Shown: piece by piece, positions 1-64,000 of the stretch | Position numbering within the stretch: position 1 is the first letter of the stretch | How the letters are laid out: every line of letters starts with the position of its first letter | Source of the DNA: Escherichia phage vB_EcoM_R5505 | Length of the DNA: 64,000 nucleotides | Reading direction: 5' to 3' (one strand) | Sequence record: MK373786.1 | Notes under the pieces: generated by a model | The model's input: the letters and a program-made list of their open reading frames with translations, nothing else | Told to the model about the DNA's origin: nothing | Databases searched by the model: none | Program-made: the position numbers and the translations under genes

Positions 1-1450
1 ATAAAAGAGCAATATCAATTCTTGCCTTTTCACCTTCACTAAATGAAGCATAACTAAAATCTTCACGACCACGGGATTTAATTGTCTCATTAAATTCTTC
101 ATCTAATGTAAACACATAATCCGCTTCCATTATTTTAAGATAATGGTTAATCTGCTTATTAAATAATGGAATGTACTTTTTAATAATAGCACCTTTAATA
201 CCAGAATCTTTGAGCATATCAGTCAAAATTCCTCGGTGGTATTTTTCCATTACTAAATTAGTTTTTGTCTTAACAATTTTATCAAGTTCTTCTTGAAGCA
301 GTGCTATTTCATCAGCATGGTCAATAAACTCAGAAGATGCTTTTTCTATAGCTGCTTTAACTTTTTTAGCTTTATCTACTGTCGTGATTAGAGATTGCTT
401 TTTATTGCGAATATCATTTGCCAACGACTGCTGGGTTTTAATATTATCTCGGTATTCATCAACAAGAACTTTTAAATTATCACGGTGTGTTGAAAGCTGT
501 TCAAACGAATGCGTGCATTCAGAAACTTTATCTTTAATTTTAGAAACAACTTTATCACCGGAACTCAATTGTGACAAACAGGTTGGACATAATCCACCTT
601 CGTGATACATATTAATGACTTTATTATACGAGTCAATTTTTGATTTAATTAAAACTGCTTCTTGACCGATTTTATTAAATGCATCAGTCGGGTCTTCGTC
701 TAAAACAATATTAACTAATCTTTCATTAGCTTCTTCTATTTCCGATTTTAGCGTTCTAGCTTCTTTTGCCAAATCATCATACATATTTTGCAGACGAGTA
801 AGATTGTCACCCGTTAATTTTTTCTGGCGTTCAACGTTATCATTATATATTTTAATTTGTTGGATAATACTATCTTTTTTAACATCAAGCACTTGGTTTT
901 GTGAATTTAATTCACGTATTAGCGCTTTATTAAGCTTATCCATTTCAGCTAATGTTCCTACCTCAAGCAGGTCTTCCACAAGCTTTCTTCGTGCAGGGGT
1001 CGACAAACCCATGAAAGGGGTATACCCTGCTGTACCAAGGACAACAATCTGCTTGAAACTGGCATATGACATTCCGATAAGCTGTTCAAATTCTGCTTGG
1101 AAATCTTTACTGCTGGCAGATTCATTAAGACGTGTACCGTTAACGGTGATTTCGAAAACGTTTGGTTTTTGTCCTCTTTTGATATAGTACTTTTTCTCAT
1201 CATATTCCATCCACAGTTCAACTAAAAGTTCTTTCTTATTTGTGCTGTTTATTAATTGACCTTTCTTTACATCACGAAATGGTTTGCCAAAAAGCCCAAA
1301 TGTGATGGCTTCTAACATAGTAGACTTACCACCGCCATTTCGTCCAGTAATAAGAGTTTTTTGAACCTTATCTAATTGAATGTCAATAGGATTTCCACCT
1401 ACTGACATTATATTTTGATACCTAACTCGGTTTAGTTTAAAATTCTTCAC
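1..1450 (-). CDS. 46: Recombination nuclease subunit gp46 (Rad50/SbcC-like ATPase), N-terminal part; C-terminus lies beyond window start
   Basis: Minus-strand frame open from position 1 to a GTG start at 1448-1450 preceded by AAGGAA; N-terminus translates MKNFKLNRVRYQNIMSVGGNP...GRNGGGKST (Walker A); immediately upstream of gene 47. Confidence 0.85.
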   Translation of the reverse strand, partial: MKNFKLNRVRYQNIMSVGGNPIDIQLDKVQKTLITGRNGGGKSTMLEAITFGLFGKPFRDVKKGQLINSTNKKELLVELWMEYDEKKYYIKRGQKPNVFEITVNGTRLNESASSKDFQAEFEQLIGMSYASFKQIVVLGTAGYTPFMGLSTPARRKLVEDLLEVGTLAEMDKLNKALIRELNSQNQVLDVKKDSIIQQIKIYNDNVERQKKLTGDNLTRLQNMYDDLAKEARTLKSEIEEANERLVNIVLDEDPTDAFNKIGQEAVLIKSKIDSYNKVINMYHEGGLCPTCLSQLSSGDKVVSKIKDKVSECTHSFEQLSTHRDNLKVLVDEYRDNIKTQQSLANDIRNKKQSLITTVDKAKKVKAAIEKASSEFIDHADEIALLQEELDKIVKTKTNLVMEKYHRGILTDMLKDSGIKGAIIKKYIPLFNKQINHYLKIMEADYVFTLDEEFNETIKSRGREDFSYASFSEGEKARIDIALL

Positions 1451-1662
1451 AAAAGATTCCTTTTAATGTATCTTTTAGACCATTCTATCATATCATCATA
1501 ATCTAAAAAGTATTCATCAAATTCAGCCATGCAAACAACACCTTGTGCTGCTTTTGATGTGATATAAATTATTCCAACATATCTAGAATCTTCTTCGGTG
1601 TAATCAATATTTGCTATGAATTCATCATTAATGTCAAATGTCGAAAACTTCACAGTATGCAT
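1447..1662 (-). CDS. Small hypothetical protein (about 71 aa, start trimmed to internal Met)
   Basis: Track ORF 1447..1710; N-terminal 16 codons overlap the next ORF so start placed at internal ATG; stop overlaps the gene 46 GTG start. Confidence 0.4.
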   Translation of the reverse strand: MHTVKFSTFDINDEFIANIDYTEEDSRYVGIIYITSKAAQGVVCMAEFDEYFLDYDDMIEWSKRYIKRNLL

Positions 1663-1897
1663 CCTTAATACAAGATACAGCCATATCTTGTAATGATTTA
1701 GGTGTGTCATTATCTAAAATGTTGAAGTTAAAAGATACAGCCCAGTCAGTGCAGACTGTAACCTTTTTAATACAATTATCTTCAACCTCTAACGGTTCAA
1801 ACCAATATTCAATAATTTCTTTATGCCCAATATCATCTTTTACTTCGCATTCAAAATGCTGACTCATCATAACATTTTTAAATTCATCAAAAGTCAT
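1634..1897 (-). CDS. Small hypothetical protein, 87 aa
   Basis: Track ORF; ATGA start/stop overlap with gene 47 stop; co-oriented in early array. Confidence 0.5.
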   Translation of the reverse strand: MTFDEFKNVMMSQHFECEVKDDIGHKEIIEYWFEPLEVEDNCIKKVTVCTDWAVSFNFNILDNDTPKSLQDMAVSCIKDAYCEVFDI

Positions 1898-2913
1898 TGT
1901 GTTGCCTCTACATATAGCTGGTTTGCATATTGAATAAGTGCTTCACGGTCAGAATCAGTGATGTCTGGAATTGCATTAATGTATTCTTCCATCAACGTCT
2001 GAAGAGATTGAACTTCAACTTCTTCACTGTCATCTGACTCGACAGAGTTATCAATTTTTGACACAACTCGTAATGAATGCACAACTTTTTCTAGTTCAGA
2101 TTCGAACTTCGTTAGATTTTTGTCTACTTCAGTTACTATAACACGTACTGATAGATTTGTAAAATCTTTATAGTCAATTTTTCCTTTAAATGGATAATGA
2201 ATTCTACGATGCCAAGTAGTGTTGTTTGGAATAAATTCCATTCGTTCTGTTTCTGTATCAAACATCCAGAACCCGCGAGGGTCATTCTCGTCACCTGCAG
2301 TTAGTGTCCATGGTGTCCCAATATATCTGACGTTAGCAGCCTCAGAGATAGTATGGAAGTGACCAGACCACACTTCTTTATAAGTCTTAAGGAAATCAGG
2401 TTCAAGACCATGAGATTTCATTCCTTTATAAAAATAAAATCCGTTCAGTTCCCAGTGACCAACGCAAAAAGAAGCAGATGAAGTTTTGATGTGTTCAAGA
2501 ATTTCACCAGTATTTTCTTCACACATCCAAGGAATTAAATCAATTAAACATCCGTCAAAATCTACTGTAGTAGGCTTATCATACACTTTAACATTAGGAT
2601 ATTTAGCCAAAAGCTCAGTAGAGGCATTTGGAGTTAAAGTATTTTTAAAGTGCATATCATGGTTTCCTACAACAGTATGTAGGGTAATACCAGCATCATC
2701 AAGCATTTGAACTATTTCACGAGCGAACTCCATAGTTTTATGCGTGATTGCTTTTCGCACATCAAAAATATCGCCGTATTGAATCCATGTAGTAATTCCA
2801 TTTTTCTTAGAATATTCTATTGCTTGTTTAATTCCATCCAACTGAATGGATTGAACCCACTCATCATCGGCTTTAACGCCTAAATGCCAATCACCTAAAT
2901 TTAAAATTTTCAT
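1894..2913 (-). CDS. 47: Recombination nuclease subunit gp47 (Mre11/SbcD-like phosphoesterase), 339 aa
   Basis: 339-aa ORF starting MKILNLGDWHLG with calcineurin-like phosphoesterase motifs (GDxHD, GNHD); size and neighbours match T4 gp47. Confidence 0.95.
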   Translation of the reverse strand: MKILNLGDWHLGVKADDEWVQSIQLDGIKQAIEYSKKNGITTWIQYGDIFDVRKAITHKTMEFAREIVQMLDDAGITLHTVVGNHDMHFKNTLTPNASTELLAKYPNVKVYDKPTTVDFDGCLIDLIPWMCEENTGEILEHIKTSSASFCVGHWELNGFYFYKGMKSHGLEPDFLKTYKEVWSGHFHTISEAANVRYIGTPWTLTAGDENDPRGFWMFDTETERMEFIPNNTTWHRRIHYPFKGKIDYKDFTNLSVRVIVTEVDKNLTKFESELEKVVHSLRVVSKIDNSVESDDSEEVEVQSLQTLMEEYINAIPDITDSDREALIQYANQLYVEATQ

Positions 2914-3050
2914 ATATCAAGAACCGTCATTGAAATGCAAAATAAAATTATTGAAATAAACCCATCTGGTGTGCTAAAGAACCCAATCCAACATGCTCTA
3001 GTGAATAGATAAAATGCAAGAAAAAGTATCACATATCCAAGAAATATCAT
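2910..3050 (-). CDS. Small hydrophobic protein, about 46 aa (below ORF-track cutoff)
   Basis: Hand-translated minus-strand ORF MIFLGYVILFLAFYLFTRACWIGFF...; its TGA overlaps the ATG of gene 47 (ATGA). Confidence 0.35.
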   Translation of the reverse strand: MIFLGYVILFLAFYLFTRACWIGFFSTPDGFISIILFCISMTVLDI

Positions 3051-3089
3051 TATATCAAACTCCGTATAAAGCTAAAGGGCCGAAGCCCT

Positions 3090-4292
3090 TTATTTTGTAA
3101 TAATGTCAAACTGTTCTTTAAAGCAGAAGCTTGAATCTTGATGTTGATACAAAAATTCATACGCTTTTTCTCGCTCACGGTCATAAAGAGCTCGGTCAGA
3201 TGACAGTTCTTTAATACGCTCGAATGTTGATTCCATGTCATTTTCATCAAACCAAATGATACCGCTATCATGCGAGGTCAAAGGAGTATTATCAACACGG
3301 AATTTTAAATTTTCGCCAGTAGATTTCCAAAATACCGGAATTGTTCCACATGCACCAAGCTCGAGATGAGTATATTCTAAAGAGCGCTGTAGATATTTTT
3401 TATCCAACTTACTCAGCTGATAACCAAAACCGGATTTACTCATACGTTCAAGCATTTCGCTATTTACATAACGGTCAAGAATTTGCGTTGGCAAATTAGG
3501 AGCAATTTTAATTTGGTCTACTTGATGAAGACGATAATACTCGTATGGAATTCCTTTTTCTTTAATAGGAATGAACGCTGGAGAACGTTCCAGACCTTCC
3601 ATAATAGTACTTAGTCCTGCAGGTTTAAGATGTTTTTCATGAAAATCAAACATCTGATAAAAACCTTTCCATGTAGTCGTACGACCAATCCAACGGTTGA
3701 TATTCATGTTAATTTCAGAAACATCTTTCCAGTAGGTTGACCGAACCTTCGCAATATCCATAGGAGGCTGAAAGTTATATACTGTCGGTGCTTCTTCAAT
3801 ATCATCAAACAGAGAAACTGTTTCAGGATACCATTCTTTCATCAGAACTTTATTAAAATCACCATTATCAGAATGGCTAAAAATAACATCAGCTCGACGA
3901 ACAGTTTCTTCTAATCCCAAATTTCGGCGCAAAGAAAGAGAAGAATGGTCATGTTGATAAACTACAACACGAACAGAAGGTTTAATGTTATCAATAATTT
4001 TTTTATAGTTATTAATAGTGTCTTCTTCAACCGAAGTAGCAGGAACTGAATTGATAATTAGAATATCACAATCATTTACCAGCTTAAGTGTTTTATCATA
4101 TTCTTTTGCCAATAAAACCGGAATTGAAAATGATTTATAATCATGCGCGCAATTACGAGTAAATGATTTATCTTTAGCATAAACCAAAGTTACTTCATGA
4201 CCATTTTTAATAAACCAATCACGTTGCTCGAGTGAGAATTTTGTTACACCACAACCTTCAAGACCTCGAGCCATAAAAATACATACTTTCAT
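3090..4292 (-). CDS. a-gt: DNA alpha-glucosyltransferase (hydroxymethylcytosine glucosylation), 400 aa
   Basis: 400-aa ORF MKVCIFMARGLEGCGVTKFSLEQRDWFIKNGHEVTLVYAKDK...; matches my recall of T4 alpha-glucosyltransferase in sequence and length. Confidence 0.9.
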   Translation of the reverse strand: MKVCIFMARGLEGCGVTKFSLEQRDWFIKNGHEVTLVYAKDKSFTRNCAHDYKSFSIPVLLAKEYDKTLKLVNDCDILIINSVPATSVEEDTINNYKKIIDNIKPSVRVVVYQHDHSSLSLRRNLGLEETVRRADVIFSHSDNGDFNKVLMKEWYPETVSLFDDIEEAPTVYNFQPPMDIAKVRSTYWKDVSEINMNINRWIGRTTTWKGFYQMFDFHEKHLKPAGLSTIMEGLERSPAFIPIKEKGIPYEYYRLHQVDQIKIAPNLPTQILDRYVNSEMLERMSKSGFGYQLSKLDKKYLQRSLEYTHLELGACGTIPVFWKSTGENLKFRVDNTPLTSHDSGIIWFDENDMESTFERIKELSSDRALYDREREKAYEFLYQHQDSSFCFKEQFDIITK

Positions 4293-4535
4293 TTAATATC
4301 CTCTTTGTTTTGGTTTATTTTACCAAAAATTTATAAAGCAATATAGGAGCCGAAGCTCCTATCCACATAATACGCCATACAGAGGCTCATTAGAACTTTT
4401 AAATTTTATGCGCTTATATTTTATAGTTCCTTCTGCTTTAGCTTTATCATGAGACTCTTTAAAGAGTCTCATCATTTCCTCTTTAGAGGAACGAATTTTA
4501 TTATAATCTATTTCAGAAGTCTGGGTGTTCATCTT

Positions 4536-4742
4536 TCATAACTGCCACCATTTTTTGACTTGATAAGAATCAACCCACACTTTCATATTAGGGTCTGCTC
4601 TTACAATAGGAGGATTAACTTCTTTAATTGAACTATCATGGTATTCTTTTTCAGAAATTTTCACACAAAGATGACCATTCAAAGATTCAGTAAATCCTGC
4701 ATTAATTTTAAGACGCTTGAATTTTACGTGTGTAAGCATCAA
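4536..4742 (-). CDS. Small hypothetical protein, 68 aa
   Basis: Track ORF in co-oriented early gene array; no recognisable motif. Confidence 0.4.
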   Translation of the reverse strand: MMLTHVKFKRLKINAGFTESLNGHLCVKISEKEYHDSSIKEVNPPIVRADPNMKVWVDSYQVKKWWQL

Positions 4743-5025
4743 TCATATCCTCAATTTGCGATCTAGTAGTCTTCCAAAGAATACTGATGAGTTCATCGTT
4801 ATATGGCTGTTTTAGAATATCCCGACTTTTCTTGATAGCATATTCGTATTGAGCAAAATTATTGTTTTCAGCTGCGATCTGAGCGTGCTTATAAAGACGA
4901 TTCAGTTCGCGTTTGTTTTTAGACAATAACTTATTTGCTTTTCTTTCTGCTTCAAGACGGTTCTTTTCTTCAATAGAAGAAATAAGCTTTTCCACTTCAT
5001 CATTAATTTCGGGTTTATCAGTCAT
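4708..5025 (-). CDS. Hypothetical protein, 105 aa, predicted coiled-coil
   Basis: Track ORF; charged helical sequence; tight spacing with neighbours. Confidence 0.5.
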   Translation of the reverse strand: MTDKPEINDEVEKLISSIEEKNRLEAERKANKLLSKNKRELNRLYKHAQIAAENNNFAQYEYAIKKSRDILKQPYNDELISILWKTTRSQIEDMIDAYTRKIQAS

Positions 5026-5026
5026 A

Positions 5027-5245
5027 TTATTTCTCTAATATAAAATAAAAATCATCATCTGTTAAATGATACCTGTAATTTAATTCTACACCATTAGATT
5101 TAAAAGCGGTATCATACGGATTTTCTGGATCAATATCAATGTCAAGAGCTAAAACTTCCCTGAGATACATTTTAAGTAAATAGGGAATAGCTTCAACTTC
5201 AGGTATTTCTTCCAAGAATCCGGAGAGGTTAATCGTTAGCCTCAT
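5027..5245 (-). CDS. Small hypothetical protein, 72 aa
   Basis: Track ORF directly downstream of gene 55. Confidence 0.45.
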
Positions 5246-5786
5246 ATAAAAAATCCAAACTAGGAGAATCGTCTACAACACTTTTCTTTTCAGCCCCCGG
5301 TGTTCTATAGGTTGATTCTTCGTAATGCGTCATTTTATCGTAGATGTCTTGAATAAAAGTTTCATCTACTAACGCAACCATATCGTCGTCACGACTGTCA
5401 TAGACATTGTGAACGAAGTAACTATATTTCTTTGCAACTTCCTTACGTTCTTTTTTAATACGCTGGACGAATGCATTAAAACAAGCTTGAGTTATATATG
5501 CATGTGGGTTTTTATATTTCGTTTCATCAAAATTATGAAGCCCCTTAATAGAAGCTTCTATACCATCTGCAATCATTTCTTGTTTCCAAGACTGGGTGTA
5601 TCCTGAAAAGTTGAAACGTTTAGATAAGCCTTCTGCAATAAGCATAATGGCTAATCCGATAGTATCATTCTGACGAACTACTTTATTTGGGTCTTTATTA
5701 TTTGCTAATTCTGTTTTCCAATCAATAATAGCTTGTAAAAGCTCTTTATTGTTTACGTAATTATATTTAGGCTTAGTTTCTGACAT
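5229..5786 (-). CDS. 55: Late-transcription sigma factor gp55, 185 aa
   Basis: [28 protein letters not shown]...; start placed at second Met (MSETKP) to give the 185 aa I recall for T4 gp55. Confidence 0.9.
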
Positions 5787-5864
5787 TTTCACCTCTTAGC
5801 TCAATTCATAGATCTATTATATCATAATATTTGAAGATCTATCTTAAAGCATAGAGAATATCAG

Positions 5865-6134
5865 TTATCTAAGTAAACAGTATGCTTGGAATACTTTCTC
5901 CATCATCTTTTTAAATTCATGAATATCTATATAATGACTAGTTAGATCAGCATGATATAAAAAGTCTAAAAACTTTTCATGTGTACTAACATATTCACTT
6001 TCATTTAATTCAGAAACATGGCTTTCCCAATATCCAACACCAGTCTTATTTGGGAAAAATGAAATTTTCATGTATTGGTCAACATAGAAAATGCCATAAT
6101 TTTCAATAGTAATAGAAATATTAATAAATTTCAT
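5865..6134 (-). CDS. Small hypothetical protein, 89 aa
   Basis: Track ORF in early array. Confidence 0.45.
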   Translation of the reverse strand: MKFINISITIENYGIFYVDQYMKISFFPNKTGVGYWESHVSELNESEYVSTHEKFLDFLYHADLTSHYIDIHEFKKMMEKVFQAYCLLR

Positions 6135-6346
6135 ACATTCATCAACTTAGCCGCTTCAAGAGCTGCATCTAGTGAATCAAATTGGTCAACGTATTCAATC
6201 AATTCGCCATAATTGGCATATAACCACCATTGGCTAAATTCATACTCAAGGATGAATCCGTTTCCTTCAATTTGAGTTAAACCAATGCCATTTGTATTTA
6301 CTTCATATCCAGCAAGACGCAAATCGTTAATAAGAGCTTCGTTCAT
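6131..6346 (-). CDS. Small hypothetical protein, 71 aa
   Basis: Track ORF; ATGA overlap with downstream ORF. Confidence 0.45.
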   Translation of the reverse strand: MNEALINDLRLAGYEVNTNGIGLTQIEGNGFILEYEFSQWWLYANYGELIEYVDQFDSLDAALEAAKLMNV

Positions 6347-6348
6347 AA

Positions 6349-6675
6349 TTATACCTTAGTAATTTTCAGGTCTGCAAATTTTTTCTTGCGTTGATTTTTC
6401 ATGCGACGAATAGTTTTATCGGAAATTTCATGCTTTTGATAAGCTTTAGATTCTACACCAAAAGCTTTAACATCAAATTCTGACAAGATATATTGAACCA
6501 ACAATTCACGGACAGTATTGCGTCCAATCTTCTGATCATTCTGTTTCATCGTTTGATGAAGCTCTTTTTCCCATTTATCCAAACTTTGAGGAGTTACAAT
6601 ATCGCCTTTTTCTAGCAAAGAAACTACTTTATCATATGCGTAAGAATTGATGGCGTTTTTAATTTGAATAGTCAT
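6349..6675 (-). CDS. Hypothetical basic protein, 108 aa
   Basis: Track ORF; lysine/arginine-rich C-terminus. Confidence 0.5.
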   Translation of the reverse strand: MTIQIKNAINSYAYDKVVSLLEKGDIVTPQSLDKWEKELHQTMKQNDQKIGRNTVRELLVQYILSEFDVKAFGVESKAYQKHEISDKTIRRMKNQRKKKFADLKITKV

Positions 6676-6707
6676 ACATTATCCTCAATTGCGTTAAAAT
6701 TTTATTA

Positions 6708-6728
6708 TCCAAAAAGGGCCGAAGCCCT
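6708..6728 (-). terminator. Intrinsic terminator hairpin
   Basis: Stem-loop AGGGC-CGAA-GCCCT followed by T-run on the minus strand. Confidence 0.5.
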
Positions 6729-6928
6729 TAGCTAAACTTTTTGGCACCCTTCCAGCCTTCATACATCATTGCGGCTGATATTAATATTGCTCCTGAGCAA
6801 CTTGAATATTTGTGATTCCAAAACCAGTTTAGAAAAACTTCGTCATCAATACCTTGTGCTATCATATTTTCAAAGAACTGACGACGAGCTTCGGCAATTC
6901 GCTGCGATAATTTAGATTCAGGATTCAT
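6728..6928 (-). CDS. Small hypothetical protein, 66 aa
   Basis: Track ORF followed by a hairpin terminator at 6708-6728. Confidence 0.45.
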   Translation of the reverse strand: MNPESKLSQRIAEARRQFFENMIAQGIDDEVFLNWFWNHKYSSCSGAILISAAMMYEGWKGAKKFS

Positions 6929-7063
6929 TTAAATTTTCCAATTACCGTTTTCATCAATGAATTTAATCCAGTCATTTACTGACCACTTAGTTGTATCGCC
7001 TTTTGGAGTAACATTTAAAGTATATAGCCCTTGCTTAAAAAGCATTCGTTTGATATTCATATT
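6929..7063 (-). CDS. Small hypothetical protein (start trimmed to internal Met)
   Basis: Track ORF 6929..7144 trimmed to avoid overlap with 7068..7400. Confidence 0.35.
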   Translation of the reverse strand, partial: NMNIKRMLFKQGLYTLNVTPKGDTTKWSVNDWIKFIDENGNWKI

Positions 7064-7067
7064 TTCC

Positions 7068-7400
7068 TCAGCTGTAACGATAACACTCGTTTGATTTACG
7101 TTTAGCAACTCGTTGAGAAGTATTATAATCAAAATCATCGTCAATGTAAACTGATTTTTTCAACTTTCTTACTTCACCACGTAATTGGCGATTTAGCTCA
7201 TCTTTAACTTCTGAATCAATACCTTTCATTCTACGCCATTTATCTGAGCGAAAAATGTTTTCAACCATATCTTTATGACTTACCCCATCAGGAGCTTTAC
7301 GCTTTCCGAAATAGTCATAATCACGAACTTTCAAGTCTTTACGACGATACGTTTTACCCATGGAGTTTAATTTCCTTAGCAACTGAACTAAATGCAGCAC
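7068..7400 (-). CDS. Hypothetical basic protein, up to 110 aa
   Basis: Track ORF; Arg/Lys-rich; start uncertain (an internal MGKTYRR start is possible). Confidence 0.45.
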   Translation of the reverse strand: MLHLVQLLRKLNSMGKTYRRKDLKVRDYDYFGKRKAPDGVSHKDMVENIFRSDKWRRMKGIDSEVKDELNRQLRGEVRKLKKSVYIDDDFDYNTSQRVAKRKSNECYRYS

Positions 7401-7536
7401 GATCGCAAATCATGCGTTTATGTAACTTGAGTATAATATAGCAAACTTCAAAACTATTTACATGAGTAACACGAACAGCATTACCATTAATGAGATAATA
7501 CTGTCCCTTTTTAATTTCTTTATCAACCATAACCAT
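7354..7536 (-). CDS. Small hypothetical protein, 60 aa
   Basis: Track ORF immediately downstream of an early-type promoter at 7567-7596. Confidence 0.3.
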   Translation of the reverse strand: MVMVDKEIKKGQYYLINGNAVRVTHVNSFEVCYIILKLHKRMICDRAAFSSVAKEIKLHG

Positions 7537-7566
7537 ATCAATTCCTCAAAGGTAATTCATATGTTA

Positions 7567-7596
7567 ATAATACCACGGTTTGAACTTGTTGTAAAC
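7567..7596 (-). promoter_or_regulatory. Early-type promoter (GTTTAC -35, TATTAT -10)
   Basis: Minus strand reads GTTTAC-N18-TATTAT with A/T-rich upstream element. Confidence 0.5.
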
Positions 7597-7664
7597 AACT
7601 TTGTGAAAAATATTTCAGGGAATGATAAGAAAGGAACGATAGCTTAGAATGGTAATATACAGAA

Positions 7665-7687
7665 TGTAAGAAAGGCCCAGAGGGCCC
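7665..7687 (-). terminator. Intrinsic terminator hairpin
   Basis: GC-rich 5-bp stem (GGCCC/GGGCC) followed by T-rich tract on the minus strand, just after the glutaredoxin-like gene. Confidence 0.4.
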
Positions 7688-7690
7688 ATC

Positions 7691-8014
7691 TTAGTCTTCT
7701 ATGATATCTCTATCATATCCAAGTGAAATGAGAGTTTCTTTGAAGTGTTTAATGTTCTTTTGCCTAGAATCATTAATGAAAATGACCGGATACCGAATAT
7801 TAAGAGATGTGAATCCGGCGCGTTTGGCAAGAGATACAATCAGTGGACGATCATACTCAATCTTACCATTATTAGTAAGAACTTTATAGAAAGTAAAAGG
7901 AGCATTGAGCTCCTTTAGAAGTTTTGTAACTGATTGACATCCAGGACAACGACCTACTTCATCTGGAATTCCATAGACTTCAATCTTATTCTTTAAGTTC
8001 GAGTTTTGTTCCAC
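7691..8014 (-). CDS. Glutaredoxin-like redox protein (CPGC active site)
   Basis: C-terminal about 100 aa of track ORF 7691..8143 reads KIEVYGIPDEVGRCPGCQSVTKLL...; upstream part overlaps the neighbouring gene, so start placed at in-frame GTG 8012-8014 with AAGGA upstream. Confidence 0.55.
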   Translation of the reverse strand: MEQNSNLKNKIEVYGIPDEVGRCPGCQSVTKLLKELNAPFTFYKVLTNNGKIEYDRPLIVSLAKRAGFTSLNIRYPVIFINDSRQKNIKHFKETLISLGYDRDIIED

Positions 8015-8297
8015 GAGAAATAATTCCTTGGTAAGCCCAATAAGGAGGATTAACAGAATCCTCACCAGAGTTTTCTTCAGGAAAATAAACCTGGATAACG
8101 AAGCCGGATTCATCAAAGGTAAAATAAACCGTAGGCAGTTCACCTAACAAATCGGCACGAGCGTTGATTTCTTCGAGGTCTTGTTCACGTCCAGCCCAGA
8201 AGCTTGGGTTCAGACTACATTCATAGAAATAATAGTCATTACCGAACATATCAAAACCATTCCAACTCTCTACTACATACCGCTCAAAACTAATCAT
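7986..8297 (-). CDS. Hypothetical protein, 103 aa
   Basis: Track ORF; acidic, aromatic-rich. Confidence 0.5.
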   Translation of the reverse strand: MISFERYVVESWNGFDMFGNDYYFYECSLNPSFWAGREQDLEEINARADLLGELPTVYFTFDESGFVIQVYFPEENSGEDSVNPPYWAYQGIISRGTKLELKE

Positions 8298-8299
8298 AA

Positions 8300-8515
8300 T
8301 TAATCCTTTTTATCAAGAACCGCATTCAGCTTGTTAGTAATTTTATCCAGACGCTCATTGAACTCACTAGAAGATAAGCCCTTTTCCGGAGAAATTAAAC
8401 TAATCACGAAAAATACAACAATAAAAGGAATAAGAAAAATAGCTCCAACTGCCATAAACAGAAAGAACGTTACAGTTGTAAGAAAATCAGCTAAACCTTT
8501 ACGAAATTTATACAT
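8300..8515 (-). CDS. Small membrane protein, 71 aa
   Basis: Track ORF with a long hydrophobic segment (FFLFMAVGAIFLIPFIVVFFVISLI). Confidence 0.45.
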   Translation of the reverse strand: MYKFRKGLADFLTTVTFFLFMAVGAIFLIPFIVVFFVISLISPEKGLSSSEFNERLDKITNKLNAVLDKKD

Positions 8516-8630
8516 ATTTTACCCTTAATTGATTAACCAAGCATTGATAAGCACTAAACTATATTGCGAATAAAATTCTGGACCAAAATGAAAAATCATA
8601 TCATTTATAGTATCCATAATGTAATTCAAT

Positions 8631-9101
8631 TTAATCATGTGTCCACACCCCATCGGTATTTGACCAAAGTCGCTGATTATCTGATCCTCGCCACAGCTTT
8701 TTGGTCGGAAGATTTTTCTCATACTTCCCATCAATAATAACATCAACATATTTAAGCATTTCTAGTTGTTTAATATCTTCAAACTTATATCCTGTCCACA
8801 ACCAAATGCTTTTATTGGGATAAAGATTTTTAATAGTTTGAACCACAGAGTGAATCACGTCTCTGTTATCAGGATAAAGAGGGTCACCTCCGGTTATAGT
8901 TAATCCTTCTATATAATCATTATTCAAACATTCAATCAATTGTTCTAGTGTTTCACCAGTGAATGGAATACCATTTCTAGCATTCCATGTTGATTTATTA
9001 TAACACCCTTCGCATTTATGCAAACAACCTGTAACGAAAAGAACGGCCCTGCATCCAGGGCCATTCACAAAATCGCAAGGATAAAATCTATCATAATTCA
9101 T
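8631..9101 (-). CDS. nrdG: Anaerobic ribonucleotide reductase activating protein (radical SAM), 156 aa
   Basis: CxxxCxxC cluster motif (CLHKCEGCYN); 156 aa; immediately downstream of nrdD. Confidence 0.9.
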   Translation of the reverse strand: MNYDRFYPCDFVNGPGCRAVLFVTGCLHKCEGCYNKSTWNARNGIPFTGETLEQLIECLNNDYIEGLTITGGDPLYPDNRDVIHSVVQTIKNLYPNKSIWLWTGYKFEDIKQLEMLKYVDVIIDGKYEKNLPTKKLWRGSDNQRLWSNTDGVWTHD

Positions 9102-10915
9102 TGGTGTTTAACCCTATGCATGATTTCTTTATTTTTACCGAGATTAAATCCGCGTTCGTTCGGATTTCCCAAATAACCACATGTTCTTCTTATTGTGTTC
9201 ATCTTTTTAGGATCAGTTTCTCCACAAATAGAACAAACAAATCCGTTTTCAGTAGGAGTCATTTCATGGGTACTTCCACATGTAAAACATTTATCTACTG
9301 GCATATTAACACCAAAATAATCTAAATGTTGTGCAGCATAATCCCATACGGCCTCAAGGCCTTTCAAGTTATTTTTCATATCAGGAAGTTCAACATAAGA
9401 AATGTGACCACCTGTCGCAATGAAATGATATGGCGCTTCACGAGAAATCTTTTCAAACGGAGTAATATTTTCTTCTACTGAAACGTGGAAACTGTTAGTG
9501 TACCAGCCTTTATCGGTAACATCTTTTACACTTCCATATTTTTCTGTATCAAGTTTACAGAAGCGATAACAAAGGTTTTCAGCAGGAGTAGAATACAAAC
9601 TAAAAGCAAACCCAGTTCTTTCAGTCCACTGTTTAAGACGAGCATTCATTTTAGTTAAAATTTCTTGTCCAATATCACGACCGACAAGAATATTCAATTC
9701 GTGAATACCAATGTATCCTAAGGACACTGAACTTCTACCGTTTTTAAATAACTCAATTATATCATCATCAGGTTTAAGACGAACCCCGAATGCACCTTCT
9801 TGGTAAAGAATAGGAGCAACAGTCGCTTTAACTCCTTTTAAGGAACTAATTCTACACATCAATGCTTCAAAACATAAATCCATTCGTTCATTGAACAATT
9901 CAACAAATTTCTGTTCATTGAATTGTGTTCCAATATAAGAATCTAACGCGATACGAGGAAGATTCAGTGTTACAACACCGAGATTATTACGTCCATCAAG
10001 AATTTCATTACCAGTCGAATCTTTCCATACGCTCAAGAAACTACGGCAACCCATTGGAGAAACAGGAATAGATGAGCCAGTGATAGCTTTATTATTCTTA
10101 GCTGAAATAATATCAGGATACATTCTTTTGCTTGCGCACTCTAGAGCAAGCTGTTTAATATCATAGTTCGGATCGTCTTTATAAAGATTAACACCTTCTT
10201 CAACAAACATAACAAGCTTAGGGAAAATAGGAGTTATCCCATCACGACCAAGACCTTTAATACGATTTTTCAGAATTGCTTTCTGAATCATTCGTTCAGT
10301 CCAGTCAGTTCCTGTACCAAATGTAATTGTTACAAAAGGTGTTTGTCCGTTTGAACTAAAGAGAGTATTTACTTCATATTCATAAGCTTGGAATGCATCG
10401 TATACGTCTTTTTCTGTTTTAGACTGGGCATAATTCAACGCATCAGCGATTTGCCATTTTTCTGCATCCTCAATATGTTTTGCATAGGTGCGTTTAACAT
10501 AAGGAGAAAGTACTTTATCTACATTAGCAAAAGTCGTTCCGCCGTATTGATGGGAAGCAACCTGTGCAGTAATTTGTGCCATAATTGCAGTAGCAACACC
10601 GATTGATTTAGGAGTTTCAATCTGTGCATTACCAAGCTTAAATCCATTCTCAAGCATTCCTTTTAAATCTACTAAACAACAATTAGTAAATGGAAGAGCA
10701 GGGGAATAATCAATATCGTGAAAATGGATAATTCCGCTTTCATGCGCTTTCATAATAAAAGACGGGACCATATTTTTGGCAATGTGTTTAGACACAATAC
10801 CAGCCATAAGGTCCCGTTGAGTTGGAAAAACACGAGAATCTTTATTAGCATTCTCGTTTAAAAGGTCTTTATTAGTTTTATGAATCAATCCTTCAATTTC
10901 TTTTTCAATTGTCAT
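9098..10915 (-). CDS. nrdD: Anaerobic ribonucleoside-triphosphate reductase, 605 aa, uninterrupted
   Basis: 605-aa ORF with C-terminal Cys cluster (CFTCGSTHEM...CSICG); continuous reading frame, no intron. Confidence 0.95.
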   Translation of the reverse strand: MTIEKEIEGLIHKTNKDLLNENANKDSRVFPTQRDLMAGIVSKHIAKNMVPSFIMKAHESGIIHFHDIDYSPALPFTNCCLVDLKGMLENGFKLGNAQIETPKSIGVATAIMAQITAQVASHQYGGTTFANVDKVLSPYVKRTYAKHIEDAEKWQIADALNYAQSKTEKDVYDAFQAYEYEVNTLFSSNGQTPFVTITFGTGTDWTERMIQKAILKNRIKGLGRDGITPIFPKLVMFVEEGVNLYKDDPNYDIKQLALECASKRMYPDIISAKNNKAITGSSIPVSPMGCRSFLSVWKDSTGNEILDGRNNLGVVTLNLPRIALDSYIGTQFNEQKFVELFNERMDLCFEALMCRISSLKGVKATVAPILYQEGAFGVRLKPDDDIIELFKNGRSSVSLGYIGIHELNILVGRDIGQEILTKMNARLKQWTERTGFAFSLYSTPAENLCYRFCKLDTEKYGSVKDVTDKGWYTNSFHVSVEENITPFEKISREAPYHFIATGGHISYVELPDMKNNLKGLEAVWDYAAQHLDYFGVNMPVDKCFTCGSTHEMTPTENGFVCSICGETDPKKMNTIRRTCGYLGNPNERGFNLGKNKEIMHRVKHQ

Positions 10916-11385
10916 TTTAAACTCTTTCTAAGCTGCTTCTTAAATGAAGCTATTAATTGTGTTTTAGTGTCAGATTCATTATATTCAAATCCTCTTTGAA
11001 GCATCTCAGCCATCATTTCCTCTTTTCCTAAACGAGAAAATTCCTTTGATTTATCTCCAACGAAGTTAGGGTGAATATTATTTTGGGTGTAATCGGATTT
11101 TAAATAAGTAAGTAAATTTTCTAACCATTCAAGATAATCAACACCTTGTCCCTTTAAGCCAGAACGATTAAATTTATGCTTCATTTGACCTTCTGCGGCA
11201 TTGCAGAGATTACAAAGCAATCCACGCACCTTTCCTGCTTTTGGTCCATTTAATTCATGGTCATGGTCGAGGTGATTAGCTTGAACGTCAGGATTTAGTT
11301 CTCGTTGGCAAATTAAGCATTTACCGTTTTGTGCATTATAAAATTTTTGTTTTTCTTCTTTGTATAATTTGCCAGTCAATAACAT
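10912..11385 (-). CDS. 49: Endonuclease VII (Holliday junction resolvase), 157 aa
   Basis: 157-aa ORF with zinc-binding cysteines (CLICQ...CNLCN) and HLDHDH motif; matches T4 gp49. Confidence 0.9.
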   Translation of the reverse strand: MLLTGKLYKEEKQKFYNAQNGKCLICQRELNPDVQANHLDHDHELNGPKAGKVRGLLCNLCNAAEGQMKHKFNRSGLKGQGVDYLEWLENLLTYLKSDYTQNNIHPNFVGDKSKEFSRLGKEEMMAEMLQRGFEYNESDTKTQLIASFKKQLRKSLK

Positions 11386-11434
11386 AATAAAATCCTTACC
11401 TTAAATAGATAAGGGTATTTATTATTTTCAAGTA

Positions 11435-11899
11435 TTAAAATGCTCGGTCAGAAAAAGAAATTTGAGTTTCAAGCCATTCAATATATTCTGCCGCAGCTTG
11501 CATCAAATTTCCTTCGTAATCATCAATATCTTTTTTCAACGCCGATTTAGCTAATGCGTATGAAATACGTTCACCTTGAAAACCGGCTTTAGGCTTCTGA
11601 ACAACTTGATTAGTTCGCTCTACAACTTCTTCAATTTCGCCATTTTCTACTGATTCAGTATTCCACAAGCACCAATACGTAATTGGCTTATCGTAGATGT
11701 TAATAATCTTTCCATCAGAAAGTTCAATTTCAATAATTCCAGTATCAGGCTCTATATCATCTTCACATTCTTTTGCAAGTTCACGAACTTTAAAGACAGT
11801 ACCTGCACTAAGTTCCGGCCAGTAATTACACAGCCCTGTATCAGCACGATTAATTCTAAACCACTTATCTACTGTAATCATGTCCCATCTCCATATCAA
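11435..11899 (-). CDS. Hypothetical protein, up to 154 aa
   Basis: Track ORF at the position T4 places pin/49.x genes; identity not established. Confidence 0.45.
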   Translation of the reverse strand: MIWRWDMITVDKWFRINRADTGLCNYWPELSAGTVFKVRELAKECEDDIEPDTGIIEIELSDGKIINIYDKPITYWCLWNTESVENGEIEEVVERTNQVVQKPKAGFQGERISYALAKSALKKDIDDYEGNLMQAAAEYIEWLETQISFSDRAF

Positions 11900-12004
11900 T
11901 TAAGTCATTTATCGTTGGTTCATTATACACCGTTTCTTCATCAGTGTAAACCGGTTCTTCCGGCTCTGGCTCTACAGTTTCCCATCTAGCCGCCCACCAA
12001 GGTT

Positions 12005-12325
12005 TTATAGCGTAATCCATTCTCGTACTATCTGAGTTACTACACGTTCACGGGGCTCGACTAGTTCAACAGTCGGAACTGCATAATACCAGTCAGAATG
12101 ATAAGAACCTGACCGAGATTCATTTACCGCTACATGTACATTATGTTTTGGACTAAAGTAAACACACTGACGATATTGGCATTTACCATCTTGCACCCAG
12201 TCTTCTATTTCGATAGGTTTAAGATAGTCGGAAAAATCGAAATCATAGTTTTCTGAAAATGCATCATGGTCTTCAATGATTTCACTCAGAACTGCATCAA
12301 CATCTAATTTATTTTCAATAGTCAT
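12005..12325 (-). CDS. Hypothetical protein, 106 aa
   Basis: Track ORF in early array. Confidence 0.5.
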   Translation of the reverse strand: MTIENKLDVDAVLSEIIEDHDAFSENYDFDFSDYLKPIEIEDWVQDGKCQYRQCVYFSPKHNVHVAVNESRSGSYHSDWYYAVPTVELVEPRERVVTQIVREWITL

Positions 12326-12335
12326 TTTTCACCAA

Positions 12336-12545
12336 TTAATTTCGCAATTTATTAAGTTCTTCATAATCAATCCAGGATTCTAATCCTGATGGCAAATCAG
12401 ATTCAATTTCCCAAAGAAGTTCTTCAATTTTATGAAGACGATCTAGTTCTTCAGCAGGAATAGTAACCATTGACGGAGCTCTTGCTACATTAATATCGTA
12501 AATCATATTTACCCCAGTTTGACCATACAATCGCCGTATTTCCAC
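12336..12545 (-). CDS. Small hypothetical protein, 69 aa
   Basis: Track ORF. Confidence 0.4.
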   Translation of the reverse strand: MEIRRLYGQTGVNMIYDINVARAPSMVTIPAEELDRLHKIEELLWEIESDLPSGLESWIDYEELNKLRN

Positions 12546-12724
12546 TTAGAAATAGACTTTTCACCGTTAGAATAATAAACTTCAAGTTTAGCACGATTAT
12601 TTTTAATTTGAATAACCTTTGCTGTCATCAAAGTTCCATACCCATAATAAACTGCAACTTCATCACCTACATATACCGCGCTTCCGCGGTAATCGTGAAT
12701 ATAGTCAGTTCCTTCGAGCATCAT
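12509..12724 (-). CDS. Small hypothetical protein, 71 aa
   Basis: Track ORF; ATGA overlap with nrdC stop. Confidence 0.4.
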   Translation of the reverse strand: MMLEGTDYIHDYRGSAVYVGDEVAVYYGYGTLMTAKVIQIKNNRAKLEVYYSNGEKSISKWKYGDCMVKLG

Positions 12725-12984
12725 TTAAAATATTCTCGCAGTTGGTCAAATCCACCAATATGACTTCCATCAGGAGCAAATACTTGTGGCATTGTCAAAC
12801 CAATTTGAGTATCACGACCTAGTTTAGTCAGAAGCTCAGCGATTTTCTCATCATCAAAAACACCTTTTTCCGGCATAATGTTGATAAATTCAAACGGCTG
12901 TTTCTTCACGGTCAAAAGACGTTTTGCATTATCGCAATACACACATTTATGAATGTTGCTATCATAACCATATACTTTAAACAT
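12721..12984 (-). CDS. nrdC: Thioredoxin/glutaredoxin for ribonucleotide reductase, 87 aa
   Basis: 87-aa ORF MFKVYGYDSNIHKCVYCDNAKRLL with CVYC redox motif. Confidence 0.85.
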   Translation of the reverse strand: MFKVYGYDSNIHKCVYCDNAKRLLTVKKQPFEFINIMPEKGVFDDEKIAELLTKLGRDTQIGLTMPQVFAPDGSHIGGFDQLREYFK

Positions 12985-12985
12985 A

Positions 12986-13228
12986 TTATTCCTTAATTCC
13001 TAGTACTTGTTTAAAAGTCTCGTCGTAATCAAGACTTTGGCCCGTTTGTTCTTTATGTTTGTATATAATATCACTTACTTCTGATAGCATATTTTTATAT
13101 GAACGAGTTAAAGCAGATTTAAGCACGCTGTATCTATCAGGAAATTTACCATGTTCATTATAATAAGCTATTGCTAATTCACGGACTGCCTTTTCAGCAG
13201 TCTCCATATATTCTTTACGCTTGGTCAT
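12986..13228 (-). CDS. Small hypothetical protein, about 80 aa (start trimmed)
   Basis: Track ORF 12986..13387; upstream part overlaps the zinc-ribbon ORF in another frame, so start placed at [13 protein letters not shown]. Confidence 0.4.
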
Positions 13229-13532
13229 TTTCTTCTCGGTCAAATCGGTGTTTACAATGGCGACATTTATAACGAAGATTACTAGTCTGCCAATGGACCA
13301 ATTGCACCTGTTCAGTTCCACATTCAGGGCAATTAGGAACGTTTTTAGAAGCCCTTTCACGACGCTTAACCATAGCCATAATGGCATCCCATGCTGGAGG
13401 TTTAAAATCTAAATCGTCACAACCATGAATCTTTCCACGCATTTCCATATCATCTTCCTCACCAGCCATAATAATTTTAATTAAACTGGAATTACTTGAA
13501 GCTGCAATGTCTTCTAATAGACGCTTTTTCAT
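13215..13532 (-). CDS. Zinc-ribbon protein, 105 aa
   Basis: Paired Cys motifs CPECG...CRHCKHRF. Confidence 0.5.
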
Positions 13533-14458
13533 TTCAATACCTCAATAGCATTACGTAAACCATTTGCTTTTGCATTAAGAGCTTTTAACAATTTGGTGTG
13601 TTCTGCAATTTGGGCTTCAACTTCAATCAAACGAGCATTGAGATATTCGCGTTCTTCACTCAGATTATCAACCTTTTCTACTTTAGGCTCTTTTACAACT
13701 GTCTTATATGTATTAGGGTTCTTCAGTTTAATTAGAATGCGTGAACTGTATAACATTGAACCATTATCTTCGGTTTCGTCATACATTTCTACTACATCCA
13801 TAATTTTTAACATCATGCGGAGTTTATAAGACAACGAACGAATAGTTTTGTTGTGCTTATTAATTTCTTTAGCTGTCATGGTGCCGAGATTACGTGAGTA
13901 ATAATAAGGAACCTGGATATTAATTAATACTGATGAACCACCTGGCTTGTGTGTTACTTCATCAGCAATAACCCAATCCTTAACATGAACTGTATTTGTA
14001 CGGTCATCGCCCGCGGTAAATAGTTTGCGAGCATGCTTAAAAAGCATATTCACTTGGTCATTGAATTGACAAGCAAATTTATCAGCAAATTTAGTTTCAG
14101 GAATGGTAGATAACCAATCAGCCAAATGGGTCTTTTTAACATCGTTAACAATAGTAAATTCAACCAAATCAGTTATAGATGTCTCAGATTTAATAAAGCT
14201 CGGCTTCATAAAGTTTTTAATGTTATCGCGAGCTACAGTAGAAGATAACATACGAGAACGTTTAAACCATTGAAGCAAATTGCCCAACGAATGAGAATAA
14301 GCGTTTTGAGTATCTTTACAGATATGATTTTCCTGGCCAACATATTGAAGGAAATCACGAAGAATATTATTGATTACTGCTCTGTGTCCGATCTGATAAT
14401 TACGGTGTTTAGTAATAAGACTGTCAAAATAATCAATATAATGTTTACGAGTTTTCAT
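13529..14458 (-). CDS. Hypothetical protein with C-terminal coiled-coil, 309 aa (family member 1 of 4)
   Basis: Track ORF; C-terminal about 45 aa heptad-like ([42 protein letters not shown]). Confidence 0.6.
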   Translation of the reverse strand: MKTRKHYIDYFDSLITKHRNYQIGHRAVINNILRDFLQYVGQENHICKDTQNAYSHSLGNLLQWFKRSRMLSSTVARDNIKNFMKPSFIKSETSITDLVEFTIVNDVKKTHLADWLSTIPETKFADKFACQFNDQVNMLFKHARKLFTAGDDRTNTVHVKDWVIADEVTHKPGGSSVLINIQVPYYYSRNLGTMTAKEINKHNKTIRSLSYKLRMMLKIMDVVEMYDETEDNGSMLYSSRILIKLKNPNTYKTVVKEPKVEKVDNLSEEREYLNARLIEVEAQIAEHTKLLKALNAKANGLRNAIEVLK

Positions 14459-14510
14459 ATTCTTCTCACTTGGTTAATGATTTATACTCCGAGCCATCCT
14501 TGGCTTTAAA

Positions 14511-15512
14511 TTACTTAATTAACTGTAAAGCTTGTTCAAGACGATCAAGACGATTAACGGATTCTTCCCAAATCTTTTTAGCCTGCTCATATTCTTTCTG
14601 CGCTTTATTAGAAATTTCTAGAACTTCTTTATAAGCTTTTTCTAGTGCAATAACTTCTGGACGAATTTCTACCGGTTCAGGAGAATCATCAAGATTATCC
14701 ATTAGTTCCTCAAGGGTAGTTTCTTCTTTAGGAGTATTCACAATTTCATCACATTTTTGTTGGTAAATTTCTTTATCAGTCGGTGAGTACGCACACTTTA
14801 CTTCACGAAGACTAACTACAATTTTATATCCTTCCCAACCGCATATATTCTTAAAAGGATATGTATGAATATTTTCTACTGTTTCCATACAAAGTAATGC
14901 GGTCTCTAATTGACGAGTTATAGTGCTAGCAATTGAGAAAAATTTATTAATGTTCTTTTGGTTAGTTTCTGGTGTAAAAAATCCATAATTCACAAAAATA
15001 GCTACTTTATTTTTATCAAGTTCATATTCTTTTATGATAATCATATCAGAAGCCAAAGGATGAATTTGACGATAATCACCATAACATAATTTAGAAGCTG
15101 ATTTTAGAATTTGCTTCTTAAAAAGTCTGAAATTACTAATCCAACGACGAGTAAAAATATTCTCAGGGTCTTCTTTATTATTAAGATGATAAGAATTAAC
15201 ATCACCGAACCAATTATATCCTACTACATCTTTGGTTCGTTTAATTTCTTTCCCAAAATTACCAAGAATATCCCGATTAACCAAATATGAAAGAAGACGA
15301 GACTCTTTAAAGGTTTTCTTGATAACATCTTTATCTACACGGCTAGAAATTTTACGAATTTCATGAATAAATTTAGTAGAAGAAACAATACTTGCATCAA
15401 CACTATTGAGCCATTGATTGATAATAGAAAGAACGATATTTTGACCAAACATCGGTATAGCTTTATCATCAATAACGCTATTGAATGATTTGATATATTC
15501 GTTACGAGTCAT
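14511..15512 (-). CDS. Hypothetical protein with C-terminal coiled-coil, about 333 aa (family member 2 of 4)
   Basis: Track ORF 14511..15542; start moved to internal ATG 15512 (MTRNEY) with GAGGAG upstream, because the early promoter at 15541-15570 overlaps the upstream ATG. Confidence 0.6.
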   Translation of the reverse strand: MTRNEYIKSFNSVIDDKAIPMFGQNIVLSIINQWLNSVDASIVSSTKFIHEIRKISSRVDKDVIKKTFKESRLLSYLVNRDILGNFGKEIKRTKDVVGYNWFGDVNSYHLNNKEDPENIFTRRWISNFRLFKKQILKSASKLCYGDYRQIHPLASDMIIIKEYELDKNKVAIFVNYGFFTPETNQKNINKFFSIASTITRQLETALLCMETVENIHTYPFKNICGWEGYKIVVSLREVKCAYSPTDKEIYQQKCDEIVNTPKEETTLEELMDNLDDSPEPVEIRPEVIALEKAYKEVLEISNKAQKEYEQAKKIWEESVNRLDRLEQALQLIK

Positions 15513-15540
15513 ATTAATCTCCTCATTAGAAAGTAAGAAC

Positions 15541-15570
15541 ATTATACCACATCCTTGTGGCGAAGTAAAC
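15541..15570 (-). promoter_or_regulatory. Early-type promoter (GTTTAC-N18-TATAAT)
   Basis: Minus strand GTTTACTTCGCCACAAGGATGTGGTATAAT. Confidence 0.55.
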
Positions 15571-16595
15571 TAGTTTAGTGCATTTAGTGCATTGTTCAGT
15601 TTAGAACGTTGCTTTGTCAGATTTTGAACCCTTGACTGAGCTTGTTCTAACACCTTTTCAGCTTCTAGCACTTCATTGGTCGCTTTAACGAGTTCATCAT
15701 CTACTGCCTTAAGAGACTTCTCAATCGCGTCAGCGTGCCATTTTTCTACAGGTTTAAGACTCGGATTTTCAACAGGAAGAAAATTCACTTTATTGAATTT
15801 CCATGCATCATTATTACCTGAACTATACATCCAAAATTTAGAATCGTTTGATGAGCAATTGGATAAATTTAAATTTAAGTTATCTTGCACTTCTTGCTTT
15901 TTCTCTTGCGGGACTTCGTCCTTTCTCAAAAAATCGTATTTAAATGAAACAATCATATCAAGTTCATATGTTGTCGTATCTAACTTAAATCGTTCAAAAC
16001 GAGGTAAAATCTTAGATTGAACAGCAGCAACAACATCCATATACTTAAATGCTTCTGTCAACTGTGATTTAAGGCATTCACAAATTGAAAGAGAATTTTT
16101 TGTATTAGGTTTAAAGCTAATTCGTGCAGTTCTATTATTTTCTTTAAATGGTCTTACTTCCATCTGAAGAGTATAACCATCAAATTTCAGATTCTTTAAG
16201 TTAATATCAGAACCTTTTAATCGACTAGCAGTAGACAAAATTTGCTTTAATTGTCTACGGAACAGAGCAATAAATCTCCATTCAATACGATAATGATTTG
16301 GATTGAAAAATCCTGTTGATAAATCGACCTTACTTTGACCAACGCCTTGAACAAATAGAGGATTTTTATAATCAATAGTTTTACAGAAATCGGTGAGCTG
16401 CTCACGAGCAGTCATTTGTGTAATATATCCCGCTTTACTAAAATGACGTAACCATTCACTGCTATTCATATACTTAAAGTGAATGGAACTATTAACTCTA
16501 TCAGGGTCTAAATTATTTTGGCACAAAAATGTCATAACATTACGGGTATAGCTGGCATTACGAACCATATCTTCAATTTGAGAACGAGTTTTCAT
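15570..16595 (-). CDS. Hypothetical protein with C-terminal coiled-coil, 341 aa (family member 3 of 4)
   Basis: Track ORF; starts MKTRSQ like member 1 (MKTRKH); C-terminal heptad-like segment. Confidence 0.6.
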   Translation of the reverse strand: MKTRSQIEDMVRNASYTRNVMTFLCQNNLDPDRVNSSIHFKYMNSSEWLRHFSKAGYITQMTAREQLTDFCKTIDYKNPLFVQGVGQSKVDLSTGFFNPNHYRIEWRFIALFRRQLKQILSTASRLKGSDINLKNLKFDGYTLQMEVRPFKENNRTARISFKPNTKNSLSICECLKSQLTEAFKYMDVVAAVQSKILPRFERFKLDTTTYELDMIVSFKYDFLRKDEVPQEKKQEVQDNLNLNLSNCSSNDSKFWMYSSGNNDAWKFNKVNFLPVENPSLKPVEKWHADAIEKSLKAVDDELVKATNEVLEAEKVLEQAQSRVQNLTKQRSKLNNALNALN

Positions 16596-16603
16596 AGTGT
16601 TCC

Positions 16604-17512
16604 TTAAGATTTAAGTAAATCAACAATTTTAATTAATTTTTCACGCTCAGATTTAGCTTTACTACTCAATCCAGATAATCTGAAAATTTCATCGTCATAT
16701 TGTTGAATAGAAATATTCAGCTCTTCAATTTGCTTATTAAAATAATCAATTTGTTCAGAATGTTTTTCGTTACTACGAACTGGTACAAGTTTTGTAGGCA
16801 ATTTAGTTGAACTGGATTCATCCGGGCGATAAATTAAAATACAACTTGAACCAATAGGGCATTTAGCACCAGATGAATATTCTAATGTTCCGGCTTCTTT
16901 TAAAACTTCAAAAGCTAAACAGAGATGATGCCCCATATTAACATAATCTGTAGAGTGAGCTCTGATATAATAATCATCGCCGCGAATACTAAATTTAAAG
17001 CATTTAAGGTCTTCTGTATTATTGGTCTTAAAAATCATTTGTTTATCTAGACCTTTAGCTAATCGAGCGCCTAATGCTAATAATCGTCGTTGATTTTCCC
17101 ACAAATCCGCAATCATTTGATCGAATGATAATTTCGGCATTAGTCGACCATAAAGGTCATATCCTTTATTATAATTACGAAGGATTTCACTCGCGTTAAT
17201 ACGAGACAATGCTCCAATTTTATTAAGGGCTTTCATGATGCGATTAGATAAACCCATTCCAGACCCGTTTGTTCGTTGTAAATGTTTATCTAATCCAAAC
17301 CCAATATCAACTTTAAATTTATCTAAAATTTCAGCATGAACATCTCTGTCAATAACATTCAAATCCAAAGTTGGGTTAAATCTATGAAAAAATTTATCTG
17401 GCTCTCCACGACGAAGTATAGTCCATTCATTCAATTTTTTATTAACTAAAGATTTAATTACTGCATTGACATTATTAATTACTACTGACATATTTTCCTC
17501 ACTCAATTTCAA
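16604..17512 (-). CDS. Hypothetical protein with C-terminal coiled-coil, 302 aa (family member 4 of 4)
   Basis: Track ORF; C-terminal heptad-like segment (NKQIEELNISIQQYDDEIFRL...EREKLIKIVDLLKS). Confidence 0.6.
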   Translation of the reverse strand: MKLSEENMSVVINNVNAVIKSLVNKKLNEWTILRRGEPDKFFHRFNPTLDLNVIDRDVHAEILDKFKVDIGFGLDKHLQRTNGSGMGLSNRIMKALNKIGALSRINASEILRNYNKGYDLYGRLMPKLSFDQMIADLWENQRRLLALGARLAKGLDKQMIFKTNNTEDLKCFKFSIRGDDYYIRAHSTDYVNMGHHLCLAFEVLKEAGTLEYSSGAKCPIGSSCILIYRPDESSSTKLPTKLVPVRSNEKHSEQIDYFNKQIEELNISIQQYDDEIFRLSGLSSKAKSEREKLIKIVDLLKS

Positions 17513-17906
17513 TTTTACTAAATATACAGAATAAGATAGAACAGACTATATAAGCACCACACACAGATTGAACTAATACCATTCCAAAGAACCAAACAAT
17601 ATTATCAAACAATGTCTGTTTTACGTCGAAAGGACGTAAACTTACAGTAATATTATCGCCTTTTTCTATTGATGAATACATCTCTGGGGAAATATATTCA
17701 CTAAATCTATAACCGTCTTTGAGTTCATATACGGCAATAAACGATAAACTAGACCCCTTTCCTTGAGTTCCTGTAAGGGTATTAACTACAGTAACATCAT
17801 AATCTTTATAATGCATATAATCATTAATTGCGTAATAACCATATGCAACTACTACACATAAACAACATATCAATAAATTCAATCTTTTAATTATCAACTG
17901 TTTCAT
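17499..17906 (-). CDS. Membrane protein, 135 aa
   Basis: Hydrophobic N-terminal segment (LLICCLCVVVAYGYYAI) and C-terminal TM-like segment. Confidence 0.5.
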   Translation of the reverse strand: MKQLIIKRLNLLICCLCVVVAYGYYAINDYMHYKDYDVTVVNTLTGTQGKGSSLSFIAVYELKDGYRFSEYISPEMYSSIEKGDNITVSLRPFDVKQTLFDNIVWFFGMVLVQSVCGAYIVCSILFCIFSKIEIE

Positions 17907-17961
17907 AATAATCTCAATTAAAAGGGCTTAGAACCATTATACCATCCTTGGTATAAAGCGG

Positions 17962-18489
17962 TTATGCGAGTACCGTCTTTAACCGTTCTTCAAACTTCCG
18001 AAGAGTATTCTGGCGTTCAGCTCTTTGCTTTTTGTAAGTTTCAATACGCTCTGAAATGAGAGTGTATCGTTCATTTACTGATTCTTTCATAAAATCAGGA
18101 ATTTCACGAGAAGCTTTAATCTCATCAAATTTATCAATAACAGCTTGCTCTTCAGCAATTAAGTTATCATACATCAAAATATCTTTCTTGATGAACTCAA
18201 TATCTTCTTGAGTTACACGAGATAATTTAGATGCTTTATCCTTTTTGTACTGTTCGTTAGTATCACGAGACCAGTGTAATGTACGATTTTTATTCGTATT
18301 TTTGTAAATTTCTACAATACCAATCTCATCAATAATAACGATCCAATTCCAACGGGATTTGTAAATTTGTCCTCCATCAACCGTGATTTCACCTCCGATT
18401 GAGATGTCATTAAAGAACTTGCTTTGTGCTTCTGATTTAAATTTACCATCATTGTAATTTACCAGGTTGAAAATATCTTTAGCGTTCAT
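17962..18489 (-). CDS. Hypothetical protein, 175 aa
   Basis: Track ORF directly downstream of early promoter 18518-18547. Confidence 0.5.
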   Translation of the reverse strand: MNAKDIFNLVNYNDGKFKSEAQSKFFNDISIGGEITVDGGQIYKSRWNWIVIIDEIGIVEIYKNTNKNRTLHWSRDTNEQYKKDKASKLSRVTQEDIEFIKKDILMYDNLIAEEQAVIDKFDEIKASREIPDFMKESVNERYTLISERIETYKKQRAERQNTLRKFEERLKTVLA

Positions 18490-18517
18490 TTTCTGTTCCT
18501 CCGTAGTTGATAGTTGT

Positions 18518-18547
18518 ATAGTACCACAGAGGAACAGTCTTGTAAAC
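18518..18547 (-). promoter_or_regulatory. Early-type promoter (GTTTAC-N18-TACTAT) within conserved promoter cassette
   Basis: Minus strand GTTTACAAGACTGTTCCTCTGTGGTACTATACAACTATCAACTAC; same block recurs at five other sites. Confidence 0.55.
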
Positions 18548-18549
18548 CA

Positions 18550-18864
18550 CTAAAAGAAACTTCTTTCACAATTTTTTCCACTGAACCATGCGCTCACTGC
18601 TTTCTTAGTCTCAGGAGCAGTGTTATCCATAAACCATTCAAAGGCAGCCTTTTTATGATTCTGGAGGGCTTCTCGGGCTTTAATCTGCTCACGGTCTATT
18701 AACACTAACATATGAGCCTTTCTTGTCACCAAGGGCTTCTTATGATTCTTGGAGTATTCCCAGTCATTTGTCCAACGCATTGTCGTTGCGAACTGAAATA
18801 CTGCTTCTTTAATTTTAGTTTCGTAAATTTCACGAGCCTTTGAGTATAACATCATTACCTCCAT
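18550..18864 (-). CDS. Hypothetical protein, 104 aa
   Basis: Track ORF. Confidence 0.5.
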   Translation of the reverse strand: MEVMMLYSKAREIYETKIKEAVFQFATTMRWTNDWEYSKNHKKPLVTRKAHMLVLIDREQIKAREALQNHKKAAFEWFMDNTAPETKKAVSAWFSGKNCERSFF

Positions 18865-18953
18865 TTATCAGTTTAATTCTAGTCATCTTTTTGATGGCAG
18901 TCCATATAATCTATTTCTGAACTGCCTTTTTATCTTAGAAGGCCTCTTATGAA

Positions 18954-19922
18954 TTATTTCAGAAGAGTAACCTCAGCGATTTCTTCCCAACCGTTTTTGT
19001 CGGTCATAATAAAGTCAGCAAGATAAAGAGCAGTACGCAGTGAAACATTGCGTAAACGATTAACATTGACTTTCATCCATGATAATGCTTTATAAGTTTC
19101 TTCATCAGAAAGACCACGCTTTTGCATCATGTCAGTTGAAAGAATAACATCTTCAACCCTGACCATAATTTCTTCATTAGTGTGAACACCCAAATCCAAA
19201 TAAACTGAGCGGGACACTAATGCTTGTAAATGTGGAGCAAGTTTAGTACCACGGTCTAATTCGCGGTCAATGTCAACGTTTGTGATAAAAACAATCGTTC
19301 CTTTAAATTCAAACTCACGCTCAATGCCTTTTTCTTCTAAGTAAGAAGATGCAGTGCTCCAGCAGACTTTACGGGTCTCTCCAGTGTCCAGAGCAGCTTT
19401 CAGAAGATTAAGAATGTCCATATCAGAGAAAACATCCACATCATCAATCAAAAGGACAGAATTCTCTTCACGATTATTCCAAAGTTGTTCATAAAGACCG
19501 ATACCGGAGATTTTACCGTTAATGCTTTTATATTCAATGTATCCATTATCATTTGCTTTATTTAAAGCTTTATCTAAAGAATACGTTTTACCAATACCCG
19601 CCGCACCAGAAATAATTAATGAACGAATATTTCCGTTAATAATACCATTCGTCATCATTCCCATAACATTAAATCTTTTATTAATGCGGGTTTTCATATC
19701 TTCATACGATTCTTTAACTTCTTCAACTTTTACACCATCATATGAAATGTCTGATTTGTAAACCCAAACACCACGACGTTTACCGTCAATTTCAACAAAA
19801 ACTTTACCATCTCCTTGTGCATCTACCGGAGCATTATCTGGGAACCATTCACCTAAGAGCTCAAAAGTTCCAGAGATTTCTTTACCGAAGTAGATACCCT
19901 TATTGATAGTTACAGTTTTCAT
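18954..19922 (-). CDS. P-loop NTPase (AAA-like ATPase), 322 aa
   Basis: Walker A GAAGIGKT and Walker B-like VLLIDDVD motifs. Confidence 0.6.
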   Translation of the reverse strand: MKTVTINKGIYFGKEISGTFELLGEWFPDNAPVDAQGDGKVFVEIDGKRRGVWVYKSDISYDGVKVEEVKESYEDMKTRINKRFNVMGMMTNGIINGNIRSLIISGAAGIGKTYSLDKALNKANDNGYIEYKSINGKISGIGLYEQLWNNREENSVLLIDDVDVFSDMDILNLLKAALDTGETRKVCWSTASSYLEEKGIEREFEFKGTIVFITNVDIDRELDRGTKLAPHLQALVSRSVYLDLGVHTNEEIMVRVEDVILSTDMMQKRGLSDEETYKALSWMKVNVNRLRNVSLRTALYLADFIMTDKNGWEEIAEVTLLK

Positions 19923-19940
19923 TTTATTCTCCTTTGATTT

Positions 19941-19968
19941 GATAGGACTACTATAACATAGTCCTATC
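19941..19968 (-). other. Perfect 10-bp inverted repeat (hairpin) immediately 5' of the ATPase gene ribosome-binding site
   Basis: GATAGGACTA / TAGTCCTATC with 8-nt loop; no T-run follows. Confidence 0.4.
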
Positions 19969-19979
19969 AGTTTGTATAC

Positions 19980-20180
19980 TTATTTTGACATTTCTTCGAT
20001 GTCACGACGATACCCATCACGAACTTCACGAAGAGCTTCAAGGCCACACACAGGCTCGATACCAGTAATGTGAACTTGATTAATCTGATACTCTACATCT
20101 TCTAACTGAGCGAAAACATAACGACGTTCAGCTGCGCACCCAGATTTAGCTTTACCGAAACGTTTATTCAAAGTAGTCAT
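19980..20180 (-). CDS. Small hypothetical protein, 66 aa
   Basis: Track ORF downstream of early promoter 20217-20246. Confidence 0.4.
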   Translation of the reverse strand: MTTLNKRFGKAKSGCAAERRYVFAQLEDVEYQINQVHITGIEPVCGLEALREVRDGYRRDIEEMSK

Positions 20181-20216
20181 TTTGTATCTCCAATTTACTC
20201 ATTTGTTTTGATAGTT

Positions 20217-20246
20217 GTATAGTACCATAAAGCTTTATGCTTGTAA
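20217..20246 (-). promoter_or_regulatory. Early-type promoter within conserved promoter cassette
   Basis: Minus strand GTTTAC...TGGTACTATACAACTATCAA. Confidence 0.55.
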
Positions 20247-20270
20247 ACAGTTTTGTGAAAAATTTTTGAA

Positions 20271-20294
20271 ATAAAAAAGGGAGCCCGAAGGCTC
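20271..20294 (-). terminator. Intrinsic terminator
   Basis: Stem-loop GGGAGCC-TTCG-GGCTCCC followed by TTTTTT on the minus strand, directly after the nucleotidyltransferase-like gene. Confidence 0.7.
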
Positions 20295-20298
20295 CCTA

Positions 20299-21312
20299 TC
20301 ATTTATAATAACTTCGGTGGTTTTCAAGATAGACCTTCTCAAGGAAGTCATCCCAGAAACCCATGTCTACTGTTTTAGGCATACCGTTCTTAGAAGCTTC
20401 AGTAGATGCTGCTTCTACTTGATCGACCACATCTTCCAAAAACTCTTGAACTGTTTTAAATGGATGTTTACCCAACTTCACGTCGAGAATAAATGGAGCA
20501 TCTTGAAGTGGATAGACTAAGTCACCAGTTTTGTAAATTTCCAATAGTTGAAGTCCACCACGACAAGCATGACTTAGTGCTTTCCAATCAATGCCTTCAT
20601 TGGCTTCGGCCTTACGAGCACGTTCACCGTATTCAGCATCTAATTTGTTCAGTGACTGCTTAAGCTCAATAAGAGAAAGCGTTGTCTGATATTTACGACC
20701 CAACACAGTGTAGAACGTTTGTGGGCCTGTTTTCTCATGATTATGGAACACCCATTCACAGAATTCGTTTTCTGGAAGACGATGCTTAATATCTTCAACT
20801 TTAGTACGACGCTGCTTAATGGAACCGTCTTCTTGGTAATCAACCCATTGCTCAGGGATTTGATTAACTACTTTCAATACATCACGTAATGCAGCCAAAC
20901 GAGAACCCTTGACGCCGTATTTAGAAGCTTGCTTGCGGACATATCCTAAATATGATTTCATGTTAGTCGTATAAAAACGAGAACGGTTGTCTTGAATAAA
21001 CTTCCACACATCAGGCAAATCGGATTTAACCACTAGTTCAGGTGGAGTGTGAAGCATATCCAACGCTACAGTTTCACCATCTGCTGCTAATTTAAAGAAA
21101 TATTTAAGACTGTATAGTTCATGGTCAATATCATCTTTAGTGTTTTTAGATGATGTATTGTTAGTATTTTTACTCATATGCTCTTTAACATTTCCGATAA
21201 GAATATCGCGAGCAGGAGGAACAAAGATTTCTTTAAAATCTACATCAGATTCTGGGGTAGAAGTTCCATAAAGATGACTACCAAAATAGCTTTTCATTAC
21301 TGTTTTCATCAT
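20299..21312 (-). CDS. Nucleotidyltransferase-fold (Pol-beta-like) protein, 337 aa
   Basis: N-terminal motif FGSHLYGTSTPESDVDF fits the GS-x10-DxD signature of Pol-beta superfamily nucleotidyltransferases; strong hairpin terminator downstream. Confidence 0.6.
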   Translation of the reverse strand: MMKTVMKSYFGSHLYGTSTPESDVDFKEIFVPPARDILIGNVKEHMSKNTNNTSSKNTKDDIDHELYSLKYFFKLAADGETVALDMLHTPPELVVKSDLPDVWKFIQDNRSRFYTTNMKSYLGYVRKQASKYGVKGSRLAALRDVLKVVNQIPEQWVDYQEDGSIKQRRTKVEDIKHRLPENEFCEWVFHNHEKTGPQTFYTVLGRKYQTTLSLIELKQSLNKLDAEYGERARKAEANEGIDWKALSHACRGGLQLLEIYKTGDLVYPLQDAPFILDVKLGKHPFKTVQEFLEDVVDQVEAASTEASKNGMPKTVDMGFWDDFLEKVYLENHRSYYK

Positions 21313-21770
21313 TCAGCCTTATATTCAATAACAGGACATACTTTAGCTTTACGAGCTTTTAAAAATTCAACGATAACCGATTTCTTGGGTTGAATAGGAG
21401 GTAAACCTTTATACGCCCTATCAATATTTTCTACGTGTAAAGCATAATCCTTTTTCCATTTATAATCTTTATATTTTTCACGCAAATGTGCAGGAATAAC
21501 AAATGAACCGATAATAAGTAAAACAACCAAAAGCGCAAGTATAAATGCTGATGGAAGCAAAGTCCATAAACTACCAAAAATAATCCAACGTTGTAGGCTT
21601 TCTGCACAAATAATTGTTAGCCCTACGAGTATAGCACATCCAAAAATAGAAACGAAAAATGTAGGAATGGCAATAGACCAAAAATATGCGCACAGTGTCT
21701 TAGGTCGTTGCCATTCATCGTTAAACATTTTGAATAATTTATAGTGCCAAGAGTTTTCATTAATAATCAT
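21309..21770 (-). CDS. Membrane protein, 153 aa
   Basis: Several hydrophobic segments (IAIPTFFVSIFGCAILVGLTII, LLALLVVLLIIGSFVI). Confidence 0.5.
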   Translation of the reverse strand: MIINENSWHYKLFKMFNDEWQRPKTLCAYFWSIAIPTFFVSIFGCAILVGLTIICAESLQRWIIFGSLWTLLPSAFILALLVVLLIIGSFVIPAHLREKYKDYKWKKDYALHVENIDRAYKGLPPIQPKKSVIVEFLKARKAKVCPVIEYKAE

Positions 21771-21772
21771 AA

Positions 21773-22294
21773 TTATCCTTTCATTGAAGGCGTAACAGTT
21801 GTTAAATACTTAATCATAGCTTCAGCTTCTGATTTTGATAGTGAAATTTCTTCACCGTTTTGGCGAATAGAAACAAAATCTGGATGACGATCACCACCAG
21901 CTTTTAAAACACACATATAAGTATCAGCTTCGCCTTCAATATTTGAAATGATTGAAGCAGTTCCACATGAATGCGGTTTTTGATAAATCAATACAGCTTT
22001 TCTTCCACCATTTGACTGTTCATAGGCTTTTAATACATCAAGCAAATCAGTTCTTTTATCAATAGCTAAGATGTTATTTTCATCTTCAATATTAAATCCT
22101 TCGGATACTTCATAAAGAGTTACCCATAAATCACCGATGTCAATAACAGCATTTACTTTTCCACGGCTTTCAAGAGTATGACAAATTTTCTTGATTTCGT
22201 CATAACTCATTTTAATAATATCATCTCCTTGACTAAGGAAGATGTCATTTTTAAATTCAACACGAATTAAACCACTTTCACTTGAAATAAACAT
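21773..22294 (-). CDS. Hypothetical protein, 173 aa (paralog pair with 22301..22855)
   Basis: C-terminus VSIRQNGEEISLSKSEAEAMIKYLTTVTPSM resembles the C-terminus of the adjacent ORF. Confidence 0.5.
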   Translation of the reverse strand: MFISSESGLIRVEFKNDIFLSQGDDIIKMSYDEIKKICHTLESRGKVNAVIDIGDLWVTLYEVSEGFNIEDENNILAIDKRTDLLDVLKAYEQSNGGRKAVLIYQKPHSCGTASIISNIEGEADTYMCVLKAGGDRHPDFVSIRQNGEEISLSKSEAEAMIKYLTTVTPSMKG

Positions 22295-22300
22295 ATTTCC

Positions 22301-22855
22301 TCACTTTGAAATCATAGTTGGAATGACAGAATCAAGATAAGTCTTTAGCGCAATAGCTTCGTCTTTGTTTAATGTAATGATATGTGATCGAAAATCGTCA
22401 ATTTGACGAATAGATACTACATCTCCCTCTTCATAGCATTTTGACACATTTAAAATAGTTTCATCATTCTGATTGCAAGCGTTAGTAATAATAGCATTGC
22501 AATTTTTAAACCATTTTAAACTGTGTTTTCTTTCATTAGAATAATAAAAATATTTAATCTTATCTATAAAACTATCCCAATGGATAACTGATAAGCATAT
22601 TGACTCGCTTTCAATATTAAATCCTGGGCATGAAGAATAAAAATGAATTTTATGCTCATCATTAATGCTTACAATTTTATCAGTATAAGGATTTTCAATT
22701 TGGGTTAAATGAATGATTTCACTAGGCGTAAAATATAGCATATCGTCTTCTTGTGTCAAACGATACATATTATTTACTTTTTCTATAGCCAATTCACCAA
22801 AAAGTGAACTAACTTCTAATACTAATCGTTTCATATTAATCCTTTTTATTGGCAC
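22301..22855 (-). CDS. Hypothetical protein, 184 aa (paralog pair with 21773..22294)
   Basis: C-terminus VSIRQIDDFRSHIITLNKDEAIALKTYLDSVIPTM resembles the C-terminus of the adjacent ORF. Confidence 0.5.
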   Translation of the reverse strand: MPIKRINMKRLVLEVSSLFGELAIEKVNNMYRLTQEDDMLYFTPSEIIHLTQIENPYTDKIVSINDEHKIHFYSSCPGFNIESESICLSVIHWDSFIDKIKYFYYSNERKHSLKWFKNCNAIITNACNQNDETILNVSKCYEEGDVVSIRQIDDFRSHIITLNKDEAIALKTYLDSVIPTMISK

Positions 22856-23114
22856 GAATTTGTTCTAAAATTTTAGAGTATTCCTTTGTATCAGATTTAC
22901 GTACAATCGATACACTATACGGCATACTATCGGTGTCTTTTATAAAGCGTTCCAAATGACACTCTAATAAAATTTCTGGATTATAAATCGTGTACATCAA
23001 ATTACCTGTTGCTCCACGATATTGACAGATTTCTACTGATTGAACACCATTCCATAATTTTGTTAAGACCAAATCACCTACTTCTAATTTAGGAAAGCCC
23101 ATGTTATTCACCAA
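22836..23114 (-). CDS. Hypothetical protein, 92 aa
   Basis: Track ORF. Confidence 0.45.
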   Translation of the reverse strand: MVNNMGFPKLEVGDLVLTKLWNGVQSVEICQYRGATGNLMYTIYNPEILLECHLERFIKDTDSMPYSVSIVRKSDTKEYSKILEQIRANKKD

Positions 23115-23289
23115 TTAAAGTTTCAATATAAGAATCAAGATTTACTTTAGCTTCTTCCATAAGAGTTTTGTATTTAATCTTGTTAGCATGTCCGGAGAAA
23201 GCTGATTCATCAATAACTGTTGATGTATGAACAGCTCTACTATACGTCTCAATTAATTCTCTTAATTTAAAAGCCTGCTCACTTGTCAT
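23104..23289 (-). CDS. Small hypothetical protein, 61 aa
   Basis: Track ORF; first gene downstream of promoter 23422-23451. Confidence 0.4.
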   Translation of the reverse strand: MTSEQAFKLRELIETYSRAVHTSTVIDESAFSGHANKIKYKTLMEEAKVNLDSYIETLIGE

Positions 23290-23421
23290 TACATACTCCT
23301 TTGAATCATATCAATAATATTGTTCACCAGATTATAGGTAAACATTGGGTAATTATATTGAATCATCACATATATAACAAACAAAACTTTCATTCTCTTC
23401 TCCTTGACAGTTGACAAGATT

Positions 23422-23451
23422 ACTATACCATAACCTTGCCAACTTGTAAAC
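23422..23451 (-). promoter_or_regulatory. Early-type promoter (GTTTAC-N18-TATAGT)
   Basis: Minus strand GTTTACAAGTTGGCAAGGTTATGGTATAGT in a 165-bp non-coding gap. Confidence 0.45.
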
Positions 23452-23453
23452 CG

Positions 23454-23627
23454 TTAAATGTTGTTTTCAATAAAATTCTGAAGCTTTGTGTGAGCATCAA
23501 CCATGATTTTCATTTCTTCCTTTGCGAAAGCTGTACCTCTTTCCCGAGCAGAATACTCATAGTCAGAAACTGCATTAGCATATTCTTCAATTAGCTTCAT
23601 TAAAAACATCTGCTTTTCAGTTTTCAT
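23454..23627 (-). CDS. Small hypothetical protein, about 57 aa (below ORF-track cutoff)
   Basis: Hand-translated MKTEKQMFLMKLIEEYANAVSDYEYSARERGTAFAKEEMKIMVDAHTKLQNFIENNI; AGGTGG Shine-Dalgarno upstream of the ATG. Confidence 0.35.
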   Translation of the reverse strand: MKTEKQMFLMKLIEEYANAVSDYEYSARERGTAFAKEEMKIMVDAHTKLQNFIENNI

Positions 23628-23811
23628 TATTCCACCTAATCATTTCAAGATATTGAACTAACTTAGCTTTAGATTTATCCAAATCCTTTTTAGCTGCTTC
23701 TATACCGTCGTATGAATATCCTTCACAATGCTCAACTGCTAATTGATATGAATCTATTTCAATATCACGTGCTAATTTAATGATTTTTTCAAACTGTTCG
23801 CGTGTTAGCAT
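23617..23811 (-). CDS. Small hypothetical protein, 64 aa
   Basis: Track ORF. Confidence 0.4.
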   Translation of the reverse strand: MLTREQFEKIIKLARDIEIDSYQLAVEHCEGYSYDGIEAAKKDLDKSKAKLVQYLEMIRWNNEN

Positions 23812-23813
23812 AA

Positions 23814-24053
23814 TTAAACTCTCGTATTATGATCGATAATTTCATCAAGAAACATATCTAACGCTTCTACGGCATTGTTAACTTTATCTTCAAATTCTTC
23901 AATACTTTTATTTGCAATGCCTGACGAAAACCAAGCAAAGTCACTAAGTTCCTCATCTGCTTTACGAATTAAAGCTACCAATTCCTTAATTTTATCAGCT
24001 TGTTCGATACTAATCATTATTCCACCACATATGAAAGAGAGAATATTGCACAC
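23814..24053 (-). CDS. Small hypothetical protein, 79 aa
   Basis: Track ORF. Confidence 0.4.
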
Positions 24054-24250
24054 GCCATGTGAGTTGCAACTTCATCACACATATTATAACGTTTCTTAAG
24101 AAGTTCTACAAGTTCTTCACTAGTAACTTCATCCATGTCGACGAAAAAATCACCATTAATGATGACGTAGATATTTCCTTCTTGATTGAGTGCTTCAATT
24201 TTCATGATGTTCTCCTCTTTATCCGATAGTTGTATAGTACCACAGCTCAA
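24017..24250 (-). CDS. Small hypothetical protein, 77 aa
   Basis: Track ORF downstream of early promoter 24234-24263. Confidence 0.4.
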
Positions 24251-24263
24251 ACGGAAAGTAAAC
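24234..24263 (-). promoter_or_regulatory. Early-type promoter within conserved promoter cassette
   Basis: Minus strand GTTTAC...TGGTACTATACAACTATCGG. Confidence 0.55.
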
Positions 24264-24273
24264 CGGTAAAATG

Positions 24274-24296
24274 AAAAAAGTCTCCCGAAGGAGACT
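24274..24296 (-). terminator. Intrinsic terminator
   Basis: Stem-loop AGTCTCC-TTCG-GGAGACT followed by TTTTT on the minus strand. Confidence 0.65.
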
Positions 24297-24300
24297 AATG

Positions 24301-24687
24301 TTATTCGAGGGAAAGAAGATACTTACTTTGGTAAAACATCCCAGTAATATCATCTATCGTGCTTTGAATGGCTGGAGGCATTTCTTTATAAATGCTGTTA
24401 GATTGGTCTAGTATGCGATCAATCATTTTAATTGTGTCGGTAGGAAGTTTACTGGCATCTGGAATTGAAGGCGTGTATTTTCTACCAGAATACCCCAAAT
24501 ATTGCTCACCAAATTTATCAATCAAATCTGGCAACTCGGAGAAAATAAAATCGTATGCTTTGTGTCTAGCATAACTTTTAGTTTCAAAATGTGCAGAATG
24601 AAAATAAGCTTGTGCAGCCATTAATAAACCTAAGTATTCATCTGCCTTTGAAGGTTTTCCACTTTGTGAAAAGTCGCTGAATTTCAT
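24301..24687 (-). CDS. Hypothetical protein, 128 aa
   Basis: Track ORF followed by hairpin terminator 24274-24296. Confidence 0.5.
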
Positions 24688-24977
24688 TCAGTCTCCAATT
24701 TAATGTTCATAATTCTAGCGTATGATTGTGCCATCTCCGCGCCTCGCTCTATACATTCAAAATCAGAAGAGCACGGGTCATTTTTATAGGTCGTTCTCAT
24801 AAAACTATAGAATTGTTCAGACGATTCTACGCTTTTATTTTCAAAAAGCATATAAACGTGCCTAATACCAGATTCCATAAATTTATCAAAATGAGGATCG
24901 ACATTCGCTTCAATCGATGGAGATAAAACAAATGACAATCCTAGCATGGCAAATAGTGCCGTTGCTTTTAAGGCCAT
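24684..24977 (-). CDS. rI: Lysis-inhibition regulator rI (signal-anchored periplasmic protein), 97 aa
   Basis: 97 aa with N-terminal hydrophobic signal-anchor (ALKATALFAMLGLSFVLSPSIEA); length and position next to tk match T4 rI. Confidence 0.75.
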   Translation of the reverse strand: MALKATALFAMLGLSFVLSPSIEANVDPHFDKFMESGIRHVYMLFENKSVESSEQFYSFMRTTYKNDPCSSDFECIERGAEMAQSYARIMNIKLETE

Positions 24978-24989
24978 AAAGGCCTCCTA

Positions 24990-25202
24990 TCATTTTTGTC
25001 CTGTATTTACTTTATGCCGATGCACGGCCTTAACTTTATCAAGGTATTTTTCAAAATTTCGCAATCTAGTATAGTCTGCCGGAGATTGGTTGAGTGATAC
25101 TTCTCGACGCAAAGCTGAAATAACATTTCCAACTTCCCTACGAATTTCATCTAATTGAAGAACAGTAAGATTGCGAAGTTGCTTTTCAGTTAATTGTAGC
25201 AT
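24990..25202 (-). CDS. Small hypothetical protein, 70 aa
   Basis: Track ORF preceded by a minus-strand TATAAATA late-promoter motif at 25228-25235. Confidence 0.4.
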
Positions 25203-25227
25203 ATATACCCCTTTAGTTAGATAAACC

Positions 25228-25235
25228 TATTTATA
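25228..25235 (-). promoter_or_regulatory. Late promoter core TATAAATA
   Basis: Exact TATAAATA on minus strand about 25 nt upstream of ORF 24990..25202. Confidence 0.4.
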
Positions 25236-25244
25236 ACTTTTGCA

Positions 25245-25826
25245 CTAACCGAGCTTTTTAGTTAATTCATTCCAATGTTTTCTACACAAAGAAACATAAA
25301 TTTCATCACCAATACAGATTTGATTACCTTCTTTAACTGGTGTTCCATCTTCCATTAATCGAGCTGTCATAATCGCTTTTTTGCCGCAATGACAAACTGC
25401 CTTTAGTTCAATAAGTTTATCTGCAATCGCTAAAAGTTCTTTAGAACCTTCAAACAATTTTCCAGCGAAATCAGTCCTTAATCCATAAGCCATAACAGGA
25501 ACATTATATGTATCAACAATTCGACTTAATTGATGCACTTGTTCAGTTTTTAAAAACTGAGCTTCATCTACAAATACGCAATGAATATCTTTTTGTGCTT
25601 CAGCCCATTTATAGAACTCGAAAATATCCATATCATCTGTAATAATATTCGCTTCCTGTTTAATTCCAATGCGAGAAACAACTTCACAGACAGAATCGCG
25701 AGTATCAATAGCAGGCTTAAGAACTAATACACTCATTCCACGTTCTTTATAATTATGTGCAGCAGTCAAAAGAGAAGCAGATTTTCCAGCATTCATTGCT
25801 GCATAAGTAAAAATTAAACTCGCCAT
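25245..25826 (-). CDS. tk: Thymidine kinase, 193 aa
   Basis: P-loop AAMNAGKS near N-terminus and C-terminal zinc-binding cysteines; 193 aa. Confidence 0.95.
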   Translation of the reverse strand: MASLIFTYAAMNAGKSASLLTAAHNYKERGMSVLVLKPAIDTRDSVCEVVSRIGIKQEANIITDDMDIFEFYKWAEAQKDIHCVFVDEAQFLKTEQVHQLSRIVDTYNVPVMAYGLRTDFAGKLFEGSKELLAIADKLIELKAVCHCGKKAIMTARLMEDGTPVKEGNQICIGDEIYVSLCRKHWNELTKKLG

Positions 25827-25835
25827 ATCACCTTC

Positions 25836-26021
25836 TTAAAGCGTATTCACATAAGCTATTAATTCATTTTCTTTCTTATCAAACCGATCAGCAAATTCTT
25901 CCTGCTGTTCGGGAGATAGCGGGCCGTATTCATCATAAAAGGTGTTTGCTTCTATATGCTCATCTAGAAGTTCATGGATAAGCTCAAACAATTTATCTTT
26001 TTGTTCTTTACTCAGACTCAT
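25836..26021 (-). CDS. Small acidic protein, 61 aa
   Basis: Track ORF. Confidence 0.4.
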   Translation of the reverse strand: MSLSKEQKDKLFELIHELLDEHIEANTFYDEYGPLSPEQQEEFADRFDKKENELIAYVNTL

Positions 26022-26191
26022 ATATTAATTTCCAGGAGTTTTAAAATAATTCGCTTTTGCTTAAATATTTCCATAGTTAAATGACCAGTATCTTTTTGAC
26101 CGATTCCAATGGCAAAACCTTTATTAACAGCGAGTTCAATTAAATTATCAAGCTCACGTAACACTTCGTATTGTAACTCAAAACTATTCAT
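26019..26191 (-). CDS. Small hypothetical protein, about 57 aa (below ORF-track cutoff)
   Basis: Hand-translated MNSFELQYEVLRELDNLIELAVNKGFAIGIGQKD...; ATGA overlaps with both neighbours. Confidence 0.35.
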
Positions 26192-26415
26192 TTTGGTTTA
26201 CCTTCTTTAACGAAATCAGGATAAGGATAAAATCCTGAATAAAATCCTTCACCTTTATGATTGATGCATCCTTTATTAGAACAATAGCACCAATAATCGA
26301 AATCACAAGCCATTTCATCATTACATAAAGCAAAAACAACAGGCCATTTACACTTTTCACAATGGGCATTTTTAAGAATACTAGTTTGGCTCATAACCAT
26401 GTAACCTTTAAGCAA
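26188..26415 (-). CDS. Cysteine-rich small protein, 75 aa
   Basis: Multiple Cys pairs (CEKCKW, CNDEMACDFDYWCYCSNKGC) suggest metal binding. Confidence 0.4.
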   Translation of the reverse strand: MLKGYMVMSQTSILKNAHCEKCKWPVVFALCNDEMACDFDYWCYCSNKGCINHKGEGFYSGFYPYPDFVKEGKPK

Positions 26416-26603
26416 TATTCTTCTACATGTTGTTTACGACCTTTCTTATCAATAAAGGTATATTCAACGAATGTTCCAATGTAGTCTTTATCTACATCAT
26501 GTGGACTATTAATTGGACATTTAGTACGGCAAATGCGTTCCCATTGACGAATAATTTCCACTTTGTTTTTAGGATCAAACGGATGTGGGTAATGTACTTT
26601 CAT
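26391..26603 (-). CDS. Small hypothetical protein, 70 aa
   Basis: Track ORF. Confidence 0.4.
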   Translation of the reverse strand: MKVHYPHPFDPKNKVEIIRQWERICRTKCPINSPHDVDKDYIGTFVEYTFIDKKGRKQHVEEYCLKVTWL

Positions 26604-27054
26604 AATCCACCACTATTAAATCAATATCAGGAGTAAACATGTCGATTAATTTAGAAACCTTATCCCAATCGCCGCCAGCAATACCACAACCTATGCGTGG
26701 AATGTAAATTACTGGTTTAAACAAAAGGGTTTCTGCCTGTAGATTTAATTCTATCATGCAGTTTACTAAAGCACCATAATCAAGATTAGGACCTGGTTCG
26801 TATTGCGTATACAGGTTATAGCATATACCAAAACCATTAGGTTTATGTTTAAAAACAATAGACATATCGCCTAATTTATCACGAGAACCGTACTCAGTAG
26901 TGGTTTTATCTATTTCTAAAATTTTGGGATAGGCTCTTGCTAATTGACCCGCTACACCTGAACCCATAGTATGAAAACAATTGCACCCGTGCGCAATAAT
27001 ATTACCTTGAAGAAATAGGGCGACAATATCGCCCTTGATATATTTTACAATCAT
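26575..27054 (-). CDS. Macro-domain (ADP-ribose binding/processing) protein, 159 aa
   Basis: N-terminus IKGDIVALFLQGNIIAHGCNCFHTMGSGVAGQLARAYP fits the macro-domain fold signature. Confidence 0.65.
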   Translation of the reverse strand: MIVKYIKGDIVALFLQGNIIAHGCNCFHTMGSGVAGQLARAYPKILEIDKTTTEYGSRDKLGDMSIVFKHKPNGFGICYNLYTQYEPGPNLDYGALVNCMIELNLQAETLLFKPVIYIPRIGCGIAGGDWDKVSKLIDMFTPDIDLIVVDYESTLPTSV

Positions 27055-27392
27055 CTAGTACTCAATCCTCGATTATAAGAATCTACCAAACGGTCAACCA
27101 TTGAATGACAAGCGGCTTTATCTTTCTCCTCCGCAACTGAACATTCTAAGGTATTCCACTTTTTAGCATATCGTTTTAATAATGTATCATTTTTGTATCT
27201 GCTTGATTTATCTCTTTCTCCGTCTTTATATGCATATATTAATTTCTGCGCAAATTCAGCTTGGCATGCTTTATTTTTCCCACAATAATCCGCTGCAGTA
27301 CGGTTTACATACTCTCTAATTTCAGTATATGATGTATCTGCTAACGCAGAAAATGAAATTAATCCTATACATAAAACCAAAATTTTAGTCAT
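27051..27392 (-). CDS. Secreted small protein with signal peptide, 113 aa
   Basis: N-terminal signal-like MTKILVLCIGLISFSALADT; four cysteines. Confidence 0.5.
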   Translation of the reverse strand: MTKILVLCIGLISFSALADTSYTEIREYVNRTAADYCGKNKACQAEFAQKLIYAYKDGERDKSSRYKNDTLLKRYAKKWNTLECSVAEEKDKAACHSMVDRLVDSYNRGLSTR

Positions 27393-27930
27393 TTACTATT
27401 TCCAAAAGTTTATTATTTTTAAGGTAATTAGCCTTTTCTAGGACTTCAGAAGCATATTTAGAACCTGCTTTAACATTCCATCCCGAATTATAAGAGGATA
27501 TTGCTTTTCTTATATCGCCCTTATGTATATTTAACCAATAAGAAAGTTCAATGTACGCCCAGGAAGCTGAATTGGACCGTTTATTCAACATTCTTTTTAT
27601 TTCAGCATCGGTCATATTATAACCAAGTTCCTTAACTCTTGCTCGCATAGTAGGCAAATAATTTTGGAACATTCCGTAGGCGTGATGCTTTGCTTTAGAT
27701 TTTAAATTAACTCCGCCAGAGCTTTCTTGCCATAAAATAGCAGCCATTATATGACCCAATCCGCTCTTGTGGATATTTTTGTGTGTTTTATATTTTCCAT
27801 CCTTAGAAAATTGTTCCCCGAATTGATACGCGTAACGCATGTTATCGAGTTGGACATTACTGAAAGTATGCTCGGAGCTATGTGCCATCATTGAAATGGC
27901 CAATAGACCAGCGAGTAGTGCTTTTCTCAT
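27385..27930 (-). CDS. Secreted lytic-transglycosylase-like (SLT-domain) protein, 181 aa
   Basis: Signal peptide MRKALLAGLLAISMMAHS; ILWQESSGG...GMFQ motif resembling SLT catalytic region. Confidence 0.55.
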   Translation of the reverse strand: MRKALLAGLLAISMMAHSSEHTFSNVQLDNMRYAYQFGEQFSKDGKYKTHKNIHKSGLGHIMAAILWQESSGGVNLKSKAKHHAYGMFQNYLPTMRARVKELGYNMTDAEIKRMLNKRSNSASWAYIELSYWLNIHKGDIRKAISSYNSGWNVKAGSKYASEVLEKANYLKNNKLLEIVND

Positions 27931-27937
27931 GCTTACC

Positions 27938-28399
27938 TCATTGAGTTTTAATTACTGCTTTAGAAGCCTTTCCTGGTAAACGACGACTGTTGATAATTGC
28001 CATCCTGCATTGAAGTGACGGGTTTTTGAACTTCTCATTAGGCTTACAAACCGTAAATCCAAGCCAAAGATTTCCATCTGTGATTTCTAAACGTCCAGGA
28101 CGATATTCAACCCCATCAATAAAATCCTCGTCAATGTCAGGACGCGGAGGCATACTCAGGAATTCATTAACTTCTAAAACATGGTCTTTTATTTTATGGA
28201 ATAATTCAAAAACATATGTCTCATCAATCTCCCGTTGAATTGCACGATCAAGAAGATGTTGAGAATATTTTAGATGAAACGATGAGACTCCTGCTGCTTT
28301 TGATGCCTCATGAATCTCATTGTTAATTTGACGAAACTCCGACTCAAAGTGACGACGAAGCTTATTTCGACGGATAAAAACTTCTGTATTGATAGTCAT
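27938..28399 (-). CDS. regB: Site-specific RNA endonuclease RegB, 153 aa
   Basis: 153 aa; position downstream of early promoter 28427-28456; consistent with T4 RegB by length and context (sequence recalled, not searched). Confidence 0.65.
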   Translation of the reverse strand: MTINTEVFIRRNKLRRHFESEFRQINNEIHEASKAAGVSSFHLKYSQHLLDRAIQREIDETYVFELFHKIKDHVLEVNEFLSMPPRPDIDEDFIDGVEYRPGRLEITDGNLWLGFTVCKPNEKFKNPSLQCRMAIINSRRLPGKASKAVIKTQ

Positions 28400-28426
28400 G
28401 TTATTCTCCTCTTAACTGATAGGAAA

Positions 28427-28456
28427 ATTATACCACAGTCAAGAGGAAAAGTAAAC
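28427..28456 (-). promoter_or_regulatory. Early-type promoter upstream of regB (GTTTAC-N18-TATAAT)
   Basis: Minus strand GTTTACTTTTCCTCTTGACTGTGGTATAAT. Confidence 0.6.
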
Positions 28457-28458
28457 AG

Positions 28459-28779
28459 TTATTCTTTAAATCTAATCAATTTATTCATAGACTTTGAAAC
28501 TTCTGCACGAACCTCATGCAAGTTTTTAAGCTGTTCAAGACGCTGTTCATAGTAAGCAATTTCATCTTCTTCGAGACAGTCCTGTGAATCTTCTTTAAGA
28601 TAGCGTGCATAGTCCTGGAAAGCTTTACGGACTACTTCCTGGAAGTCATCAAGACTTTGAATTTTCTTAGGAGCAACAGATACACGACGAGGGGCAGTAT
28701 AATACTCATAACCAAACCCTGCGCTTAATTGAGCCATTAGTATTTTTCCTCTGGTTGGAACACTGCACGACAAGCCCAC
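28459..28779 (-). CDS. Hypothetical protein, 106 aa
   Basis: Track ORF. Confidence 0.45.
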
Positions 28780-29039
28780 ATACTGGCTTCTTTGAGTTTC
28801 GTTTTAGCAATAGTTAACTGATCGAGGCTTTCGGCGTAATTCTTCGCGAGTTCATCATCTTCACAGCTATCAAATGCTTCCCAAAATTCATCGTATAAAG
28901 CATCAAAGATAAGTCCTAAACGAACTTCAGCGTCTTTAATAGCATTTACTTTACCGATTTTTTCGTCGGTATGTGGCTTATAACCTTTAATATCTTCAAT
29001 CATATTTGACTTCCTCACCAGTACATAAATCGTATTCAA
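28737..29039 (-). CDS. Hypothetical protein, 88-100 aa; occupies the vs.4 position (candidate Acb2-like)
   Basis: Track ORF; assignment by position and size only. Confidence 0.4.
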
Positions 29040-29217
29040 CTAAACGAATAGGTTCATGAATGCCATATCCCTGAACAGAAATTTCTGTAGTAGGATAAAT
29101 TCCATCAATATCACCCATATTCCACGCTTCGTTAAATTGCTGTTCGCCTGAATTACTAAACCACTCGGCGAAAGCATTTAGCACATCTTTAGAACCTTCA
29201 ATAATTATCTTTGCCAT
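28996..29217 (-). CDS. Small hypothetical protein, 73 aa
   Basis: Track ORF. Confidence 0.4.
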   Translation of the reverse strand: MAKIIIEGSKDVLNAFAEWFSNSGEQQFNEAWNMGDIDGIYPTTEISVQGYGIHEPIRLVEYDLCTGEEVKYD

Positions 29218-29579
29218 TATAAGCTCTCAGTAAAGGTACGAGCAATAACGTCGCGCTGCTGTTCCGGAGTCAGAGAGTTAAAGCGAACTGCATAACCGGA
29301 TACACGGATGGTCAGCTGCGGATATTTTTCCGGATGCTTAACTGCATCTTCCAGAGTTTCACGACGCAGAACGTTAACGTTCAGGTGTTGACCACCTTCA
29401 ATTTTAACTGTAGGCTGTGGCTCAATTTCAATTTCACGAGCATGCAAACCGTAGAAAATTTCTGGGTCTACAAAAGAGTCCTCTTTAAAGGTTTTAGAGA
29501 CAATAATTCGTGCTTGAATACCATCTTCAAAATAAATAGTACCTTTATGCGTGCCTTCAAGAATTTGATATGCTTTCAT
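29217..29579 (-). CDS. Autonomous glycyl-radical cofactor (GrcA/YfiD-like), 120 aa
   Basis: C-terminal glycyl-radical motif [27 protein letters not shown]; C-terminal half matches my recall of E. coli YfiD residue for residue; local GC content visibly higher than flanking DNA. Confidence 0.9.
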
Positions 29580-29586
29580 ATAAACC

Positions 29587-29967
29587 TCAATTAGAAAATA
29601 AATTTATCCAAGATTGTTCTTTAATTAAAAATGGCTCAGAATCATATGCCATTAAACTTTGGGTGATTAGTCCTTTAAAAGGTCCATCAATAAATTCCAT
29701 GGTAAAATATGGAATTTTATTCATTAACTGTGCGTTAGGAGCAGTGCACAAAACTCTGCATCCTTTGAATACACCTTTTTGTAATTTGTATTGCTTGGGA
29801 TAAAATTCGCTTAAAATGTTGTTATTTGCCAAAATTTCAAAATGATTTACCAATTTATTTTTAATAGTTTTTGGCGAAAAATAGAGATATTCGAAAAGCT
29901 GTGTGTCTGTCATTATTGCATTCCGATTACGAAAAACTGTGGACGAGTAATACCACCAATGCAACAT
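29587..29967 (-). CDS. Hypothetical protein, 126 aa
   Basis: Track ORF. Confidence 0.45.
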
Positions 29968-30509
29968 TTACTATTACAGCAGTAGTGTACAGTGTCAATA
30001 TGGACGCTATAAATCTTATCCATATCAGGAGATTTGACAGGCTCATCAATTATATACAAAATTCGCGAAAGCGATAAACCTCTGAACTTGCTTCCTTTAT
30101 TACCAATAAAACTGCGTACAGAATCAGTAAATAAACGAAAACGTATATCATCATTAGAATAACGCGAAAATTCCTTTTTAATGTTATTTGCAGAAATTTT
30201 AGCGTAAGCTGAAGTATTAGAAAGAACAATAACTGTTCCGCCATCATACAGCCAATTAGCAGCAAAGTTAGTCACAGCAATTGATTTACCAGATTGACGT
30301 CCACCATCTATACGAAGTGTGCAGTACTGCTTAAGTAATTCTTCAAATGGCGGGATATATTCGTTTTTACAAATTTCTTCTACTCTAGCATCAGAATGGT
30401 GTGTAAAAGCATTCATCAGGGATAGATACGGGCCAGTTAAAAATGTTCTCATATTTTCTCTCTTAATTTTTGGGCCATTCCATGGCACATGAGTTGTCCA
30501 TTCCTGCAT
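29913..30509 (-). CDS. P-loop protein, up to 198 aa
   Basis: Walker A-like GGRQSGKS and IIDE segment. Confidence 0.5.
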   Translation of the reverse strand: MQEWTTHVPWNGPKIKRENMRTFLTGPYLSLMNAFTHHSDARVEEICKNEYIPPFEELLKQYCTLRIDGGRQSGKSIAVTNFAANWLYDGGTVIVLSNTSAYAKISANNIKKEFSRYSNDDIRFRLFTDSVRSFIGNKGSKFRGLSLSRILYIIDEPVKSPDMDKIYSVHIDTVHYCCNSKCCIGGITRPQFFVIGMQ

Positions 30510-30587
30510 TACCCATTACCGCGCTTTGGCTCGACCTTATCACAGGTTGACGGGAATACCTCAAATGAGGTCCAGGCTGTTCCCATA

Positions 30588-31061
30588 TTATTTGAACGAT
30601 TTAACGTACTGAATAGAACCTTTACTATTTACAAAGGCAATTTTACCATTTTTATTATACATGGTAGCAGTACGTTGATAACCATAAGTTTGTTTACCAG
30701 ATTGATAACCAACTAATGCGAAATTATCTTCGCCCATTTTATTCTGTTTAGCGCGAATGCGTTCATGACCATGTGCCATAAGAACCTTAGCATCACCGGT
30801 TGCAATGGATCGACGAGTTTTTTCATCTTCAACTGTATTAACAAAGTCGTCAAATGAATCAAATTTAGCATGAGATTTATTATACAGTTTTCCATCTACT
30901 GCATAATTATATCCCTGTACATCCATCTCAACTTCTGTACCATCATCCAATACAGCAGTGATTTTTTGACCTTTTTTAAATTTCAAAAGATCAGTAAAAG
31001 ATTCAGCAATAATTTGAGAATTAATAGCTGCTTCAGTGATAAATTCTTGATATGTTTTCAT
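30588..31061 (-). CDS. Internal head protein with capsid-targeting leader, 157 aa
   Basis: N-terminus MKTYQEFITEA matches the capsid-targeting sequence of T-even internal proteins. Confidence 0.65.
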   Translation of the reverse strand: MKTYQEFITEAAINSQIIAESFTDLLKFKKGQKITAVLDDGTEVEMDVQGYNYAVDGKLYNKSHAKFDSFDDFVNTVEDEKTRRSIATGDAKVLMAHGHERIRAKQNKMGEDNFALVGYQSGKQTYGYQRTATMYNKNGKIAFVNSKGSIQYVKSFK

Positions 31062-31077
31062 ATGATTCCTTTAATTT

Positions 31078-31395
31078 TTATTCTTTAGGAAAATTTTTAG
31101 AATATGCGTCGTAAAGCTTATTTCCAATACGACGAAAAACTCTAGCTGCAAAACGATTTTCTGGGTTTTTAATCATAATTTGCATCATATAAGTACCCGC
31201 GTCTGAAAGAGCTTCTTCATAGTACCCGTTAATTTCTTTAAGAGTCCTACGTTTACCACCAGGACCATCAACAGTGATTTTCCATTTACCTGTAGAAGTG
31301 CGACTCGGCGGCTCAACTTGTTCAATCCAAATATAACCGCCTTCTACACGTTGTCCTGCAGCAGATTCTGCAATAAATTCTTGATATGTTTTCAT
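31078..31395 (-). CDS. Internal head protein with capsid-targeting leader, 105 aa
   Basis: N-terminus MKTYQEFIAESA capsid-targeting sequence. Confidence 0.65.
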   Translation of the reverse strand: MKTYQEFIAESAAGQRVEGGYIWIEQVEPPSRTSTGKWKITVDGPGGKRRTLKEINGYYEEALSDAGTYMMQIMIKNPENRFAARVFRRIGNKLYDAYSKNFPKE

Positions 31396-31404
31396 ATGTT
31401 TCCT

Positions 31405-31821
31405 TTAAATGTAAATATTTTTACCGTAATACTTATACCAATGTGGTTTCATTAAAATTTTTTCATCAAGTCGTTGTTGACTCAATTTAATAGCTGATTT
31501 GCATGGATTATAATCATTTTTCCATTCTACTGGAATATCGCTGATGTCAGGAACTTCAGTATCTTTTATACTGAACCCTCGTTTTAAGCATTCCGTTATA
31601 ATGTCTAATTGACGCTTTCGCAAAAATTCTAACTTATCGTAAAAGAAAGTAACATGACCAGAACCTAAAATAAATTTAGAAGATATTTTAAAATCTTTAA
31701 CGCGCTTACCGTTTGCCACATGCTTACGAACTATACCAAAAACACGCGGCAATTCACGGTATTCTGCGATTAAATGTTGATCAGCAAGTTCAGATACTAA
31801 AGTCAAATTAATACGAGTCAT
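31405..31821 (-). CDS. denV: Endonuclease V (pyrimidine-dimer DNA glycosylase), 138 aa
   Basis: [29 protein letters not shown]... matches T4 DenV; 138 aa. Confidence 0.95.
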
Positions 31822-31846
31822 TTTATCCCTCCAAGTAACTGTGAAT

Positions 31847-31876
31847 ATACTATCACAATTCTAGGAGAAAGTAAAC
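31847..31876 (-). promoter_or_regulatory. Early-type promoter upstream of denV
   Basis: Minus strand GTTTAC-N18-TAGTAT. Confidence 0.45.
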
Positions 31877-31880
31877 AACT

Positions 31881-32849
<969 letters not shown>

Positions 32850-32868
<19 letters not shown>

Positions 32869-33338
32869 TCAGTGATAAAGTTATTTAAATTTTGAGTATA
32901 TTTCTTTTCATCAAAAATCCTTTGTTGTCTGCGTAGCCGCCATGGCATTTCAATGAACGTGTACCATATCCCAGATAATATTGCTGCTGTAAAAATATTA
33001 ACAAGTATGGTTAAAAGAATCCAATCTCCTATTCTGTCCATTGGATTTTTTATAAAAAAGTAAAATACGAATGATGTCACAGGAAAACTAATAATGTACC
33101 ACAGAATCATAATTTTATCTGTGAACCAATCAGCATTTGTTAACTTAGCACGACCATTATGAATACACACGAATTTATCATCTGTTATAATAGATGGCTT
33201 AGCTGCTTGATATCCCATTCTAAACTCCCTAATCAACAAATTTTTCATATCTTCGGAACAACCATTCCAGTCAACTCTATTAACTGAAATGCCATCATCC
33301 CCATCATCTAAATCATACCAGCGAGTTTTTAAAATCAT
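32850..33338 (-). CDS. Membrane protein, 162 aa
   Basis: Hydrophobic segments (IMILWYIISFPVTSFVFYFFI, ILLTILVNIFTAAILSGIWYTFI). Confidence 0.5.
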
Positions 33339-33709
33339 TTAATTTTCCTACAATCATTCACGAATTCTTTCATTGATTCATTTTCAATATAAGACATGTA
33401 GTTATTATATTCTTTTAATTGTATTTTGTAATCCTTTTTTCTTTGCCAATTTATTTTAAAATTATCATAATGAAAATATAAAATGATACTAAAGAATGAA
33501 AATAATGAAATTGCTATAGTATAATGAAGTTCACTCCAAACTTCTATTATATCTACTATACCGCTGACGTTACTGCGGATGTTTAAAATAATACAGTCAA
33601 TCATTAATCCAATAAGACTACCAGCAAGAGCTGCAGCCAACGCCACAGCAAAAATTAAAAATGACTCAGAAAAAGAATATTTGACTTTATTTAGTTTTGG
33701 CTTTTGCAT
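33335..33709 (-). CDS. Membrane protein, 124 aa
   Basis: Two hydrophobic segments. Confidence 0.5.
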   Translation of the reverse strand: MQKPKLNKVKYSFSESFLIFAVALAAALAGSLIGLMIDCIILNIRSNVSGIVDIIEVWSELHYTIAISLFSFFSIILYFHYDNFKINWQRKKDYKIQLKEYNNYMSYIENESMKEFVNDCRKIK

Positions 33710-34104
33710 CGTGATTCCTTAACAAATTTCATAATTTCATTAAATTCATACATATTTAGTTTAAGCTGGTGTTCCTTTTTAATCTTTTTACACTGAGCTT
33801 TCCATTCACGTACACGTTTACGATAATGCCTTCCTTGATACCAATATCCTACCCAATTTACAGGTACCAATAAAAATGGAACTACTAATGGAAGAATTAA
33901 TACTAACAAAAATATTACGCCAGATTCAATATCAGTCATAAAGTCTATAACCATTCCAACAATCAATAGAATTACAAATGATATAGCTGTCACAGGACCT
34001 ATTAATACATCAGTAGGAATTAGCTGACGTTTTAGTTCATACTTCACAGGTTCACTTGGAAGGTATAGTGATGGCTTTGACATATTCTCTACATTCCTTA
34101 ACAA
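33691..34104 (-). CDS. Membrane protein, 137 aa
   Basis: Two hydrophobic segments followed by a basic C-terminus. Confidence 0.5.
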   Translation of the reverse strand: MLRNVENMSKPSLYLPSEPVKYELKRQLIPTDVLIGPVTAISFVILLIVGMVIDFMTDIESGVIFLLVLILPLVVPFLLVPVNWVGYWYQGRHYRKRVREWKAQCKKIKKEHQLKLNMYEFNEIMKFVKESRCKSQN

Positions 34105-34657
34105 ATTTTTCTAATAATAAATCGCTTTCAAAATTAGGATTTTCTACGAATTTATCAAAAAGATCATCAACAATAGTTAAGATATTCTTTTTACTAAGAA
34201 TACGTTTATTTTCATGCTTTGTTTCAGAATCAACTATAAGAGTAAAGAAATATTTCTTGCCCTGAAATTTTACAGTAGTATCAATATAGAATAAATTTGA
34301 CTTTTGTAAATTACGTTTAAACCATGCATCACTTAAACTATAAACACCAAGATAATCATAATCGTCGTTTAAATAACATACTGTCCATTCAGGAGAAATG
34401 AAATCAGTAAATTCAACATCAAAATCACATGTTAATGAATGAATTGATTCAATACTGTTAATAAGTATTCCAGGACGTATTAAAGACTTTTTACCTTTAT
34501 AAAATCCAGAAAGACTTTCATCAGTTTCATATGAAGAACCCCAATAATAATTACGTCCTTCTGCCATACGTTTAAGAGCATTTAATAATTGGTCTGGAAC
34601 ATCAACCTGTCTTTGGAACTCTTCAAACATTGAATTGAAATCACTTTGCATTTTCAT
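34052..34657 (-). CDS. Hypothetical protein, 201 aa
   Basis: Track ORF. Confidence 0.5.
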   Translation of the reverse strand: MKMQSDFNSMFEEFQRQVDVPDQLLNALKRMAEGRNYYWGSSYETDESLSGFYKGKKSLIRPGILINSIESIHSLTCDFDVEFTDFISPEWTVCYLNDDYDYLGVYSLSDAWFKRNLQKSNLFYIDTTVKFQGKKYFFTLIVDSETKHENKRILSKKNILTIVDDLFDKFVENPNFESDLLLEKFVKECREYVKAITIPSK

Positions 34658-34698
34658 TCCTACTTACTCCAAGTAATAGGGGCCGAAGCCCCTTATCA

Positions 34699-35292
34699 TT
34701 ATTTCAGAGAATTAATGTATTCCTGAACATCGGCAGAGGTAGTTTCAACCCCAGAAATATTACCATTAAAGGTTTCAACTCGAGCAAGAGTATCTTCAAT
34801 ATCAACCTTAGTCAGTGCTGCAATTTCAACTACATCATCGGCAGTACTAATTCCGAGGGCATTCGCGGCGCGAGTTTCACGGATATATTCCAATTTAACT
34901 GCAAGTTCTTGGCGAGCATCATCTAACTCAACTACTTTCTTGGCGATTTCAATTCGCATTTCAGCATAACCATCAGCTTTAGTAGTCAACTGCTCAGCTG
35001 TTCGACGATATAGTAAACCAAGTTTAGCATGCATTGTTACATCTTGACCTTCCGAAAGAAGCTTGCGAATTTCACGCTCTTTTGATTCGGCCTGCTTATT
35101 CTTTTCGACAATAAGTTCACGAATACGCTTTTCTTCATTAATAGATTTAACAGAAGCAGTTTTTAGATCTTTAATCTTATCAAGTAGTTTTGCTGCTGCA
35201 GCAGTATACTGTTCTTCAACAGATAGATTTTTAGCCATAGCAGAACCAAGTTTAGTGCGAATAAACTCAACAATTTTCTTCAGTGTGTTCAT
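34699..35292 (-). CDS. Coiled-coil protein with PspA/IM30-like architecture, 197 aa
   Basis: N-terminal amphipathic helix then long charged helical segments; resemblance to PspA/Vipp1 family by pattern only. Confidence 0.45.
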
Positions 35293-35348
35293 AGTATTTC
35301 CTTAGGTTGGTATAATTAGATAATATCACGTTTTAATAGATTGTAAAC

Positions 35349-35684
35349 TTATTCTTCGTCTAGCTCGTCGATAAAGACGTTGATGGCCTCGATAACGGCA
35401 TCATTGATAGCTAATAAAATAAAATCATCGTCAGTACCTTTAGAAGATTCTAAAGCATTGATATATGCTTGGTTGGCGAGTTCCCAAGCCTTTTTAAAAT
35501 AAGGAGCTTCATCATCAGGACAAATATCCCGCACGCCTTCAAAGATACGTTTGGCATAATCTAACACCCATTGTACAGGCATGTTTTGAGAACGTTCGTT
35601 AAACTCTTTAAAGTCCTTAGATTCAAAAAGCTCTTCAGGATAATTATTTCTATTACAAAAAGCTTTACTAAAGTTACGTTTCAT
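35349..35684 (-). CDS. Hypothetical acidic protein, 111 aa
   Basis: Track ORF. Confidence 0.45.
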   Translation of the reverse strand: MKRNFSKAFCNRNNYPEELFESKDFKEFNERSQNMPVQWVLDYAKRIFEGVRDICPDDEAPYFKKAWELANQAYINALESSKGTDDDFILLAINDAVIEAINVFIDELDEE

Positions 35685-35740
35685 AATGTTTTCCTCATTT
35701 GTATAGGCTCATAATATCTCAATCATGAGCCTATGTAAAC

Positions 35741-36016
35741 TTATTTCATATTATTGAAATATTCTTCTGCGATTTCGTCGTTATCATGGTAAACTTTAGA
35801 AGACAGTTTAACATAACTTTCAGCAGTGAACATGTTAATCACAACCTTTACAGTATACCACTGACCGTCTTCATTGCCCATTACCGCATAAGTTTCAAAC
35901 ATCGGATGATCAGGACCGATAACTTTAATATCATTCACTGTACGACCGAAATCTTCTGAAACACATTTCATAAAGAAGTTGAACAGTTCGCCGTAATTAT
36001 CCATTTCGTTCTCCAA
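35741..36016 (-). CDS. Hypothetical protein, 91 aa
   Basis: Track ORF downstream of early promoter 36048-36077. Confidence 0.45.
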   Translation of the reverse strand: MENEMDNYGELFNFFMKCVSEDFGRTVNDIKVIGPDHPMFETYAVMGNEDGQWYTVKVVINMFTAESYVKLSSKVYHDNDEIAEEYFNNMK

Positions 36017-36047
36017 GTTGTTTTCTGTATCAGTAGTTGATAGTTGT

Positions 36048-36077
36048 ATAGTACCATGGAAGAAAAGGGATGTAAAC
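36048..36077 (-). promoter_or_regulatory. Early-type promoter within conserved promoter cassette
   Basis: Minus strand GTTTAC...TGGTACTATACAACTATCAACTAC. Confidence 0.55.
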
Positions 36078-36210
36078 AGTTTTGTGAAAAAATTTTTAAA
36101 AAGTTTTAGGGAATTCTAGGGTCAGGAGGGGCAATTAAAAGATAGGATAATATATTATAAAGGGTAGAAACTAAATGATGCCTAGAGAGGCCCAGAAAGG
36201 CCTAGATACC

Positions 36211-36235
36211 AAAAAGTCCCAACCTTTCGGTTGGG
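36211..36235 (-). terminator. Intrinsic terminator
   Basis: Stem-loop CCCAACC-GAAA-GGTTGGG followed by TTTTT on the minus strand. Confidence 0.65.
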
Positions 36236-36245
36236 GCTAAGAATG

Positions 36246-36719
36246 TTATTTGATTTGTTTAGCAGACCAAATGCGGTCTTTAATAATTTTTTGGATGTCT
36301 TCAACATACTCAAGAGAGTGAGCATGTGGGTTATCTTTGAAACTATAAGCACGAGCTAACTTTTGACCTTCAGTTTTGATTACTAAAAGCTCTTTAAGGA
36401 TAGCTTCATATTTGGAGATAATTCCTTTAACAATATTTTTTTCTTGTGTAGCTTTAGGATCTGCTTTAGGAGCAGGTTTACCTGAAGCCTTTGCAAAAGC
36501 AGCGCCAGTAGCAACTAAACTTTTCCAGGCCATACTAACTGCATTCCCTGTAAATCCTTCGGCTTTCATATCACGAGCAAATTGGAATCGTGATTCATCG
36601 GAAGCATCTTTATAGGAATATTTACCCGCGGCAATGGCTGCTTTTGCGACAGCTTGAATTTCGGTGCTAGATGCTTCATTTAACACCGCTTCATTTAAAA
36701 ATTGAGCATATGATTTCAT
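36246..36719 (-). CDS. Internal-protein-like head protein with leader, 157 aa
   Basis: N-terminus MKSYAQFLNEA resembles the capsid-targeting leader; minus-strand TATAAATA at 36755-36762 upstream; hairpin terminator downstream. Confidence 0.55.
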   Translation of the reverse strand: MKSYAQFLNEAVLNEASSTEIQAVAKAAIAAGKYSYKDASDESRFQFARDMKAEGFTGNAVSMAWKSLVATGAAFAKASGKPAPKADPKATQEKNIVKGIISKYEAILKELLVIKTEGQKLARAYSFKDNPHAHSLEYVEDIQKIIKDRIWSAKQIK

Positions 36720-36754
36720 CTTATTTCCTGTTTTAATTCGTGGTTTTAATATAC

Positions 36755-36762
36755 TTATTTAT
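36755..36762 (-). promoter_or_regulatory. Late promoter core TATAAATA
   Basis: Exact TATAAATA on minus strand upstream of the head-protein-like gene 36246..36719. Confidence 0.5.
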
Positions 36763-36765
36763 ACC

Positions 36766-36792
36766 AAAAAGCCCCAACCTTTCGGTCGGGGC
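36766..36792 (-). terminator. Intrinsic terminator at the distal end of the tRNA/stable-RNA transcription unit
   Basis: Stem-loop GCCCCGACC-GAAA-GGTTGGGGC followed by TTTTT on the minus strand. Confidence 0.6.
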
Positions 36793-36799
36793 TAAGCCT

Positions 36800-37100
36800 T
36801 GCGGCAACCTTGTCGGGGTTCCACCTGCTAAGGCAAGTGTTTGTACGAAACGCCGGGATTCGAACCCGGTTATTAAGCAGTTGACGCTACTCAATATTTT
36901 TAAAAGGCCATATCTCGACCATATCCGAACGTTCCGTCAAAAACGCTACTCGGCTTACGGCAAAGATATTTCCTCGAATCGATAATTCGGTGCGCCGTTT
37001 CTGCTGTGATATAAGAGGGCATTAACAAAACATAAAGATTTATTAATGCCAGTCCTTAAACAGGGAACATCAGTCCGACGACTTACCGGTAGCGACCCGG
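36800..37100 (-). ncRNA. Structured non-coding region downstream of the tRNA cluster (candidate small stable RNAs, tRNA-like T-arm)
   Basis: No plausible ORF; tRNA-like T-arm CCGGG-ATTCGAA-CCCGG at 36853-36869 with complementary acceptor-like ends (36846-36852 and 36930-36936); 8-bp inverted repeat GGCATTAA/TTAATGCC around 37019-37050; T4 encodes two small stable RNAs near its tRNA genes. Confidence 0.35.
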
Positions 37101-37104
37101 TTTC

Positions 37105-37455
37105 TTAATATTCTTTTAAAGCATCAATTTGTTCACGGCGTAAACGCCATAAATCAATTGCTTCATAAGCAGATTCAGCATTTCGAATTAGCCGACATTT
37201 ATGTAAAGACTTATGATTTTGATATTGTGTAGATAACGGAATTTTATCTAAAAGGTCTTTACGTTCAAAATATTCGTAACCATCTAAACCAAATGAACGA
37301 TTTTTGAGAAATTGCCAATGACCATATTCGTTTTCGACATAAACATAATCTGCATGCTGATAAAGCAAATTAATTACACGTTCAGAAATAACAGTATCAT
37401 TATGATTAAAATAGAATGTTAAATCATGAACTACTAAATAAACATTACATTTCAT
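37105..37455 (-). CDS. Hypothetical protein, 116 aa
   Basis: Track ORF between tRNA-Arg and the structured RNA region. Confidence 0.45.
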   Translation of the reverse strand: MKCNVYLVVHDLTFYFNHNDTVISERVINLLYQHADYVYVENEYGHWQFLKNRSFGLDGYEYFERKDLLDKIPLSTQYQNHKSLHKCRLIRNAESAYEAIDLWRLRREQIDALKEY

Positions 37456-37473
37456 ATTTTCCTCACTTATAAT

Positions 37474-37549
37474 TGGTCGAGGCAGTAGGGATCGAACCTA
37501 CGACCTAGGACTTAGAAGGTCCTTGCTCTTCCTTCTGAGCTATGCCCCG
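37474..37549 (-). tRNA. tRNA-Arg (anticodon TCT), CCA encoded
   Basis: Hand-folded cloverleaf: acceptor CGGGGCA/TGCCTCG, T-arm GTAGG-TTCGATC-CCTAC, anticodon loop CTTCTAA. Confidence 0.85.
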
Positions 37550-37553
37550 TAAT

Positions 37554-37629
37554 TGGGGTGACCGATGGGAGTCGAACCCATGACTACGAGAATCACAATC
37601 TCGAGTTCTACCAACTGAACTACGGCCAC
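37554..37629 (-). tRNA. tRNA-His (anticodon GTG), CCA encoded
   Basis: Hand-folded: acceptor GTGGCCG/CGGTCAC, D-arm GTTC-AGTTGGTA-GAAC, anticodon loop TTGTGAT, T-arm ATGGG-TTCGACT-CCCAT, discriminator C. Confidence 0.75.
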
Positions 37630-37745
37630 ATTAATACCTACTCCAACAATCAAGATGTCTTCACACGAAATTAAGAGAAGAGTGATCAGTTCAACCCCTA
37701 TAATCGCGTCAAGTAGATATTAATGTGACAGTTGTCACAAATTTG

Positions 37746-37817
37746 GCGGACGTGATAGGATTCGAACCTATAACCAATCGCTTAACAGGCGATCGCTCTG
37801 CCATTGAGCTACACATC
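37746..37817 (-). tRNA. tRNA-Asn (anticodon GTT), CCA not encoded
   Basis: Hand-folded: acceptor GGATGTG/CACGTCC, anticodon stem-loop ATCGC-CTGTTAA-GCGAT, T-arm ATAGG-TTCGAAT-CCTAT. Confidence 0.75.
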
Positions 37818-37821
37818 CAAA

Positions 37822-37908
37822 TTGGTGGGGAGTGGTGGAGTCGAACCACCCGAGTCGCAATGACAATGAATTTACAGTCCACACCGCTACCTCTACGGGA
37901 TAACTCCC
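37822..37908 (-). tRNA. tRNA-Tyr (anticodon GTA), long variable arm, CCA encoded
   Basis: Hand-folded: acceptor GGGGAGT/ACTCCCC, anticodon loop CTGTAAA, long variable arm, T-arm GGTGG-TTCGACT-CCACC. Confidence 0.7.
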
Positions 37909-37917
37909 CAAATTAAT

Positions 37918-37992
37918 TTGGTGGCCCTGGGTGGAATTGAACCACCATCTGGCGATTATGAGTCGCTTGCTTGAACCTTCCAGCTACAGGGC
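37918..37992 (-). tRNA. tRNA with anticodon CAT (Ile2/Met type), CCA encoded
   Basis: Hand-folded: acceptor GGCCCTG/CAGGGCC, anticodon loop CTCATAA, T-arm GGTGG-TTCAATT-CCACC; in T4 the CAU tRNA reads AUA as Ile. Confidence 0.8.
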
Positions 37993-37993
37993 C

Positions 37994-38070
37994 TTGGTGC
38001 TGATTGACGGAATCGAACCGCCGACCTTCTCATTACAAGTGAGTTGCTCTACCTACTGAGCTAAATCAGC
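37994..38070 (-). tRNA. tRNA-Thr (anticodon TGT), CCA encoded
   Basis: Hand-folded: acceptor GCTGATT/AATCAGC, D-arm GCTC-AGTAGGTA-GAGC, anticodon loop CTTGTAA. Confidence 0.85.
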
Positions 38071-38075
38071 AAAAC

Positions 38076-38165
38076 TGGCGGAGGCGATAGGATTTGAACC
38101 TATGAGTCGCCGGAGCGACTGCCGGTTTTCAAGACCGGTGCATTAAACCACTCTGCCACGCCTCC
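38076..38165 (-). tRNA. tRNA-Ser (anticodon TGA), long variable arm, CCA encoded
   Basis: Hand-folded: acceptor GGAGGCG/CGCCTCC, anticodon stem-loop ACCGG-TCTTGAA-AACCGG, long variable arm, T-arm ATAGG-TTCAAAT-CCTAT. Confidence 0.9.
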
Positions 38166-38167
38166 AG

Positions 38168-38241
38168 TCTCCATACAAGGATTTGAACCTTGGACCTCCT
38201 GATCCCAAATCAGGCGCTCTACCAAACTGAGCTACACGGAG
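38168..38241 (-). tRNA. tRNA-Pro (anticodon TGG), CCA not encoded
   Basis: Hand-folded: acceptor CTCCGTG/TATGGAG, D-arm GCTC-AGTTTGGTA-GAGC, anticodon loop TTTGGGA. Confidence 0.85.
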
Positions 38242-38251
38242 TAAATTAAAT

Positions 38252-38325
<74 letters not shown>

Positions 38326-38330
38326 AAATT

Positions 38331-38417
38331 TGGTGCGAGAAGTGGGACTCGAACCCACAAGGAAATCATTCCGCAGCATTTTAAGTGCTGTGCCTTTACC
38401 AATTTGACCATTCTCGC
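38331..38417 (-). tRNA. tRNA-Leu (anticodon TAA), long variable arm, CCA encoded
   Basis: Hand-folded: acceptor GCGAGAA/TTCTCGC, anticodon stem-loop CAGCA-CTTAAAA-TGCTG, T-arm GTGGG-TTCGAGT-CCCAC. Confidence 0.85.
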
Positions 38418-38418
38418 G

Positions 38419-38491
38419 CTGGGAATAAAGGACTCGAACCTTTGCATCTAGCAGTCAAAGTGCTATGCCTTACCAACTTGGCTAATTCCCA
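38419..38491 (-). tRNA. tRNA-Gln (anticodon TTG), CCA not encoded
   Basis: Hand-folded: acceptor TGGGAAT/ATTCCCA, D-arm GCC-AAGTTGGTA-AGGC, anticodon stem-loop TAGCA-CTTTGAC-TGCTA. Confidence 0.85.
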
Positions 38492-38577
38492 ATTATTAAC
38501 AAAGGCTCTCAAACAAGAACCCTTGATGATAGAGGGTATTAATCAGTGCGGTATGAGTTAATAATAACAAATAATTC

Positions 38578-39093
38578 TTAAAGCAAATTAAACATTTTAA
38601 CGGTCGGCAAAACAATTTCTTCTTCTATATAAGAGTATTTAACACTCTCAACTACACGCAAAAAATCATAATCATAATACTCAGAAGCATTACCTAAAAT
38701 ATTAATAAGTCCTTCAAGCACTTTATTACCATTCACAAAGAATAAGTCAAATACGCGTTCTTCGTCTTCTTCGGATTTATTACCAAGGTCAACTTCTATA
38801 TCAAAGACCTTTTTAATGAATTCTGGATAAAGTTGTTCTGAGAACAGTCCTTCAACCAAGTATTCATAAATAAAAAGCGATTGCTCGCTGAACAAGCCAT
38901 TACCACAATAACGTTCAGCTTTAGTACTAGAATGTCTACTTTTAAACTTCTTTAAAAGATATTGAAATTGTAAGATTTCATGCTCTTCTACGCCAAACAG
39001 TGTTTTAGTTTTATAGTTGTCACCATCATTTTCCCAGGTAGTGACATCAATTACGTAACCCTGTGGAATTGTAGTACCTAAACAAATATTCAT
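38578..39093 (-). CDS. Hypothetical protein, 171 aa
   Basis: Track ORF upstream of the tRNA cluster. Confidence 0.5.
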   Translation of the reverse strand: MNICLGTTIPQGYVIDVTTWENDGDNYKTKTLFGVEEHEILQFQYLLKKFKSRHSSTKAERYCGNGLFSEQSLFIYEYLVEGLFSEQLYPEFIKKVFDIEVDLGNKSEEDEERVFDLFFVNGNKVLEGLINILGNASEYYDYDFLRVVESVKYSYIEEEIVLPTVKMFNLL

Positions 39094-39383
39094 TTGCTCA
39101 CCATATTAATGTAAGTATATTCAATACATTCAAGACCCAAAGGATTCTTGAAAATATCATATTCAAGAGGACCTTTTTCCGTTTCAATAAAGAAATCAAA
39201 ATTTACTGTATTAAATTTACGGTCTTCCTTCACTAATTTAACCTGAGAAGATGAACGGTCAATGTAAACCTTTTCAACTTCAAAACATGTTAAAATGCCA
39301 TAATCATCAATCAAGGCTTTAGCTGCTTCTTGATCATATTTATATCCATTTTCAATGGATGATACTTTAGCATAAAGAATCAT
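39090..39383 (-). CDS. Hypothetical protein, 97 aa
   Basis: Track ORF. Confidence 0.45.
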   Translation of the reverse strand: MILYAKVSSIENGYKYDQEAAKALIDDYGILTCFEVEKVYIDRSSSQVKLVKEDRKFNTVNFDFFIETEKGPLEYDIFKNPLGLECIEYTYINMVSK

Positions 39384-39385
39384 TA

Positions 39386-39796
39386 TCAGCCTCTATCAAC
39401 GATAGCATGAGTATGGGCATTTACGATTTGCCACCAGTCGAAACGATTGGAACCATAATCTGGTTTATTTTCATTTTCTTTAATGATATCACGCAGTTTA
39501 TCTTCTGTTTCAGCATACGCAATTAAATCATCATATCCGCCACAAGGATAATAATTATCACCTGCGAATAAAAGAAAATTTACCTTAGATGGATTTACGT
39601 AATAATGGTCTTTAGGATATTTAGTTCCTCTCCAATCAGTTACTTCAACATAACGGTAAGAAAATCCATTTTTACTTTCAATCCAACTCCACGCTTCAAA
39701 AGGAGTATTAAAAACTTTATCAGGTATTAAATTACCTTCAAAATGAGAAGGATTTGCATAATCCCCGGCATAAACATAATATTCGTTAATACTCAT
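39386..39796 (-). CDS. Hypothetical protein, 136 aa
   Basis: Track ORF. Confidence 0.5.
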   Translation of the reverse strand: MSINEYYVYAGDYANPSHFEGNLIPDKVFNTPFEAWSWIESKNGFSYRYVEVTDWRGTKYPKDHYYVNPSKVNFLLFAGDNYYPCGGYDDLIAYAETEDKLRDIIKENENKPDYGSNRFDWWQIVNAHTHAIVDRG

Positions 39797-39982
39797 TTAT
39801 TCACCTTTAGAAATTTTATCCATAACAATAGCAATTAAACCAATTAAAAATGCTACTACAAGTGAAAACACATTTTCTGCTGTAGTCAATAATCCACATA
39901 TAAATCCAACAAACATTGAAAAACTAAAAGCGGAAGCAGAAATTGCAATAGCAACATTTCGAATTAATTCACAACGTTTCAT
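39797..39982 (-). CDS. Small membrane protein, 61 aa
   Basis: Two hydrophobic segments; downstream of early promoter 40011-40040. Confidence 0.4.
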   Translation of the reverse strand: MKRCELIRNVAIAISASAFSFSMFVGFICGLLTTAENVFSLVVAFLIGLIAIVMDKISKGE

Positions 39983-40010
39983 TTTATTCTCCTCAGTAGT
40001 AGATAGGGTA

Positions 40011-40040
40011 ATAGTATCACTACCCTATCTAAAAGTAAAC
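40011..40040 (-). promoter_or_regulatory. Early-type promoter (variant cassette GTGATACTATTACC)
   Basis: Minus strand GTTTAC-N18-TACTAT with flanking inverted repeat. Confidence 0.5.
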
Positions 40041-40274
40041 TTATTTTTTACGAAAAATTGATTTATATTTATCAGCCCATTTCTCGATGACTTTTTCTGG
40101 TCCATAGATAACAAAATAATCACCAAACTCTTCACCACCGAGTTGACCGAAATTATCTAATGCATCACGAAGAACTCCATGAGGCATTTCGCCCATTTTA
40201 TCTTTCTTACCAATGTAAATAAACTCAACTTTTACATCAGCAGCTTCAGCAATAAATTCTTGATACGTTTTCAT
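40041..40274 (-). CDS. Internal-protein-like small protein with capsid-targeting leader, about 77 aa
   Basis: Track ORF 40041..40292 begins at a GTG; real start placed at ATG 40272-40274 giving MKTYQEFIAEAADVK with GGAG upstream. Confidence 0.6.
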   Translation of the reverse strand: MKTYQEFIAEAADVKVEFIYIGKKDKMGEMPHGVLRDALDNFGQLGGEEFGDYFVIYGPEKVIEKWADKYKSIFRKK

Positions 40275-40310
40275 TTTATTCTCCAATTTCACATTTGTTT
40301 TGATAGGGTA

Positions 40311-40340
40311 ATAGTATCACTACTAAAACCCCGTGTAAAC
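40311..40340 (-). promoter_or_regulatory. Early-type promoter (variant cassette) upstream of the 77-aa internal-protein-like gene
   Basis: Minus strand GTTTACACGGGGTTTTAGTAGTGATACTAT. Confidence 0.5.
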
Positions 40341-40359
40341 AACTTTGTGAAATTGTTTA

Positions 40360-40647
40360 TTACAAAAGATTTTTAGCAATAATCTTGAGATGTGCTGCAG
40401 AAATGTGTTTAGCTTTAAACAACGCAGTTTCTTCGGCAGGAGAGATAACGATTGTAGCACCATCCTTTTTAGCAGACCACCCATCACCTAGGTAAACAGT
40501 ACCTTTGATTTCTTCGCCATCAACCAGACTAATCATTGGTTTACCTTCTCGTCCTTTATTTGCTTTAATAACTTCAGAAGTAAGAGTAGCTTCGGTAATG
40601 GTAGAAACCGGGGTAGTTGTAGAAGTAAATTCTTTAAATGTTTTCAT
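40360..40647 (-). CDS. ipI: Internal protein I precursor (19-aa leader plus 76-aa mature), 95 aa
   Basis: 95 aa; leader MKTFKEFTSTTTPVSTITE ending in a prohead-protease-type site; position adjacent to 57B as in T4. Confidence 0.7.
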   Translation of the reverse strand: MKTFKEFTSTTTPVSTITEATLTSEVIKANKGREGKPMISLVDGEEIKGTVYLGDGWSAKKDGATIVISPAEETALFKAKHISAAHLKIIAKNLL

Positions 40648-40677
40648 TTTATTTTCCTAATTAATTTTGATGAGATA

Positions 40678-40708
40678 ATAGTATCACTACCTCATCAGTA
40701 TGTAAACA
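40678..40708 (-). promoter_or_regulatory. Early-type promoter (variant cassette) upstream of ipI
   Basis: Minus strand GTTTAC-N19-TACTAT. Confidence 0.45.
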
Positions 40709-40719
40709 ACTTTGTGAAA

Positions 40720-41416
<697 letters not shown>

Positions 41417-41417
<1 letters not shown>

Positions 41418-42142
41418 TATAGTACCTTTAGTGTATTTTTAATTTTAGAAAAAAGTTCTTCAAGAGAACCATCGTTTGTAATTACTAAATCGCCATCACG
41501 AATTGGCAATCCAGCTTCTGTAATATGTGTATCATTGGATTTTTGACCAGGACGAACTACATGAATTACTGTAGCACCCATCGCCCTAGCCGCATCCATT
41601 TCATGATCTTGACGGGTATCAGGAACGATATAATAATCATAACCTGAGTTAAATTTATCAAGATAATCTAAAGCAAATAATTTTACCCAGTACATGCGGT
41701 CGAAGTTATTAACAATCAAATCCGTACCTAGGGCTTGCATCAGACGACGGACTGACCATTGATCTTCAATATTATTTATAACGTCAGTAATTTTGTTAAA
41801 TGCTACGAAATTAACTGATTCTTTTCCTTCGTCATCAAAAACAAACACACCTTTAATTGGGCTTTTACCATTAAGATAGCAAAATGCTTGTTCCATAATC
41901 GTGATTACTTCTAATTTAGTCAGATTTAAATTAGTCTCACGATCATAGTCAATTCCTTCAAACTCTTTACGAGTTAAGCAAGGATAGTCAGTGTTTGCTG
42001 CAAATACTCCCCATGCATAAGCCAATGCATCCTTAATAGGACCAGCAAGTTGGTATTTAACTGCAGAATAATTGCTCATGATAAAATCAGCAGTAGTATC
42101 TTTTCCACTACGCTTTACACCGCTTAAAAAGATTAGTTTCAT
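41417..42142 (-). CDS. 1: Deoxynucleoside monophosphate kinase gp1, 241 aa
   Basis: Start placed at MKLIFLSGVKRSGKDTTADF (P-loop) within track ORF 41417..42181. Confidence 0.9.
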
Positions 42143-42191
42143 GTGTTTCTCCTCAAATTTAATTAAGATTATAACACACAAAACTGAAGCA

Positions 42192-42722
42192 TTAAACTTC
42201 TGCTATAATTTTACCATCTTTTTCTACTTGAAAATAGGTGTAAGGAATCGTAGCTGTACATACTAAAGCCGGGTCTGAATCTTCTGTGTAGCTAAATTCT
42301 ACTTCAGATAGGTCAGAAACCCAAGGCTTATAAAAATTTATTGACATCACGATTTCAGTTTTGCTATTATCTAAGATGTAAAGCGTAATGTACTCAGGAC
42401 CTGTTTTTTGGGCAGTATTTTCACCTGTAAGATAGTTACTAGTTCCTAGCATCCATTCATACATTCCTATCCACGACTTAAGTTCTTCATCAACTATAAA
42501 TCTCACAATGAGTGGATCGTATTCAAATGTAACACCTGGTCGTTGTGCTCGGCCAAGTCCAAACGGCCCAGTCACGGTATCAGTAACAGGTATTCTAATT
42601 CCTGGAATAGGAACTGACTGAGCATTTAAAGTAAAAGCAGATGTAGTATTACTATGTGGTATTGATACTACAAAGTTAGTTGTATTTGCTTGGTTAAAAA
42701 TTTGTTGCAGAGCTTGCGACAT
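42192..42722 (-). CDS. 3: Tail completion / sheath stabiliser gp3, 176 aa
   Basis: Start placed at internal MSQALQQIFNQANTTNF within track ORF 42192..42803 to give 176 aa. Confidence 0.8.
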   Translation of the reverse strand: MSQALQQIFNQANTTNFVVSIPHSNTTSAFTLNAQSVPIPGIRIPVTDTVTGPFGLGRAQRPGVTFEYDPLIVRFIVDEELKSWIGMYEWMLGTSNYLTGENTAQKTGPEYITLYILDNSKTEIVMSINFYKPWVSDLSEVEFSYTEDSDPALVCTATIPYTYFQVEKDGKIIAEV

Positions 42723-42828
42723 ATATTCCTCATAATGCTTTATAACTGTTGGTGGTATAATGGGTCTAAGTCCCTTCCATTCAATTCCATTTAGAACAAA
42801 CAACAGAAAAGAATGGAAGATAATAGAA

Positions 42829-43653
42829 TTAGATATTTGACCAGACTTTGTTTGCAGAGAAACGTTTTCCTTTTGAAACGAACTGCTGAAGTGGCATCAA
42901 CACAACGTTCGCCCAGTCTTTCGGGGCGATTTCAACAAGGCTACCCATAATATTACCGGGTATATATGCCTTAATCATTTGGTCTGCACCCCTAAATCCT
43001 TTCACTTGACTCCAATCAATTTTTAATTTCGTTTTATTAGTAATAGTAGGTGTATTTGAATATTGCTTTAAAAGCTCTTCTAGAAATTGCTGACGAGCTT
43101 TAGGTGGAATATAGTGCAAGTTCAATCCGTACATTAAATTATGCTTACCTAAACCAAGGTAAATTATCAAAGGAAATTTATCCCAGTAAGGAAGAGTTTC
43201 CTTGTGTTTAGCATCATAAGCAAAAGCATATATTCGTCCCGGCTGCGGGCGAACAACTTTATGTCCTTTTACTTGCTTAATAGTTTCAGCAAACCACTTT
43301 CTGGTTTTATTATTAATTGCTGCACCTTCATTACGAATTTTATCGCGCAATGTTTGTCTGAATGAATTTATCATAAGCAGTTGTCTTTCTTGCTTATTGA
43401 GCTTATTCATTGGTTTTGATTCAAGCTTTTGAATCTTTTCAGCTGTTTTAATTCCTGAAGCATATTTTGACATTGCCGAAGTAAACGTAGAGTATTTGAT
43501 TCCTCTTTCTTCAGCAAATTGCTTTCCTGTCATTCCTTTTGCTTTGGCCTTTTTGTATTCAAGACCTATTTGAATCCATTTCTTTTCGTTTAATGATTGC
43601 TTAACCTTTGGAACTTGGGGAGTGCTTTCATTAATTATTTGAAAAATAGCCAT
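42829..43653 (-). CDS. 2: DNA end-protector protein gp2, 274 aa
   Basis: 274-aa ORF; position between genes 3 and 4. Confidence 0.85.
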
Positions 43654-44105
43654 TATGCCCCCTTAAAGCCAAGAGCTCGTAATCCATCTTCTGTTAGAAT
43701 TCTAAATTTTATTCCACGCTTTTCAGCTAAAGCTTGCGCTGCTTTCCATTTGTCGGTATTAACAGAATATGTATAAATTTCATTCATAAATCTTTTCTTC
43801 GCTGCGGTTGTTAGATGTGCTGGTTTAACCGGTGGTTGTGTTTCTTTTTTAGGTTTTATTTCAATAAAAAATTCTTGCCCAGAAGAATCTTTCATCCAAA
43901 TATCCATGAAGTATCTACGTTTTTTCCCTTCTGCATTACAAAAATAAGGAATTACTGCTGTTTCACTACCCCATGCAATAATTTCTGGATTTTTATCTAA
44001 CCATTCAAAAAAGAATTTTTCCCAATTTGATCTATACGTAATTTTTTTAGGGTCACCTCTATACTTTGATATATTTTTAGGAACCCATTTTCCAGAATAT
44101 GCCAT
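43653..44105 (-). CDS. 4: Head completion protein gp4, 150 aa
   Basis: 150-aa ORF; ATGA overlap with gene 2; minus-strand TATAAATA late promoter upstream. Confidence 0.85.
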
Positions 44106-44115
44106 TGGATTCTCC

Positions 44116-44123
44116 TTATAAAT
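44116..44123 (+). promoter_or_regulatory. Late promoter core TATAAATA for gene 53
   Basis: Exact TATAAATA about 30 nt upstream of gene 53 start. Confidence 0.6.
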
Positions 44124-44130
44124 AGATAAT

Positions 44131-44138
44131 ATATTTAT
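44131..44138 (-). promoter_or_regulatory. Late promoter core TATAAATA for gene 4
   Basis: Exact TATAAATA on minus strand about 25 nt upstream of gene 4 start; divergent from the gene 53 promoter. Confidence 0.55.
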
Positions 44139-44152
44139 AAACAGGAGGGCCC

Positions 44153-44743
44153 ATGCTCTTTACATTTTTTGATCCGATTGAATATGCGGCCAAAACGGTG
44201 AATAAAAACGCGCCGACTATTCCTATGACAGATATTTTTAGAAACTATAAAGACTATTTTAAACGCGCTCTTGCGGGATACCGCTTACGTACTTATTATA
44301 TTAAAGGTTCACCACGCCCGGAAGAATTAGCAAATACTATATATGGAAATCCACAGTTGTATTGGGTTTTATTGATGTGTAATGATAATTATGATCCGTA
44401 TTATGGATGGATTACTTCACAAGAAGCTGCTTATCAAGCATCTATACAAAAATACAAAAATGTGGGTGGAGACCAGATAGTATATCATGTGAATGAGAAC
44501 GGTGAAAAATTTTATAATTTAATATCATACGATGATAATCCATATGTTTGGTATGACAAAGGTGATAAAGCTAGAAAATATCCTCAATATGAAGGAGCAC
44601 TTGCTGCGGTCGATACGTATGAAGCTGCTGTTCTTGAAAATGAAAAACTTCGTCAAATAAAAATAATAGCAAAATCCGACATTAATTCATTTATGAACGA
44701 CCTTATACGTATAATGGAGAAATCTTATGGAAATGATAAGTAA
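44153..44743 (+). CDS. 53: Baseplate wedge protein gp53, 196 aa
   Basis: 196-aa ORF preceded by plus-strand TATAAATA at 44116-44123. Confidence 0.9.
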   Translation: MLFTFFDPIEYAAKTVNKNAPTIPMTDIFRNYKDYFKRALAGYRLRTYYIKGSPRPEELANTIYGNPQLYWVLLMCNDNYDPYYGWITSQEAAYQASIQKYKNVGGDQIVYHVNENGEKFYNLISYDDNPYVWYDKGDKARKYPQYEGALAAVDTYEAAVLENEKLRQIKIIAKSDINSFMNDLIRIMEKSYGNDK

Positions 44744-46454
44744 TAACCTTAATTGGTTTGTTGGTGTTGTTGAAGATAGAATGGACCCATTAAAATTAGG
44801 TCGTGTTCGTGTTCGTGTGGTTGGTTTGCATCCACCCCAAAGAGCACAAGGTGATGTAATGGGTATTCCAACTGAAAAATTACCATGGATGTCAGTTATT
44901 CAACCTATAACTTCTGCAGCGATGTCAGGAATTGGAGGTTCTGTTACAGGGCCAGTAGAAGGAACTAGAGTTTATGGTCATTTTTTAGACAAATGGAAAA
45001 CTAACGGAATTGTCCTTGGCACATATGGTGGAATAGTTCGCGAAAAACCGAATAGACTTGAAGGATTTTCTGACCCAACTGGGCAGTATCCTAGACGTTT
45101 AGGAAATGATACGAACGTATTAAACCAAGGCGGAGAAGTAGGATATGATTCGTCTTCTAATATTATCCAAGATAGTAATCTAGACACTGCGATAAATCCC
45201 GATGATAGACCACTATCAGAGATTCCAACCGATGATAATCCAAATATGTCAATGGCTGAAATGCTTCGCCGTGATGAAGGATTAAGATTAAAAGTTTATT
45301 GGGATACCGAAGGATATCCGACAATTGGTATTGGTCATCTTATCATGAAGCAGCCAGTTCGTGATATGGCTCAAATTAATAAAGTTTTATCAAAACAAGT
45401 TGGTCGTGAAATTACAGGAAATCCAGGTTCTATTACAATGGAAGAGGCGACGACTTTATTTGAGCGTGATTTGGCTGATATGCAACGTGACATTAAATCG
45501 CATTCTAAAGTAGGACCAGTCTGGCAAGCTGTTAACCGTTCTCGTCAAATGGCATTAGAAAATATGGCATTTCAGATGGGTGTTGGTGGTGTAGCTAAAT
45601 TTAACACAATGTTAACTGCTATGTTAGCCGGAGATTGGGAAAAAGCATATAAAGCTGGTCGTGATTCATTGTGGTATCAACAAACAAAAGGCCGTGCATC
45701 CCGTGTTACCATGATTATTCTTACGGGAAATTTGGAATCATATGGTGTTGAAGTGAAAACCCCAGCTAGGTCTCTATCAGCAATGGCTGCTACTGTAGCT
45801 AAATCTTCTGACCCTGCTGATCCTCCTATTCCAAATGACTCGAGAATTTTATTCAAAGAACCAGTTTCTTCATATAAAGGTGAGTATCCTTATGTGCATA
45901 CAATGGAAACTGAAAGCGGACATATTCAGGAATTTGATGATACCCCTGGGCAAGAACGATACAGATTAGTTCATCCAACTGGAACTTATGAAGAAGTATC
46001 ACCGTCAGGAAGAAGAACAAGAAAAACTGTTGATAATTTGTATGATATAACCAACGCTGATGGTAATTTTTTGGTAGCCGGTGATAAAAAGACTAACGTC
46101 GGTGGTTCAGAAATTTATTATAACATGGATAATCGTCTTCACCAAATAGATGGAAGCAATACAATATTTGTACGTGGCGATGAAACTAAGACGGTTGAAG
46201 GTAATGGAACTATCCTAGTCAAAGGTAATGTTACTATTGTAGTTGAAGGCAATGCTGACATTACAGTTAAAGGAGATGCTACCACTTTAGTTGAAGGTAA
46301 TCAAACTAATACAGTAAATGGAAATCTTTCTTGGAAAGTTGCTGGGACAGTTGATTGGGACGTTGGCGGTGATTGGACAGAAAAAATGGCATCTATGAGT
46401 TCTATTTCATCTGGTCAATACACAATTGATGGATCGAGGATTGACATTGGCTAA
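44727..46454 (+). CDS. 5: Baseplate hub / cell-puncturing protein with lysozyme domain gp5, 575 aa
   Basis: 575 aa; N-terminal OB domain, central lysozyme domain (MAEMLRRDEGLRLKVYWDTEGYPTIGIGHL) paralogous to gene e, C-terminal VxGxxxxx beta-helix repeats. Confidence 0.97.
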   Translation: MEMISNNLNWFVGVVEDRMDPLKLGRVRVRVVGLHPPQRAQGDVMGIPTEKLPWMSVIQPITSAAMSGIGGSVTGPVEGTRVYGHFLDKWKTNGIVLGTYGGIVREKPNRLEGFSDPTGQYPRRLGNDTNVLNQGGEVGYDSSSNIIQDSNLDTAINPDDRPLSEIPTDDNPNMSMAEMLRRDEGLRLKVYWDTEGYPTIGIGHLIMKQPVRDMAQINKVLSKQVGREITGNPGSITMEEATTLFERDLADMQRDIKSHSKVGPVWQAVNRSRQMALENMAFQMGVGGVAKFNTMLTAMLAGDWEKAYKAGRDSLWYQQTKGRASRVTMIILTGNLESYGVEVKTPARSLSAMAATVAKSSDPADPPIPNDSRILFKEPVSSYKGEYPYVHTMETESGHIQEFDDTPGQERYRLVHPTGTYEEVSPSGRRTRKTVDNLYDITNADGNFLVAGDKKTNVGGSEIYYNMDNRLHQIDGSNTIFVRGDETKTVEGNGTILVKGNVTIVVEGNADITVKGDATTLVEGNQTNTVNGNLSWKVAGTVDWDVGGDWTEKMASMSSISSGQYTIDGSRIDIG

Positions 46455-46464
46455 TATACTTCCA

Positions 46465-46983
46465 ATGAGCGCTGATTTAGGAGAATCCATGGAAGGTTCT
46501 TCTATCGACGTCACCTTTACCGCTCAATTAGAAACAGGTGAAACGTTAGTATCTATAAATATAACTAGTTACGAAGAAACTCCTGGAGTTTTAGTAGAAG
46601 AAAATCGCTTATATGGAACATATGAATCTGTATTTGGTTTCGGAAATGACGCGTTGAAATATCGTTTAGGCGATGAATTTAAAACTGCTGCTTCATGGGA
46701 AGAACTTCCTACTGATTCTGATACTCAGTTGTATTTGTGGAAAGCTCCTCAAAATCTCCAGAAGACATTCACTTACGAAGTAACATTAATATATGACTAC
46801 CAAGAACAAAGTGAATCTGGAGGTTCTGGCAGTAATTCTAGGTCATCTTCTGATACTACTGAACCGGCAGATCCTCCTGCTCCAGTAAGAAAAACTCTCG
46901 TTAAAAATTATACTAAAACTATAGTTGGAAATTGGAGTCGTTGGGCTAATAAACTGAGAAGCTATGTGTATGAGAGGCCATAA
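46465..46983 (+). CDS. Hypothetical protein (5.1 position), about 172 aa
   Basis: Track ORF 46426..46983 trimmed to an internal Met beyond the gene 5 stop; start uncertain. Confidence 0.5.
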
Positions 46984-47277
46984 ATGTCAGGATTAAGTTA
47001 TGATAAGTGTGTTACTGCTGGCCATGAAGCGTGGCCTCCAACAGTTGTGAATGCTACACAAAGTAAAGTATTCACTGGAGGAATTGCTGTTCTCGTAGCA
47101 GGCGATCCAATTACAGAACATACAGAAATTAAAAAGCCATATGAAACACATGGCGGAGTGACACAACCCAGAACTTCTAAAGTATATGTCACTGGAAAGA
47201 AAGCTGTTCAAATGGCTGATCCAATATCATGCGGTGATACTGTGGCTCAGGCATCATCTAAAGTATTCATTAAATAG
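46984..47277 (+). CDS. 5.4: PAAR-repeat spike-tip protein gp5.4, 97 aa
   Basis: 97-aa ORF with PAAR-like motifs ([21 protein letters not shown]). Confidence 0.85.
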
Positions 47278-47285
47278 GATTTAAA

Positions 47286-49268
47286 ATGGCAAATACCCCT
47301 GTAAATTATCAATTAACAAGAACAGCAAATGCTATTCCCGAGATATTCGTCGGGGGTACGTTTGCTGAAATAAAACAAAACCTCATTGAATGGCTTAATG
47401 GTCAAAATGAATTTTTGGATTATGATTTTGAAGGCTCAAGATTAAACGTTCTGTGTGACCTTTTAGCTTATAATACATTATACATTCAACAGTTTGGTAA
47501 TGCTGCTGTGTATGAAAGCTTTATGCGTACTGCTAACTTACGAAGTTCAGTTGTTCAAGCTGCACAAGATAACGGATATTTACCTACTTCAAAATCCGCT
47601 GCGCAGACCGAAATTATGTTAACATGCACCGACGCATTGAATAGGAATTACATTACTATTCCTCGCGGAACTCGCTTTTTAGCATATGCAAAAGATACTT
47701 CTGTTAATCCATACAACTTCGTTTCTACCGAAGACGTTATTGCTATTCGTGATAAAAATAACCAATATTTTCCGCGTTTAAAATTGGCCCAGGGACGTAT
47801 AGTAAGAACTGAAATCATTTATGATAAATTAACACCTATTATCATTTATGATAAAAATATTGATAGAAACCAGGTTAAATTATATGTTGATGGAGCGGAA
47901 TGGATTAACTGGACGAGAAAGTCAATGGTTCATGCTGGTTCAACATCAACGATTTATTATATGCGTGAAACTATTGATGGAAACACTGAATTCTATTTTG
48001 GTGAAGGTGAAATTTCTGTTAATGCTTCTGAAGGAGCTTTGACCGCTAATTATATCGGAGGTCTTAAACCTACTCAGAACTCTACGATTGTTATTGAGTA
48101 CATTAGTACTAATGGTGCTGACGCGAACGGAGCAGTCGGATTTTCATACGCAGATACATTAACAAATATAACTGTCATCAATATTAATGAAAATCCAAAC
48201 GATGACCCAGATTTTGTTGGGGCAGATGGCGGCGGTGATCCAGAAGATATTGAGCGTATTCGCGAATTGGGTACTATTAAACGCGAAACCCAACAACGAT
48301 GCGTAACTGCGACTGACTATGATACATTCGTTTCAGAGAGATTTGGTTCTATTATTCAAGCAGTTCAAACTTTCACTGATTCTACTAAACCTGGGTATGC
48401 ATTTATTGCTGCTAAACCTAAATCAGGTCTGTATCTAACTACTGTACAACGTGAAGATATTAAAAATTATCTCAAAGACTATAATTTAGCTCCTATTACG
48501 CCATCAATTATTTCTCCTAATTATCTTTTTATTAAGACTAATTTAAAAGTCACATATGCTTTAAATAAACTGCAAGAATCCGAGCAGTGGCTTGAAGGTC
48601 AAATAATTGATAAAATTGATCGCTATTATACCGAAGATGTAGAAATTTTTAACTCGTCTTTTGCCAAGTCTAAGATGTTGACATATGTAGATGATGCAGA
48701 TCATTCTGTCATTGGTTCATCAGCGACTATTCAAATGGTTCGTGAAGTACAAAACTTCTATAAAACGCCTGAAGCGGGTATTAAATACAATAATCAAATA
48801 AAAGATCGTTCTATGGAATCTAATACGTTTTCATTTAATTCTGGACGAAAGGTTGTAAATCCTGATACTGGTTTAGAAGAAGATGTATTATATGACGTTC
48901 GTATAGTATCAACAGACCGAGATTCTAAAGGAATTGGTAAAGTTATTATTGGTCCATTTGCTTCTGGCGATGTTACAGAAAATGAAAACATTCAGCCGTA
49001 TACAGGCAACGATTTTAACAAATTAGCAAATTCTGATGGACGCGACAAATATTATGTTATCGGTGAAATAAATTATCCAGCTGACATGATTTATTGGAAT
49101 ATCGCTAAAATTAATTTAACATCTGAAAAATTTGAAGTTCAGACTATTGAATTATATTCTGACCCAACCGATGATGTTATCTTTACTCGCGATGGTTCAC
49201 TGATTGTATTTGAAAATGACTTACGTCCACAATACTTAACTATCGATTTGGAGCCTATATCACAATGA
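47286..49268 (+). CDS. 6: Baseplate wedge protein gp6, 660 aa
   Basis: 660-aa ORF in the conserved 53-5-6-7-8 order. Confidence 0.95.
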   Translation: MANTPVNYQLTRTANAIPEIFVGGTFAEIKQNLIEWLNGQNEFLDYDFEGSRLNVLCDLLAYNTLYIQQFGNAAVYESFMRTANLRSSVVQAAQDNGYLPTSKSAAQTEIMLTCTDALNRNYITIPRGTRFLAYAKDTSVNPYNFVSTEDVIAIRDKNNQYFPRLKLAQGRIVRTEIIYDKLTPIIIYDKNIDRNQVKLYVDGAEWINWTRKSMVHAGSTSTIYYMRETIDGNTEFYFGEGEISVNASEGALTANYIGGLKPTQNSTIVIEYISTNGADANGAVGFSYADTLTNITVININENPNDDPDFVGADGGGDPEDIERIRELGTIKRETQQRCVTATDYDTFVSERFGSIIQAVQTFTDSTKPGYAFIAAKPKSGLYLTTVQREDIKNYLKDYNLAPITPSIISPNYLFIKTNLKVTYALNKLQESEQWLEGQIIDKIDRYYTEDVEIFNSSFAKSKMLTYVDDADHSVIGSSATIQMVREVQNFYKTPEAGIKYNNQIKDRSMESNTFSFNSGRKVVNPDTGLEEDVLYDVRIVSTDRDSKGIGKVIIGPFASGDVTENENIQPYTGNDFNKLANSDGRDKYYVIGEINYPADMIYWNIAKINLTSEKFEVQTIELYSDPTDDVIFTRDGSLIVFENDLRPQYLTIDLEPISQ

Positions 49269-52200
49269 CAGTAAAAGCACCTTCAGTCACTAGTCTCAGA
49301 ATTTCCAAGTTATCCGCAAATCAGGTGCAAGTACGCTGGGATGACGTTGGTGCTAATTTCTACTATTTTGTAGAAATCGCTGAGACAAAAACAGACTCGG
49401 GGGAAAAACTCCCGAGTAATCAATATCGTTGGATTAATTTAGGATATACTGCAAATAACAGCTTCTTTTTTGATGATGCTGATCCATTAACAACATACAT
49501 TATTAGAGTAGCCACAGCTGCGCAAGATTTTGAGCAGTCTGATTGGATTTATACCGAAGAGTTTGAAACTTTTGCTACAAATGCTTATACATTTCAAAAC
49601 ATGATTGAAATGCAATTAGCCAATAAATTCATTCAGGAAAAATTTACTCTTAATAATTCTGATTATGTTAATTTTAATAATGACACTATAATGGCTGCAT
49701 TGATGAATGAATCGTTTCAATTCAGCCCATCATATGTTGATGTTTCATCAATAAGTAATTTTATTATTGGTGAAAATGAGTATCATGAAATACAAGGTTC
49801 TATTCAGCAAGTATGTAAGGATATTAACCGCGTTTATTTGATGGAATCAGAAGGGATTCTATATCTTTTTGAGCGTTATCAACCTATAGTTAAAGTATCT
49901 AATGATAAAGGACAAACCTGGAAAGCTGTGAAGCTCTTCAATGACCGTGTAGGATATCCTTTATCTAAGACAGTATATTACCAATCTGCGAACACAACAT
50001 ACGTTCTAGGATACGACAAGATTTTCTACGGCCGTAAATCAACTGATGTTAGATGGTCAGCTGATGATGTCAGATTTAGTTCGCAAGATATAACATTTGC
50101 TAAACTTGGTGACCAATTACATCTAGGATTTGATGTAGAAATTTTTGCCACTTACGCGACTTTACCAGCGAATGTATACCGCATTGCAGAAGCTATTACT
50201 TGTACAGATGATTACATTTACGTTGTTGCCAGAGACAAAGTTAGATACATAAAAACGAGTAATGCACCTATAGATTCTGATCCATTATCTCCAACATATT
50301 CGGAAAGACTTTTTGAACCCGATACAATGACTATAACTGGAAATCCTAAAGCAGTATGCTATAAAATGGATTCTATCGGTGATAAAGTTTTTGCGCTTAT
50401 TATTGGTGAAGTTGAAACATTAAATGCTAATCCTAGAACATCAAAAATAATTGATTCCGCTGATAAAGGAATATATGTTTTAAATCATGACGAAAAGACA
50501 TGGAAAAGAGTTTTCGGTAATACCGAAGAAGAAAGAAGACGTATTCAACCCGGATATGCGAATATGTCAACTGATGGTAAATTAGTTTCTCTGTCTTCGA
50601 GTAATTTTAAATTTTTAAGTGATAATGTTGTTAATGACCCTGAAACTGTGGTGAAATATCAGTTAATCGGTGCTGTTAAATATGAATTTCCTCGTGAATG
50701 GTTAACTGATAAGCATTATCATATGATGGCATTTATAGCGGATGAAACATCTGATTGGGAGACTTTTACTCCTCAACCAATGAAATACTACGCAGAACCA
50801 TTCTTTAACTGGTCTAAAAAATCTAACACACGCTGTTGGATAAACAACTCTGATAGAGCTGTAGTAGTAGTTTATGCTGATTTAAAATACACTAAAGTTA
50901 TAGAAAATATTCCGGAAACATCACCAGATAGATTAGTTCATGAATACTGGGATGATGGTGATTGCACTATAGTAATGCCAAATGTCAAATTCACTGGATT
51001 TAAAAAATACGCATCAGGAATGCTTTTCTACAAAGCCTCCGGTGAAATAATTTCTTACTATGATTTTAACTATCGTGTGAGAGATACAGTAGAAATTATT
51101 TGGAAGCCAACTGAAGTATTTTTAAAAGCATTTTTACAAAACCAAGAGCATGAGACTCCTTGGTCACCAGAAGAAGAGCGTGGATTAGCTGACCCTGATT
51201 TAAGACCATTAATTGGCACAATGATGCCTGATTCTTATTTGTTACAGGATTCGAATTTTGAAGCATTTTGCGAAGCATATATTCAATATCTTTCTGATGG
51301 ATATGGAACTCAGTATAACAATTTACGAAATTTAATTCGTAACCAATATCCACGAGAAGAGCATGCATGGGAATATTTGTGGTCAGAGATATATAAAAGA
51401 AACATTTATTTAAATGCTGACAAACGCGATGCTGTTGCGAGATTCTTTGAATCACGTAGCTATGATTTTTATTCTACTAAAGGAATTGAAGCATCATACA
51501 AGTTTCTTTTTAAAGTTCTTTATAATGAAGAAGTTGAAATTGAAATTGAATCTGGGGCTGGTACTGAATATGACATAATCGTTCAATCTGATTCTTTGAC
51601 TGAAGATTTAGTAGGACAAACGATTTATACGGCAACAGGAAGATGTAATGTTACTTATATAGAAAGAAGCTATTCTAATGGTAAATTGCAATGGACAGTA
51701 ACTATTCATAATCTTTTGGGAAGATTAATTGCTGGTCAAGAAGTTAAAGCAGAAAGACTCCCTAGTTTTGAAGGCGAAATTATTCGTGGGGTTAAAGGAA
51801 AGGATTTGCTTCAAAATAATATAGACTATATTAATAGAAGTAGATCATACTATGTAATGAAAATTAAATCCAATTTACCTTCTTCCCGCTGGAAATCTGA
51901 TGTTATTCGTTTTGTTCATCCAGTAGGATTTGGATTTATAGCAATTACACTTTTAACAATGTTTATTAATGTTGGTTTAACTCTTAAACATACAGAGACT
52001 ATAATTAATAAATACAAAAACTATAAATGGGATTCTGGATTGCCTACTGAATATGCTGATAGAGTAGCTAAATTAACTCCAGCTGGTGAAATTGAGCATG
52101 ATTCAGTAACAGGCGAAGCAATTTATGAGCCTGGCCCAATGGCTGGTGTAGAATATCCTCTTCCTGATGACTATAATGCTGAAAATAATAATTCAATATT

Positions 52201-52366
52201 TCAAGGTCAATTGCCGTCTGAACGACGTAAATTAATGAGTCCTTTATTTGATGCATCTGGAACAACATTTGCGCAATTTAGAGATTTAGTTAATAAACGT
52301 CTAAAAGACAATATAGGAAATCCAAGAGACCCTGAAAATCCAACACAGGTTAAAATAGATGAATGA
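49265..52366 (+). CDS. 7: Baseplate wedge protein gp7, 1033 aa
   Basis: 1033-aa ORF overlapping the gene 6 stop. Confidence 0.95.
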   Translation: MTVKAPSVTSLRISKLSANQVQVRWDDVGANFYYFVEIAETKTDSGEKLPSNQYRWINLGYTANNSFFFDDADPLTTYIIRVATAAQDFEQSDWIYTEEFETFATNAYTFQNMIEMQLANKFIQEKFTLNNSDYVNFNNDTIMAALMNESFQFSPSYVDVSSISNFIIGENEYHEIQGSIQQVCKDINRVYLMESEGILYLFERYQPIVKVSNDKGQTWKAVKLFNDRVGYPLSKTVYYQSANTTYVLGYDKIFYGRKSTDVRWSADDVRFSSQDITFAKLGDQLHLGFDVEIFATYATLPANVYRIAEAITCTDDYIYVVARDKVRYIKTSNAPIDSDPLSPTYSERLFEPDTMTITGNPKAVCYKMDSIGDKVFALIIGEVETLNANPRTSKIIDSADKGIYVLNHDEKTWKRVFGNTEEERRRIQPGYANMSTDGKLVSLSSSNFKFLSDNVVNDPETVVKYQLIGAVKYEFPREWLTDKHYHMMAFIADETSDWETFTPQPMKYYAEPFFNWSKKSNTRCWINNSDRAVVVVYADLKYTKVIENIPETSPDRLVHEYWDDGDCTIVMPNVKFTGFKKYASGMLFYKASGEIISYYDFNYRVRDTVEIIWKPTEVFLKAFLQNQEHETPWSPEEERGLADPDLRPLIGTMMPDSYLLQDSNFEAFCEAYIQYLSDGYGTQYNNLRNLIRNQYPREEHAWEYLWSEIYKRNIYLNADKRDAVARFFESRSYDFYSTKGIEASYKFLFKVLYNEEVEIEIESGAGTEYDIIVQSDSLTEDLVGQTIYTATGRCNVTYIERSYSNGKLQWTVTIHNLLGRLIAGQEVKAERLPSFEGEIIRGVKGKDLLQNNIDYINRSRSYYVMKIKSNLPSSRWKSDVIRFVHPVGFGFIAITLLTMFINVGLTLKHTETIINKYKNYKWDSGLPTEYADRVAKLTPAGEIEHDSVTGEAIYEPGPMAGVEYPLPDDYNAENNNSIFQGQLPSERRKLMSPLFDASGTTFAQFRDLVNKRLKDNIGNPRDPENPTQVKIDE

Positions 52367-53363
52367 TTCAAGTGTTATCTATCGTGCGATAGTTACTTCA
52401 AAATTTAGAACAGAAAAAATGTTGAATTTTTATAATTCAATTGGAAGTGGTCCGGATAAAAACACTATCTTTATCACATTTGGAAGATCAGAACCGTGGT
52501 CATCAAATGAAAATGAGGTGGGCTTTGCCCCACCTTATCCAACCGATTCTGTATTAGGCGTAACTGACATGTGGACGCATATGATGGGAACAGTAAAGGT
52601 TCTTCCATCAATGCTTGATGCTGTTATTCCTCGCAGAGATTGGGGAGATACTAGATATCCGGATCCATACACATTTAGAATTAACGATATTGTAGTGTGT
52701 AACTCAGCTCCTTACAATGCTACTGAATCAGGCGCAGGCTGGTTAGTATATCGTTGTTTAGATGTTCCTGATACCGGAATGTGTTCAATCTCATCTTTAA
52801 CTGATAAAGATGAATGCCTCAAATTAGGTGGAAAATGGACTCCTTCTGCTAGGTCAATGACTCCTCCTGAAGGTCGAGGAGATGCTGAAGGAACAATTGA
52901 ACCTGGAGACGGGTATGTATGGGAATATCTATTTGAGATTCCGCCTGATGTATCTATAAATAGATGCACGAATGAATATATCGTGGTTCCTTGGCCTGAG
53001 GAATTAAAAGAAGACCCGACTAGATGGGGATATGAAGATAATCTCACTTGGCAACAAGATGATTTTGGATTAATTTACCGTGTTAAGGCAAATACTATCC
53101 GTTTTAAAGCATATTTAGATTCAGTTTATTTTCCTGAAGCTGCATTGCCAGGAAATAAAGGATTTAGACAAATATCAATAATCACGAATCCTCTTGAAGC
53201 TAAAGCTCATCCAAATGACCCAAACGTTAAAGCTGAAAAGGATTATTATGATCCGGAAGATTTAATGAGGCATTCGGGCGAAATGATTTATATGGAAAAT
53301 AGGCCACCTATTATTATGGCAATGGATCAAACAGAAGAAATCAATATTCTGTTTACATTTTAA
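52359..53363 (+). CDS. 8: Baseplate wedge protein gp8, 334 aa
   Basis: 334-aa ORF followed by a hairpin terminator. Confidence 0.95.
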   Translation: MNDSSVIYRAIVTSKFRTEKMLNFYNSIGSGPDKNTIFITFGRSEPWSSNENEVGFAPPYPTDSVLGVTDMWTHMMGTVKVLPSMLDAVIPRRDWGDTRYPDPYTFRINDIVVCNSAPYNATESGAGWLVYRCLDVPDTGMCSISSLTDKDECLKLGGKWTPSARSMTPPEGRGDAEGTIEPGDGYVWEYLFEIPPDVSINRCTNEYIVVPWPEELKEDPTRWGYEDNLTWQQDDFGLIYRVKANTIRFKAYLDSVYFPEAALPGNKGFRQISIITNPLEAKAHPNDPNVKAEKDYYDPEDLMRHSGEMIYMENRPPIIMAMDQTEEINILFTF

Positions 53364-53368
53364 ATTAA

Positions 53369-53392
53369 GGGAGCCCATGGGCTCCCTTTTTC
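53369..53392 (+). terminator. Intrinsic terminator after gene 8
   Basis: Stem-loop GGGAGCCC-AT-GGGCTCCC followed by TTTTTC. Confidence 0.7.
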
Positions 53393-53394
53393 TT

Positions 53395-53402
53395 TATAAA
53401 TA
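53395..53402 (+). promoter_or_regulatory. Late promoter core TATAAATA for gene 9
   Basis: Exact TATAAATA about 25 nt upstream of gene 9 start, just after the gene 8 terminator. Confidence 0.6.
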
Positions 53403-53426
53403 CTATAAACTCATAAGGAAACCGCT

Positions 53427-54293
53427 ATGTTCATTCAAGAACCAAAGAAATTGATTGATACCGGCGAAATTGGTAACGCTTCTACTGGTGATATCTTATT
53501 CGACGGTGGTAATAAAATTAATAGTGATTTTAACGCAATTTATAATGCGTTTGGCGATCAGCGTAAAATGGCAGTAGCAAATGGCACTGGAGCAGATGGT
53601 CAAATTATCCATGCTACTGGATATTATCAAAAACACTCTATTACAGAGTACGCAACTCCAGTGAAAGTTGGCACTAGACATGATATTGATACCTCTACTG
53701 TAGGTGTTAAAGTTATCATTGAAAGAGGCGAACTCGGCGACTGTGTTGAATTTATTAACTCAAATGGATCAATATCAGTTACTAATCCTTTAACAATTCA
53801 AGCTATTGATTCAATTAAAGGTGTTTCGGGTAATTTAGTAGTAACTAGCCCATATAGTAAAGTTACTTTACGCTGTATTTCATCTGATAATTCTACTTCG
53901 GTTTGGAATTATTCTATTGAAAGTATGTTTGGACAAAAGGAATCACCAGCTGAAGGTACATGGAATATTTCTACATCTGGATCAGTTGACATTCCATTAT
54001 TTCATCGCACTGAATACAATATGGCTAAATTGCTAGTTACGTGCCAATCGGTAGATGGAAGAAAAATTAAAACAGCAGAAATAAATATTCTTGTGGATAC
54101 TGTTAATTCAGAGGTAATTTCTTCTGAATATGCTGTCATGCGAGTTGGGAATGAAACCGAAGAAGACGAAATCGCTAATATTGCATTTAGTATTAAAGAA
54201 AACTATGTAACGGCGACTATAAGTTCTTCAACTGTCGGTATGAGAGCAGCAGTTAAAGTTATCGCTACGCAGAAAATCGGGGTGGCTCAATAA
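53427..54293 (+). CDS. 9: Baseplate wedge / long-tail-fibre socket protein gp9, 288 aa
   Basis: 288-aa ORF preceded by TATAAATA at 53395-53402. Confidence 0.95.
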   Translation: MFIQEPKKLIDTGEIGNASTGDILFDGGNKINSDFNAIYNAFGDQRKMAVANGTGADGQIIHATGYYQKHSITEYATPVKVGTRHDIDTSTVGVKVIIERGELGDCVEFINSNGSISVTNPLTIQAIDSIKGVSGNLVVTSPYSKVTLRCISSDNSTSVWNYSIESMFGQKESPAEGTWNISTSGSVDIPLFHRTEYNMAKLLVTCQSVDGRKIKTAEINILVDTVNSEVISSEYAVMRVGNETEEDEIANIAFSIKENYVTATISSSTVGMRAAVKVIATQKIGVAQ

Positions 54294-56156
54294 TGAAACA
54301 AAATATTAATATCGGTAATGTTGTAGATGATGGTACCGGTGACTACCTGCGTAAAGGTGGTATAAAAATAAATGAAAACTTTGATGAGCTTTATTATGAA
54401 CTCGGTGATGGTGATGTTCCATATTCAGCCGGTGCCTGGAAAACTTATAATGCTTCATCAGGACAAACATTAACAGCAGAATGGGGAAAATCATACGCTA
54501 TTAATACATCTTCTGGAAGAGTGACTATAAATCTTCCAAAGGGTACAGTTAATGATTACAACAAGGTAATTAGAGCTAGAGACGTATTTGCTACGTGGAA
54601 CGTCAACCCAGTTACACTAGTAGCTGCTTCCGGCGATACGATTAAAGGGTCTGCAGTACCAGTTGAAATTAATGTTCAATTCAGCGATTTAGAACTAGTG
54701 TATTGTGCCCCAGGACGTTGGGAATATGTCAAAAATAAACGATTTAGAACTAGTGTATTGTGCCCCAGGACGTTGGGAATATGTCAAAAATAAACAAATT
54801 GACAAAATTACCAGTTCAGACATTAGTAATGTAGCTCGTAAAGAATTTTTAGTCGAAGTCCAAGGGCAAACAGACTTTTTAGATGTTTTCCGTGGAACTA
54901 GTTATAATGTAAATAACATCAGAGTAAAACATCGTGGTAACGAATTGTATTACGGCGATGTGTTTAGCGAAAACAGCGATTTTGGCTCTCCGGGCGAAAA
55001 TGAAGGAGAACTAGTTCCTCTTGATGGATTTAATATTCGATTAAGACAGCCTTGTAATATTGGTGATACTGTTCAAATTGAAACATTTATGGATGGTGTA
55101 TCGCAGTGGAGAAGTTCATATACAAGACGTCAAATTAGATTGTTAGATTCAAAATTAACGTCAAAAACTTCTCTAGAAGGAAGTATTTACGTTGCTGATT
55201 TATCAACAATGAAATCAATTCCATTTTCTGCTTTTGGATTAATTCCAGGAGAACCTATTAATCCTAATTCTCTTGAGGTTCGTTTTAACGGGATTTTGCA
55301 GGAATTGGCTGGAACAGTTGGAATGCCATTATTTCATTGTGTTGGTGCCGATTCAGACGATGAAGTAGAATGCTCTGTTTTAGGTGGAACTTGGGAACAA
55401 TCTCATACCGATTATTCAGTTGAAACTGATGAAAACGGCATACCGGAAATTTTACATTTCGATAGAGTATTTGAGCATGGTGACATTATCAATATCACCT
55501 GGTTTAATAATGATTTGGGTACATTATTAACAAAAGATGAGATTATTGATGAAACTGACAATCTCTATGTATCGCAAGGACCAGGAGTAGATATTTCCGG
55601 TGATGTAAATTTAACAGACTTCGATAAAATTGGTTGGCCAAATGTAGAAGCAGTTCAATCTTATCAACGCGAATTTAATGCTGTTTCAAATATCTTTGAT
55701 ACGATTTATCCTATTGGAACTATATATGAAAACGCCGTTAATCCAAACAACCCTGTTACATATATGGGATTCGGCTCATGGAAATTATTTGGGCAAGGAA
55801 AAGTTTTAGTTGGATGGAATGAAGATATTTCGGACCCTAACTTTGCTCTAAATAACAACGATTTAGATTCGGGTGGAAATCCTTCACATACTGCAGGTGG
55901 AACAGGTGGTTCTACTTCTGTTACATTGGAAAATGCTAATCTTCCTGCAACTGAAACAGATGAAGAAGTTCTAATAGTTGATGAAAATGGATCAGTCATT
56001 GTTGGTGGGTGTCAATACGATCCAGATGAATCCGGTCCAATCTACACTAAATACCGTGAAGCTAAAGCATCTACTAACTCTACTCACACTCCGCCAACAT
56101 CAATAACTAACATTCAACCATATATTACAGTTTATCGTTGGATAAGGATTGCATAA
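54293..56156 (+). pseudogene. 10: Baseplate wedge gene 10, reading frame interrupted by a 55-bp tandem duplication (fragments 54293..54793 and 54705..56156)
   Basis: Upstream ORF ends ...FSDLELVYCAPGRWEYVKNK then reads the second repeat copy out of frame (RFRTSVLCPRTLGICQK, stop at 54791-54793); downstream ORF resumes DLELVYCAPGRWEYVKNKQIDKITSSD... in frame through 56156; removing one 55-bp copy gives a single 602-codon ORF. Confidence 0.85.
54686..54795. repeat. Perfect direct tandem duplication, 2 x 55 bp
   Basis: GATTTAGAACTAGTGTATTGTGCCCCAGGACGTTGGGAATATGTCAAAAATAAAC at 54686-54740 repeated identically at 54741-54795. Confidence 0.95.
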
Positions 56157-56815
56157 TGAGTTTACTTAATAATAAAGCGGGAGTTATTTCCCGCTTAGCC
56201 GATTTTCTTGGTTTTAGACCTAAAGCTGGTAATATAGATGTAATGAATCGCCAATCAGTTGGGTCAGTGACAATTTCTCAATTAGCGAAAGGATTTTATG
56301 AACCAAACGTAGAATCAGCTATTAATGACGTTCACAATTTTTCTATAAAAGACGTTGGTACAATTATTACTAATAAAACTGGTGTTTCTCCTGAGGGTGT
56401 TTCTCAAACTGATTATTGGGCATTTTCTGGAACTGTAACAGACGATTCTCTTCCTCCGGGTTCTCCCGTTACGGTATTAGTATTTGGTCTTCCAGTTTCA
56501 GCAACAACTGGAATGACGGCAATTGAGTTTGTTGCAAAAGTTCGTGTTGCCCTCCAAGAAGCTATTGCGTCATTTACTGCTATCAACTCATATAAAGACC
56601 ATCCAACAGATGGTAGTAAATTAGAAGTTACTTATTTAGATAATCAAAAACATGTATTAAGCACATATTCTACATATGGAATAACTATTTCACAGGAAAT
56701 TATTTCTGAGTCTAAACCTGGCTATGGTACATGGAATTTATTAGGCGCGCAAACTGTAACTTTAGATAATCAGCAGACTCCTACAGTATTTTATCATTTT
56801 GAGAGAACAGCATGA
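56156..56815 (+). CDS. 11: Baseplate wedge / short-tail-fibre attachment protein gp11, 219 aa
   Basis: Start placed at [20 protein letters not shown] within track ORF 56138..56815. Confidence 0.9.
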
Positions 56816-58395
56816 GTAATAATACATATCAACACGTTTCTAATGAATCTCGTTATGTAAAATTTGATCCTACCGATACGAATTTTCCACCAGAGATTAC
56901 TGATGTTCAGGCTGCTATAGCAGCCATTTCTCCTGCTGGCGTAAATGGAGTTCCTGATGCATCGTCAACAACAAAGGGAATTTTATTTCTTGCCACTGAA
57001 CAGGAAGTTATAGATGGAACTAATAATACCAAAGCAGTTACACCAGCAACGTTGGCAACAAGATTATCATATCCAAACGCAACTGAAACTGTTTACGGAT
57101 TAACAAGATATTCAACCAATGATGAAGCCATTGCCGGAGTTAATAATGAATCTTCTATAACTCCAGCTAAATTTACTGTTGCTCTTAATAATGCGTTTGA
57201 AACACGAGTTTCAACTGAATCCTCGAATGGTGTTATTAAAATTTCATCTCTACCGCAAGCATTAGCTGGTGCAGATGATACTACTGCAATGACTCCATTA
57301 AAAACACAGCAGTTAGCTATTAAATTAATTGCGCAAATTGCTCCTTCTGAAACCACAGCTACTGAATCGGACCAAGGTGTTGTTCAATTAGCAACAGTAG
57401 CGCAGGTTCGTCAGGGAACTTTAAGAGAAGGCTATGCAATTTCTCCTTATACGTTTATGAATTCATCTGCTACTGAAGAATATAAAGGCGTAATTAAATT
57501 AGGAACACAATCAGAAGTTAACTCGAATAATGCTTCTGTTGCGGTTACTGGCGCAACTCTTAATGGTCGTGGTTCTACAACGTCAATGAGAGGCGTAGTT
57601 AAATTAACTACAACTGCCGGCTCACAGAGTGGAGGTGATGCTTCATCAGCACTAGCTTGGAATGCTGATGTTATCCACCAAAGAGGTGGTCAAACGATTA
57701 ATGGAACACTTCGCATTAATAATACGCTCACGATAGCTTCAGGTGGAGCAAATATTACCGGAACAGTTAACATGACCGGTGGTTATATTCAAGGTAAGCG
57801 TGTCGTAACACAAAATGAAATTGATAGAACCATTCCTGTCGGAGCTATTATGATGTGGGCCGCTGATAGTCTTCCTAGTGATGCTTGGCGTTTTTGCCAT
57901 GGCGGAACTGTTTCAGCATCAGATTGTCCATTATATGCTTCTAGAATTGGAACAAGATACGGCGGAAGTTCATCAAATCCTGGATTACCTGATATGCGCG
58001 GTCTTTTTGTTCGCGGCTCTGGTCGTGGCTCTCACTTAACAAATCCAAATGTTAATGGTAATGACCAGTTTGGTAAGCCTAGATTAGGTGTAGGTTGTAC
58101 TGGTGGATATGTTGGTGAAGTACAAAAACAACAGATGTCTTATCATAAACATGCGGGCGGATTTGGTGAGCATGATGATTCTGGGGCATTCGGTAATACC
58201 CGTAGATCAAATTTTGTTGGTACACGCAAAGGACTTGACTGGGATAACCGTTCATACTTCACCAATGACGGATATGAAATTGACCCGGCATCACAACGAA
58301 ATTCCAAATATACATTAAATCGTCCTGAATTAATTGGAAATGAAACACGTCCATGGAACATTTCTTTAAACTACATAATTAAGGTAAAAGAATGA
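56812..58395 (+). CDS. 12: Short tail fibre protein gp12, 527 aa
   Basis: 527-aa ORF; ATGA overlap with gene 11. Confidence 0.95.
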
Positions 58396-59855
58396 CAGAT
58401 ATTGTACTGAATGACTTACCATTCGTTGACGGCCCTCCTGCAGAGGGCCAGAGCCGCATTTCCTGGATTAAAAACGGCGAAGAAATATTAGGAGCTGACA
58501 CACAGTATGGAAGTGAAGGTTCAATGAATAGACCTACAGTTTCTGTACTAAGAAATGTTGAAGTTCTCGATAAAAACATTGGAATACTTAAAACATCTTT
58601 AGAAACCGCAAATAGTGATATTAAAACAATTCAGGGCATCTTAGATGTATCTGGTGATATTGAAGCTTTGGCCCAAATAAGTATCAATAAAAATGATATT
58701 TCTGACCTTAAAACGCTAACCAGTGAACACACAGAAATATTAAATGGAACTAATAATACGGTTGACAGTATTCTTGCCGATATTGGTCCATTTAACTCCG
58801 AGGCCAACTCTGTATACAGAACAATCAGAAATGATTTATTGTGGATAAAGCGTGAACTTGGACAATACACTGGTCAAGATATTAATGGTCTTCCTGTTGT
58901 AGGAAATCCTAGTAGTGGAATGAAGCATCGTATTATTAATAATACTGATGTCATTACTTCACAGGGAATACGTTTAAGCGAATTAGAAACAAAATTTATT
59001 GAATCTGATGTAGGTTCTTTGACTATTGAAGTTGGTAATCTTCGTGAAGAGCTTGGACCGAAACCACCATCATTTTCACAGAACGTTTACAGCCGCTTAA
59101 ATGAAATTGACACTAAACAGACAACAGTTGAGTCTGACATTAGTGCTATTAAGACCTCAATAGGATATCCAGGAAATAATTCGATTATTACTAGTGTTAA
59201 TACAAACACTGATAATATTGCATCTATTAATTTAGAGCTAAATCAAAGTGGAGGTATTAAACAGCGTTTAACCGTTATTGAAACTTCTATTGGCTCAGAC
59301 GATATTCCTTCAAGTATTAAAGGCCAAATCAAAGATAATACAACTTCAATCGAATCTCTAAATGGAATCGTCGGTGAAAACACTTCATCTGGTTTAAGAG
59401 CGAATGTTTCATGGTTAAACCAAATTGTTGGAACTGATTCTAGCGGTGGACAACCTTCTCCTCCTGGGTCTCTTTTAAACCGAGTTTCTACAATTGAAAC
59501 TTCTGTTTCAGGCTTGAATAATGATGTTCAAAACCTACAAGTAGAGATTGGTAATAACAGCACAGGAATTAAAGGGCAAGTTGTAGCGTTAAATACTTTA
59601 GTAAATGGAACTAATCCAAACGGTTCAACTGTTGAAGAACGCGGATTAATCAATTCAATAAAAGCTAACGAAACCAACATTGCATCAGTTACACAAGAAG
59701 TGAATACAGCTAAAGGCAATATATCTTCTTTACAAGGCGATGTTCAAGCTCTCCAAGAAGCCGGTTATATTCCTGAAGCGCCAAGAGATGGGCAAGCTTA
59801 CGTTCGTAAAGACGGCGAATGGGTATTGCTTTCTACCTTTTTATCACCAGCATAA
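58392..59855 (+). CDS. wac: Fibritin (whisker antigen control), 487 aa
   Basis: 487 aa; long heptad-repeat coiled coil; C-terminal foldon [27 protein letters not shown]. Confidence 0.95.
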
Positions 59856-59858
59856 CAT

Positions 59859-59884
59859 GGGGCCGCAAGGCCCCAAAGGATTTT
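59859..59884 (+). terminator. Terminator-like hairpin after wac
   Basis: Stem-loop GGGGCC-GCAA-GGCCCC followed by a short T-tract. Confidence 0.5.
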
Positions 59885-59886
59885 AA

Positions 59887-61588
<1,702 letters not shown>

Positions 61589-61629
61589 TAAATATTATAA
61601 ACTAATTAAAGCCCAGATTAGGAGAAATC

Positions 61630-64000
<2,371 letters not shown>

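Follow-up and report, generated by a model that had tools for sequence, protein, structure and literature searches.

Four tandem nrdC genes of a T4-like phage: diverged copies of one gene and candidate inhibitors of host immunity

The window analysed here, i.e. the whole stretch of 64,000 nucleotides from Escherichia phage vB_EcoM_R5505 (MK373786.1), belongs to a Tequatrovirus (T4-like) and is 99.5% identical to phage AV122. Four consecutive genes on its minus strand are those named nrdC.3, nrdC.4, nrdC.5 and nrdC.6 in T4, and encode products of 309, 333, 341 and 295 aa. A preliminary description of this DNA had recognised the four genes, with coordinates and sizes that agree with the list of open reading frames (13529-14458, 14511-15542 or 15512, 15570-16595 and 16604-17512). 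The features of the locus are as follows.

13529..14458, minus strand: nrdC.3, 309 aa, family member, phrog_1435 (E 1e-116)
13532..13678, minus strand: NrdC.3 C-terminal heptad helix (last 49 codons), a/d occupancy 0.86, p 0.0024
14459..14510, minus strand: nrdC.4-nrdC.3 intergenic spacer, with a small hairpin motif GCCAAGGATGGC, a TATAAA box and the nrdC.3 ribosome-binding site
14511..15512, minus strand: nrdC.4, 333 aa, phrog_1435 (E 6e-169), PF26897 in homologues
14514..14660, minus strand: NrdC.4 C-terminal heptad helix (last 49 codons), a/d occupancy 0.86, p 0.0006, moment z 4.1
15541..15570, minus strand: putative T4 early-type promoter GTTTACT-N17-(TG)-TATAAT between nrdC.5 and nrdC.4, scan score 10/12 with TG
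15570..16595, minus strand: nrdC.5, 341 aa, ortholog of the T4 anti-Dsr1 gene, Pfam DUF7235 (E 1e-118)
15573..15743, minus strand: NrdC.5 C-terminal helix (residues 285-341), AlphaFold2 helix 285-340 with pLDDT 74-88, a/d occupancy 0.93, p < 0.0002
16604..17491, minus strand: nrdC.6, 295 aa, phrog_2257 (E 1e-151), PF26899 in homologues
16607..16768, minus strand: NrdC.6 C-terminal helix-break-helix, AlphaFold2 helices 249-278 and 284-301 (numbered from the TTG start), a/d occupancy 0.86, p 0.0002

A terminator-like match in the spacer between nrdC.4 and nrdC.3 lies on the opposite strand.

The nrdC.4 reading frame yields 343 aa from ATG 15542 and 333 aa from ATG 15512. Judging from the sequence, the true start is ATG 15512: a GAGGAG Shine-Dalgarno is found there, and the upstream ATG falls within the -10 box of the putative promoter. 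The maximal nrdC.6 frame opens at TTG 17512 (302 aa), and its most likely start is ATG 17491, which is preceded by GAGGAAA and is the one used in public annotations. All four products are soluble proteins of 34-40 kDa, three of them basic (pI 9.2-9.4). They begin with MKTRKHYIDY (NrdC.3), MTRNEYIKSF (NrdC.4), MKTRSQIEDM (NrdC.5) and MSVVINNVNA (NrdC.6), so that an M(K)TR start is common to all except NrdC.6; the earlier remark that two proteins begin with MKTR is true of NrdC.3 and NrdC.5.

NrdC.3 and NrdC.4 are related at the level of simple alignment (BLASTP E 1e-6), and both match the same PHROG, phrog_1435, over their full length. In profile comparisons by hhalign, NrdC.3/4 aligned with NrdC.5 at 91.8% probability (E 7e-7, 239 columns), and at 86% (E 5e-6) once the last 60 aa were removed. 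A bridge profile, made of single-copy homologues from Klebsiella and Enterobacter T4-like phages, matched NrdC.3/4 at E 6e-13, NrdC.5 at 3e-14 and NrdC.6 at 4.9e-6, the last over 180 columns. In addition, the NrdC.6 HMM matched gp085 of phage IME523 directly (E 4.7e-8), and this match included the globular motif NQRRLLALGARLxxG. No reversed or shuffled control gave an E value under 0.055. Direct profile comparisons of NrdC.6 with the other members gave only E 1e-3 to 3e-2.

The shared motifs are colinear in the alignment of the proteins. The N-terminal alpha/beta region carries M(K)TR, SRxLSxxxARxxLxNFGK, (R)WxxxFRxxxxxILxxAxRLxxGxD and QLxxALxxMDxV; it is followed by a linker that varies in length and is poorly conserved (pLDDT < 50), a short P-V-E...H...IEK motif, and the C-terminal helix. 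AlphaFold2 models of NrdC.5 (pLDDT 66.7, moderate quality) and NrdC.6 (74.9) present their secondary-structure elements in the same order. In Foldseek searches both models found IME523, PM2 and fHe-Yen9-01 (E 1.8e-6, 3.7e-6 and 1e-3, respectively, for the NrdC.6 model), and the NrdC.5 model found Sf25 NrdC.6 at E 1e-3. Such cross-matches had E values from 1e-3 to 5e-8 with low TM scores (0.3-0.46), for two models only. A profile search of the PDB yielded nothing but matches at chance level, designed helical repeats among them, and no solved structure like this fold.

Pfam and PHROGs spread the four genes over three families (PF26897/phrog_1435, DUF7235/PF23882 and PF26899/phrog_2257). NrdC.5 matches DUF7235 above threshold over residues 1-341 (396.8 bits for a gathering cut-off of 30), and NrdC.6 has a significant full-length match to phrog_2257, with PF26899.1 in its homologues. 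PF26897.1 is found in close homologues of NrdC.3 and NrdC.4, and the Pfam copy searched gave no PF26897 match to these two proteins themselves. Colinear similarity between profiles extends beyond the controls and takes in the globular part, as for a single superfamily. On sequence evidence, the four genes are homologous along their whole length, not at the tail alone, the link to NrdC.6 being transitive. The paralogous family proposed in the preliminary description is thus borne out by BLASTP, hhalign, the bridge profile, the IME523 gp085 match and the shared Foldseek matches; the four can be seen to resemble each other, and no characterised family outside this group matches any of them strongly. 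The N-terminal regions, called divergent there, are not only that: homology between them can be detected. No statement of NrdC.3-6 paralogy was found in searchable papers.

At the C-terminus of each protein lies a helix some 50 residues long, whose heptad periodicity is significant and which closes with an A-[LI]-x-x-L-K tail (AIEVLK, ALQLIK, ALNALN and IVDLLKS). Over the last 49 residues, hydrophobic occupancy of the a/d positions was 0.86-0.93 in all four (p ≤ 0.0024, against 5000 composition-preserving shuffles), and the z-score of the 3.5-residue hydrophobic moment was 2.4-4.2. NrdC.8 and NrdC.10, taken as controls, had no significant moment (p 0.21 and 0.13); a/d occupancy was not significant for NrdC.10 and marginal only for NrdC.8 (0.64, p 0.033). 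Heptad periodicity of hydrophobic residues in a long helix without proline or glycine, as in coiled coils, holds for all four proteins. Occupancy, moment and the helices predicted for NrdC.5 and NrdC.6 agree with the shared heptad-like helix and common tail noticed earlier. This helix could serve for oligomerisation. According to its model, that of NrdC.6 is broken, and may form a hairpin rather than oligomerise.

The preliminary description had also placed an early promoter within the array. GTTTACT-N17-TATAAT at 15570-15541 meets the consensus reported for PeSL-type early promoters of PST and T4, TTTACW-N17-TAYWAT (PMC4122927), within a hyperplastic region. The spacer of this putative promoter includes an inverted repeat, CCACA-AGGA-TGTGG, and the promoter is conserved in seven other phages (T4, T6, Shfl2, FelixPlatter, Pinarejo, VR26 and IME08). 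Support for an early promoter here comes from the match to consensus and from conservation.

The accessory setting and variable copy number suggested earlier were confirmed by comparing phages. Tequatrovirus has four copies, three sister genera have three, and more distant genera one. Deletion or fusion of these genes is common among natural isolates, in which out-of-frame remnants also occur. Their dN/dS ratio, about 0.1-0.3 versus ≤ 0.08 for flanking genes, indicates a several-fold faster evolution. The NrdC.3 allele of the window has only about 60% identity (61-63%, dS about 1.0) to those of T4 and T6; NrdC.5 is 94% identical to T4 NrdC.5 (dN 0.026), and the order nrdC.4-nrdC.5-nrdC.6 is the same. 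In T4, nrdC.3 to nrdC.6 are classed as non-essential on E. coli K-12. In one HIDEN-SEQ comparison all four were neutral (log2FC -0.31 to 0.47, q = 1), and the strain table of that study, with its knock-out constructs, lists none of NrdC.3-6.

For one member, T4 nrdC.5, the anti-defence role guessed at in the preliminary description is experimentally established. Alone on a plasmid, it restored plating of a deletion mutant on MG1655 carrying dsr1 of ECOR17 (Srikant, Guegler and Laub 2022, PMC9391042); Dsr1, the defence protein it overcomes, is a SIR2 protein (PMC9391042). The trigger of Dsr1 is a phage major capsid protein, sensed through a TPR sensor (PMC12803255). Among neighbouring genes, T4 nrdC.1 is reported to counter Septu, and Bas37_0203 to counter Druantia III (10.1101/2025.11.20.689424); by gene order and length, Bas37_0203 corresponds to nrdC.8. 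In the literature searched, no account was found of how NrdC.5 acts on Dsr1, whether by binding it or indirectly, nor any experiment addressing NrdC.3, NrdC.4 or NrdC.6. Because their paralog NrdC.5 is known to disarm Dsr1, these three proteins are good candidates for further immune-evasion factors.

The explanation that we favour, by a modest preference, is that nrdC.3-6 are four diverged tandem copies of one gene of T4-like phages, encoding immune inhibitors, with NrdC.5 directed against Dsr1 and the others against further immune proteins. Their likeliest function is that of a set of early cytoplasmic immune inhibitors, for which we infer the following mode of action. The genes, in a hyperplastic and dispensable region, would probably be transcribed early, partly by read-through and partly from the promoter that precedes nrdC.4. 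NrdC.5 would then neutralise Dsr1, a host SIR2 NADase, a step shown in T4; it may do so as a stoichiometric protein inhibitor, made before Dsr1 meets its trigger, the capsid protein produced late. Oligomerisation and avidity would come from the C-terminal helix, and target specificity from the faster-evolving body. NrdC.3, NrdC.4 and NrdC.6 would act likewise on other host immune proteins.

That NrdC.6 might not be a true homologue, and would resemble a three-member NrdC.3/4/5 family only in size and position and in a C-terminal coiled coil acquired by convergence, is rather improbable. It is true that NrdC.5 and NrdC.6 did not align significantly by hhalign (E 0.016-0.11), that the NrdC.3/4/5 profile failed to retrieve the NrdC.6 family by HMMER among 1.84 billion representative proteins, that NrdC.6 has no M(K)TR N-terminus, and that the bridge profile reached only 46% probability (E 2e-4) against NrdC.6 without its C-terminal 60 residues. 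However, the full bridge alignment and the gp085 match, globular motif included, lie beyond nulls that all had E ≥ 0.055, and the colinear motifs and the Foldseek targets common to both models argue for homology. The four proteins could also be host-takeover or nucleic-acid-binding factors, for instance DNA- or nucleoid-binding proteins that modulate early infection, the effect of NrdC.5 on Dsr1 being indirect. The basic character of three of them and the lack of a published NrdC.5 mechanism are compatible with this, as is a weak likeness of NrdC.3 residues 30-86 to the SAM-like N-terminal DNA-binding domain of tyrosine recombinases. Against it, both recombinase matches (Pfam E 0.075, NCBIfam E 0.0013) are far below curated cut-offs and come from one segment of NrdC.3 only, and the PDB matches were designed repeats and others at chance level; moreover, the genes are fully dispensable on K-12, and rapid evolution with copy-number flux fits arms-race genes better than housekeeping takeover. 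We consider this reading unlikely.

Similar helices with a common tail, in products of adjacent and probably co-transcribed genes, would also suit subunits of one hetero-oligomeric complex joined by their C-termini, with a single function instead of four specificities. This is quite unlikely, given that plasmid-borne NrdC.5 by itself rescued the T4 mutant on Dsr1 hosts (PMC9391042), that natural phages hold one, two or three of the genes in various combinations, and that NrdC.3 alleles have been exchanged independently of the other members (dS about 1.0 vs about 0.1). We regard as very unlikely that NrdC.5 alone is functional and that the rest are duplicates, in decay or neutral, which persist by hitch-hiking in a hyperplastic region. 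Frequent natural deletions, out-of-frame remnants, and no reported phenotype for NrdC.3, NrdC.4 and NrdC.6 would agree with decay, but intact frames of all four exist in hundreds of isolates (549-683 records at ≥ 80% coverage) and each lineage is kept across genera at 27-51% identity. Since dN/dS is 0.05-0.29, well under 1 even with NrdC.3 dS about 1, nrdC.3-6 are functional.

Beyond the favoured reading of four diverged immune inhibitors, a bolder one, which we put forward tentatively as possible but doubtful, would make the NrdC.3-6 superfamily a modular platform for immune evasion, peculiar to T4-like phages. The conserved helix and P-V-E...IEK would be its docking or oligomerisation device, and duplication, allele replacement and in-frame fusion would adapt the fast-evolving alpha/beta body to block different host immune sensors, including the capsid-detecting TPR sensors common to Dsr1 and Avs7. 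If so, NrdC.3, NrdC.4 and NrdC.6 would be new inhibitors, each of a different defence system, in a fold without solved relative.

Among known systems, T4 NrdC.5 (DUF7235, PF23882; PMC9391042) has its ortholog in the window gene at 15570-16595, at the same position, and the other three are its paralogs; they differ from it by belonging to other Pfam and PHROG families and by having no assigned targets. DSAD1 of SPbeta-like phages, an inhibitor of the SIR2 NADase DSR2, offers an analogy of function: here too a phage product blocks a sirtuin of host defence, one with a sensor for a late structural protein; no similarity of sequence or fold links it to the NrdC proteins. The internal proteins IPI, IPII and IPIII of T4 are likewise a small T-even family of diversified anti-defence proteins, with one short conserved terminal module, variable bodies and variable loci, and MKTRKHYI, MTRNEYI and MKTRSQIE loosely recall their capsid-targeting sequence MKTYQEFIAE. 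Three window genes, elsewhere than nrdC.3-6, begin with MKTYQEFI[AT]E. The NrdC proteins, in contrast, lack the (L/I)-x-E protease site that ends the targeting sequence, are 300-340 aa long with their shared helix at the C-terminus, and have an early-type promoter; we did not retain them as capsid-targeted internal proteins, as none of the four N-termini is a targeting sequence and there is no sign of packaging. Finally, the putative nrdC.5-nrdC.4 promoter agrees with the consensus of the PST/T4 PeSL (promoter-early stem-loop) cassettes known from hyperplastic regions of T4-like phages (PMC2839356, PMC4122927), and the nrdC.3-6 region likewise sees frequent gene gain, loss and allele replacement. 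It departs from these cassettes in that its small inverted repeat sits within the promoter spacer, and in that the junctions of two mapped natural fusions (Manna and P0056) fall within coding sequence.

The ORF list reproduced four consecutive genes on the minus strand that the preliminary description of this phage had taken for paralogs. A 5-kb query around the array matched 741 phage records, Escherichia phage AV122 at the top (99.5%), followed by other Tequatrovirus, and the names nrdC.3, nrdC.4, nrdC.5 and nrdC.6 were taken from the annotations of Shfl2, FelixPlatter, T4 and T6. The array is bordered by nrdC (thioredoxin) with nrdC.1 and nrdC.2, and at its other end by nrdC.7 to nrdC.11. 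The genes most used below are:

12986-13228, minus strand: nrdC.1, 80 aa, protein 100% identical to T4 nrdC.1
13215-13532, minus strand: nrdC.2, a mosaic allele, 63-89% identical to T4 and T6
13529-14458, minus strand: nrdC.3
14511-15512, minus strand: nrdC.4
15570-16595, minus strand: nrdC.5
16604-17491, minus strand: nrdC.6
17962-18489, minus strand: nrdC.8 ortholog, 175 aa, conservation of 99-100% in Tequatrovirus relatives, omega at most 0.08

The nrdC.4 gene starts at ATG 15512 (333 aa), with a GAGGAG Shine-Dalgarno sequence upstream; the ATG of a longer, 343-aa ORF falls within a -10 box. For nrdC.6, the start is most plausibly ATG 17491, which follows GAGGAAA, gives 295 aa and matches public annotations. 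A 133-aa ORF at 12986-13387, the longer reading of nrdC.1, is probably not a real gene. In contrast to the adjacent membrane protein NrdC.7, none of the four array proteins has a hydrophobic segment. NrdC.3, NrdC.4 and NrdC.5 have N-termini loosely reminiscent of the T4 internal-protein leader, but lack its cleavage site. Elsewhere in the window, the minus-strand genes 30588-31061, 31078-31395 and 40041-40274 start with MKTYQEFI[AT]E, the capsid-targeting sequence of the T4 internal proteins, and 40360-40647, also on the minus strand, starts with MKTFKEF.

Existing classifications divide the array. In PHROGs, NrdC.3 and NrdC.4 share a family, and NrdC.5 and NrdC.6 have one each; Pfam also has three families (PF26897, PF23882/DUF7235, PF26899). 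By BLASTP, NrdC.3 and NrdC.4 are 25% identical over 226 aa (E 1e-6), and no other pair among the four is directly linked. Lineage alignments were enlarged with orthologs of Gaprivervirus VR26, Dhakavirus IME08 and Mosigvirus PhAPEC2, and hhalign then related NrdC.3/4 to NrdC.5 with 91.8% probability (E 7e-7, 239 colinear columns), and still with 86% (E 5e-6) when the C-terminal 60 residues were removed. NrdC.3, NrdC.4 and NrdC.5 are clearly homologous.

It could be that NrdC.6 is not homologous to the other three. Its direct profile comparisons with them were weak (E 1e-3 to 3e-2), hhalign between NrdC.5 and NrdC.6 was not significant, and an exhaustive HMMER search of 1.84 billion representative proteins with the NrdC.3/4/5 profile gave 18 matches, none in the NrdC.6 family; judged by that search of sequences, the NrdC.3/4/5 family is very narrow. 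Single-copy syntenic homologues were found by HMMER and tblastn in T4-like phages of Klebsiella/Enterobacter (F48 gp57, IME523 gp085, Metamorpho gp214), and a bridge profile built on them matched NrdC.3/4 at E 6e-13, NrdC.5 at E 3e-14 and NrdC.6 at E 4.9e-6 (180 columns). The NrdC.6 HMM also matched IME523 gp085 directly (E 4.7e-8), the aligned part including the globular motif NQRRLLALGARLxxG. No reversed or column-shuffled control reached an E lower than 0.055, and an unrelated neighbouring gene family stayed below 1% probability. In Foldseek searches, the NrdC.5 and NrdC.6 models had common targets in IME523, PM2 and fHe-Yen9-01, and the NrdC.5 model also retrieved Sf25 NrdC.6 (E 1e-3), with low TM-scores, as the models are elongated and flexible. 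Five motifs occur in identical order in a joint alignment of the four. NrdC.6 is thus very probably homologous to NrdC.3/4/5, and the claim of a paralogous family is upheld.

In a scan of all 247 ORFs of the window with 60 aa or more, the top non-self match of every lineage profile was an array member, and the window has no fifth copy. NrdC.8 and the roughly 260-aa genes adjoining the single-copy homologues proved unrelated to the family. What is new here is the evidence that the four proteins belong to one superfamily with a small group of homologues from T4-like phages. It suggests uniting the three families of Pfam and PHROGs in a single superfamily, if no Pfam clan groups them already.

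The C-terminal coiled coil that had been proposed for each protein is supported as a heptad helix. In the last 49 residues of the four, hydrophobic a/d occupancy was 0.86-0.93 (shuffle p <= 0.0024) and the heptad hydrophobic moment had z of 2.4-4.2. As controls, NrdC.8 and NrdC.10 had no significant moment; occupancy was marginal for NrdC.8 (0.64, p 0.033) and not significant for NrdC.10. The AlphaFold2 model of NrdC.5 ends in a 56-residue helix, preceded by a segment (226-280) with pLDDT below 50, and that of NrdC.6 in a helix-break-helix, with a shorter low-confidence segment (233-249). Profile searches of the PDB returned nothing beyond chance level, designed helical repeats among the matches, or no match at all; no solved relative of the fold was found. 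In Foldseek, residues about 140-220 of the NrdC.5 model, a beta-hairpin/helix/beta-hairpin, weakly matched (E 8e-3 to 5e-2, target TM 0.33-0.39) tail-completion, tail-terminator and head-tail connector proteins of phages; in the model, these could reflect structural-protein mimicry, or noise.

An early promoter had also been placed within the array. Directly 3' of the nrdC.5 stop codon, at 15570-15541, lies GTTTACT-N17-(TG)TATAAT. Besides T4, T6, Shfl2, FelixPlatter and Pinarejo, the more distant phages VR26 and IME08 also keep it. This predicted promoter fits TTTACW-N17-TAYWAT, the consensus of promoter-early stem-loop cassettes in PST and T4 (PMC4122927), and both fit and conservation argue for the assignment. 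Small hairpin motifs lie at:

14494-14503 and 17942-17951, minus strand: hairpin motif CCAAGGATGG (CCA-AGGA-TGG), just upstream of the TATAA(A/T) boxes before nrdC.3 and nrdC.7
about 15546-15559, minus strand: variant hairpin CCACAAGGATGTGG, within the spacer of the predicted nrdC.4 promoter

The same hairpin motif is present in the VR26 and IME08 promoters. In the window, CCAAGGATGG is not enriched (3 matches, 2.2 expected by chance). Upstream of nrdC.7 it comes after a GCTTTA box, with the spacing expected for a MotA-dependent middle promoter.

The content of the locus varies widely. Among 50,697 phage records, tblastn found NrdC.3 in 653, NrdC.4 in 553, NrdC.5 in 581 and NrdC.6 in 741. Copy number is four in Tequatrovirus, three in Gaprivervirus, Dhakavirus and Mosigvirus, where the lineages present differ between genera, and one in Kanagawavirus, Marfavirus and Jiaodavirus. 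The genes occupy the same site, between nrdC and nrdC.8/nrdC.10, in six other T4-like genera. Cross-genus identity is lowest for the NrdC.5 lineage (about 23-27%), and 44-51% for NrdC.4 and NrdC.6. Natural deletions and fusions occur within Tequatrovirus. Salmonella phage Manna has an NrdC.6(1-274)::NrdC.4(257-333) fusion in frame (4215-5252 of its locus), joined at a short DEI/GATGAAAT microhomology common to both partners, and has lost nrdC.5 and most of nrdC.4. In ACG-C40, nrdC.5 and nrdC.3 are reduced to out-of-frame remnants, and Pinarejo nrdC.6 to its last 47 codons. One metagenomic protein joins NrdC.5 to NrdC.3; another, of 173 aa (P0237), joins an unrelated 115-residue N-terminus, without match in the window or the fetched loci, to the C-terminal NrdC.5 helix, its last 53 residues being exactly those of a common NrdC.5 allele (P0001).

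Against six relatives, dN/dS was 0.05-0.29 for the four genes, and 0-0.08 for endonuclease VII, nrdC, nrdC.8, nrdC.9 and nrdC.10. NrdC.3 is 61-63% identical to its T4 and T6 counterparts with dS about 1.0, versus about 0.1-0.2 in neighbouring genes, which indicates whole-allele replacement among genomes that are nearly identical elsewhere; genes flanking the nrdC.3/nrdC.2 mosaic are 97-100% identical to T4 and T6. By tblastn, Tequatrovirus NrdC.3 falls into three allele classes (at least 94%, 75-79% and about 60% identity). Together with the deletions and fusions, this places the four genes under purifying selection, yet fast-evolving and with high turnover. The array illustrates how an anti-defence locus of T-even phages can diversify, through copy number from one to four, whole-allele replacement and in-frame paralog fusion.

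ECOR17 resists a T4 deletion mutant owing to the SIR2 protein Dsr1, which T4 NrdC.5 counters (Srikant, Guegler and Laub, PMC9391042); NrdC.5 of the window is 94% identical to it. The TPR sensor of Dsr1, common to Avs7, is reported to be triggered by a phage major capsid protein (2026 preprint, PMC12803255). According to the HIDEN-SEQ preprint (10.1101/2025.11.20.689424), nrdC.1 inhibits Septu and bas37_0203 inhibits Druantia type III. By its coordinates (528 bp) and gene order, bas37_0203 is the counterpart of nrdC.8, and not, as had been suspected, of one of the four array genes. The array lies between the anti-Septu gene and the match of the anti-Druantia III factor, and with nrdC.5 countering Dsr1, the locus is an anti-defence island. 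Our literature search, newer papers included, found none on how NrdC.5 acts, nor any noting the paralogy of its neighbours.

The four proteins have a common architecture and ancestry and a heptad C-terminal helix; they are soluble, fast-evolving, dispensable and variable in copy number. We propose that NrdC.3-6 would be early-made stoichiometric inhibitors, the C-terminal helix serving in oligomerisation or docking and the body in target specificity, and that NrdC.3, NrdC.4 and NrdC.6 may target other defence systems. It is unlikely that the four are parts of a single hetero-complex rather than separate inhibitors; all carry the terminal helix, but T4 nrdC.5 alone, from a plasmid, rescues the deletion mutant (PMC9391042). 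DNA-binding takeover factors are also an unlikely reading, although three of the four proteins are basic. Solved structures and curated families gave no functional hint, Pfam, NCBIfam and PADLOC returning sub-threshold noise only (PHL, Phage_int_SAM_1, tyrosine recombinase, BrxC/BrxF, PgrA). In HIDEN-SEQ (10.1101/2025.11.20.689424), T4 nrdC.3 to nrdC.6 are classed as non-essential on K-12, and all four were neutral in one conditional-essentiality comparison. That they are non-functional duplicates is nevertheless unlikely, as the dN/dS values indicate purifying selection. The array first noticed in the sequence is real, and the reading given to it then, a paralogous family with a possible host-interaction or anti-defence role, holds in its essentials.

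T4 is the best-studied phage, yet only one of the four array genes has an assigned function in it. Since one superfamily includes the anti-Dsr1 gene nrdC.5, its paralogs NrdC.3, NrdC.4 and NrdC.6 become concrete counter-defence candidates, specific enough to be tested. As the fold is without solved relative, a structure of the NrdC.5-Dsr1 complex would be informative on both partners. Its members are long-annotated T4 ORFs, one of which has a published anti-defence role, so that the array does not represent a novel type of system.

Follow-up and report, generated by a model that had tools for sequence, protein, structure and literature searches.

A family of near-identical minus-strand blocks in the accessory regions of Escherichia phage vB_EcoM_R5505 appears to consist of T4-type early promoters that double as crossover points for accessory-gene swapping, a reading to which a probability of about 85% is assigned. 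The window, the whole stretch of 64,000 nucleotides analysed (sequence record MK373786.1), belongs to a Tequatrovirus. Over positions 17500-21500, identity to Escherichia phage AV122 is 99.9%, and hundreds of Tequatrovirus genomes match at 97-98%; the T4 counterpart of the region runs from nrdC through gene 57. An Rfam search over 15000-43000 returned only 10 tRNAs, and the cassettes were matched by no family.

Occurrence and extent of the repeated block

The sequence-only reading followed up here had described one block in four copies and a variant in three, and both recurrences were borne out by comparison with shuffled sequence. TGGTACTATACAACTATCAA lies on the minus strand without mismatch at 18507-18526, 20208-20227, and 36037-36056 and with two mismatches at 24223-24242, whereas 100 dinucleotide shuffles gave 0 matches (0 expected). 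GTGATACTATTACC, on the same strand, is found at 40007-40020 and 40307-40320 (0 mismatches) and at 40674-40687 (1 mismatch); its shuffle mean was 0.26, and three matches were reached in no shuffle. The coordinates first proposed were right to within 2-3 nt, the second interval (20205-20246) being 2-3 nt off, and the core elements are 41 nt long (18507-18547, 20208-20248, 24223-24263, and 36037-36077). The gap of 18 nt ascribed to the block is true as the spacing from hexamer to hexamer, but the distance from GTTTAC to TGGTAC is 15 nt.

All seven copies are real, but the family in the window is larger. A two-hexamer scan with hand alignment gave ~14 promoters, with the G of the -35 at 7596, 15570, 18547, 20248, 23343, 24263, 28456, 35348, 35740, 36077, 40040, 40340, 40707, and 42197 (these positions serve as names below). 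A -35 of GTTTAC (or one mismatch) combined with a -10 of TAnnAT fits all seven copies and seven more, and the hexamers are separated by 18 bp in all ~14 promoters except one (17 bp). The pattern GTTTAC-N15-20-GNTAYTAT occurs at 10 minus-strand sites, compared with 0.03 expected. The promoters and associated cassettes include the following.

7567..7608, minus strand: further early promoter with UP-like block.
15541..15570, minus strand: PnrdC.4, further early promoter, annotated in OL960580.
18507..18547, minus strand: copy 1, PnrdC.8; -35 GTTTAC 18542-18547, -10 TACTAT 18518-18523, predicted +1 A 18511; would drive nrdC.8 (17962-18489); T4 orthologue 53943; early promoter in OL960580.
19933..20207, minus strand: gene cassette absent from T4, comprising a 5'UTR, ORF66, and a degenerate promoter-like copy.
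~19945-19990, minus strand: the degenerate promoter-like copy, GTATAC-N18-TATAGT-agtCCTATCAAa.
20208..20297, minus strand: copy 2, composite; terminator 20278-20297, UP-like block 20249-20260, -35 20243-20248, predicted +1 20212; would drive ORF66 (19980-20180, phrog_6200) and then nrdC.10; T4 orthologue 55384.
23314..23343, minus strand: further early promoter, bordering the 445-bp insertion 22833-23277 (relative to T4).
24223..24296, minus strand: copy 3, PmobD.5; terminator 24279-24296, -35 24258-24263, predicted +1 24227; T4 orthologue 58780.
28404..28456, minus strand: regB early promoter; -35 28451-28456.
35320..35348, minus strand: e.6 early promoter, with the 17-bp spacer.
35711..35740, minus strand: e.7 early promoter; inverted repeat ATAGGCTCAT/ATGAGCCTAT around the -10.
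36037..36089, minus strand: copy 4, Pe.8; UP-like block 36078-36089, -35 36072-36077, predicted +1 36041; T4 orthologue 70696.
40007..40040, minus strand: variant, Ptrna.4; inverted repeat TAGATAGGGTA/TACCCTATCTA straddling the -10.
40021..40268, minus strand: extra internal-virion-protein cassette (ORF 40041-40292, phrog_8111), absent from T4.
40307..40352, minus strand: variant with UP-like block; would drive the extra internal-protein gene.
40674..40719, minus strand: variant, PipI, with UP-like block; inverted repeat TGATGAGGTA/TATCTCATCA straddling the -10.

Every copy is non-coding, with a stop codon before it and the next start codon after it, and, as the sequence-only reading had it, a small gene follows each. 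This position rules out coding constraint for the conservation, and an origin of the repeats by chance or as a by-product of coding is refuted, as no matches arose in shuffles and all copies fall between annotated or predicted genes.

Promoter anatomy and relation to T4

The promoter architecture comprises an UP-like TTTCACAAARYT, a -35 of GTTTAC, an 18-bp spacer, a TGn-extended -10 of TAYTAT, and a +1 A in CTATC. At 7596, 20248, 36077, 40340, and 40707, TTTCACAAARYT abuts the -35 with an A/T run 5' of it (TTTCACAAARYT-GTTTAC, 0 expected). The first ~14 nt of the spacer are the least conserved part of the promoter. TACTAT is preceded by TGG or TGA in 7/7 of the copies originally reported, and the consensus of the extended -10 across cassettes is (T/A)G(G/A)TACTAT. 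The discriminator and start block, with the +1 A, reads ACAACTATC or TACCCTATC; together with the extended -10 it forms TGGTACTATACAACTATC in four copies and GTGATACTATTAYC in three.

Conservation beyond the two hexamers was thus confirmed and reaches further than first noted, to the upstream TTTCACAAARYT block and to blocks in the 5'UTRs. Aligned with their flanks, the ~14 promoters are mosaics of sub-blocks, and the 5'UTR blocks downstream of the promoters are likewise common to copies in a mosaic pattern. The leader CTATCAAAACAAATG..AAATTGGAGA is common to 20248 and 40340, and CTATCAACTACNGA is common to 18547, 36077, and 40040, with unrelated downstream genes in both sets; the ribosome-binding block GGAGAATAAAATGAAA is present at four places. 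A GGAG-type Shine-Dalgarno sequence and an ATG follow within 20-45 nt downstream of every copy. The Shine-Dalgarno sequence is often GGAGAATAAAA, which fits the published RegB/S1 target, GGAGRAYARAA. The order of a cassette is an optional intrinsic terminator, the UP-like block, -35, spacer, extended -10, discriminator/start, leader, Shine-Dalgarno sequence, and ATG.

T4 early promoters are reportedly treated by Liebig and Rueger in 1989 and by Miller et al. in 2003. The T4 sites orthologous to those in the window lie upstream of nrdC.8, nrdC.10, mobD.5, e.8, e.7, e.6, trna.4, and ipI. Seven of 24 scanned T4 early promoters, PmotA among them, contain TGGTACTATACAACTATC, and an eighth copy at PmobD.5 has one mismatch (ACAACCATC). 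T4 also has blocks, reaching ~90 bp and spanning the UP region through the first codons, that are common to three promoters. In a related GenBank record (phage SA21RB), the sites are annotated as "T4 early promoter," with a terminator just upstream of several.

Published descriptions of T4 agree with this assignment. T4 early promoters have been characterized by UP, -35, TGn, and -10 elements "with additional regions of consensus" (Hinton 2010, PMC2988021). A preprint on NAD capping gives 150 T4 start sites from dRNA-seq, with the early -10 motif TGTG(A/G)TA(C/T)(A/T)AT and a preference for A at +1 (bioRxiv 10.1101/2024.04.04.588121); the extended -10 of the copies agrees with this motif. For the T4 mobD.5 promoter, which is orthologous to the 24263 copy, a primer-extension stop was reported (Durand et al. 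2006). The window promoters resemble T4 early promoters in GTTTAC, 17-18 bp spacing, a TGn-extended -10 of TA(C/T)(A/T)AT, the A/T-rich upstream region, minus-strand early-gene context, and direct orthology, with no essential difference. By this comparison, all copies are orthologues or paralogues of T4 early promoters. The T4 literature suggests that the sites also initiate immediate-early transcription in this phage, in which case unmodified host sigma-70 RNA polymerase would transcribe from them during the first few minutes after infection.

Relative to T4, promoters are found at new positions in this phage (the 40340/40040 duplication and 23343), and the promoters of the T4 ipII/ipIII region are absent from it.

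Three causes account for the conservation beyond the hexamers. The first, already known, is the extended T4 early consensus; it includes the CTATC of the start, a motif common across lineages. A further cause is recent common ancestry with gene conversion among paralogues, since positions -6 to -2 differ from lineage to lineage yet stay uniform inside any one genome. The last is the conserved RegB-sensitive ribosome-binding region.

Cassette boundaries and recombination footprints

Promoter-early stem-loop (PeSL) cassettes were described by Arbiol et al. (2010, PMC2839356), and the PeSL model was extended to the T4/PST pair by Comeau et al. (2014, PMC4122927). The early promoters and the PeSL shuffling model were already known, and their recognition in this window is a rediscovery. 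Composite units of terminator, early promoter, Shine-Dalgarno sequence, and ATG are present at some copies here too, and, like PeSLs, the cassettes are concentrated in hyperplastic regions and flank variable ORFs. PeSL crossovers map between the -10 and the Shine-Dalgarno sequence, and the junction zone here is the same. Neighbouring PeSLs are also reported to recombine into mini-circles in infected cells. Unlike PeSLs, only some copies have the upstream terminator stem-loop, whereas others abut the upstream stop codon and carry a repeat straddling the -10. An intrinsic terminator lies just upstream of 20248 (20278-20297) and 24263 (24279-24296), is ~140 nt away from 36077, and is absent at 18547, 40040, 40340, and 40707. 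As only two of the four main copies (20248 and 24263) have it just upstream, not all copies are complete PeSLs.

The model goes back to 1994: conserved repeats of ~70 bp containing promoters occur at T-even internal-protein loci, according to the account of Repoila et al. (1994) given by Arbiol et al. (2010, PMC2839356). As far as that account goes, 40040, 40340, and 40707 are similar in flanking internal-virion-protein genes (phrog_8111 and phrog_4363) and in carrying weak AT-rich stem-loops. The locus order in the window is 57B, P40707, ipI, P40340, the extra internal-protein gene (phrog_8111), P40040, and trna.4, and the extra cassette is flanked by two direct promoter copies. The extra gene (40041-40292) encodes the N terminus MKTYQEFIAEA. 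T4 lacks this gene and has a single promoter, Ptrna.4, a chimera whose upstream half is identical to that of the 40340 copy and whose downstream half is identical to that of the 40040 copy; the crossover is located inside GTGATACTATTACCCTATC.

The nrdC.10 locus is found in three nested states. T4 has nrdC.10 directly after the promoter. The window has a 275-bp module (ORF66 and the degenerate promoter copy) inserted there, both joints of which lie in CTATCAA. vB_Eco_Geo has one more module at this joint, with two ORFs and an AGACC-type promoter, and in the comparison of the two phages 48 nt of window sequence align twice.

Smaller exchanges are also evident. IMG/VR contig L008, whose NrdC.8 protein is 100% identical, has 5 substitutions within 8 nt relative to its closest, near-identical relatives; the patch (TACTATACAAC to TATTATTACCC) coincides exactly with the -10/discriminator block and converts it from one type into the other. 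Spacers and 5'UTRs otherwise known from paralogous sites occur at orthologous promoters in relatives, one promoter precedes three alternative downstream cassettes among relatives, and the natural chimera L011/L057 combines two cassette types. In another lineage (~170-kb contigs), each genome carries AGACCTATC in at least 10 promoters, a sign of concerted evolution, with homogenization within genomes. The internal-protein layout of the window is kept in only 21 of 748 related records, and in 117 Klebsiella phage records the match is limited to a 73-nt promoter-to-start segment. Four IMG/VR matches to an 18-mer lacked a -35, lay in unrelated contigs, and were rejected as chance or coding matches.

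Comparison of cassette boundaries among related genomes placed junctions inside the cassette repeats in individual cases, and endpoints of indels and replacements between close relatives lie in or beside the elements in clear individual cases. Across the window, 3 of 34 breakpoints relative to T4 fall inside the 14 cassettes, compared with ~1 expected, a weak enrichment (p=0.087). As this is not significant, the case for recombination rests on individual junctions; most rearrangements between the window and T4 involve other things, e.g., homing-endonuclease genes. The earlier proposal that promoter-bearing modules shuffle by recombination is nevertheless supported by the chimeric promoter, the nested insertions, the patch conversion, and the spacer and 5'UTR swaps, all of them traces in sequence.

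Near-identical blocks of 20-90 bp, in one orientation and dispersed through accessory regions, probably serve as crossover points for the phage's efficient homologous recombination. Crossovers would insert, delete, or replace the small genes between blocks, and gene conversion would homogenize the blocks themselves. The footprints are traces of such exchange, whereas its pathway and frequency are inferred. They fit cassette-targeted recombination and general recombination with selection for a working promoter alike. By analogy, integron gene cassettes are also arrays of small, promoter-proximal, exchangeable accessory genes between repeated sites, with nested growth. Unlike them, the phage cassettes lack an integrase and attC, each has its own promoter, and exchange is presumably by general homologous recombination.

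Hairpins in read-through RNA

When the RNA that would read through each promoter was folded, strong hairpins appeared in which the spacer provides the 5' arm. The variable spacer often pairs with the Shine-Dalgarno region of its own gene (nrdC.8, regB) or with the discriminator, and covariation across lineages favours such pairing. Strong cases in the window include the following.

18493..18537, minus strand: nrdC.8 hairpin at 18547; 5' arm 18523-18537 (spacer and extended -10), 3' arm 18493-18507; dG -23.8 kcal/mol, z -5.58, 0/200 shuffles as stable.
28404..28450, minus strand: regB hairpin at 28456; 28436-28450 pairs with 28404-28418, with the Shine-Dalgarno sequence inside; dG -22.0 kcal/mol, z -5.11.
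35740, minus strand: e.7 hairpin, arms straddling the -10; dG -18.4 kcal/mol, z -5.61.
40040, minus strand: Ptrna.4 hairpin, arms straddling the -10; dG -19.5 kcal/mol, z -4.55.
40707, minus strand: PipI hairpin, arms straddling the -10; dG -14.8 kcal/mol, z -3.55.

The nrdC.8 hairpin has 15 pairs, two of them G.U, and its 3' arm contains the Shine-Dalgarno sequence GGAGG at 18498-18502. RNA beginning at the predicted +1 is unstructured (0 to -1.2 kcal/mol; 0 kcal/mol for nrdC.8). A stable helix takes up the Shine-Dalgarno sequence at 18547 and 28456 but not at 20248, 24263, or 36077, and at these last three promoters no significant read-through hairpin was found (z +0.7, -0.5, and -0.9, respectively). 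Hairpins therefore do not explain the conservation of TGGTACTATACAACTATCAA.

The upstream part of a promoter pairs better with its own leader than with the leaders of others (permutation p=0.0025 among the 24 T4 promoters and 0.001 among the 14 of the window). Strong Shine-Dalgarno pairing in T4 is found at motB.2, denV, regB, nrdC.8, and ndd.4, and the class straddling the -10 is significant at 5 of the 24 promoters in T4, where 0.5 are expected, and at 4 of the 14 in the window. An alignment of 18 cassettes chosen solely by 3' sequence (A2) contains an 11-bp helix between spacer and Shine-Dalgarno sequence with 94.4% of cells paired, compared with 31-58% in slid controls. Three of its pairs change on both sides (A-U/U-A, G-C/U-A), though these compensatory changes represent few independent events, and 0 of 500 shuffles were as good. 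Orthologues of the regB promoter have three different arm pairs, all of which cover the Shine-Dalgarno sequence, and nrdC.8 has two Shine-Dalgarno-pairing arm designs and one -10-centred design. The arms are mismatched in the natural chimera L011/L057. In T4, hairpins accompany 1 of 7 terminator-preceded promoters and 11 of 17 others, a trend (Fisher p=0.07).

As a structure, the spacer-encoded anti-Shine-Dalgarno feature is well supported. Since the hairpin can form only in read-through RNA, translational insulation is suggested as the most economical reading. A tentative model is that the early-promoter spacer acts as an anti-Shine-Dalgarno or anti-discriminator arm, such that read-through RNA would be closed and own-promoter RNA open; this is possible but on balance doubtful. 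The hairpin would cover the next gene's ribosome-binding site in RNA arriving from upstream, and RNA started at the embedded promoter would lack the 5' arm and so be open. Cassettes without an upstream terminator would thus be insulated translationally. Synthesis of proteins such as RegB, DenV, and NrdC.8 would be confined to an immediate-early burst, which RegB cleavage would end.

Translational control by a promoter inside a hairpin is known for T4 e, soc, 49, and I-TevI (Uzan and Miller 2010, PMC3014915; Edgell et al. 2010, PMC2988022). In the proposed model, as in these genes, the Shine-Dalgarno sequence would be paired in transcripts from upstream promoters, and the proximal promoter would start inside the hairpin and yield translatable RNA. 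In e, soc, 49, and I-TevI, however, late (or middle) promoters delay expression, whereas here the proximal promoter is early and itself supplies the 5' arm, through its -35/-10 spacer. The early-promoter version would restrict translation to the immediate-early transcript, the reverse of the known cases. No description of a spacer anti-Shine-Dalgarno arm for early promoters was found in the literature searched, and earlier accounts of spacer/Shine-Dalgarno pairing may exist.

Alternative explanations

The copies might be alike through independent selection for maximal early-promoter strength, with no special role in shuffling. T4 early promoters do carry consensus positions beyond the hexamers (Hinton 2010, PMC2988021), the CTATC start motif is common to otherwise different subfamilies and lineages, and the enrichment of breakpoints relative to T4 falls short of significance. 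Strength alone, however, would fit poorly with positions -6 to -2 that vary between lineages (ACAAC, TACCC, AGACC) and are uniform within a genome, with whole 5'UTRs common to unrelated genes, or with the junctions of the chimeric promoter, the 5-in-8-nt patch, and the nested insertions, which fall inside the blocks; this explanation is very improbable. Only slightly less improbable is that the discriminator/leader block (ACAACTATCAAC...) is mainly an RNA signal at the 5' end of early mRNA, read by a nuclease, S1, or a phage factor. The block does run on into the transcribed leader, and the downstream GGAGAATAAAA matches the RegB/S1 target, but half of the block (ACAACT) is upstream of the predicted +1, leaders differ among copies past CTATC, and lineage-specific variants speak against a fixed recognition sequence. 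Promoters that are also crossover points for accessory-gene swapping remain the preferred reading of the blocks.

The inverted repeats around the -10 could have a role other than translational gating, either as cruciform or hairpin DNA targeted for recombination or nicking or as 3'-end, processing, or stability signals of the upstream transcript. The -10-centred hairpins (35740, 40040, 40340, and 40707) exclude the Shine-Dalgarno sequence and lie a few nucleotides past the upstream stop codon, at known recombination junctions, and Arbiol et al. (2010, PMC2839356) speculated that PeSL stem-loops are protein targets. Such roles are nonetheless unlikely: in the Shine-Dalgarno class, several arm designs that are unrelated to one another give exact pairing with the ribosome-binding site, and the helices tolerate G.U pairs, which would be mismatches in DNA and on the antisense strand and so point to RNA of the sense strand. 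The hairpins are also not followed by a U-tract and are therefore not intrinsic terminators.

Implications

For annotation of this genome, the cassettes mark transcription units, accessory cassettes (ORF66 and the extra internal protein), and recombination-prone joints. If the promoter spacer does serve as an anti-ribosome-binding-site arm, translation would depend on which promoter made the RNA, adding a post-transcriptional layer to the T4 distinction between immediate-early and delayed-early expression. This would account for the conservation of spacers within cassette types, and recombination inside the conserved -10 block would be constrained, with chimeras breaking the helix. Insulated expression cassettes could then also be designed synthetically by a simple rule.

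Terminators and gene content around the promoter cassettes

Two copies of a terminator hairpin flank an ORF of the window that has no counterpart in T4:

36218-36235, minus strand, terminator hairpin CCCAACCGAAAGGTTGGG with T-run
36246-36719, ORF of 157 aa (phrog_2280)
36770-36793, minus strand, second copy of the hairpin and T-run

When the window is aligned with T4, a single 35-bp T4 segment matches both hairpins. Because the duplicates enclose a T4-absent ORF and share one T4 match, terminators, too, may act as cassette boundaries.

The window has 10 tRNA genes (37477-38491) versus 8 in T4, and segB, located among the T4 tRNA genes, is missing from this interval. T4 ipII and ipIII are absent (window 30588-31900). 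The denV gene (31405-31821) adjoins the lysozyme gene e and is only 79% identical to that of T4; immediately downstream are two unrelated ORFs (30588-31061 and 31078-31395), at which the window-T4 alignment ends, inside the 3' end of vs.8. Other ORFs stand in place of the T4 homing-endonuclease gene mobD (21314-22275), and the early promoter whose -35 begins at 23343 is followed by 445 bp of inserted DNA (22833-23277; phrog_3215 and phrog_4859). The 73 nt from the -10 of the trna.4 promoter to the start of trna.4 (39951-40023) are 93% identical in 117 Klebsiella phage records, in which matching is confined to this stretch and the flanks have no match at the DNA level.

Leader sequences and spacer pairing

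A ribosome-binding block, GGAGAATAAAATGAAA, is repeated four times in the window:

19917-19932, ribosome-binding block
39977-39992, ribosome-binding block
40269-40284, ribosome-binding block
40642-40657, ribosome-binding block

The block is identical to the published RegB/S1 cleavage consensus, and RegB shut-off of the cassettes bearing it is therefore probable. At the regB promoter (28404-28456) and at T4 promoters 8218, 65413, 62797, 53943, and 166807, the spacer is complementary to the Shine-Dalgarno region of the promoter's own gene. Among regB orthologues, this pairing is retained in three lineages with three different arm sequences. A small hairpin lying wholly within the spacer, CCACAAGGATGTGG, is found at window 15547-15560 and T4 2458, 50973, and 167086; the extended -10 forms its 3' arm, and the hairpin recurs in several promoters.

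Promoter change in related phages

The nrdC.8 promoter of a related locus (L008; IMG/VR 2974787500, 1150-1180) has 5 changes in 8 nt of the -10/discriminator block relative to window 18510-18525 and is near-identical outside this patch, the footprint of a short-patch conversion of the block. On the same contig, two family promoters (L093 and L075) lack the UP block and -35, which were lost through deletions joining an upstream terminator stem to the spacer; both look like degraded half-cassettes. In a sister lineage (L015-L060, ~170-kb IMG/VR contigs), at least 10 promoters of each genome have AGACCTATC rather than ACAACTATC following the -10, which indicates that the promoter block is homogenised lineage by lineage.

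Follow-up and report, generated by a model that had tools for sequence, protein, structure and literature searches.

On which substrate does the nucleotidyltransferase (NTase) encoded at 20299..21312 in Escherichia phage vB_EcoM_R5505 act, and what does the phage gain from it? The initial annotation of the window, by which we mean the whole 64-kb stretch of phage DNA that was analysed, placed a Pol-beta NTase with a GS...DxD active site at these positions and suggested that it might serve tRNA repair or maturation, interference with nucleotide signalling or protein nucleotidylation. It did not name the strand, nor did it recognise the gene as nrdC.11, a long-catalogued gene of phage T4.

Organization of the locus

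The NTase ORF lies on the minus strand. It is complete, with 337 codons plus a stop, and begins MMKTVMKSYFGSHLYGTSTPESDVDF in the ORF list. The second ATG, at 21309, is an alternative start that gives a protein of 336 residues and corresponds to the start annotated in T4.

An intrinsic terminator was identified by a terminator scan at 20268..20297 on the minus strand, with an 8-bp stem containing six G-C pairs, a UUCG loop and a U-run. The hairpin, AGGGAGCC-UUCG-GGCUCCCU at 20297-20278, starts 2 nt past the stop codon of the NTase gene and is followed by UUUUUAUUU. RNA folding yielded a minimum free energy of -17.7 kcal/mol (z = -4.0), and none of 200 shuffled sequences was equally stable, which bears out the strong intrinsic terminator reported initially. 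The equivalent site of phage KAW1E185 carries a terminator annotation. At the other end of the gene, its first ATG overlaps the stop codon of a 153-aa membrane-protein ORF in an ATGA sequence (21309..21312, minus strand), as seen from the sequence and the ORF coordinates. This overlap indicates that the two genes are co-transcribed, and translational coupling between them is possible. The NTase gene is thus the last cistron of its transcription unit. A scan for sigma-70 promoters near the gene returned 15 sites for 10 +/- 3 expected, i.e. not above background.

Several other genes are found in the vicinity, all of them on the minus strand. Just upstream of the membrane-protein gene are tandem paralogous genes (21773-22294 and 22301-22855), both of which match Pfam T4_y05I_N and T4_y05I_C ('y05I-like putative transcription factor'). 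On the other side, downstream of the NTase gene, the nrdC.10-like gene (18954-19922) codes for a 322-aa P-loop protein that has only sub-threshold matches to STAND/AAA NTPases (nSTAND3, AAA_16). Further away, a cluster of 11 tRNA genes (37474-38491) comprises Arg, His, Asn, Tyr, Met, Thr, Ser, Pro, Gly, Leu and Gln. The 3' CCA is encoded in nine of them, and only tRNA-Pro and tRNA-Gln are devoid of it. The initial mention of phage tRNAs lacking CCA therefore holds for these two tRNAs but not for the other nine.

The gene is the orthologue of T4 nrdC.11

The window belongs to a Tequatrovirus. At the DNA level, the gene region is 99.9% identical to that of Escherichia phage AV122 and 97-99% identical to those of many Tequatroviruses, and 698 phage records match it. 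By position and similarity, the NTase gene is the orthologue of T4 nrdC.11 (NC_000866 55435-56445), which is labelled 'nucleotidyltransferase' in RefSeq. T4 NrdC.11 (NP_049709; 'uncharacterized 38.9 kDa protein in nrdC-mobD region' in UniProt) and the window protein are alike in length (336/337 aa), and both genes sit between an nrdC.10-like ATPase gene and the mobD/mobD.1 region. Protein identity, measured against the NrdC.11 orthologues of T2, T6 and RB68, is 96-99%. The two loci nevertheless differ on both sides of the gene. In T4, the mobD homing endonuclease gene occupies the position of the membrane-protein gene, and the window phage, unlike T4, has a 66-aa ORF (19980-20180), devoid of T4 annotation, between the terminator and the nrdC.10 homologue.

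Homologues of NrdC.11 are present in 1,517 of 50,697 phage records, 1,443 of them at a coverage of >=80%. An exhaustive search of representatives at 50% identity yielded 3,488 relatives at E<=1e-3, including 831 at E<=1e-30; among the matches listed, nearly all are 300-350 residues long and match over their full length. Many GenBank records mislabel NrdC.11 orthologues as 'thioredoxin' or 'thioredoxin, phage-associated', and one as 'putative HNH homing endonuclease', while others call them hypothetical. The 'thioredoxin' label has evidently been propagated from the nrdC.N gene names.

The protein is a long-form RlaP

HMM searches assigned the window protein to the Pfam family RlaP (PF10127; 'RNA ligase-associating Pol-beta' or 'RNA repair pathway DNA polymerase beta family'), with 43.7 bits for a gathering cutoff of 23 (E 3.6e-11), and gave a full-length match to PHROG 388, 'nucleotidyltransferase' (E 1e-137). 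The Pfam HMM alone reaches only the N-terminal half of the protein (residues 7-135, profile positions 23-142 of 249). We also used an alignment of 50 diverse relatives, with identities down to 25% (alignment A1), all 50 members of which individually match RlaP at E<=1e-3. In terms of annotation, the NrdC.11 gene should read RlaP-family RNA nucleotidyltransferase.

The N-terminal Pol-beta nucleotidyltransferase domain corresponds to residues 1-135 in T4 numbering (20905..21309, minus strand). Its active-site signature as read from the sequence, FGSHLYGTSTPESDVDF (G-S ... D-x-D; 21235..21285, minus strand), is G11-S12-x10-D23-x-D25 in the numbering of the ORF and fits hG[GS]-x9-13-DxD. By chance, the strict GS-x(9-13)-DxD pattern also matches one other, unrelated stop-free stretch, at 45680-45889 in the window. 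Taken alone, the motif is weak evidence, and its significance rests on the HMM and structure results. The codons of the first two metal-binding aspartates are at 21244-21246 and 21238-21240, and that of D84, the third catalytic carboxylate, located in the strand ALDMLH, is at 21058..21060 as positioned from the sequence (all on the minus strand). In a set of 266 diverse relatives, G10, S11, D22 and D24 (T4 numbering) are conserved in 100% and D84 in 98% of the sequences; D84 is invariant across alignment A1. This conservation shows that the two-metal NTase active site, G10-S11, D22, D24 and D84, is intact. In addition, the AlphaFold model (pLDDT 86.7) matches Pol-beta NTases and adopts their fold. 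Thus, the assignment to the Pol-beta NTases is upheld by the RlaP and PHROG HMMs, by the conservation of the active-site residues in the 266 relatives and by the structure model.

The remainder of the protein comprises two parts. Residues ~136-226 form a clade-specific insertion (20632..20904, minus strand) made of a single helix, a beta-rich subdomain and the first part of a long helix, for which no structural relative was detected. They are followed by a C-terminal helical domain (residues ~227-336; 20302..20631, minus strand) whose conserved motif consists of R230, D241-x-K243-x-x-S246-H247-x-x-R250, P267 and K278. We compared profile A1 by hhalign with the canonical 253-aa RlaP of a Bacillus thuringiensis plasmid, which itself matches positions 19-249 of the 249 of Pfam RlaP. 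The two aligned with a probability of 98.6% (E 6e-16) over residues 1-135 and 227-325, including the motif G-x-D-x-K-x-x-(S)-H-x-x-R, and residues ~136-226 were left as an insertion. Since both ends align around this unaligned segment, the window protein is a long-form RlaP. As judged from sequence profiles, the comparison shows its predicted C-terminal helical domain to be homologous to that of canonical RlaP. The canonical short RlaP of B. thuringiensis plasmid pAM65-52-3-235K (L017 1-5714) is encoded downstream of nrdI-nrdE-nrdF and a thioredoxin gene. This order loosely parallels that of the T4 nrdC (thioredoxin) region, possibly by coincidence.

RlaP proteins owe their name to their linkage with RNA ligases, and their predicted role is to replace, ahead of ligation, nucleotides that RNA ends have lost, as summarized in a work on jumbo phages (PMC7824862). 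[quoted passage not shown] These enzymes extend RNA at its 3'-OH by one or two NMPs, using any NTP and also dATP, with a preference for Mn2+ or Co2+. They are inactive on DNA and on protein, and leave E. coli proteins unlabelled. They favour the 5' half of an anticodon-cleaved tRNA mimic over the 3' half, which bears the acceptor end, and they partially rescue the aminoacylation of a tRNA missing one nucleotide of the anticodon loop. When given total E. coli RNA, they also label species with the sizes of full-length tRNA and rRNA, with little NTP specificity (PMC12776372).

The structural neighbours of the window protein raise the question of whether its substrate might be something other than RNA. 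They include KNTase/ANT, LinB and MNT-HEPN complexes, and its C-terminal bundle resembles HEPN and KNTase_C domains. The enzyme might thus nucleotidylate a protein or a small molecule, in the manner of MntA, which AMPylates HEPN toxins, or of the kanamycin and lincosamide nucleotidyltransferases, which act on antibiotics. Sequence matches to MntA do exist, but they are weak (NCBIfam MntA, 13.2 bits vs a cutoff of 60; Pfam NTP_transf_2, 13.6 vs 21), and there is no HEPN partner gene. A search of the PDB with the single sequence gave no match at E<=10, and a profile search gave only a marginal one, to MNT (E 0.24). The family-specific match goes to RlaP, whose canonical members do not label proteins, and the gene contexts described below are RNA-repair cassettes. 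We therefore regard a nucleotidylation activity of this kind, including the protein nucleotidylation proposed initially, as highly improbable.

The neighbouring membrane protein and nucleotide signalling

The product of the gene directly upstream (21309-21770, minus strand) is a predicted membrane protein of 153 residues with hydrophobic segments at residues ~25-98. It is present in 854 phage records, and a homologue is encoded upstream of the NTase on the same strand in 42 of 78 viral loci, abutting it directly in 13 of them. The protein matches no Pfam family, and its PADLOC match is marginal only (E 0.022).

An NTase gene next to a membrane-protein gene is reminiscent of the Hailong system, in which HalB, a 217-aa protein-primed oligo-dA synthase, is paired with the HalA channel; the oligo-dA that HalB makes keeps this membrane effector closed. 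The window NTase might similarly make or mimic a nucleotide or oligonucleotide signal, possibly together with the membrane protein, or interfere with cGAS-like signalling. Its likeness to HalB (PDB 9dbh/9dbj) is nevertheless confined to the generic NTase core, with 14% identity over 149 residues, and the pairing of a HalB-type NTase with a HalA effector was not found at the window locus. PADLOC returned nothing meaningful for the NTase or for seven proteins encoded nearby, no CD-NTase (cGAS/DncV-like) is present among the fold neighbours, and the gene context is not CBASS-like. Furthermore, T4 has mobD in place of the membrane-protein gene, and the membrane protein was not found in the non-Straboviridae contexts examined. 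A HalA/HalB-like pairing with the upstream protein is thus unlikely, and signalling in general, the second of the initial proposals, is highly improbable as the role of this enzyme.

Relatives of NrdC.11 are found in RNA-repair operons

No homologue of Pnkp, Rnl, RtcB, CCA enzyme or HD_4 is encoded in the 64-kb window. Similarly, 58 close T4-like viral loci (>=50% identity) were all free of repair genes (ligase, kinase, CCA or HD) within 10 kb. For the window phage, the link with repair is thus one of homology and genome-level co-occurrence only. The co-occurrence was counted per genus label rather than per record, and at this level the numbers of records with NrdC.11, Pnkp and Rnl1 are almost equal, at 286, 286 and 287 for Klebsiella phages, 83, 83 and 83 for Shigella phages, 56, 56 and 56 for Enterobacter phages, 69, 70 and 69 for Acinetobacter phages, 75, 77 and 77 for Aeromonas phages and 608, 635 and 636 for Escherichia phages. 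AV122, the nearest complete genome, encodes Pnkp.

We surveyed the gene contexts of divergent and distant relatives. In 10 of 20 divergent viral loci (39-50% identity), genes for Rnl1, Pnkp, a CCA enzyme or a phosphoesterase plus a kinase are present within 10 kb of the NTase gene. The distant relatives included in the survey are full-length proteins that bear the insertion, and three loci were obtained by a scan of genome contigs. An RtcB or Rnl-type ligase gene is adjacent in L007, L008, L009, L015, L016, L018, L087 and L097-L099, and in the last three Rnl1 abuts the NTase. Bacterial loci have related arrangements. A Bradyrhizobium chromosome has the order RtcB, two unknown genes, HD_4 and NTase, a Shinella prophage has RtcB->NTase->HD_4 beside the TerL and portal genes, Mesorhizobium has NTase->HD_4, and on a Deferribacter megaplasmid RtcB is encoded 2.6 kb upstream of the NTase. 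On a phage-like contig, the gene of an intein-containing Rnl-type ligase precedes that of an NTase-HD_4 fusion. Six HD_4-NTase fusion proteins were collected by protein search (P0414, P0415, P0435, P0444, P0468 and P0490).

Class-II CCA-type enzymes are a further recurrent partner. A PolyA_pol/CCA-type enzyme of this class, often with an HD domain, is encoded in at least nine independent loci (L003, L012-L016, L080, L088 and L089), either immediately upstream of the NTase or close to it. Rheinheimera and Vibrio phages and three metagenomic phages have this arrangement. There are two complete cassettes. One has the order CCA+HD, NTase, Metallophos, Rnl1-type ligase and P-loop kinase, and the other RNA ligase, T4-type Pnkp, CCA enzyme and NTase. 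Altogether, these loci show that other phages and prophages place the NrdC.11 clade inside RNA-repair operons.

A number of these loci have features of their own. Compact phage RNA-repair cassettes, which combine a CCA-type enzyme, an NrdC.11-type NTase, a phosphoesterase or Pnkp, an Rnl1/Rnl2-type ligase and a P-loop kinase, are located at L015 4629-8913, L016 2471-6990 and L087 970-6266. Fusions of a long-form RlaP NTase with an HD_4 (RelA/SpoT-type HD) phosphohydrolase are encoded at L009 6657-8183 and L011 8001-9530, and stand-alone HD_4 genes abut the NTase gene in rhizobial prophage or chromosomal loci (L007, L008 and L010). Upstream of the L009 fusion is the gene of an RNA ligase (PF09414/PHA02142; 4510-6555) with an apparent intein that carries a LAGLIDADG endonuclease. 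Next to the L011 fusion, on a 96-kb phage-like contig, are two short ORFs with release-factor domains (PCRF / RF-1; 9843-10508). On a 146-kb phage contig (L014), an IS605/TnpB (Cas12f-like) element and a resolvase gene separate the CCA enzyme from the NTase (4157-5849), and a second TnpB copy is present 4 kb downstream. Finally, one of the three loci from the genome-contig scan, a 178-kb contig attributed to 'Flagellimonas marina' (L005; NZ_JBHSCL010000010.1), is evidently a T4-like phage genome, whose genes include tk, HNH, a cytosine methylase and a NadR-like NMNAT/Nudix gene. Directly upstream of its NrdC.11 homologue is the gene of a 'Phage ProQ C-terminal-like' protein.

The frequent proximity of CCA-type enzymes bears on the type of tRNA repair. 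That the window protein is itself a CCA-adding enzyme was rejected, because it has no match to PF01743 (PolyA_pol head) at E<=1 and its relatives co-occur in the same operons with genuine CCA enzymes. Sharing operons with them, the NTase is not redundant with these enzymes. It might instead work alongside a CCA-adding enzyme, phage-encoded or, in T4-like phages, the host Cca, at the acceptor end of tRNAs rather than in the anticodon loop. It could re-add nucleotides lost 5' of CCA, such as the discriminator base, or prime the addition of CCA to tRNAs that are trimmed or lack it, and two of the 11 tRNA genes of the window do lack an encoded CCA. The same cassettes, however, hold a ligase and Pnkp, which are required for internal breaks and not for 3'-terminal repair, and the rhizobial prophage versions combine the NTase with RtcB without a CCA enzyme. 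Moreover, T4 tRNA maturation relies on the host CCA enzyme, and the substrate preferred by the canonical RlaPs is the 5' half of an anticodon-cleaved tRNA. An acceptor-end role is therefore unlikely.

An offensive role can also be envisaged from the activity of the canonical RlaPs on intact RNAs. Like the toxins MenT or AbiEii, the enzyme might append extra 3' nucleotides to host tRNAs or rRNAs, block their aminoacylation or function and thereby contribute to host shut-off, and the location of the gene within a region of pre-late accessory genes would agree with this. The recurrent operons and fusions with ligases, Pnkp, HD and CCA enzymes point to repair instead. In addition, no cognate antitoxin-like partner is evident, and the protein matches no toxin NTase family in Pfam, NCBIfam or PADLOC. 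We consider a toxin-like function very unlikely.

A proposed role in tRNA repair

In the light of family membership and gene contexts, the NrdC.11-type proteins are probably nucleotide-restoring enzymes of phage tRNA/RNA repair, which is the best reading of our analyses. Of the initial proposal of tRNA repair or maturation, the repair part is thus supported, by the RlaP family, by the ligase, Pnkp, CCA and HD cassettes of the relatives and by the data on the Pseudomonas enzymes (PMC12776372), but CCA addition is not. NrdC.11 would extend the 3'-OH of damaged RNA by one or two NMPs without a template, an activity that we infer from the biochemistry of bacterial RlaPs and from gene context. It would mainly act on the 5' halves of tRNAs cut by a host anticodon nuclease or ribotoxin that has also removed a nucleotide. 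Pnkp would first remove the 2',3'-cyclic phosphate or 3'-phosphate, NrdC.11 would then add its nucleotides, and the 5'-P/3'-OH ligases Rnl1 or Rnl2 would seal the break, such that tRNAs robbed of a nucleotide by a host nuclease would become repairable. In T4-like phages, the partner genes (pseT and rnlA) are scattered in the genome rather than adjacent, and nrdC.11 is transcribed last in a pre-late unit, which the strong terminator closes. The gene is dispensable in laboratory hosts. The nrdC.11-mobD.3 block can be deleted from T4 with the phage remaining viable (PMC9825161), which fits an accessory counter-defence role and is no positive evidence for it.

RNA repair as a viral counter-defence was first exemplified by the T4 Pnkp/Rnl1 pathway. 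The wobble nucleotide is excised by RloC, and the resulting lesion is predicted to defeat this pathway; nucleases of the RloC type were proposed in 2008 to beat T4 repair by nucleotide excision (PMC2610378). If NrdC.11 restores excised nucleotides, T4-like phages, with ~1,500 sequenced genomes that carry the gene, already hold the counter-move. A weakness, admitted by the authors of PMC12776372, is that untemplated addition restores the correct nucleotide in a fraction of the molecules only. It is conceivable, if rather doubtful, that the clade-specific insertion of ~90 residues confers substrate or nucleotide specificity on NrdC.11-type RlaPs, for instance with the protein acting as a template for replacing the excised wobble nucleotide of tRNA-Lys. 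If so, NrdC.11 would complete the classical T4 Pnkp/Rnl1 tRNA-repair pathway as its missing third enzyme, and would be the means by which the phage counters anticodon nucleases that excise a nucleotide, such as RloC.

The family assignment and the repair hypothesis have already been published, and the T4 gene is already named in RefSeq; as a discovery, the present finding is hence modest. What is new is the evidence for an RlaP-like C-terminal domain, the delineation of the orphan insertion of ~90 residues, and the cassettes and fusions that tie the NrdC.11 clade to Rnl1, Pnkp, the CCA enzyme and HD_4.

Comparison with known systems

Class II CCA-adding enzymes and poly(A) polymerases, with their PF01743 head, belong to the Pol-beta superfamily, as does the window protein, but their domain architecture is different. 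Template-independent addition of nucleotides to RNA 3' ends and a link with HD phosphohydrolases are common to class II CCA enzymes and RlaP and, by analogy, may extend to the window protein. The arrangement of the NTase with HD_4 echoes the NTase+HD architecture of bacterial CCA-adding enzymes.

The canonical bacterial RlaPs of P. fluorescens and P. aeruginosa (PMC12776372) are closer counterparts. They have in common with the window protein the Pfam family (PF10127) and the triad of catalytic aspartates, and with its relatives the association with RNA ligases. In contrast with these proteins of ~250 residues, the window protein is ~85-90 residues longer and harbours the inserted beta-rich subdomain. 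The characterised RlaPs belong to sequence cluster 1a, whereas T4 NrdC.11 is in a separate cluster, number 5, as a family member without assigned function (PMC12776372). The partners also differ, as the phage members of the NrdC.11 clade are associated with 5'-P ligases (Rnl1/Rnl2) and Pnkp besides RtcB. By analogy with the bacterial enzymes, the 3'-OH product of NrdC.11 would suit the 5'-P ligases of phages better than RtcB, a point also made in PMC12776372.

Follow-up and report, generated by a model that had tools for sequence, protein, structure and literature searches.

The gene at 26575..27054 on the minus strand of the window, as we call the whole 64,000-nucleotide stretch analysed here from Escherichia phage vB_EcoM_R5505 (MK373786.1), encodes a genuine macro domain and is, to judge from its position, the counterpart of tk.4 in phage T4. 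We consider it probable (roughly 0.7) that its product, Tk.4, is a lysine-independent ADP-ribosyl glycohydrolase which reverses the modification of phage DNA by DarT2. The original prediction, which called a macro domain here, was correct and is not new: it adds little as a discovery, since T4 annotations have listed a macro domain in tk.4 for two decades and the anti-DarTG2 role of the gene was reported in 2025.

Macro-domain identity and genomic setting

The reading frame, 159 aa from ATG to stop, encodes a single-domain macrodomain protein; its translated N-terminus is MIVKYIKGDIVALFLQGNIIAHGCNCFHTMGSGVAGQLARAYP, the same peptide to which the original prediction had pointed. Residues 22-136 align with positions 2-117 of the 118 in the Pfam Macro profile (PF01661; E = 6e-8), and the score of 33.1 bits lies above the gathering cut-off of 22 bits. 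All significant matches in a sequence search of the PDB are macrodomains (BT1257, yeast Poa1p, SCO6735, DarG and TARG1), and PHROG 335, annotated 'phosphatase', matches the protein at E = 1e-71. An AlphaFold2 model, for which an alignment of 49 relatives served as input, has a mean pLDDT of 94.1 and a pTM of 0.88, with residues 157-159 below a pLDDT of 50. When this model was compared with solved macrodomains by Foldseek, E values ranged from 5e-10 to 1e-7; TARG1 (E = 5e-10, TM 0.72-0.82), Poa1p, BT1257 and DarG matched best, and coronavirus and alphavirus macrodomains ranked behind them. Foldseek returned 174 PDB matches at E <= 0.001, and the best 50 of these 174 are macrodomains or designed proteins on macrodomain scaffolds. 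The model has a three-layer alpha/beta/alpha fold with two glycine-rich loops of the type that binds ADP-ribose, in which G31-G36 and G122-G128 align with known macrodomains. The original prediction had treated a conserved glycine-rich loop as decisive; both loops were found, and both could be aligned to TARG1, BT1257 and SCO6735. On the profile match, the confident model and the structural matches together, the identity of the domain is established.

The gene was also correctly placed in the interval between tk and regB. PHROG matches and comparison with T4 locate tk (25245-25826) and regB (27938-28399) on the minus strand, each with 95-100% nucleotide identity to its annotated T4 counterpart. 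Comparison with the T4 record and PHROG scans gave the minus-strand order regB, vs.1 (27385-27930), vs, the macrodomain gene, tk.3, three small open reading frames and tk. The upstream neighbour vs (27051..27392, minus strand; PHROG 1256, E = 5e-40) is the valyl-tRNA synthetase modifier of the T4 annotation, and the downstream neighbour tk.3 (26391..26603, minus strand; PHROG 2008) has 92-100% nucleotide identity to T4 tk.3. As the gene order is that of T4, the window gene is the positional equivalent of tk.4, and its vs and tk.3 flanks, together with homology over the full length, mark it on sequence grounds as the positional orthologue. Over the 2 kb around it (26000-28000), identity is 100% to Escherichia phage AV122 and about 99% to many other Tequatroviruses; the source phage is a Tequatrovirus. 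Two short open reading frames overlapping tk.4 (26427-26636 on the plus strand and 26766-26858 on the minus strand) were without support and were set aside.

Read straight from the sequence, the stop codon of vs and the start codon of tk.4 overlap in an ATGA (27051..27054, minus strand), an arrangement that would couple translation of tk.4 to that of vs. At the other end, ORF coordinates and the T4 alignment show a 29-nt overlap between the 3' end of tk.4 and the start of tk.3 (26575..26603, minus strand), which is due to a 13-nt gap against the T4 allele; the same gap adds a short, low-confidence C-terminal tail, making the protein 4 aa longer than that of T4. Just upstream of regB lies the sequence in this region that best matches a sigma-70-like promoter (TTTACT-17-TATAAT, TG upstream, 28427..28455, minus strand), a possible start site of a regB-vs.1-vs-tk.4 transcript; in the promoter consensus scan of the region, the number of matches was no higher than in shuffled sequence.

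Active-site residues and related macrodomains

Alignment to DarG, TARG1 and BT1257 places the H-x-C-N active-site motif at H22-G23-C24-N25 (26980..26991, minus strand). N25 is the counterpart of DarG N22 and of N23 in AdfM of phage PhiKZ, and H22 that of SCO6735 H24. We aligned 259 relatives to the profile of the 49-sequence family alignment; with two of them gapped, N25 is kept in 257 of 257 residues at its column and H22 in 251 of 257. Glycine-rich loop 1, the GxG phosphate-binding loop, was assigned to G31-G36 (26947..26964, minus strand) from alignment to TARG1 and DarG; it lies within T29-M-G-S-G-V-A-G36, aligns with MGAGIA of TARG1 and MGKGIA of DarG, and has G33 and A35 invariant or nearly so among the 259 relatives. 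Glycine-rich loop 2, PRIGCGIAGGDW, extends from P119 to W130 (26665..26700, minus strand) and reads P119-R-I-G-C-G-I-A-G-G-D-W130. Its motif is common to BT1257 (PRIGCGLAGGKW) and SCO6735 (PRIGCGLAGGTW), whereas TARG1 has PRIGCGLDRLQW and DarG has PPLGVGNGGLDW.

The position of the catalytic lysine is occupied by a glutamine, Q84 (26803..26805, minus strand), in both the family and the profile alignments, and glutamine is found there in 259 of 259 relatives. Q84 occupies the column of DarG K80 and TARG1 K84 and is equivalent to SCO6735 Q85. In the profile-to-PDB alignment it falls on TARG1 K84, with A126 of loop 2 on the catalytic D125 of TARG1 and the BT1257 glutamine on Q84 itself, and hmmalign likewise puts the DarG lysine in the Q84 column. 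N25, C26, D49, N80, Y82, Q84 and the loop glycines were invariant or nearly so in the 49-sequence alignment and then among the 259 relatives; all family-invariant residues are present in the window allele, whose loop 2 is nearer to the family consensus than that of T4. This residue pattern is established. On this pattern, the T4-type Tk.4 family, in which the asparagine is kept and the catalytic lysine is replaced by an invariant glutamine, is not DarG-like.

Comparison with DarG itself (Thermus and Mycobacterium; PDB 5M31, 5M3E and 5M3I) shows a shared fold, class and N22-type asparagine, and the proposed job, taking the ADP-ribose added by DarT2 off thymidine, would also be common to both. 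DarG, however, has the catalytic K80, binds DarT through a C-terminal domain and is encoded next to darT, whereas the window protein has Q84, no such domain and no darT beside it. Its score on the NCBIfam DarG model (NF048014) is 27.8 bits, where the cut-off is 250. On the PADLOC DarG model, the window protein reaches 27.7 bits, T4 Tk.4 36 and PhiKZ gp104 132.9; to M. tuberculosis DarG, the E value is 1e-24 for gp104 and 2e-5 for window Tk.4. With DarG models far below their cut-offs, the catalytic lysine absent and no DarT-binding domain, we rejected a DarG-type orphan antitoxin.

PhiKZ gp104, which was independently also named AdfM (Cell Rep 2026, PMC13309987), resembles Tk.4 in being a single phage macrodomain and counters DarTG2. 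N23 and K78 in its active site are the equivalents of DarG N22 and K80, it removes the ADP-ribose of DarT2 from DNA in vitro, and mutation of the asparagine lowers its activity (PMC13309987). Unlike T4-type Tk.4, gp104 is a true DarG-type protein, and the name AdfM covers two distinct subfamilies.

The top structural matches are ALC1-like rather than MacroD. Human TARG1 (OARD1) is the best of them, but its catalytic K84/D125 dyad is replaced by Q84/A126 in the window protein; TARG1 also reverses thymidine-linked ADP-ribose (PMC9411070; see also PMC8501950). Poa1p is among the best matches in both sequence and structure (profile E = 9e-15, Foldseek E = 2e-9), and H22 aligns with the HSCNC motif of Poa1p, the part that the residue comparison with Poa1p covered. 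H22 is thus the equivalent of Poa1p H23, a mutagenesis target according to PDB entry titles. Together with the GenBank labels carried by Tk.4 proteins ('phosphatase', 'A1pp motif' or 'Poa1p-like'; the T4 record has 'phosphatase; contains A1pp phosphatase motif'), this similarity would fit an enzyme that processes a small ADP-ribose derivative, whether ADP-ribose-1''-phosphate, as in the legacy annotation of a Poa1p-like phosphatase, O-acetyl-ADP-ribose or an ADPR-based immune signal. We regard such a function as very improbable. The phosphatase annotation is by homology only, no gene making ADP-ribose-1''-phosphate is encoded beside tk.4, the O-acetyl-ADP-ribose deacetylase model (NF001661, MacroD-type, YmdB/Af1521-like) yields 16.5 bits where its cut-off is 291, and the sole known phenotype of an orthologue concerns DarTG2. 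The further suggestion of the original prediction, that a phage macro domain could degrade NAD-derived signals, found no support in this analysis.

Window Tk.4 resembles the Gln-type, ALC1-like proteins SCO6735 of Streptomyces coelicolor and BT1257 of Bacteroides (PDB 5E3B and 2AFC/2FG1), with which it shares glutamine at the lysine position, H-x-C-N, the loop motif PRIGCG[LI]AGGxW and a stand-alone single-domain gene; identity to BT1257 is about 26%. SCO6735 H24-V25-C26-N27 corresponds to H22-G23-C24-N25, Q85 (in ANMIGQ) to Q84, and PRIGCGLAGGTW to PRIGCGIAGGDW, where the SCO6735 sequence around Q85 was obtained via BT1257. SCO6735 surpasses DarG and TARG1 in the efficiency with which it strips thymidine-linked ADP-ribose off DNA, rescues DarT toxicity and loses its activity in Q85A or Q85E (PMC9411070). 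In its proposed mechanism, a water held by the V25 backbone starts the reaction and Gln85 positions the distal ribose, and K34 together with a long, mobile, lysine-bearing loop is said to be important for positioning of the DNA (PMC9411070). K34 corresponds to S32 in window Tk.4 and to A or S in 232 of the 259 relatives, and the loop after Q84 is some six residues shorter than that of SCO6735 and without its lysines K89 and K94 (QYEPGPN compared with QHGMKTGSKGAP). The window protein is also acidic (pI 5.25), whereas SCO6735 and BT1257 are basic. This is no obstacle to the proposed role, because the biochemically validated PhiKZ AdfM has a pI of 5.05; net charge was accordingly discarded as a test of DNA binding, the validated enzyme being equally acidic.

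Proposed substrate and anti-DarTG2 role

The DarTG2 evidence is genetic and comes from a preprint on T4 at 30 C in minimal medium (bioRxiv 10.1101/2025.11.20.689424). In a transposon screen by HIDEN-SEQ, tk.4 was the sole significant hit for T4 grown on E. coli with DarTG2; with the gene cleanly knocked out, T4 was more sensitive to this system, and on plain K-12 the gene was dispensable, being important only with DarTG2 (bioRxiv 10.1101/2025.11.20.689424). The authors noted that the predicted structure of T4 Tk.4 is similar to the DarG macrodomain of M. tuberculosis, named the gene adfM (anti-DarT factor Macrodomain) and put forward the idea that its product strips DNA of ADP-ribose (bioRxiv 10.1101/2025.11.20.689424). 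The requirement under DarTG2 is thus established for the T4 protein only. It is consistent with the earlier finding that T4 without adfA and adfN, and T2 without adfN, are still DarTG2-resistant (PMC11825919), which points to a further factor. A Tk.4 protein has been found in T2-infected cells (bioRxiv 10.64898/2026.06.19.733364). The original prediction had proposed that the domain could reverse ADP-ribosylation by host defences, and this agrees with the later-published work on the T4 orthologue (DarTG2, bioRxiv 10.1101/2025.11.20.689424); it named no substrate, which here would be thymidine-linked ADP-ribose on DNA, and it missed that the window gene is a 57%-identical allele.

The explanation we favour would run as follows. 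Tk.4 would be made from the string of genes between regB and tk.4, its start codon coupled to the stop codon of vs. The host toxin DarT2 would put ADP-ribose on thymidines of single-stranded phage DNA; Tk.4 would hold this ADP-ribose in the cleft between its two glycine-rich loops and cut the ribose-thymine bond, so that phage replication could go on. Q84 and H-G-C-N would serve instead of a catalytic lysine, as in SCO6735, with the glutamine positioning the distal ribose and an activated water starting catalysis. We infer from these comparisons that the T4-type protein hydrolyses DNA-linked ADP-ribose, and that the 57%-identical window allele would have the same activity. Several observations run against this explanation: the 57% identity to the protein that was tested, the missing equivalents of SCO6735 K34 and its lysine loop, DarG scores of 27.7-27.8 bits, and bacterial relatives without DarT nearby.

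Tk.4 might instead neutralise DarT2 chiefly by binding and blocking the toxin rather than by hydrolysing ADP-ribosylated DNA. SCO6735 Q85A, although it has lost catalysis, remains an inhibitor of DarT in vitro, and a stronger one than the DarG or TARG1 mutants (PMC9411070), and phages have anti-DarT factors of the binding type in AdfB and, as proposed, AdfA (PMC10760071). Blocking as the chief mode is nevertheless decidedly improbable, as the residues that are strictly invariant among the 259 relatives are those of the active site (N25, Q84 and the glycine loops), and are so also in bacteria without DarT nearby, and as a single domain of 159 aa has no counterpart of the C-terminal DarT-binding domain of DarG.

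The family to which Tk.4 belongs comprises 1121 clusters at 50% identity (E <= 1e-30). Relatives were found in 2773 of 50,697 phage records; these phages belong to many myovirus groups and have many hosts, among them Pseudomonas, Vibrio, Acinetobacter, Aeromonas and Campylobacter. At least 500 bacterial genomes carry relatives. At the 80 bacterial loci examined, the relatives are single-domain proteins of about 155 aa, and a tblastn search of these loci (714 kb) with one P. aeruginosa DarT2 query, whose reach as a single query is limited, did not find DarT2 within 5 kb (best E = 2.6). A Pfam scan of 150 flanking open reading frames at the bacterial loci gave 132 unrelated families, families with a single reading frame not all being listed, and in the one example checked, a Pelagimonas chromosome, the relative sits among housekeeping genes. 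As no DarT was found near bacterial relatives, the family may originally have acted on a substrate other than DarT-modified DNA. For AdfN, a NADAR factor, an 'orphan antitoxin' picture has been proposed; it does not obviously extend to T4-type Tk.4, whose lineage has the look of a stand-alone macrodomain that phages acquired.

This distribution also bears on whether the main substrates might be ADP-ribosylated proteins or RNA, such that Tk.4 tunes the phage's own Alt, ModA and ModB marks or reverses another host ADP-ribosyltransferase defence, with protection from DarTG2 being either secondary or confined to the allele of T4. T-even phages have three ADP-ribosyltransferases (T4 annotation), the nearest characterised relatives, TARG1 and SCO6735, also de-modify proteins (PMC9411070), and the bacterial relatives are stand-alone genes of housekeeping type. 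We nonetheless consider these substrates quite unlikely to be the main ones. ModA/ModB-type transferases occur in 1015 phage records, and the ten leading name categories, with 16 more behind them, contain only enterobacterial host genera, as compared with 2773 records and a different host range for the macrodomain; the macrodomain is therefore not tied to ModA and ModB, the two transferase types compared. Moreover, tk.4 is non-essential on plain K-12 and matters only with DarTG2.

Divergent alleles of tk.4

Window Tk.4 has 57% amino acid identity to T4 Tk.4 (E = 1e-69), and the T2 protein is identical to that of T4. The two alleles are alike in their vs - tk.4 - tk.3 locus, length class, membership of PHROG 335 and invariant residues, including Q84, but 43% of residues differ inside a nearly identical backbone; loop 2, for example, contains GCGIAGGDW in the window allele and GAGIGKGNW in T4. 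By sliding window and alignment in 60-nt blocks, identity to T4 is 88-100% and mostly 95-100% over regB, vs.1 and vs, falls to 42-82% in a divergent segment (26562..27016, minus strand), and is back up to 92-100% in tk.3. Identity falls off some 40 nt after the start of tk.4 and recovers just within tk.3, and in this respect the divergence looks like a swapped cassette.

We estimated dN/dS between alleles and found values of 0.05 (dS 0.57) between the window allele and that of fDHCT2 (94% amino acid identity), 0.20 (dS 0.88) with Dhakavirus FB and 0.31 (dS 1.25, saturated) with T4. The window allele is thus under purifying selection (dN/dS 0.05). Given a saturated dS between alleles (0.9-1.25), a dN/dS of 0.2-0.3 and sharp boundaries, we rejected positive selection in situ as the source of the divergence from T4 and prefer cassette replacement. 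The diversity of tk.4 alleles would in itself suit a protein-protein interface under pressure, as in toxin blocking; but with synonymous divergence saturated, and dN/dS at 0.05 within an allele and 0.2-0.3 from one allele to another, the pattern indicates the swapping of old lineages and not fast evolution of an interface. These estimates indicate that old, constrained alleles of tk.4 have been exchanged between phages, rather than diversifying fast in place.

Allele frequencies were counted as tblastn matches in the collection of 50,697 phage records. The window allele (at least 90% identity) is present in 318 GenBank phage records, the allele of T4 and T2 (at least 90% identity to T4) in 224, and a third class, 80-90% identical to T4, in 159. 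The next-closest class to the window allele has 75% identity and was found in a Dhakavirus; the BASEL phages FriedrichMiescher, FriedrichZschokke and AndreasVesalius carry the window allele itself. It is unlikely, though conceivable, that these three classes, as swappable cassettes, are functionally non-equivalent, differing in the DarT2 variants or ADP-ribose-nucleobase adducts they reverse or in their sensing by a host system, and that together they form a lysine-independent route of DNA de-ADP-ribosylation which phages took from stand-alone bacterial macrodomains rather than from DarG antitoxins.

The commonest allele in sequenced Tequatroviruses is thus that of the window and not that of T4, and the DarTG2 evidence comes from the T4 allele only, which matters for predictions of resistance in therapeutic or collection phages. 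The active site puts T4-type AdfM in the Gln-type branch with SCO6735, rather than with DarG-like proteins, and Q84 and N25, not a lysine, are therefore the residues to target in assays and mutants.

Macrodomain subfamilies named AdfM

The name AdfM was given independently by two groups to two different macrodomain subfamilies (PMC13309987; bioRxiv 10.1101/2025.11.20.689424). AdfM of PhiKZ (gp104) is of the DarG type, with a catalytic lysine, whereas AdfM of T4 (Tk.4) is of the glutamine type; the common name masks a probable difference in mechanism between the two proteins.

The two ends of tk.4

Just within the coding start of the macrodomain gene tk.4, at codons 7-13 (27017-27035, minus strand), lies a hairpin with a perfect stem of 8 bp and a loop of 3 nt (AGGGCGAT-ATT-GTCGCCCT). 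We found that the stem is identical in four tk.4 alleles, in which synonymous divergence elsewhere is 0.6-1.25; the sole change in the hairpin among these alleles is in the loop, where ATT is replaced by ATC. The collapse of identity to T4 begins directly 3' of this hairpin, which may form a structure in the RNA or else mark a junction of recombination. In a study of T2, Hfq chimeras pair tk.4 mRNA with the sRNA ArcZ.

At its 3' end, tk.4 overlaps tk.3, which is read in a different frame, by 29 nt (26575-26603), whereas the overlap in the T4 allele is just 4 nt (ATGA). Compared with the T4 allele, the gene has a 13-nt gap that makes it run this far into tk.3, and the extra tail that results (…YESTLPTSV) is disordered in the structure model.

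Genes on either side of tk.4

A second block that diverges from T4 lies between tk.3 and tk (25836-26415). It encompasses two small ORFs, one of 57 aa (26018-26191; PHROG 3452) and one of 70 aa that is Cys-rich and zinc-ribbon-like (26188-26400; PHROG 2306); T4 has neither of these, whereas T2 has both at the matching position (T2_114 and T2_115). Where T4 has two ORFs of the tk.1/tk.2 type, only one is found here (25836-26021; PHROG 653).

On the upstream side, vs.1 (27385-27930), annotated in T4 simply as hypothetical, has a signal-like N-terminus and weakly matches families of lytic transglycosylases and endolysins (PHROG 2013 and 669). The best sigma-70-like match of the region, by consensus only, adjoins regB on its upstream side (28427-28455, minus strand; TTTACT-17-TATAAT with TG). 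This candidate promoter would drive a single early transcript, regB-vs.1-vs-tk.4.

Neighbourhoods of tk.4 relatives

Some contigs that carry a tk.4 relative and are labelled as bacterial MAGs or genomes (L010 and L015) have the appearance of phage DNA. Part of the 80 'bacterial' loci surveyed may be non-cellular.

Among the ORFs flanking the relatives in these loci, one is similar to the thymidine kinase of phages and two to the transglycosylase of the vs.1 type; a Pfam scan of flanking ORFs gave two matches to the SLT transglycosylase domain. The macrodomain-tk neighbourhood may reach into distant phages. In the phage-like metagenome contigs L004/L006 (feature at 1541-1888), a contig of roughly 110-200 kb has a gene that matches Pfam Acb5 (anti-CBASS) about 4 kb from the macrodomain homologue, a hint that counter-defence genes may be clustered.

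Follow-up and report, generated by a model that had tools for sequence, protein, structure and literature searches.

It is very probable that the gene vs.6 of this phage encodes a GrcA-type spare part for pyruvate formate-lyase (PFL), and that it is an old phage gene whose glycyl-radical domain was overwritten by host grcA sequence through homologous recombination. The DNA analysed, called here the window, is a stretch of 64,000 nucleotides and corresponds to a genome segment of a Tequatrovirus (T4-type). The protein is 100% identical to T4 Vs.6 (Y06I), its gene has as neighbours the T4 genes vs.7, vs.5, vs.4, vs.3, regB, vs.1, vs, tk, denV, and e, and the vs.6 DNA showed 100% identity to that of Escherichia phage AV122 and 97.8% to that of T4. 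vs.6 is therefore an already known T4 gene, with a function reported since 2001, and there is no functional novelty here. What looks undescribed, and is a modestly novel evolutionary observation, is the host-specific, domain-sized mosaic present in phages of two host genera. No description of the nucleotide-level mosaic or of its Klebsiella counterpart was found in the papers searched; Nolan et al. 2006 (PMC1524935) noted only the Gly_radical match and suggested a role in nucleotide metabolism. The features of the window are collected in Table 1.

Table 1: Positions in the window of vs.6, its parts, and the anaerobic ribonucleotide reductase genes.
Feature	Position	Strand	Description
vs.6 (Y06I) CDS	29217..29579	-	120 aa + stop; phage-encoded GrcA/YfiD-type autonomous glycyl-radical cofactor
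Phage-type 5' half, codons 1-59	29402..29579	-	AT-rich; diverged homologue of the disordered GrcA N-terminal region
Core of putative host-derived tract	29245..29401	-	157 nt identical to E. coli chromosomal grcA
3' tail of vs.6	29217..29244	-	grcA-like, 24/28 nt
Shine-Dalgarno-like GAGG	29585..29588	-	5 nt upstream of the vs.6 ATG; read from the sequence, function putative
nrdD	9098-10915	-	605 aa, single uninterrupted ORF, Pfam NRDD end to end
nrdG	8631-9101	-	Directly after nrdD

The first-pass annotation of this DNA had described a 120-aa ORF with a glycyl-radical signature at the C-terminus. This ORF is present, and Pfam Gly_radical (PF01228) was detected in its product with 66.8 bits, the cut-off being 22.2. 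Among solved structures the NMR structure of E. coli YfiD/GrcA (6OWR) matched best, with E 8.6e-42. The C-terminus of PFL came next, residues 58-120 of Vs.6 aligning with its residues 697-759 (94 bits, E 5e-26). PHROG 1209 covered the full length of the protein. Three traits by which the GrcA/YfiD family is recognised (TIGR04365, IPR011140) were found, namely, a glycyl-radical domain with the RVSGY loop, a small free-standing protein (~14 kDa in the family), and a GrcA-type N-terminal region. The TIGR04365 (spare_glycyl) model aligned with residues 20-120 and scored 153.3 bits, below its equivalog cut-off of 170, because the N-terminus of Vs.6 is diverged; Vs.6 is best treated as belonging to a divergent subfamily of phage proteins, PHROG 1209. 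The label of PHROG 1209 in PHROGs is "unknown function", despite the biochemical characterisation of the protein, and the names given to vs.6 in GenBank vary among pyruvate formate-lyase, acetyltransferase, 2-ketobutyrate formate-lyase, hypothetical protein, and GrcA.

The gene is tightly packed between its neighbours. The GAGG motif overlaps the TGA stop of a vs.7-like upstream ORF (29587..29967), and the vs.6 stop overlaps, in the sequence TAATG, the ATG of the downstream ORF (28996..29217, start at 29217). Scans for promoters and terminators around vs.6 gave counts no higher than those in shuffled controls. In a 2026 paper grcA was proposed and used as a PCR marker for Straboviridae (PMC12845203), with a forward primer lying in the phage-specific half of the gene; primers placed in the 3' half of vs.6 would match the E. 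coli chromosome.

Residues 60-120 of Vs.6 were identical to residues 67-127 of E. coli GrcA at 61/61 positions, as the first-pass annotation had stated from roughly residue 62 onwards. At the DNA level, nt 179-363 of the gene (window 29217-29401) shared 181/185 nt with E. coli grcA, including a perfect run of 157 nt seen by blastn against grcA of E. coli SK1144. The 4 mismatches were all synonymous, mostly AT-ward, and confined to the last 28 nt. The core of the tract covers the structured glycyl-radical domain: it opens with the codons of EGGQHLNV, includes the RVSGY radical loop, and closes with those of EQQRDVI. The similarity to grcA was bounded by the EGGQH codons and by the stop codon. 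The tract matched grcA in all 5,426 complete E. coli genomes, and it was the only chromosomal match when the whole 64-kb window was compared by megablast with all E. coli genomes. In a protein-guided alignment the maximum chi-square breakpoint fell between window positions 29401 and 29402 (gene nt 178 and 179), with 44.4% identity to grcA on its 5' side and 97.8% on its 3' side (Fisher 8e-34). The tract of T4 strain 147 was even closer to E. coli grcA (183/185 nt), and the 3' tail of vs.6 varied as a patchwork among T-even phages.

The composition of the gene changed along with its identity. The tract had 47.6% GC, the 5' half of vs.6 had 34.8%, and the whole window had 35.1%; among 185-nt windows ranked by GC the tract was in the top 0.9%, only the putative tRNA cluster being richer. 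Within vs.6, GC3 rose from 22% in the 5' half to 41% in the tract. The GC-richer DNA of the C-terminal half and the recent recombination with the host gene, both proposed in the first-pass annotation, were thus supported by the nucleotide alignment, the GC3 step, and the breakpoint; the similarity to grcA was not distant, and GC was not uniform across the gene. The pattern goes far beyond what chance would produce. Near-identity at synonymous sites, a sharp breakpoint, a compositional step, and specificity for the host species, by which a host mosaic is recognised, were all found.

Some features of the DNA itself are worth recording here. A perfect palindrome of 14 nt, GAACGTTAACGTTC, is located at window 29369-29382, just inside the 5' edge of the putative host-derived tract, and a 5-bp hairpin (AGGTG..CACCT) at 29383-29397 adjoins it; E. 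coli grcA has both. The GC-richest block of the window (36771-38171, 50-54% GC) was taken as a putative T4-type tRNA cluster. At ~37820-37912 there was an 88% megablast match, annotated as tRNA-Tyr, on 219 E. coli plasmid records, and this tRNA-Tyr-like stretch was the only E. coli match in the window besides the grcA tract.

The N-terminal half had been described in the first-pass annotation as unrelated to GrcA, and this was wrong. The N-halves of Vs.6 and GrcA shared 33% identity over 39 residues by BLASTP (E 4e-5), and when profiles built from 10 phage and 10 bacterial GrcA N-halves were compared with hhalign, all 60 columns were aligned with a probability of 97%, E 8.5e-11, and ~28% identity. 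Considering that this half is homologous to GrcA, vs.6 is a full-length, old, and diverged homologue of grcA. The gene of the window then appears to be a pre-existing phage homologue with an overwritten 3' half and not a host fragment fused to foreign sequence.

A homologous N-terminal half is also what would be left by a single ancient capture of the whole grcA followed by unequal divergence, in which the disordered N-half drifted and the radical domain was held by constraint. That half is disordered in YfiD, hence weakly constrained, and the protein sequence of the C-terminal half hardly changes across Enterobacterales and Pasteurellaceae. However, constraint on the protein cannot keep synonymous sites, and the dS of the tract against E. 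coli was 0.00 for T4 and 0.02 for the window; third codon positions were identical to grcA at 59/62 sites in the tract and at only 18/59 in the 5' half, and the GC3 step described above also speaks against drift of this kind. Further evidence against it came from the other phage lineages considered below.

The donor was sought at the DNA level in 80 bacterial species. The tract was closest to E. coli (97.8%), followed by a cryptic Escherichia sp. (96.8%), C. amalonaticus (90.3%), and Salmonella (83.2%), and its identity to 76 other species was 77-88%. These values point to E. coli itself as the donor and date the conversion to a time when E. coli had already separated from Salmonella and Citrobacter. 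As regards the direction, GC3 is uniform in E. coli grcA (42.4% and 42.6% in its two halves) and the phage gene is stepped; the transfer therefore went from host to phage. Phage-to-host transfer was rejected on the same grounds.

Homologues of vs.6 were found by tblastn in 1,588 phage records, from T4-like, T5-like, jumbo, and Aeromonas phages. In eight other lineages, i.e., Karamvirus, Slopekvirus, Pseudotevenvirus, Krischvirus, T5-like, jumbo, Aeromonas, and a Pasteurellaceae-like group, comparison of the 3' half with more than 80 host species gave a closest match of only 72-86% identity, and these lineages represent the unconverted state. Most of the lineages bearing vs.6 are thus without a recent host tract, and the tract is therefore not a general property of the gene. 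The E. coli tract of 175 nt was matched by 642 phage records at 95% identity or more, by 2 at 90-95%, and by 107 at 80-90%. For the K. pneumoniae tract the corresponding counts were 106 at 95-99%, 28 at 90-95%, and 526 at 80-90%, and the top rows sampled were all Klebsiella phages. The counts for the two tracts were reciprocal and bimodal, and the tracts of Salmonella enterica and Enterobacter asburiae, used as negative controls, had 0 phage records at 90% or more.

The Klebsiella phages of the genus Jiaodavirus had a 5' half 72% identical to that of T4. Their tracts matched K. pneumoniae grcA at 154/156 nt (phage 15882-1) and 155/156 nt (IMG/VR contig L132) and were ~87% identical to E. coli; the residues were also of Klebsiella type, with LLDAVEH replacing LEDAVKH, and the last ~25 nt formed a common phage-specific block. 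The grcA reference for Klebsiella was CP125156.1 (L094), a PLSDB "plasmid" record that is actually a 5.37-Mb K. pneumoniae sequence. Between Jiaodaviruses KMI12 and PKO111 dS was 0.45 in the tract, higher than the 0.28 of the 5' half, which suggests different donors. The tract of PKO111, a K. oxytoca phage, had 13 differences from K. pneumoniae, and its donor was not found in an exact 29-mer scan of JGI metagenome contigs, which yielded six bacterial grcA loci 86-89% identical. The radical domain appears to have been overwritten independently in the E. coli phages and in the Klebsiella Jiaodavirus, so at least twice.

Other records deserve mention. In L132 (IMGVR_UViG_2974754850_000001) the match to vs.6 is 359 nt long and the ORF with EGGQH has only 80 aa, suggesting that its 5' half contains a frameshift or a sequencing error. 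Among the IMG/VR contigs, L127-L136 (32-154 kb) form a phage group with longer GrcA-like proteins, in ORFs of 131-179 aa, whose N-half is closer to bacterial GrcA (ARCLVAK, EYREVEI) and whose C-half has Pasteurellaceae-like residues (DAIQNPDKYPQ); the tract of this group was 79-86% identical to grcA of Haemophilus or other host species, and the group may represent an older host-derived state. Some PLSDB "plasmid" records turned out to be whole chromosomes or chromosome pieces, and the grcA of K. aerogenes NCTC10006 (L095, LR134122.1) carries a 1-nt frameshift, probably an assembly error.

The distribution bears on the ancient capture with unequal divergence set out above. The eight lineages are under the same protein constraint and nevertheless reach only the identities given above in DNA, and the Klebsiella phages match Klebsiella and not E. 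coli, so that we regard this history as extremely unlikely. It bears as well on the idea that the identity was produced by convergent codon usage under translational selection or by an artefact such as contamination or chimeric assembly. It is true that grcA is highly expressed with biased codons and that host DNA is present in phage preparations, but the identity at synonymous sites is specific to the host species, and E. coli phages of other lineages (Krischvirus, T5-like) were only 73-76% identical. Moreover, the tract occurs in 642 phage genomes that were sequenced independently, T4, T2, and the RB phages among them, and lies in frame within an intact phage gene; we give convergence or artefact practically no weight.

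Overwriting by host grcA being the preferred reading, the age of the tract within the E. coli phages can be approached by comparing Tequatrovirus with Mosigvirus. Between T4 and Mosigvirus ST0 the tract had a dS of 0.05, compared with 0.50 for the 5' half (Fisher p 2e-4), and a second Mosigvirus (L110) showed 20 differences from the window over the 178 nt of the 5' half and none over the 157 nt of the tract. In general, the 5' halves of the two genera differed at 18-21/178 nt, and the flanking genes were 50-93% identical. From these comparisons the tract is younger than the two genera.

It is possible, though we put it at somewhat below an even chance, that homology-limited gene conversion from the chromosome keeps resetting the radical-domain half of vs.6 to the allele of the current host species. 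A different history, which we consider rather unlikely, is that one conversion took place per host genus and the tract then spread by phage-phage recombination, without ongoing conversion from the chromosome. T-even phages recombine freely, every E. coli-type tract comes from the same major E. coli allele, and Tequatroviruses from Yersinia or Proteus retain the E. coli tract, all of which agrees with such a spread. The two variants in the tract of ST0 agree with it too: they were present in 0/5,426 E. coli genomes (the best genome had 98.9%) and therefore arose on the phage side. Against the spread, given the divergence of the flanks noted above, exchange between phages would need to be limited to the same 160-180 nt; perfect identity ran to different 3' positions in different phages (nt 157, 166, 169, 172, or beyond 175), and several phages in both genera had 0 differences from the E. 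coli tract. For the E. coli phages, a single conversion with phage-to-phage spread fits as well as repeated conversion. The possibility that the variants of ST0 were natural E. coli alleles, which would have indicated separate donors, was rejected from the same genome count.

The host named in the record did not always agree with the tract. The tract of Pseudomonas phage vB_PSGBLB0006 (H156) was 99% identical to E. coli grcA, and in Proteus phage Isf-Pm2 and several Yersinia phages (H89, H77, H93) the protein was 98-100% identical to that of the window. The type of tract therefore follows the phage genus or its real main host and not the labelled host. If the repeated resetting is true, it would amount to natural and ongoing recombination from chromosome to lytic phage in T4 itself, and the tract would record at the molecular level which hosts had recently been used; phage genes with ~80% identity to a host gene may undergo the same homogenisation if conversion is frequent.

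The mechanism that we propose for the overwriting starts from vs.6 as an old, full-length, diverged GrcA homologue carried by T4-like, T5-like, and jumbo phages. In Tequatrovirus and Mosigvirus, ~155-178 nt encoding the structured radical domain would have been overwritten by E. coli grcA sequence, and in Jiaodavirus the equivalent segment would have been overwritten independently by Klebsiella grcA sequence. The process would be homologous recombination or gene conversion with the host chromosome as template, in which the T4 recombination system acted through double-strand-break repair or join-copy synthesis. The cross-overs may have occurred in the two most conserved nucleotide blocks, which lie at the ends of the tract, the 3' block being the one that encodes EQQRDVI. 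Beyond these limits, in the 5' half and past the stop, there is no such homology to the host into which the tract could extend, and the last 10-28 nt, where the vs.6 stop overlaps the next start, would remain phage-like. In the insertion/substitution vector system of Selick et al. 1988, T4 reportedly recombines efficiently with short homologies on cytosine-containing plasmids. The E. coli and Klebsiella phages would provide two clean, datable cases of homologous exchange from host to lytic phage in the best-studied phage system, and the rate and mechanism of the exchange would be measurable in T4 by simple recoding experiments.

With regard to function, the first-pass annotation had stated that a T4 homologue acting on PFL was reported, and this is correct: it is the same protein, 100% identical. 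According to the work of Wagner et al. 2001 (BBRC 285:456), as it is cited in PMC8683613 and PMC13450708, T4 Y06I and YfiD restore oxygen-cleaved PFL; PFL-AE places the glycyl radical on the small protein, which binds the cleaved enzyme, and catalysis is restored. Residues 1-60 of YfiD are disordered and aid binding and activation, and the structured residues 61-127 duplicate PFL 693-759 (PMC8683613). The tract of vs.6 starts at GrcA codon 66-67 and therefore covers almost the whole structured domain. The radical domain of Vs.6 would then replace the domain that oxygen cleaves from host PFL, and active PFL would keep up the supply of acetyl-CoA, ATP, and formate while microaerobic gut cells are being infected. 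Class III ribonucleotide reductases, the T4 type included, use formate as their reductant (PMC4493059, PMC5704485), and the formate made by PFL might feed the phage's own class III enzyme, NrdD/NrdG.

The first-pass annotation had also placed vs.6 in one region with nrdD and nrdG and proposed it as a spare radical domain for NrdD. The genes are on the same strand, but they lie 18.3 kb away and are not adjacent, and the proposed role was unsupported. We regard it as very unlikely that Vs.6 serves the phage NrdD rather than host PFL. NrdD is itself a glycyl-radical enzyme (Pfam Gly_radical), vs.6 and nrdD belong to the same prereplicative gene block, and the reviews leave open the existence of spare parts for other glycyl-radical enzymes (PMC8683613, PMC13450708). 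Gene order in other phages can be read in the same sense, since homologues of vs.6 are found directly beside nrdG in Aeromonas phages PX29 and phiWae14 (H133, H134) and one gene downstream of nrdD in Yersinia phage fHe-Yen9-04 (L101:1-957). On the other hand, BLASTP of Vs.6 against the NrdD of the window detected no significant similarity (E 2.6), no NrdD chain was present among the 33 PDB matches of Vs.6 at E<=1e-3, and the radical domain of Vs.6 is that of GrcA, of PFL type, as its match to PFL 697-759 indicates. The published biochemistry of the identical protein concerns PFL and PFL-AE. The neighbourhood of vs.6 homologues with nrdD or nrdG hints at a functional link of the PFL spare part with anaerobic ribonucleotide reduction, possibly through formate, and the role of formate may explain why the homologues stand beside these genes in some phages. 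The nrdD of some T-even phages, including the reference T4, carries a group I intron with I-TevII (PMC3653736); the nrdD of the phage analysed here appears to be without it.

By comparison with known systems, vs.6 stands nearest to its T4 counterpart, which it resembles in protein, in DNA, and in position (between vs.7 and vs.5, near regB and denV). There is no functional difference between them, and the allele of the window has two more synonymous differences from grcA than that of T4 strain 147 (181/185 against 183/185). With E. coli GrcA/YfiD, Vs.6 shares the identical C-terminal 61 residues, a homologous N-half, the overall size, and the two-part architecture. In contrast to GrcA, the N-half of Vs.6 is diverged (~28% identity by hhalign), the protein is 7 residues shorter, and its TIGR04365 score stays below the cut-off (153.3 < 170); the gene belongs to the phage, has a putative ribosome-binding site of its own, and lacks the grcA promoter. 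The glycyl-radical domain of PflB (PDB 1H16, 2PFL), which aligns with Vs.6 over the residues given above, is the piece that Vs.6 replaces. Unlike PflB, Vs.6 is free-standing, with 120 aa, and the DNA of its tract matches grcA and not pflB; the identity between pflB and the tract of the Klebsiella phages was ~83%.

A precedent for the mosaic is said to exist in the cyanophage genes psbA and psbD, host-like auxiliary metabolic genes in which intragenic recombination between host and phage was reportedly described by Sullivan and collaborators in 2006. As in vs.6, a metabolic gene of a lytic phage is there a mosaic of phage-type and host-type segments. The case of vs.6 differs in that the host is enterobacterial and the phage belongs to the group of the T4 type species, in that the tract corresponds to one discrete structural domain and can be as much as 100% identical to the current host species, and in that the pattern is reciprocal in a second host genus.
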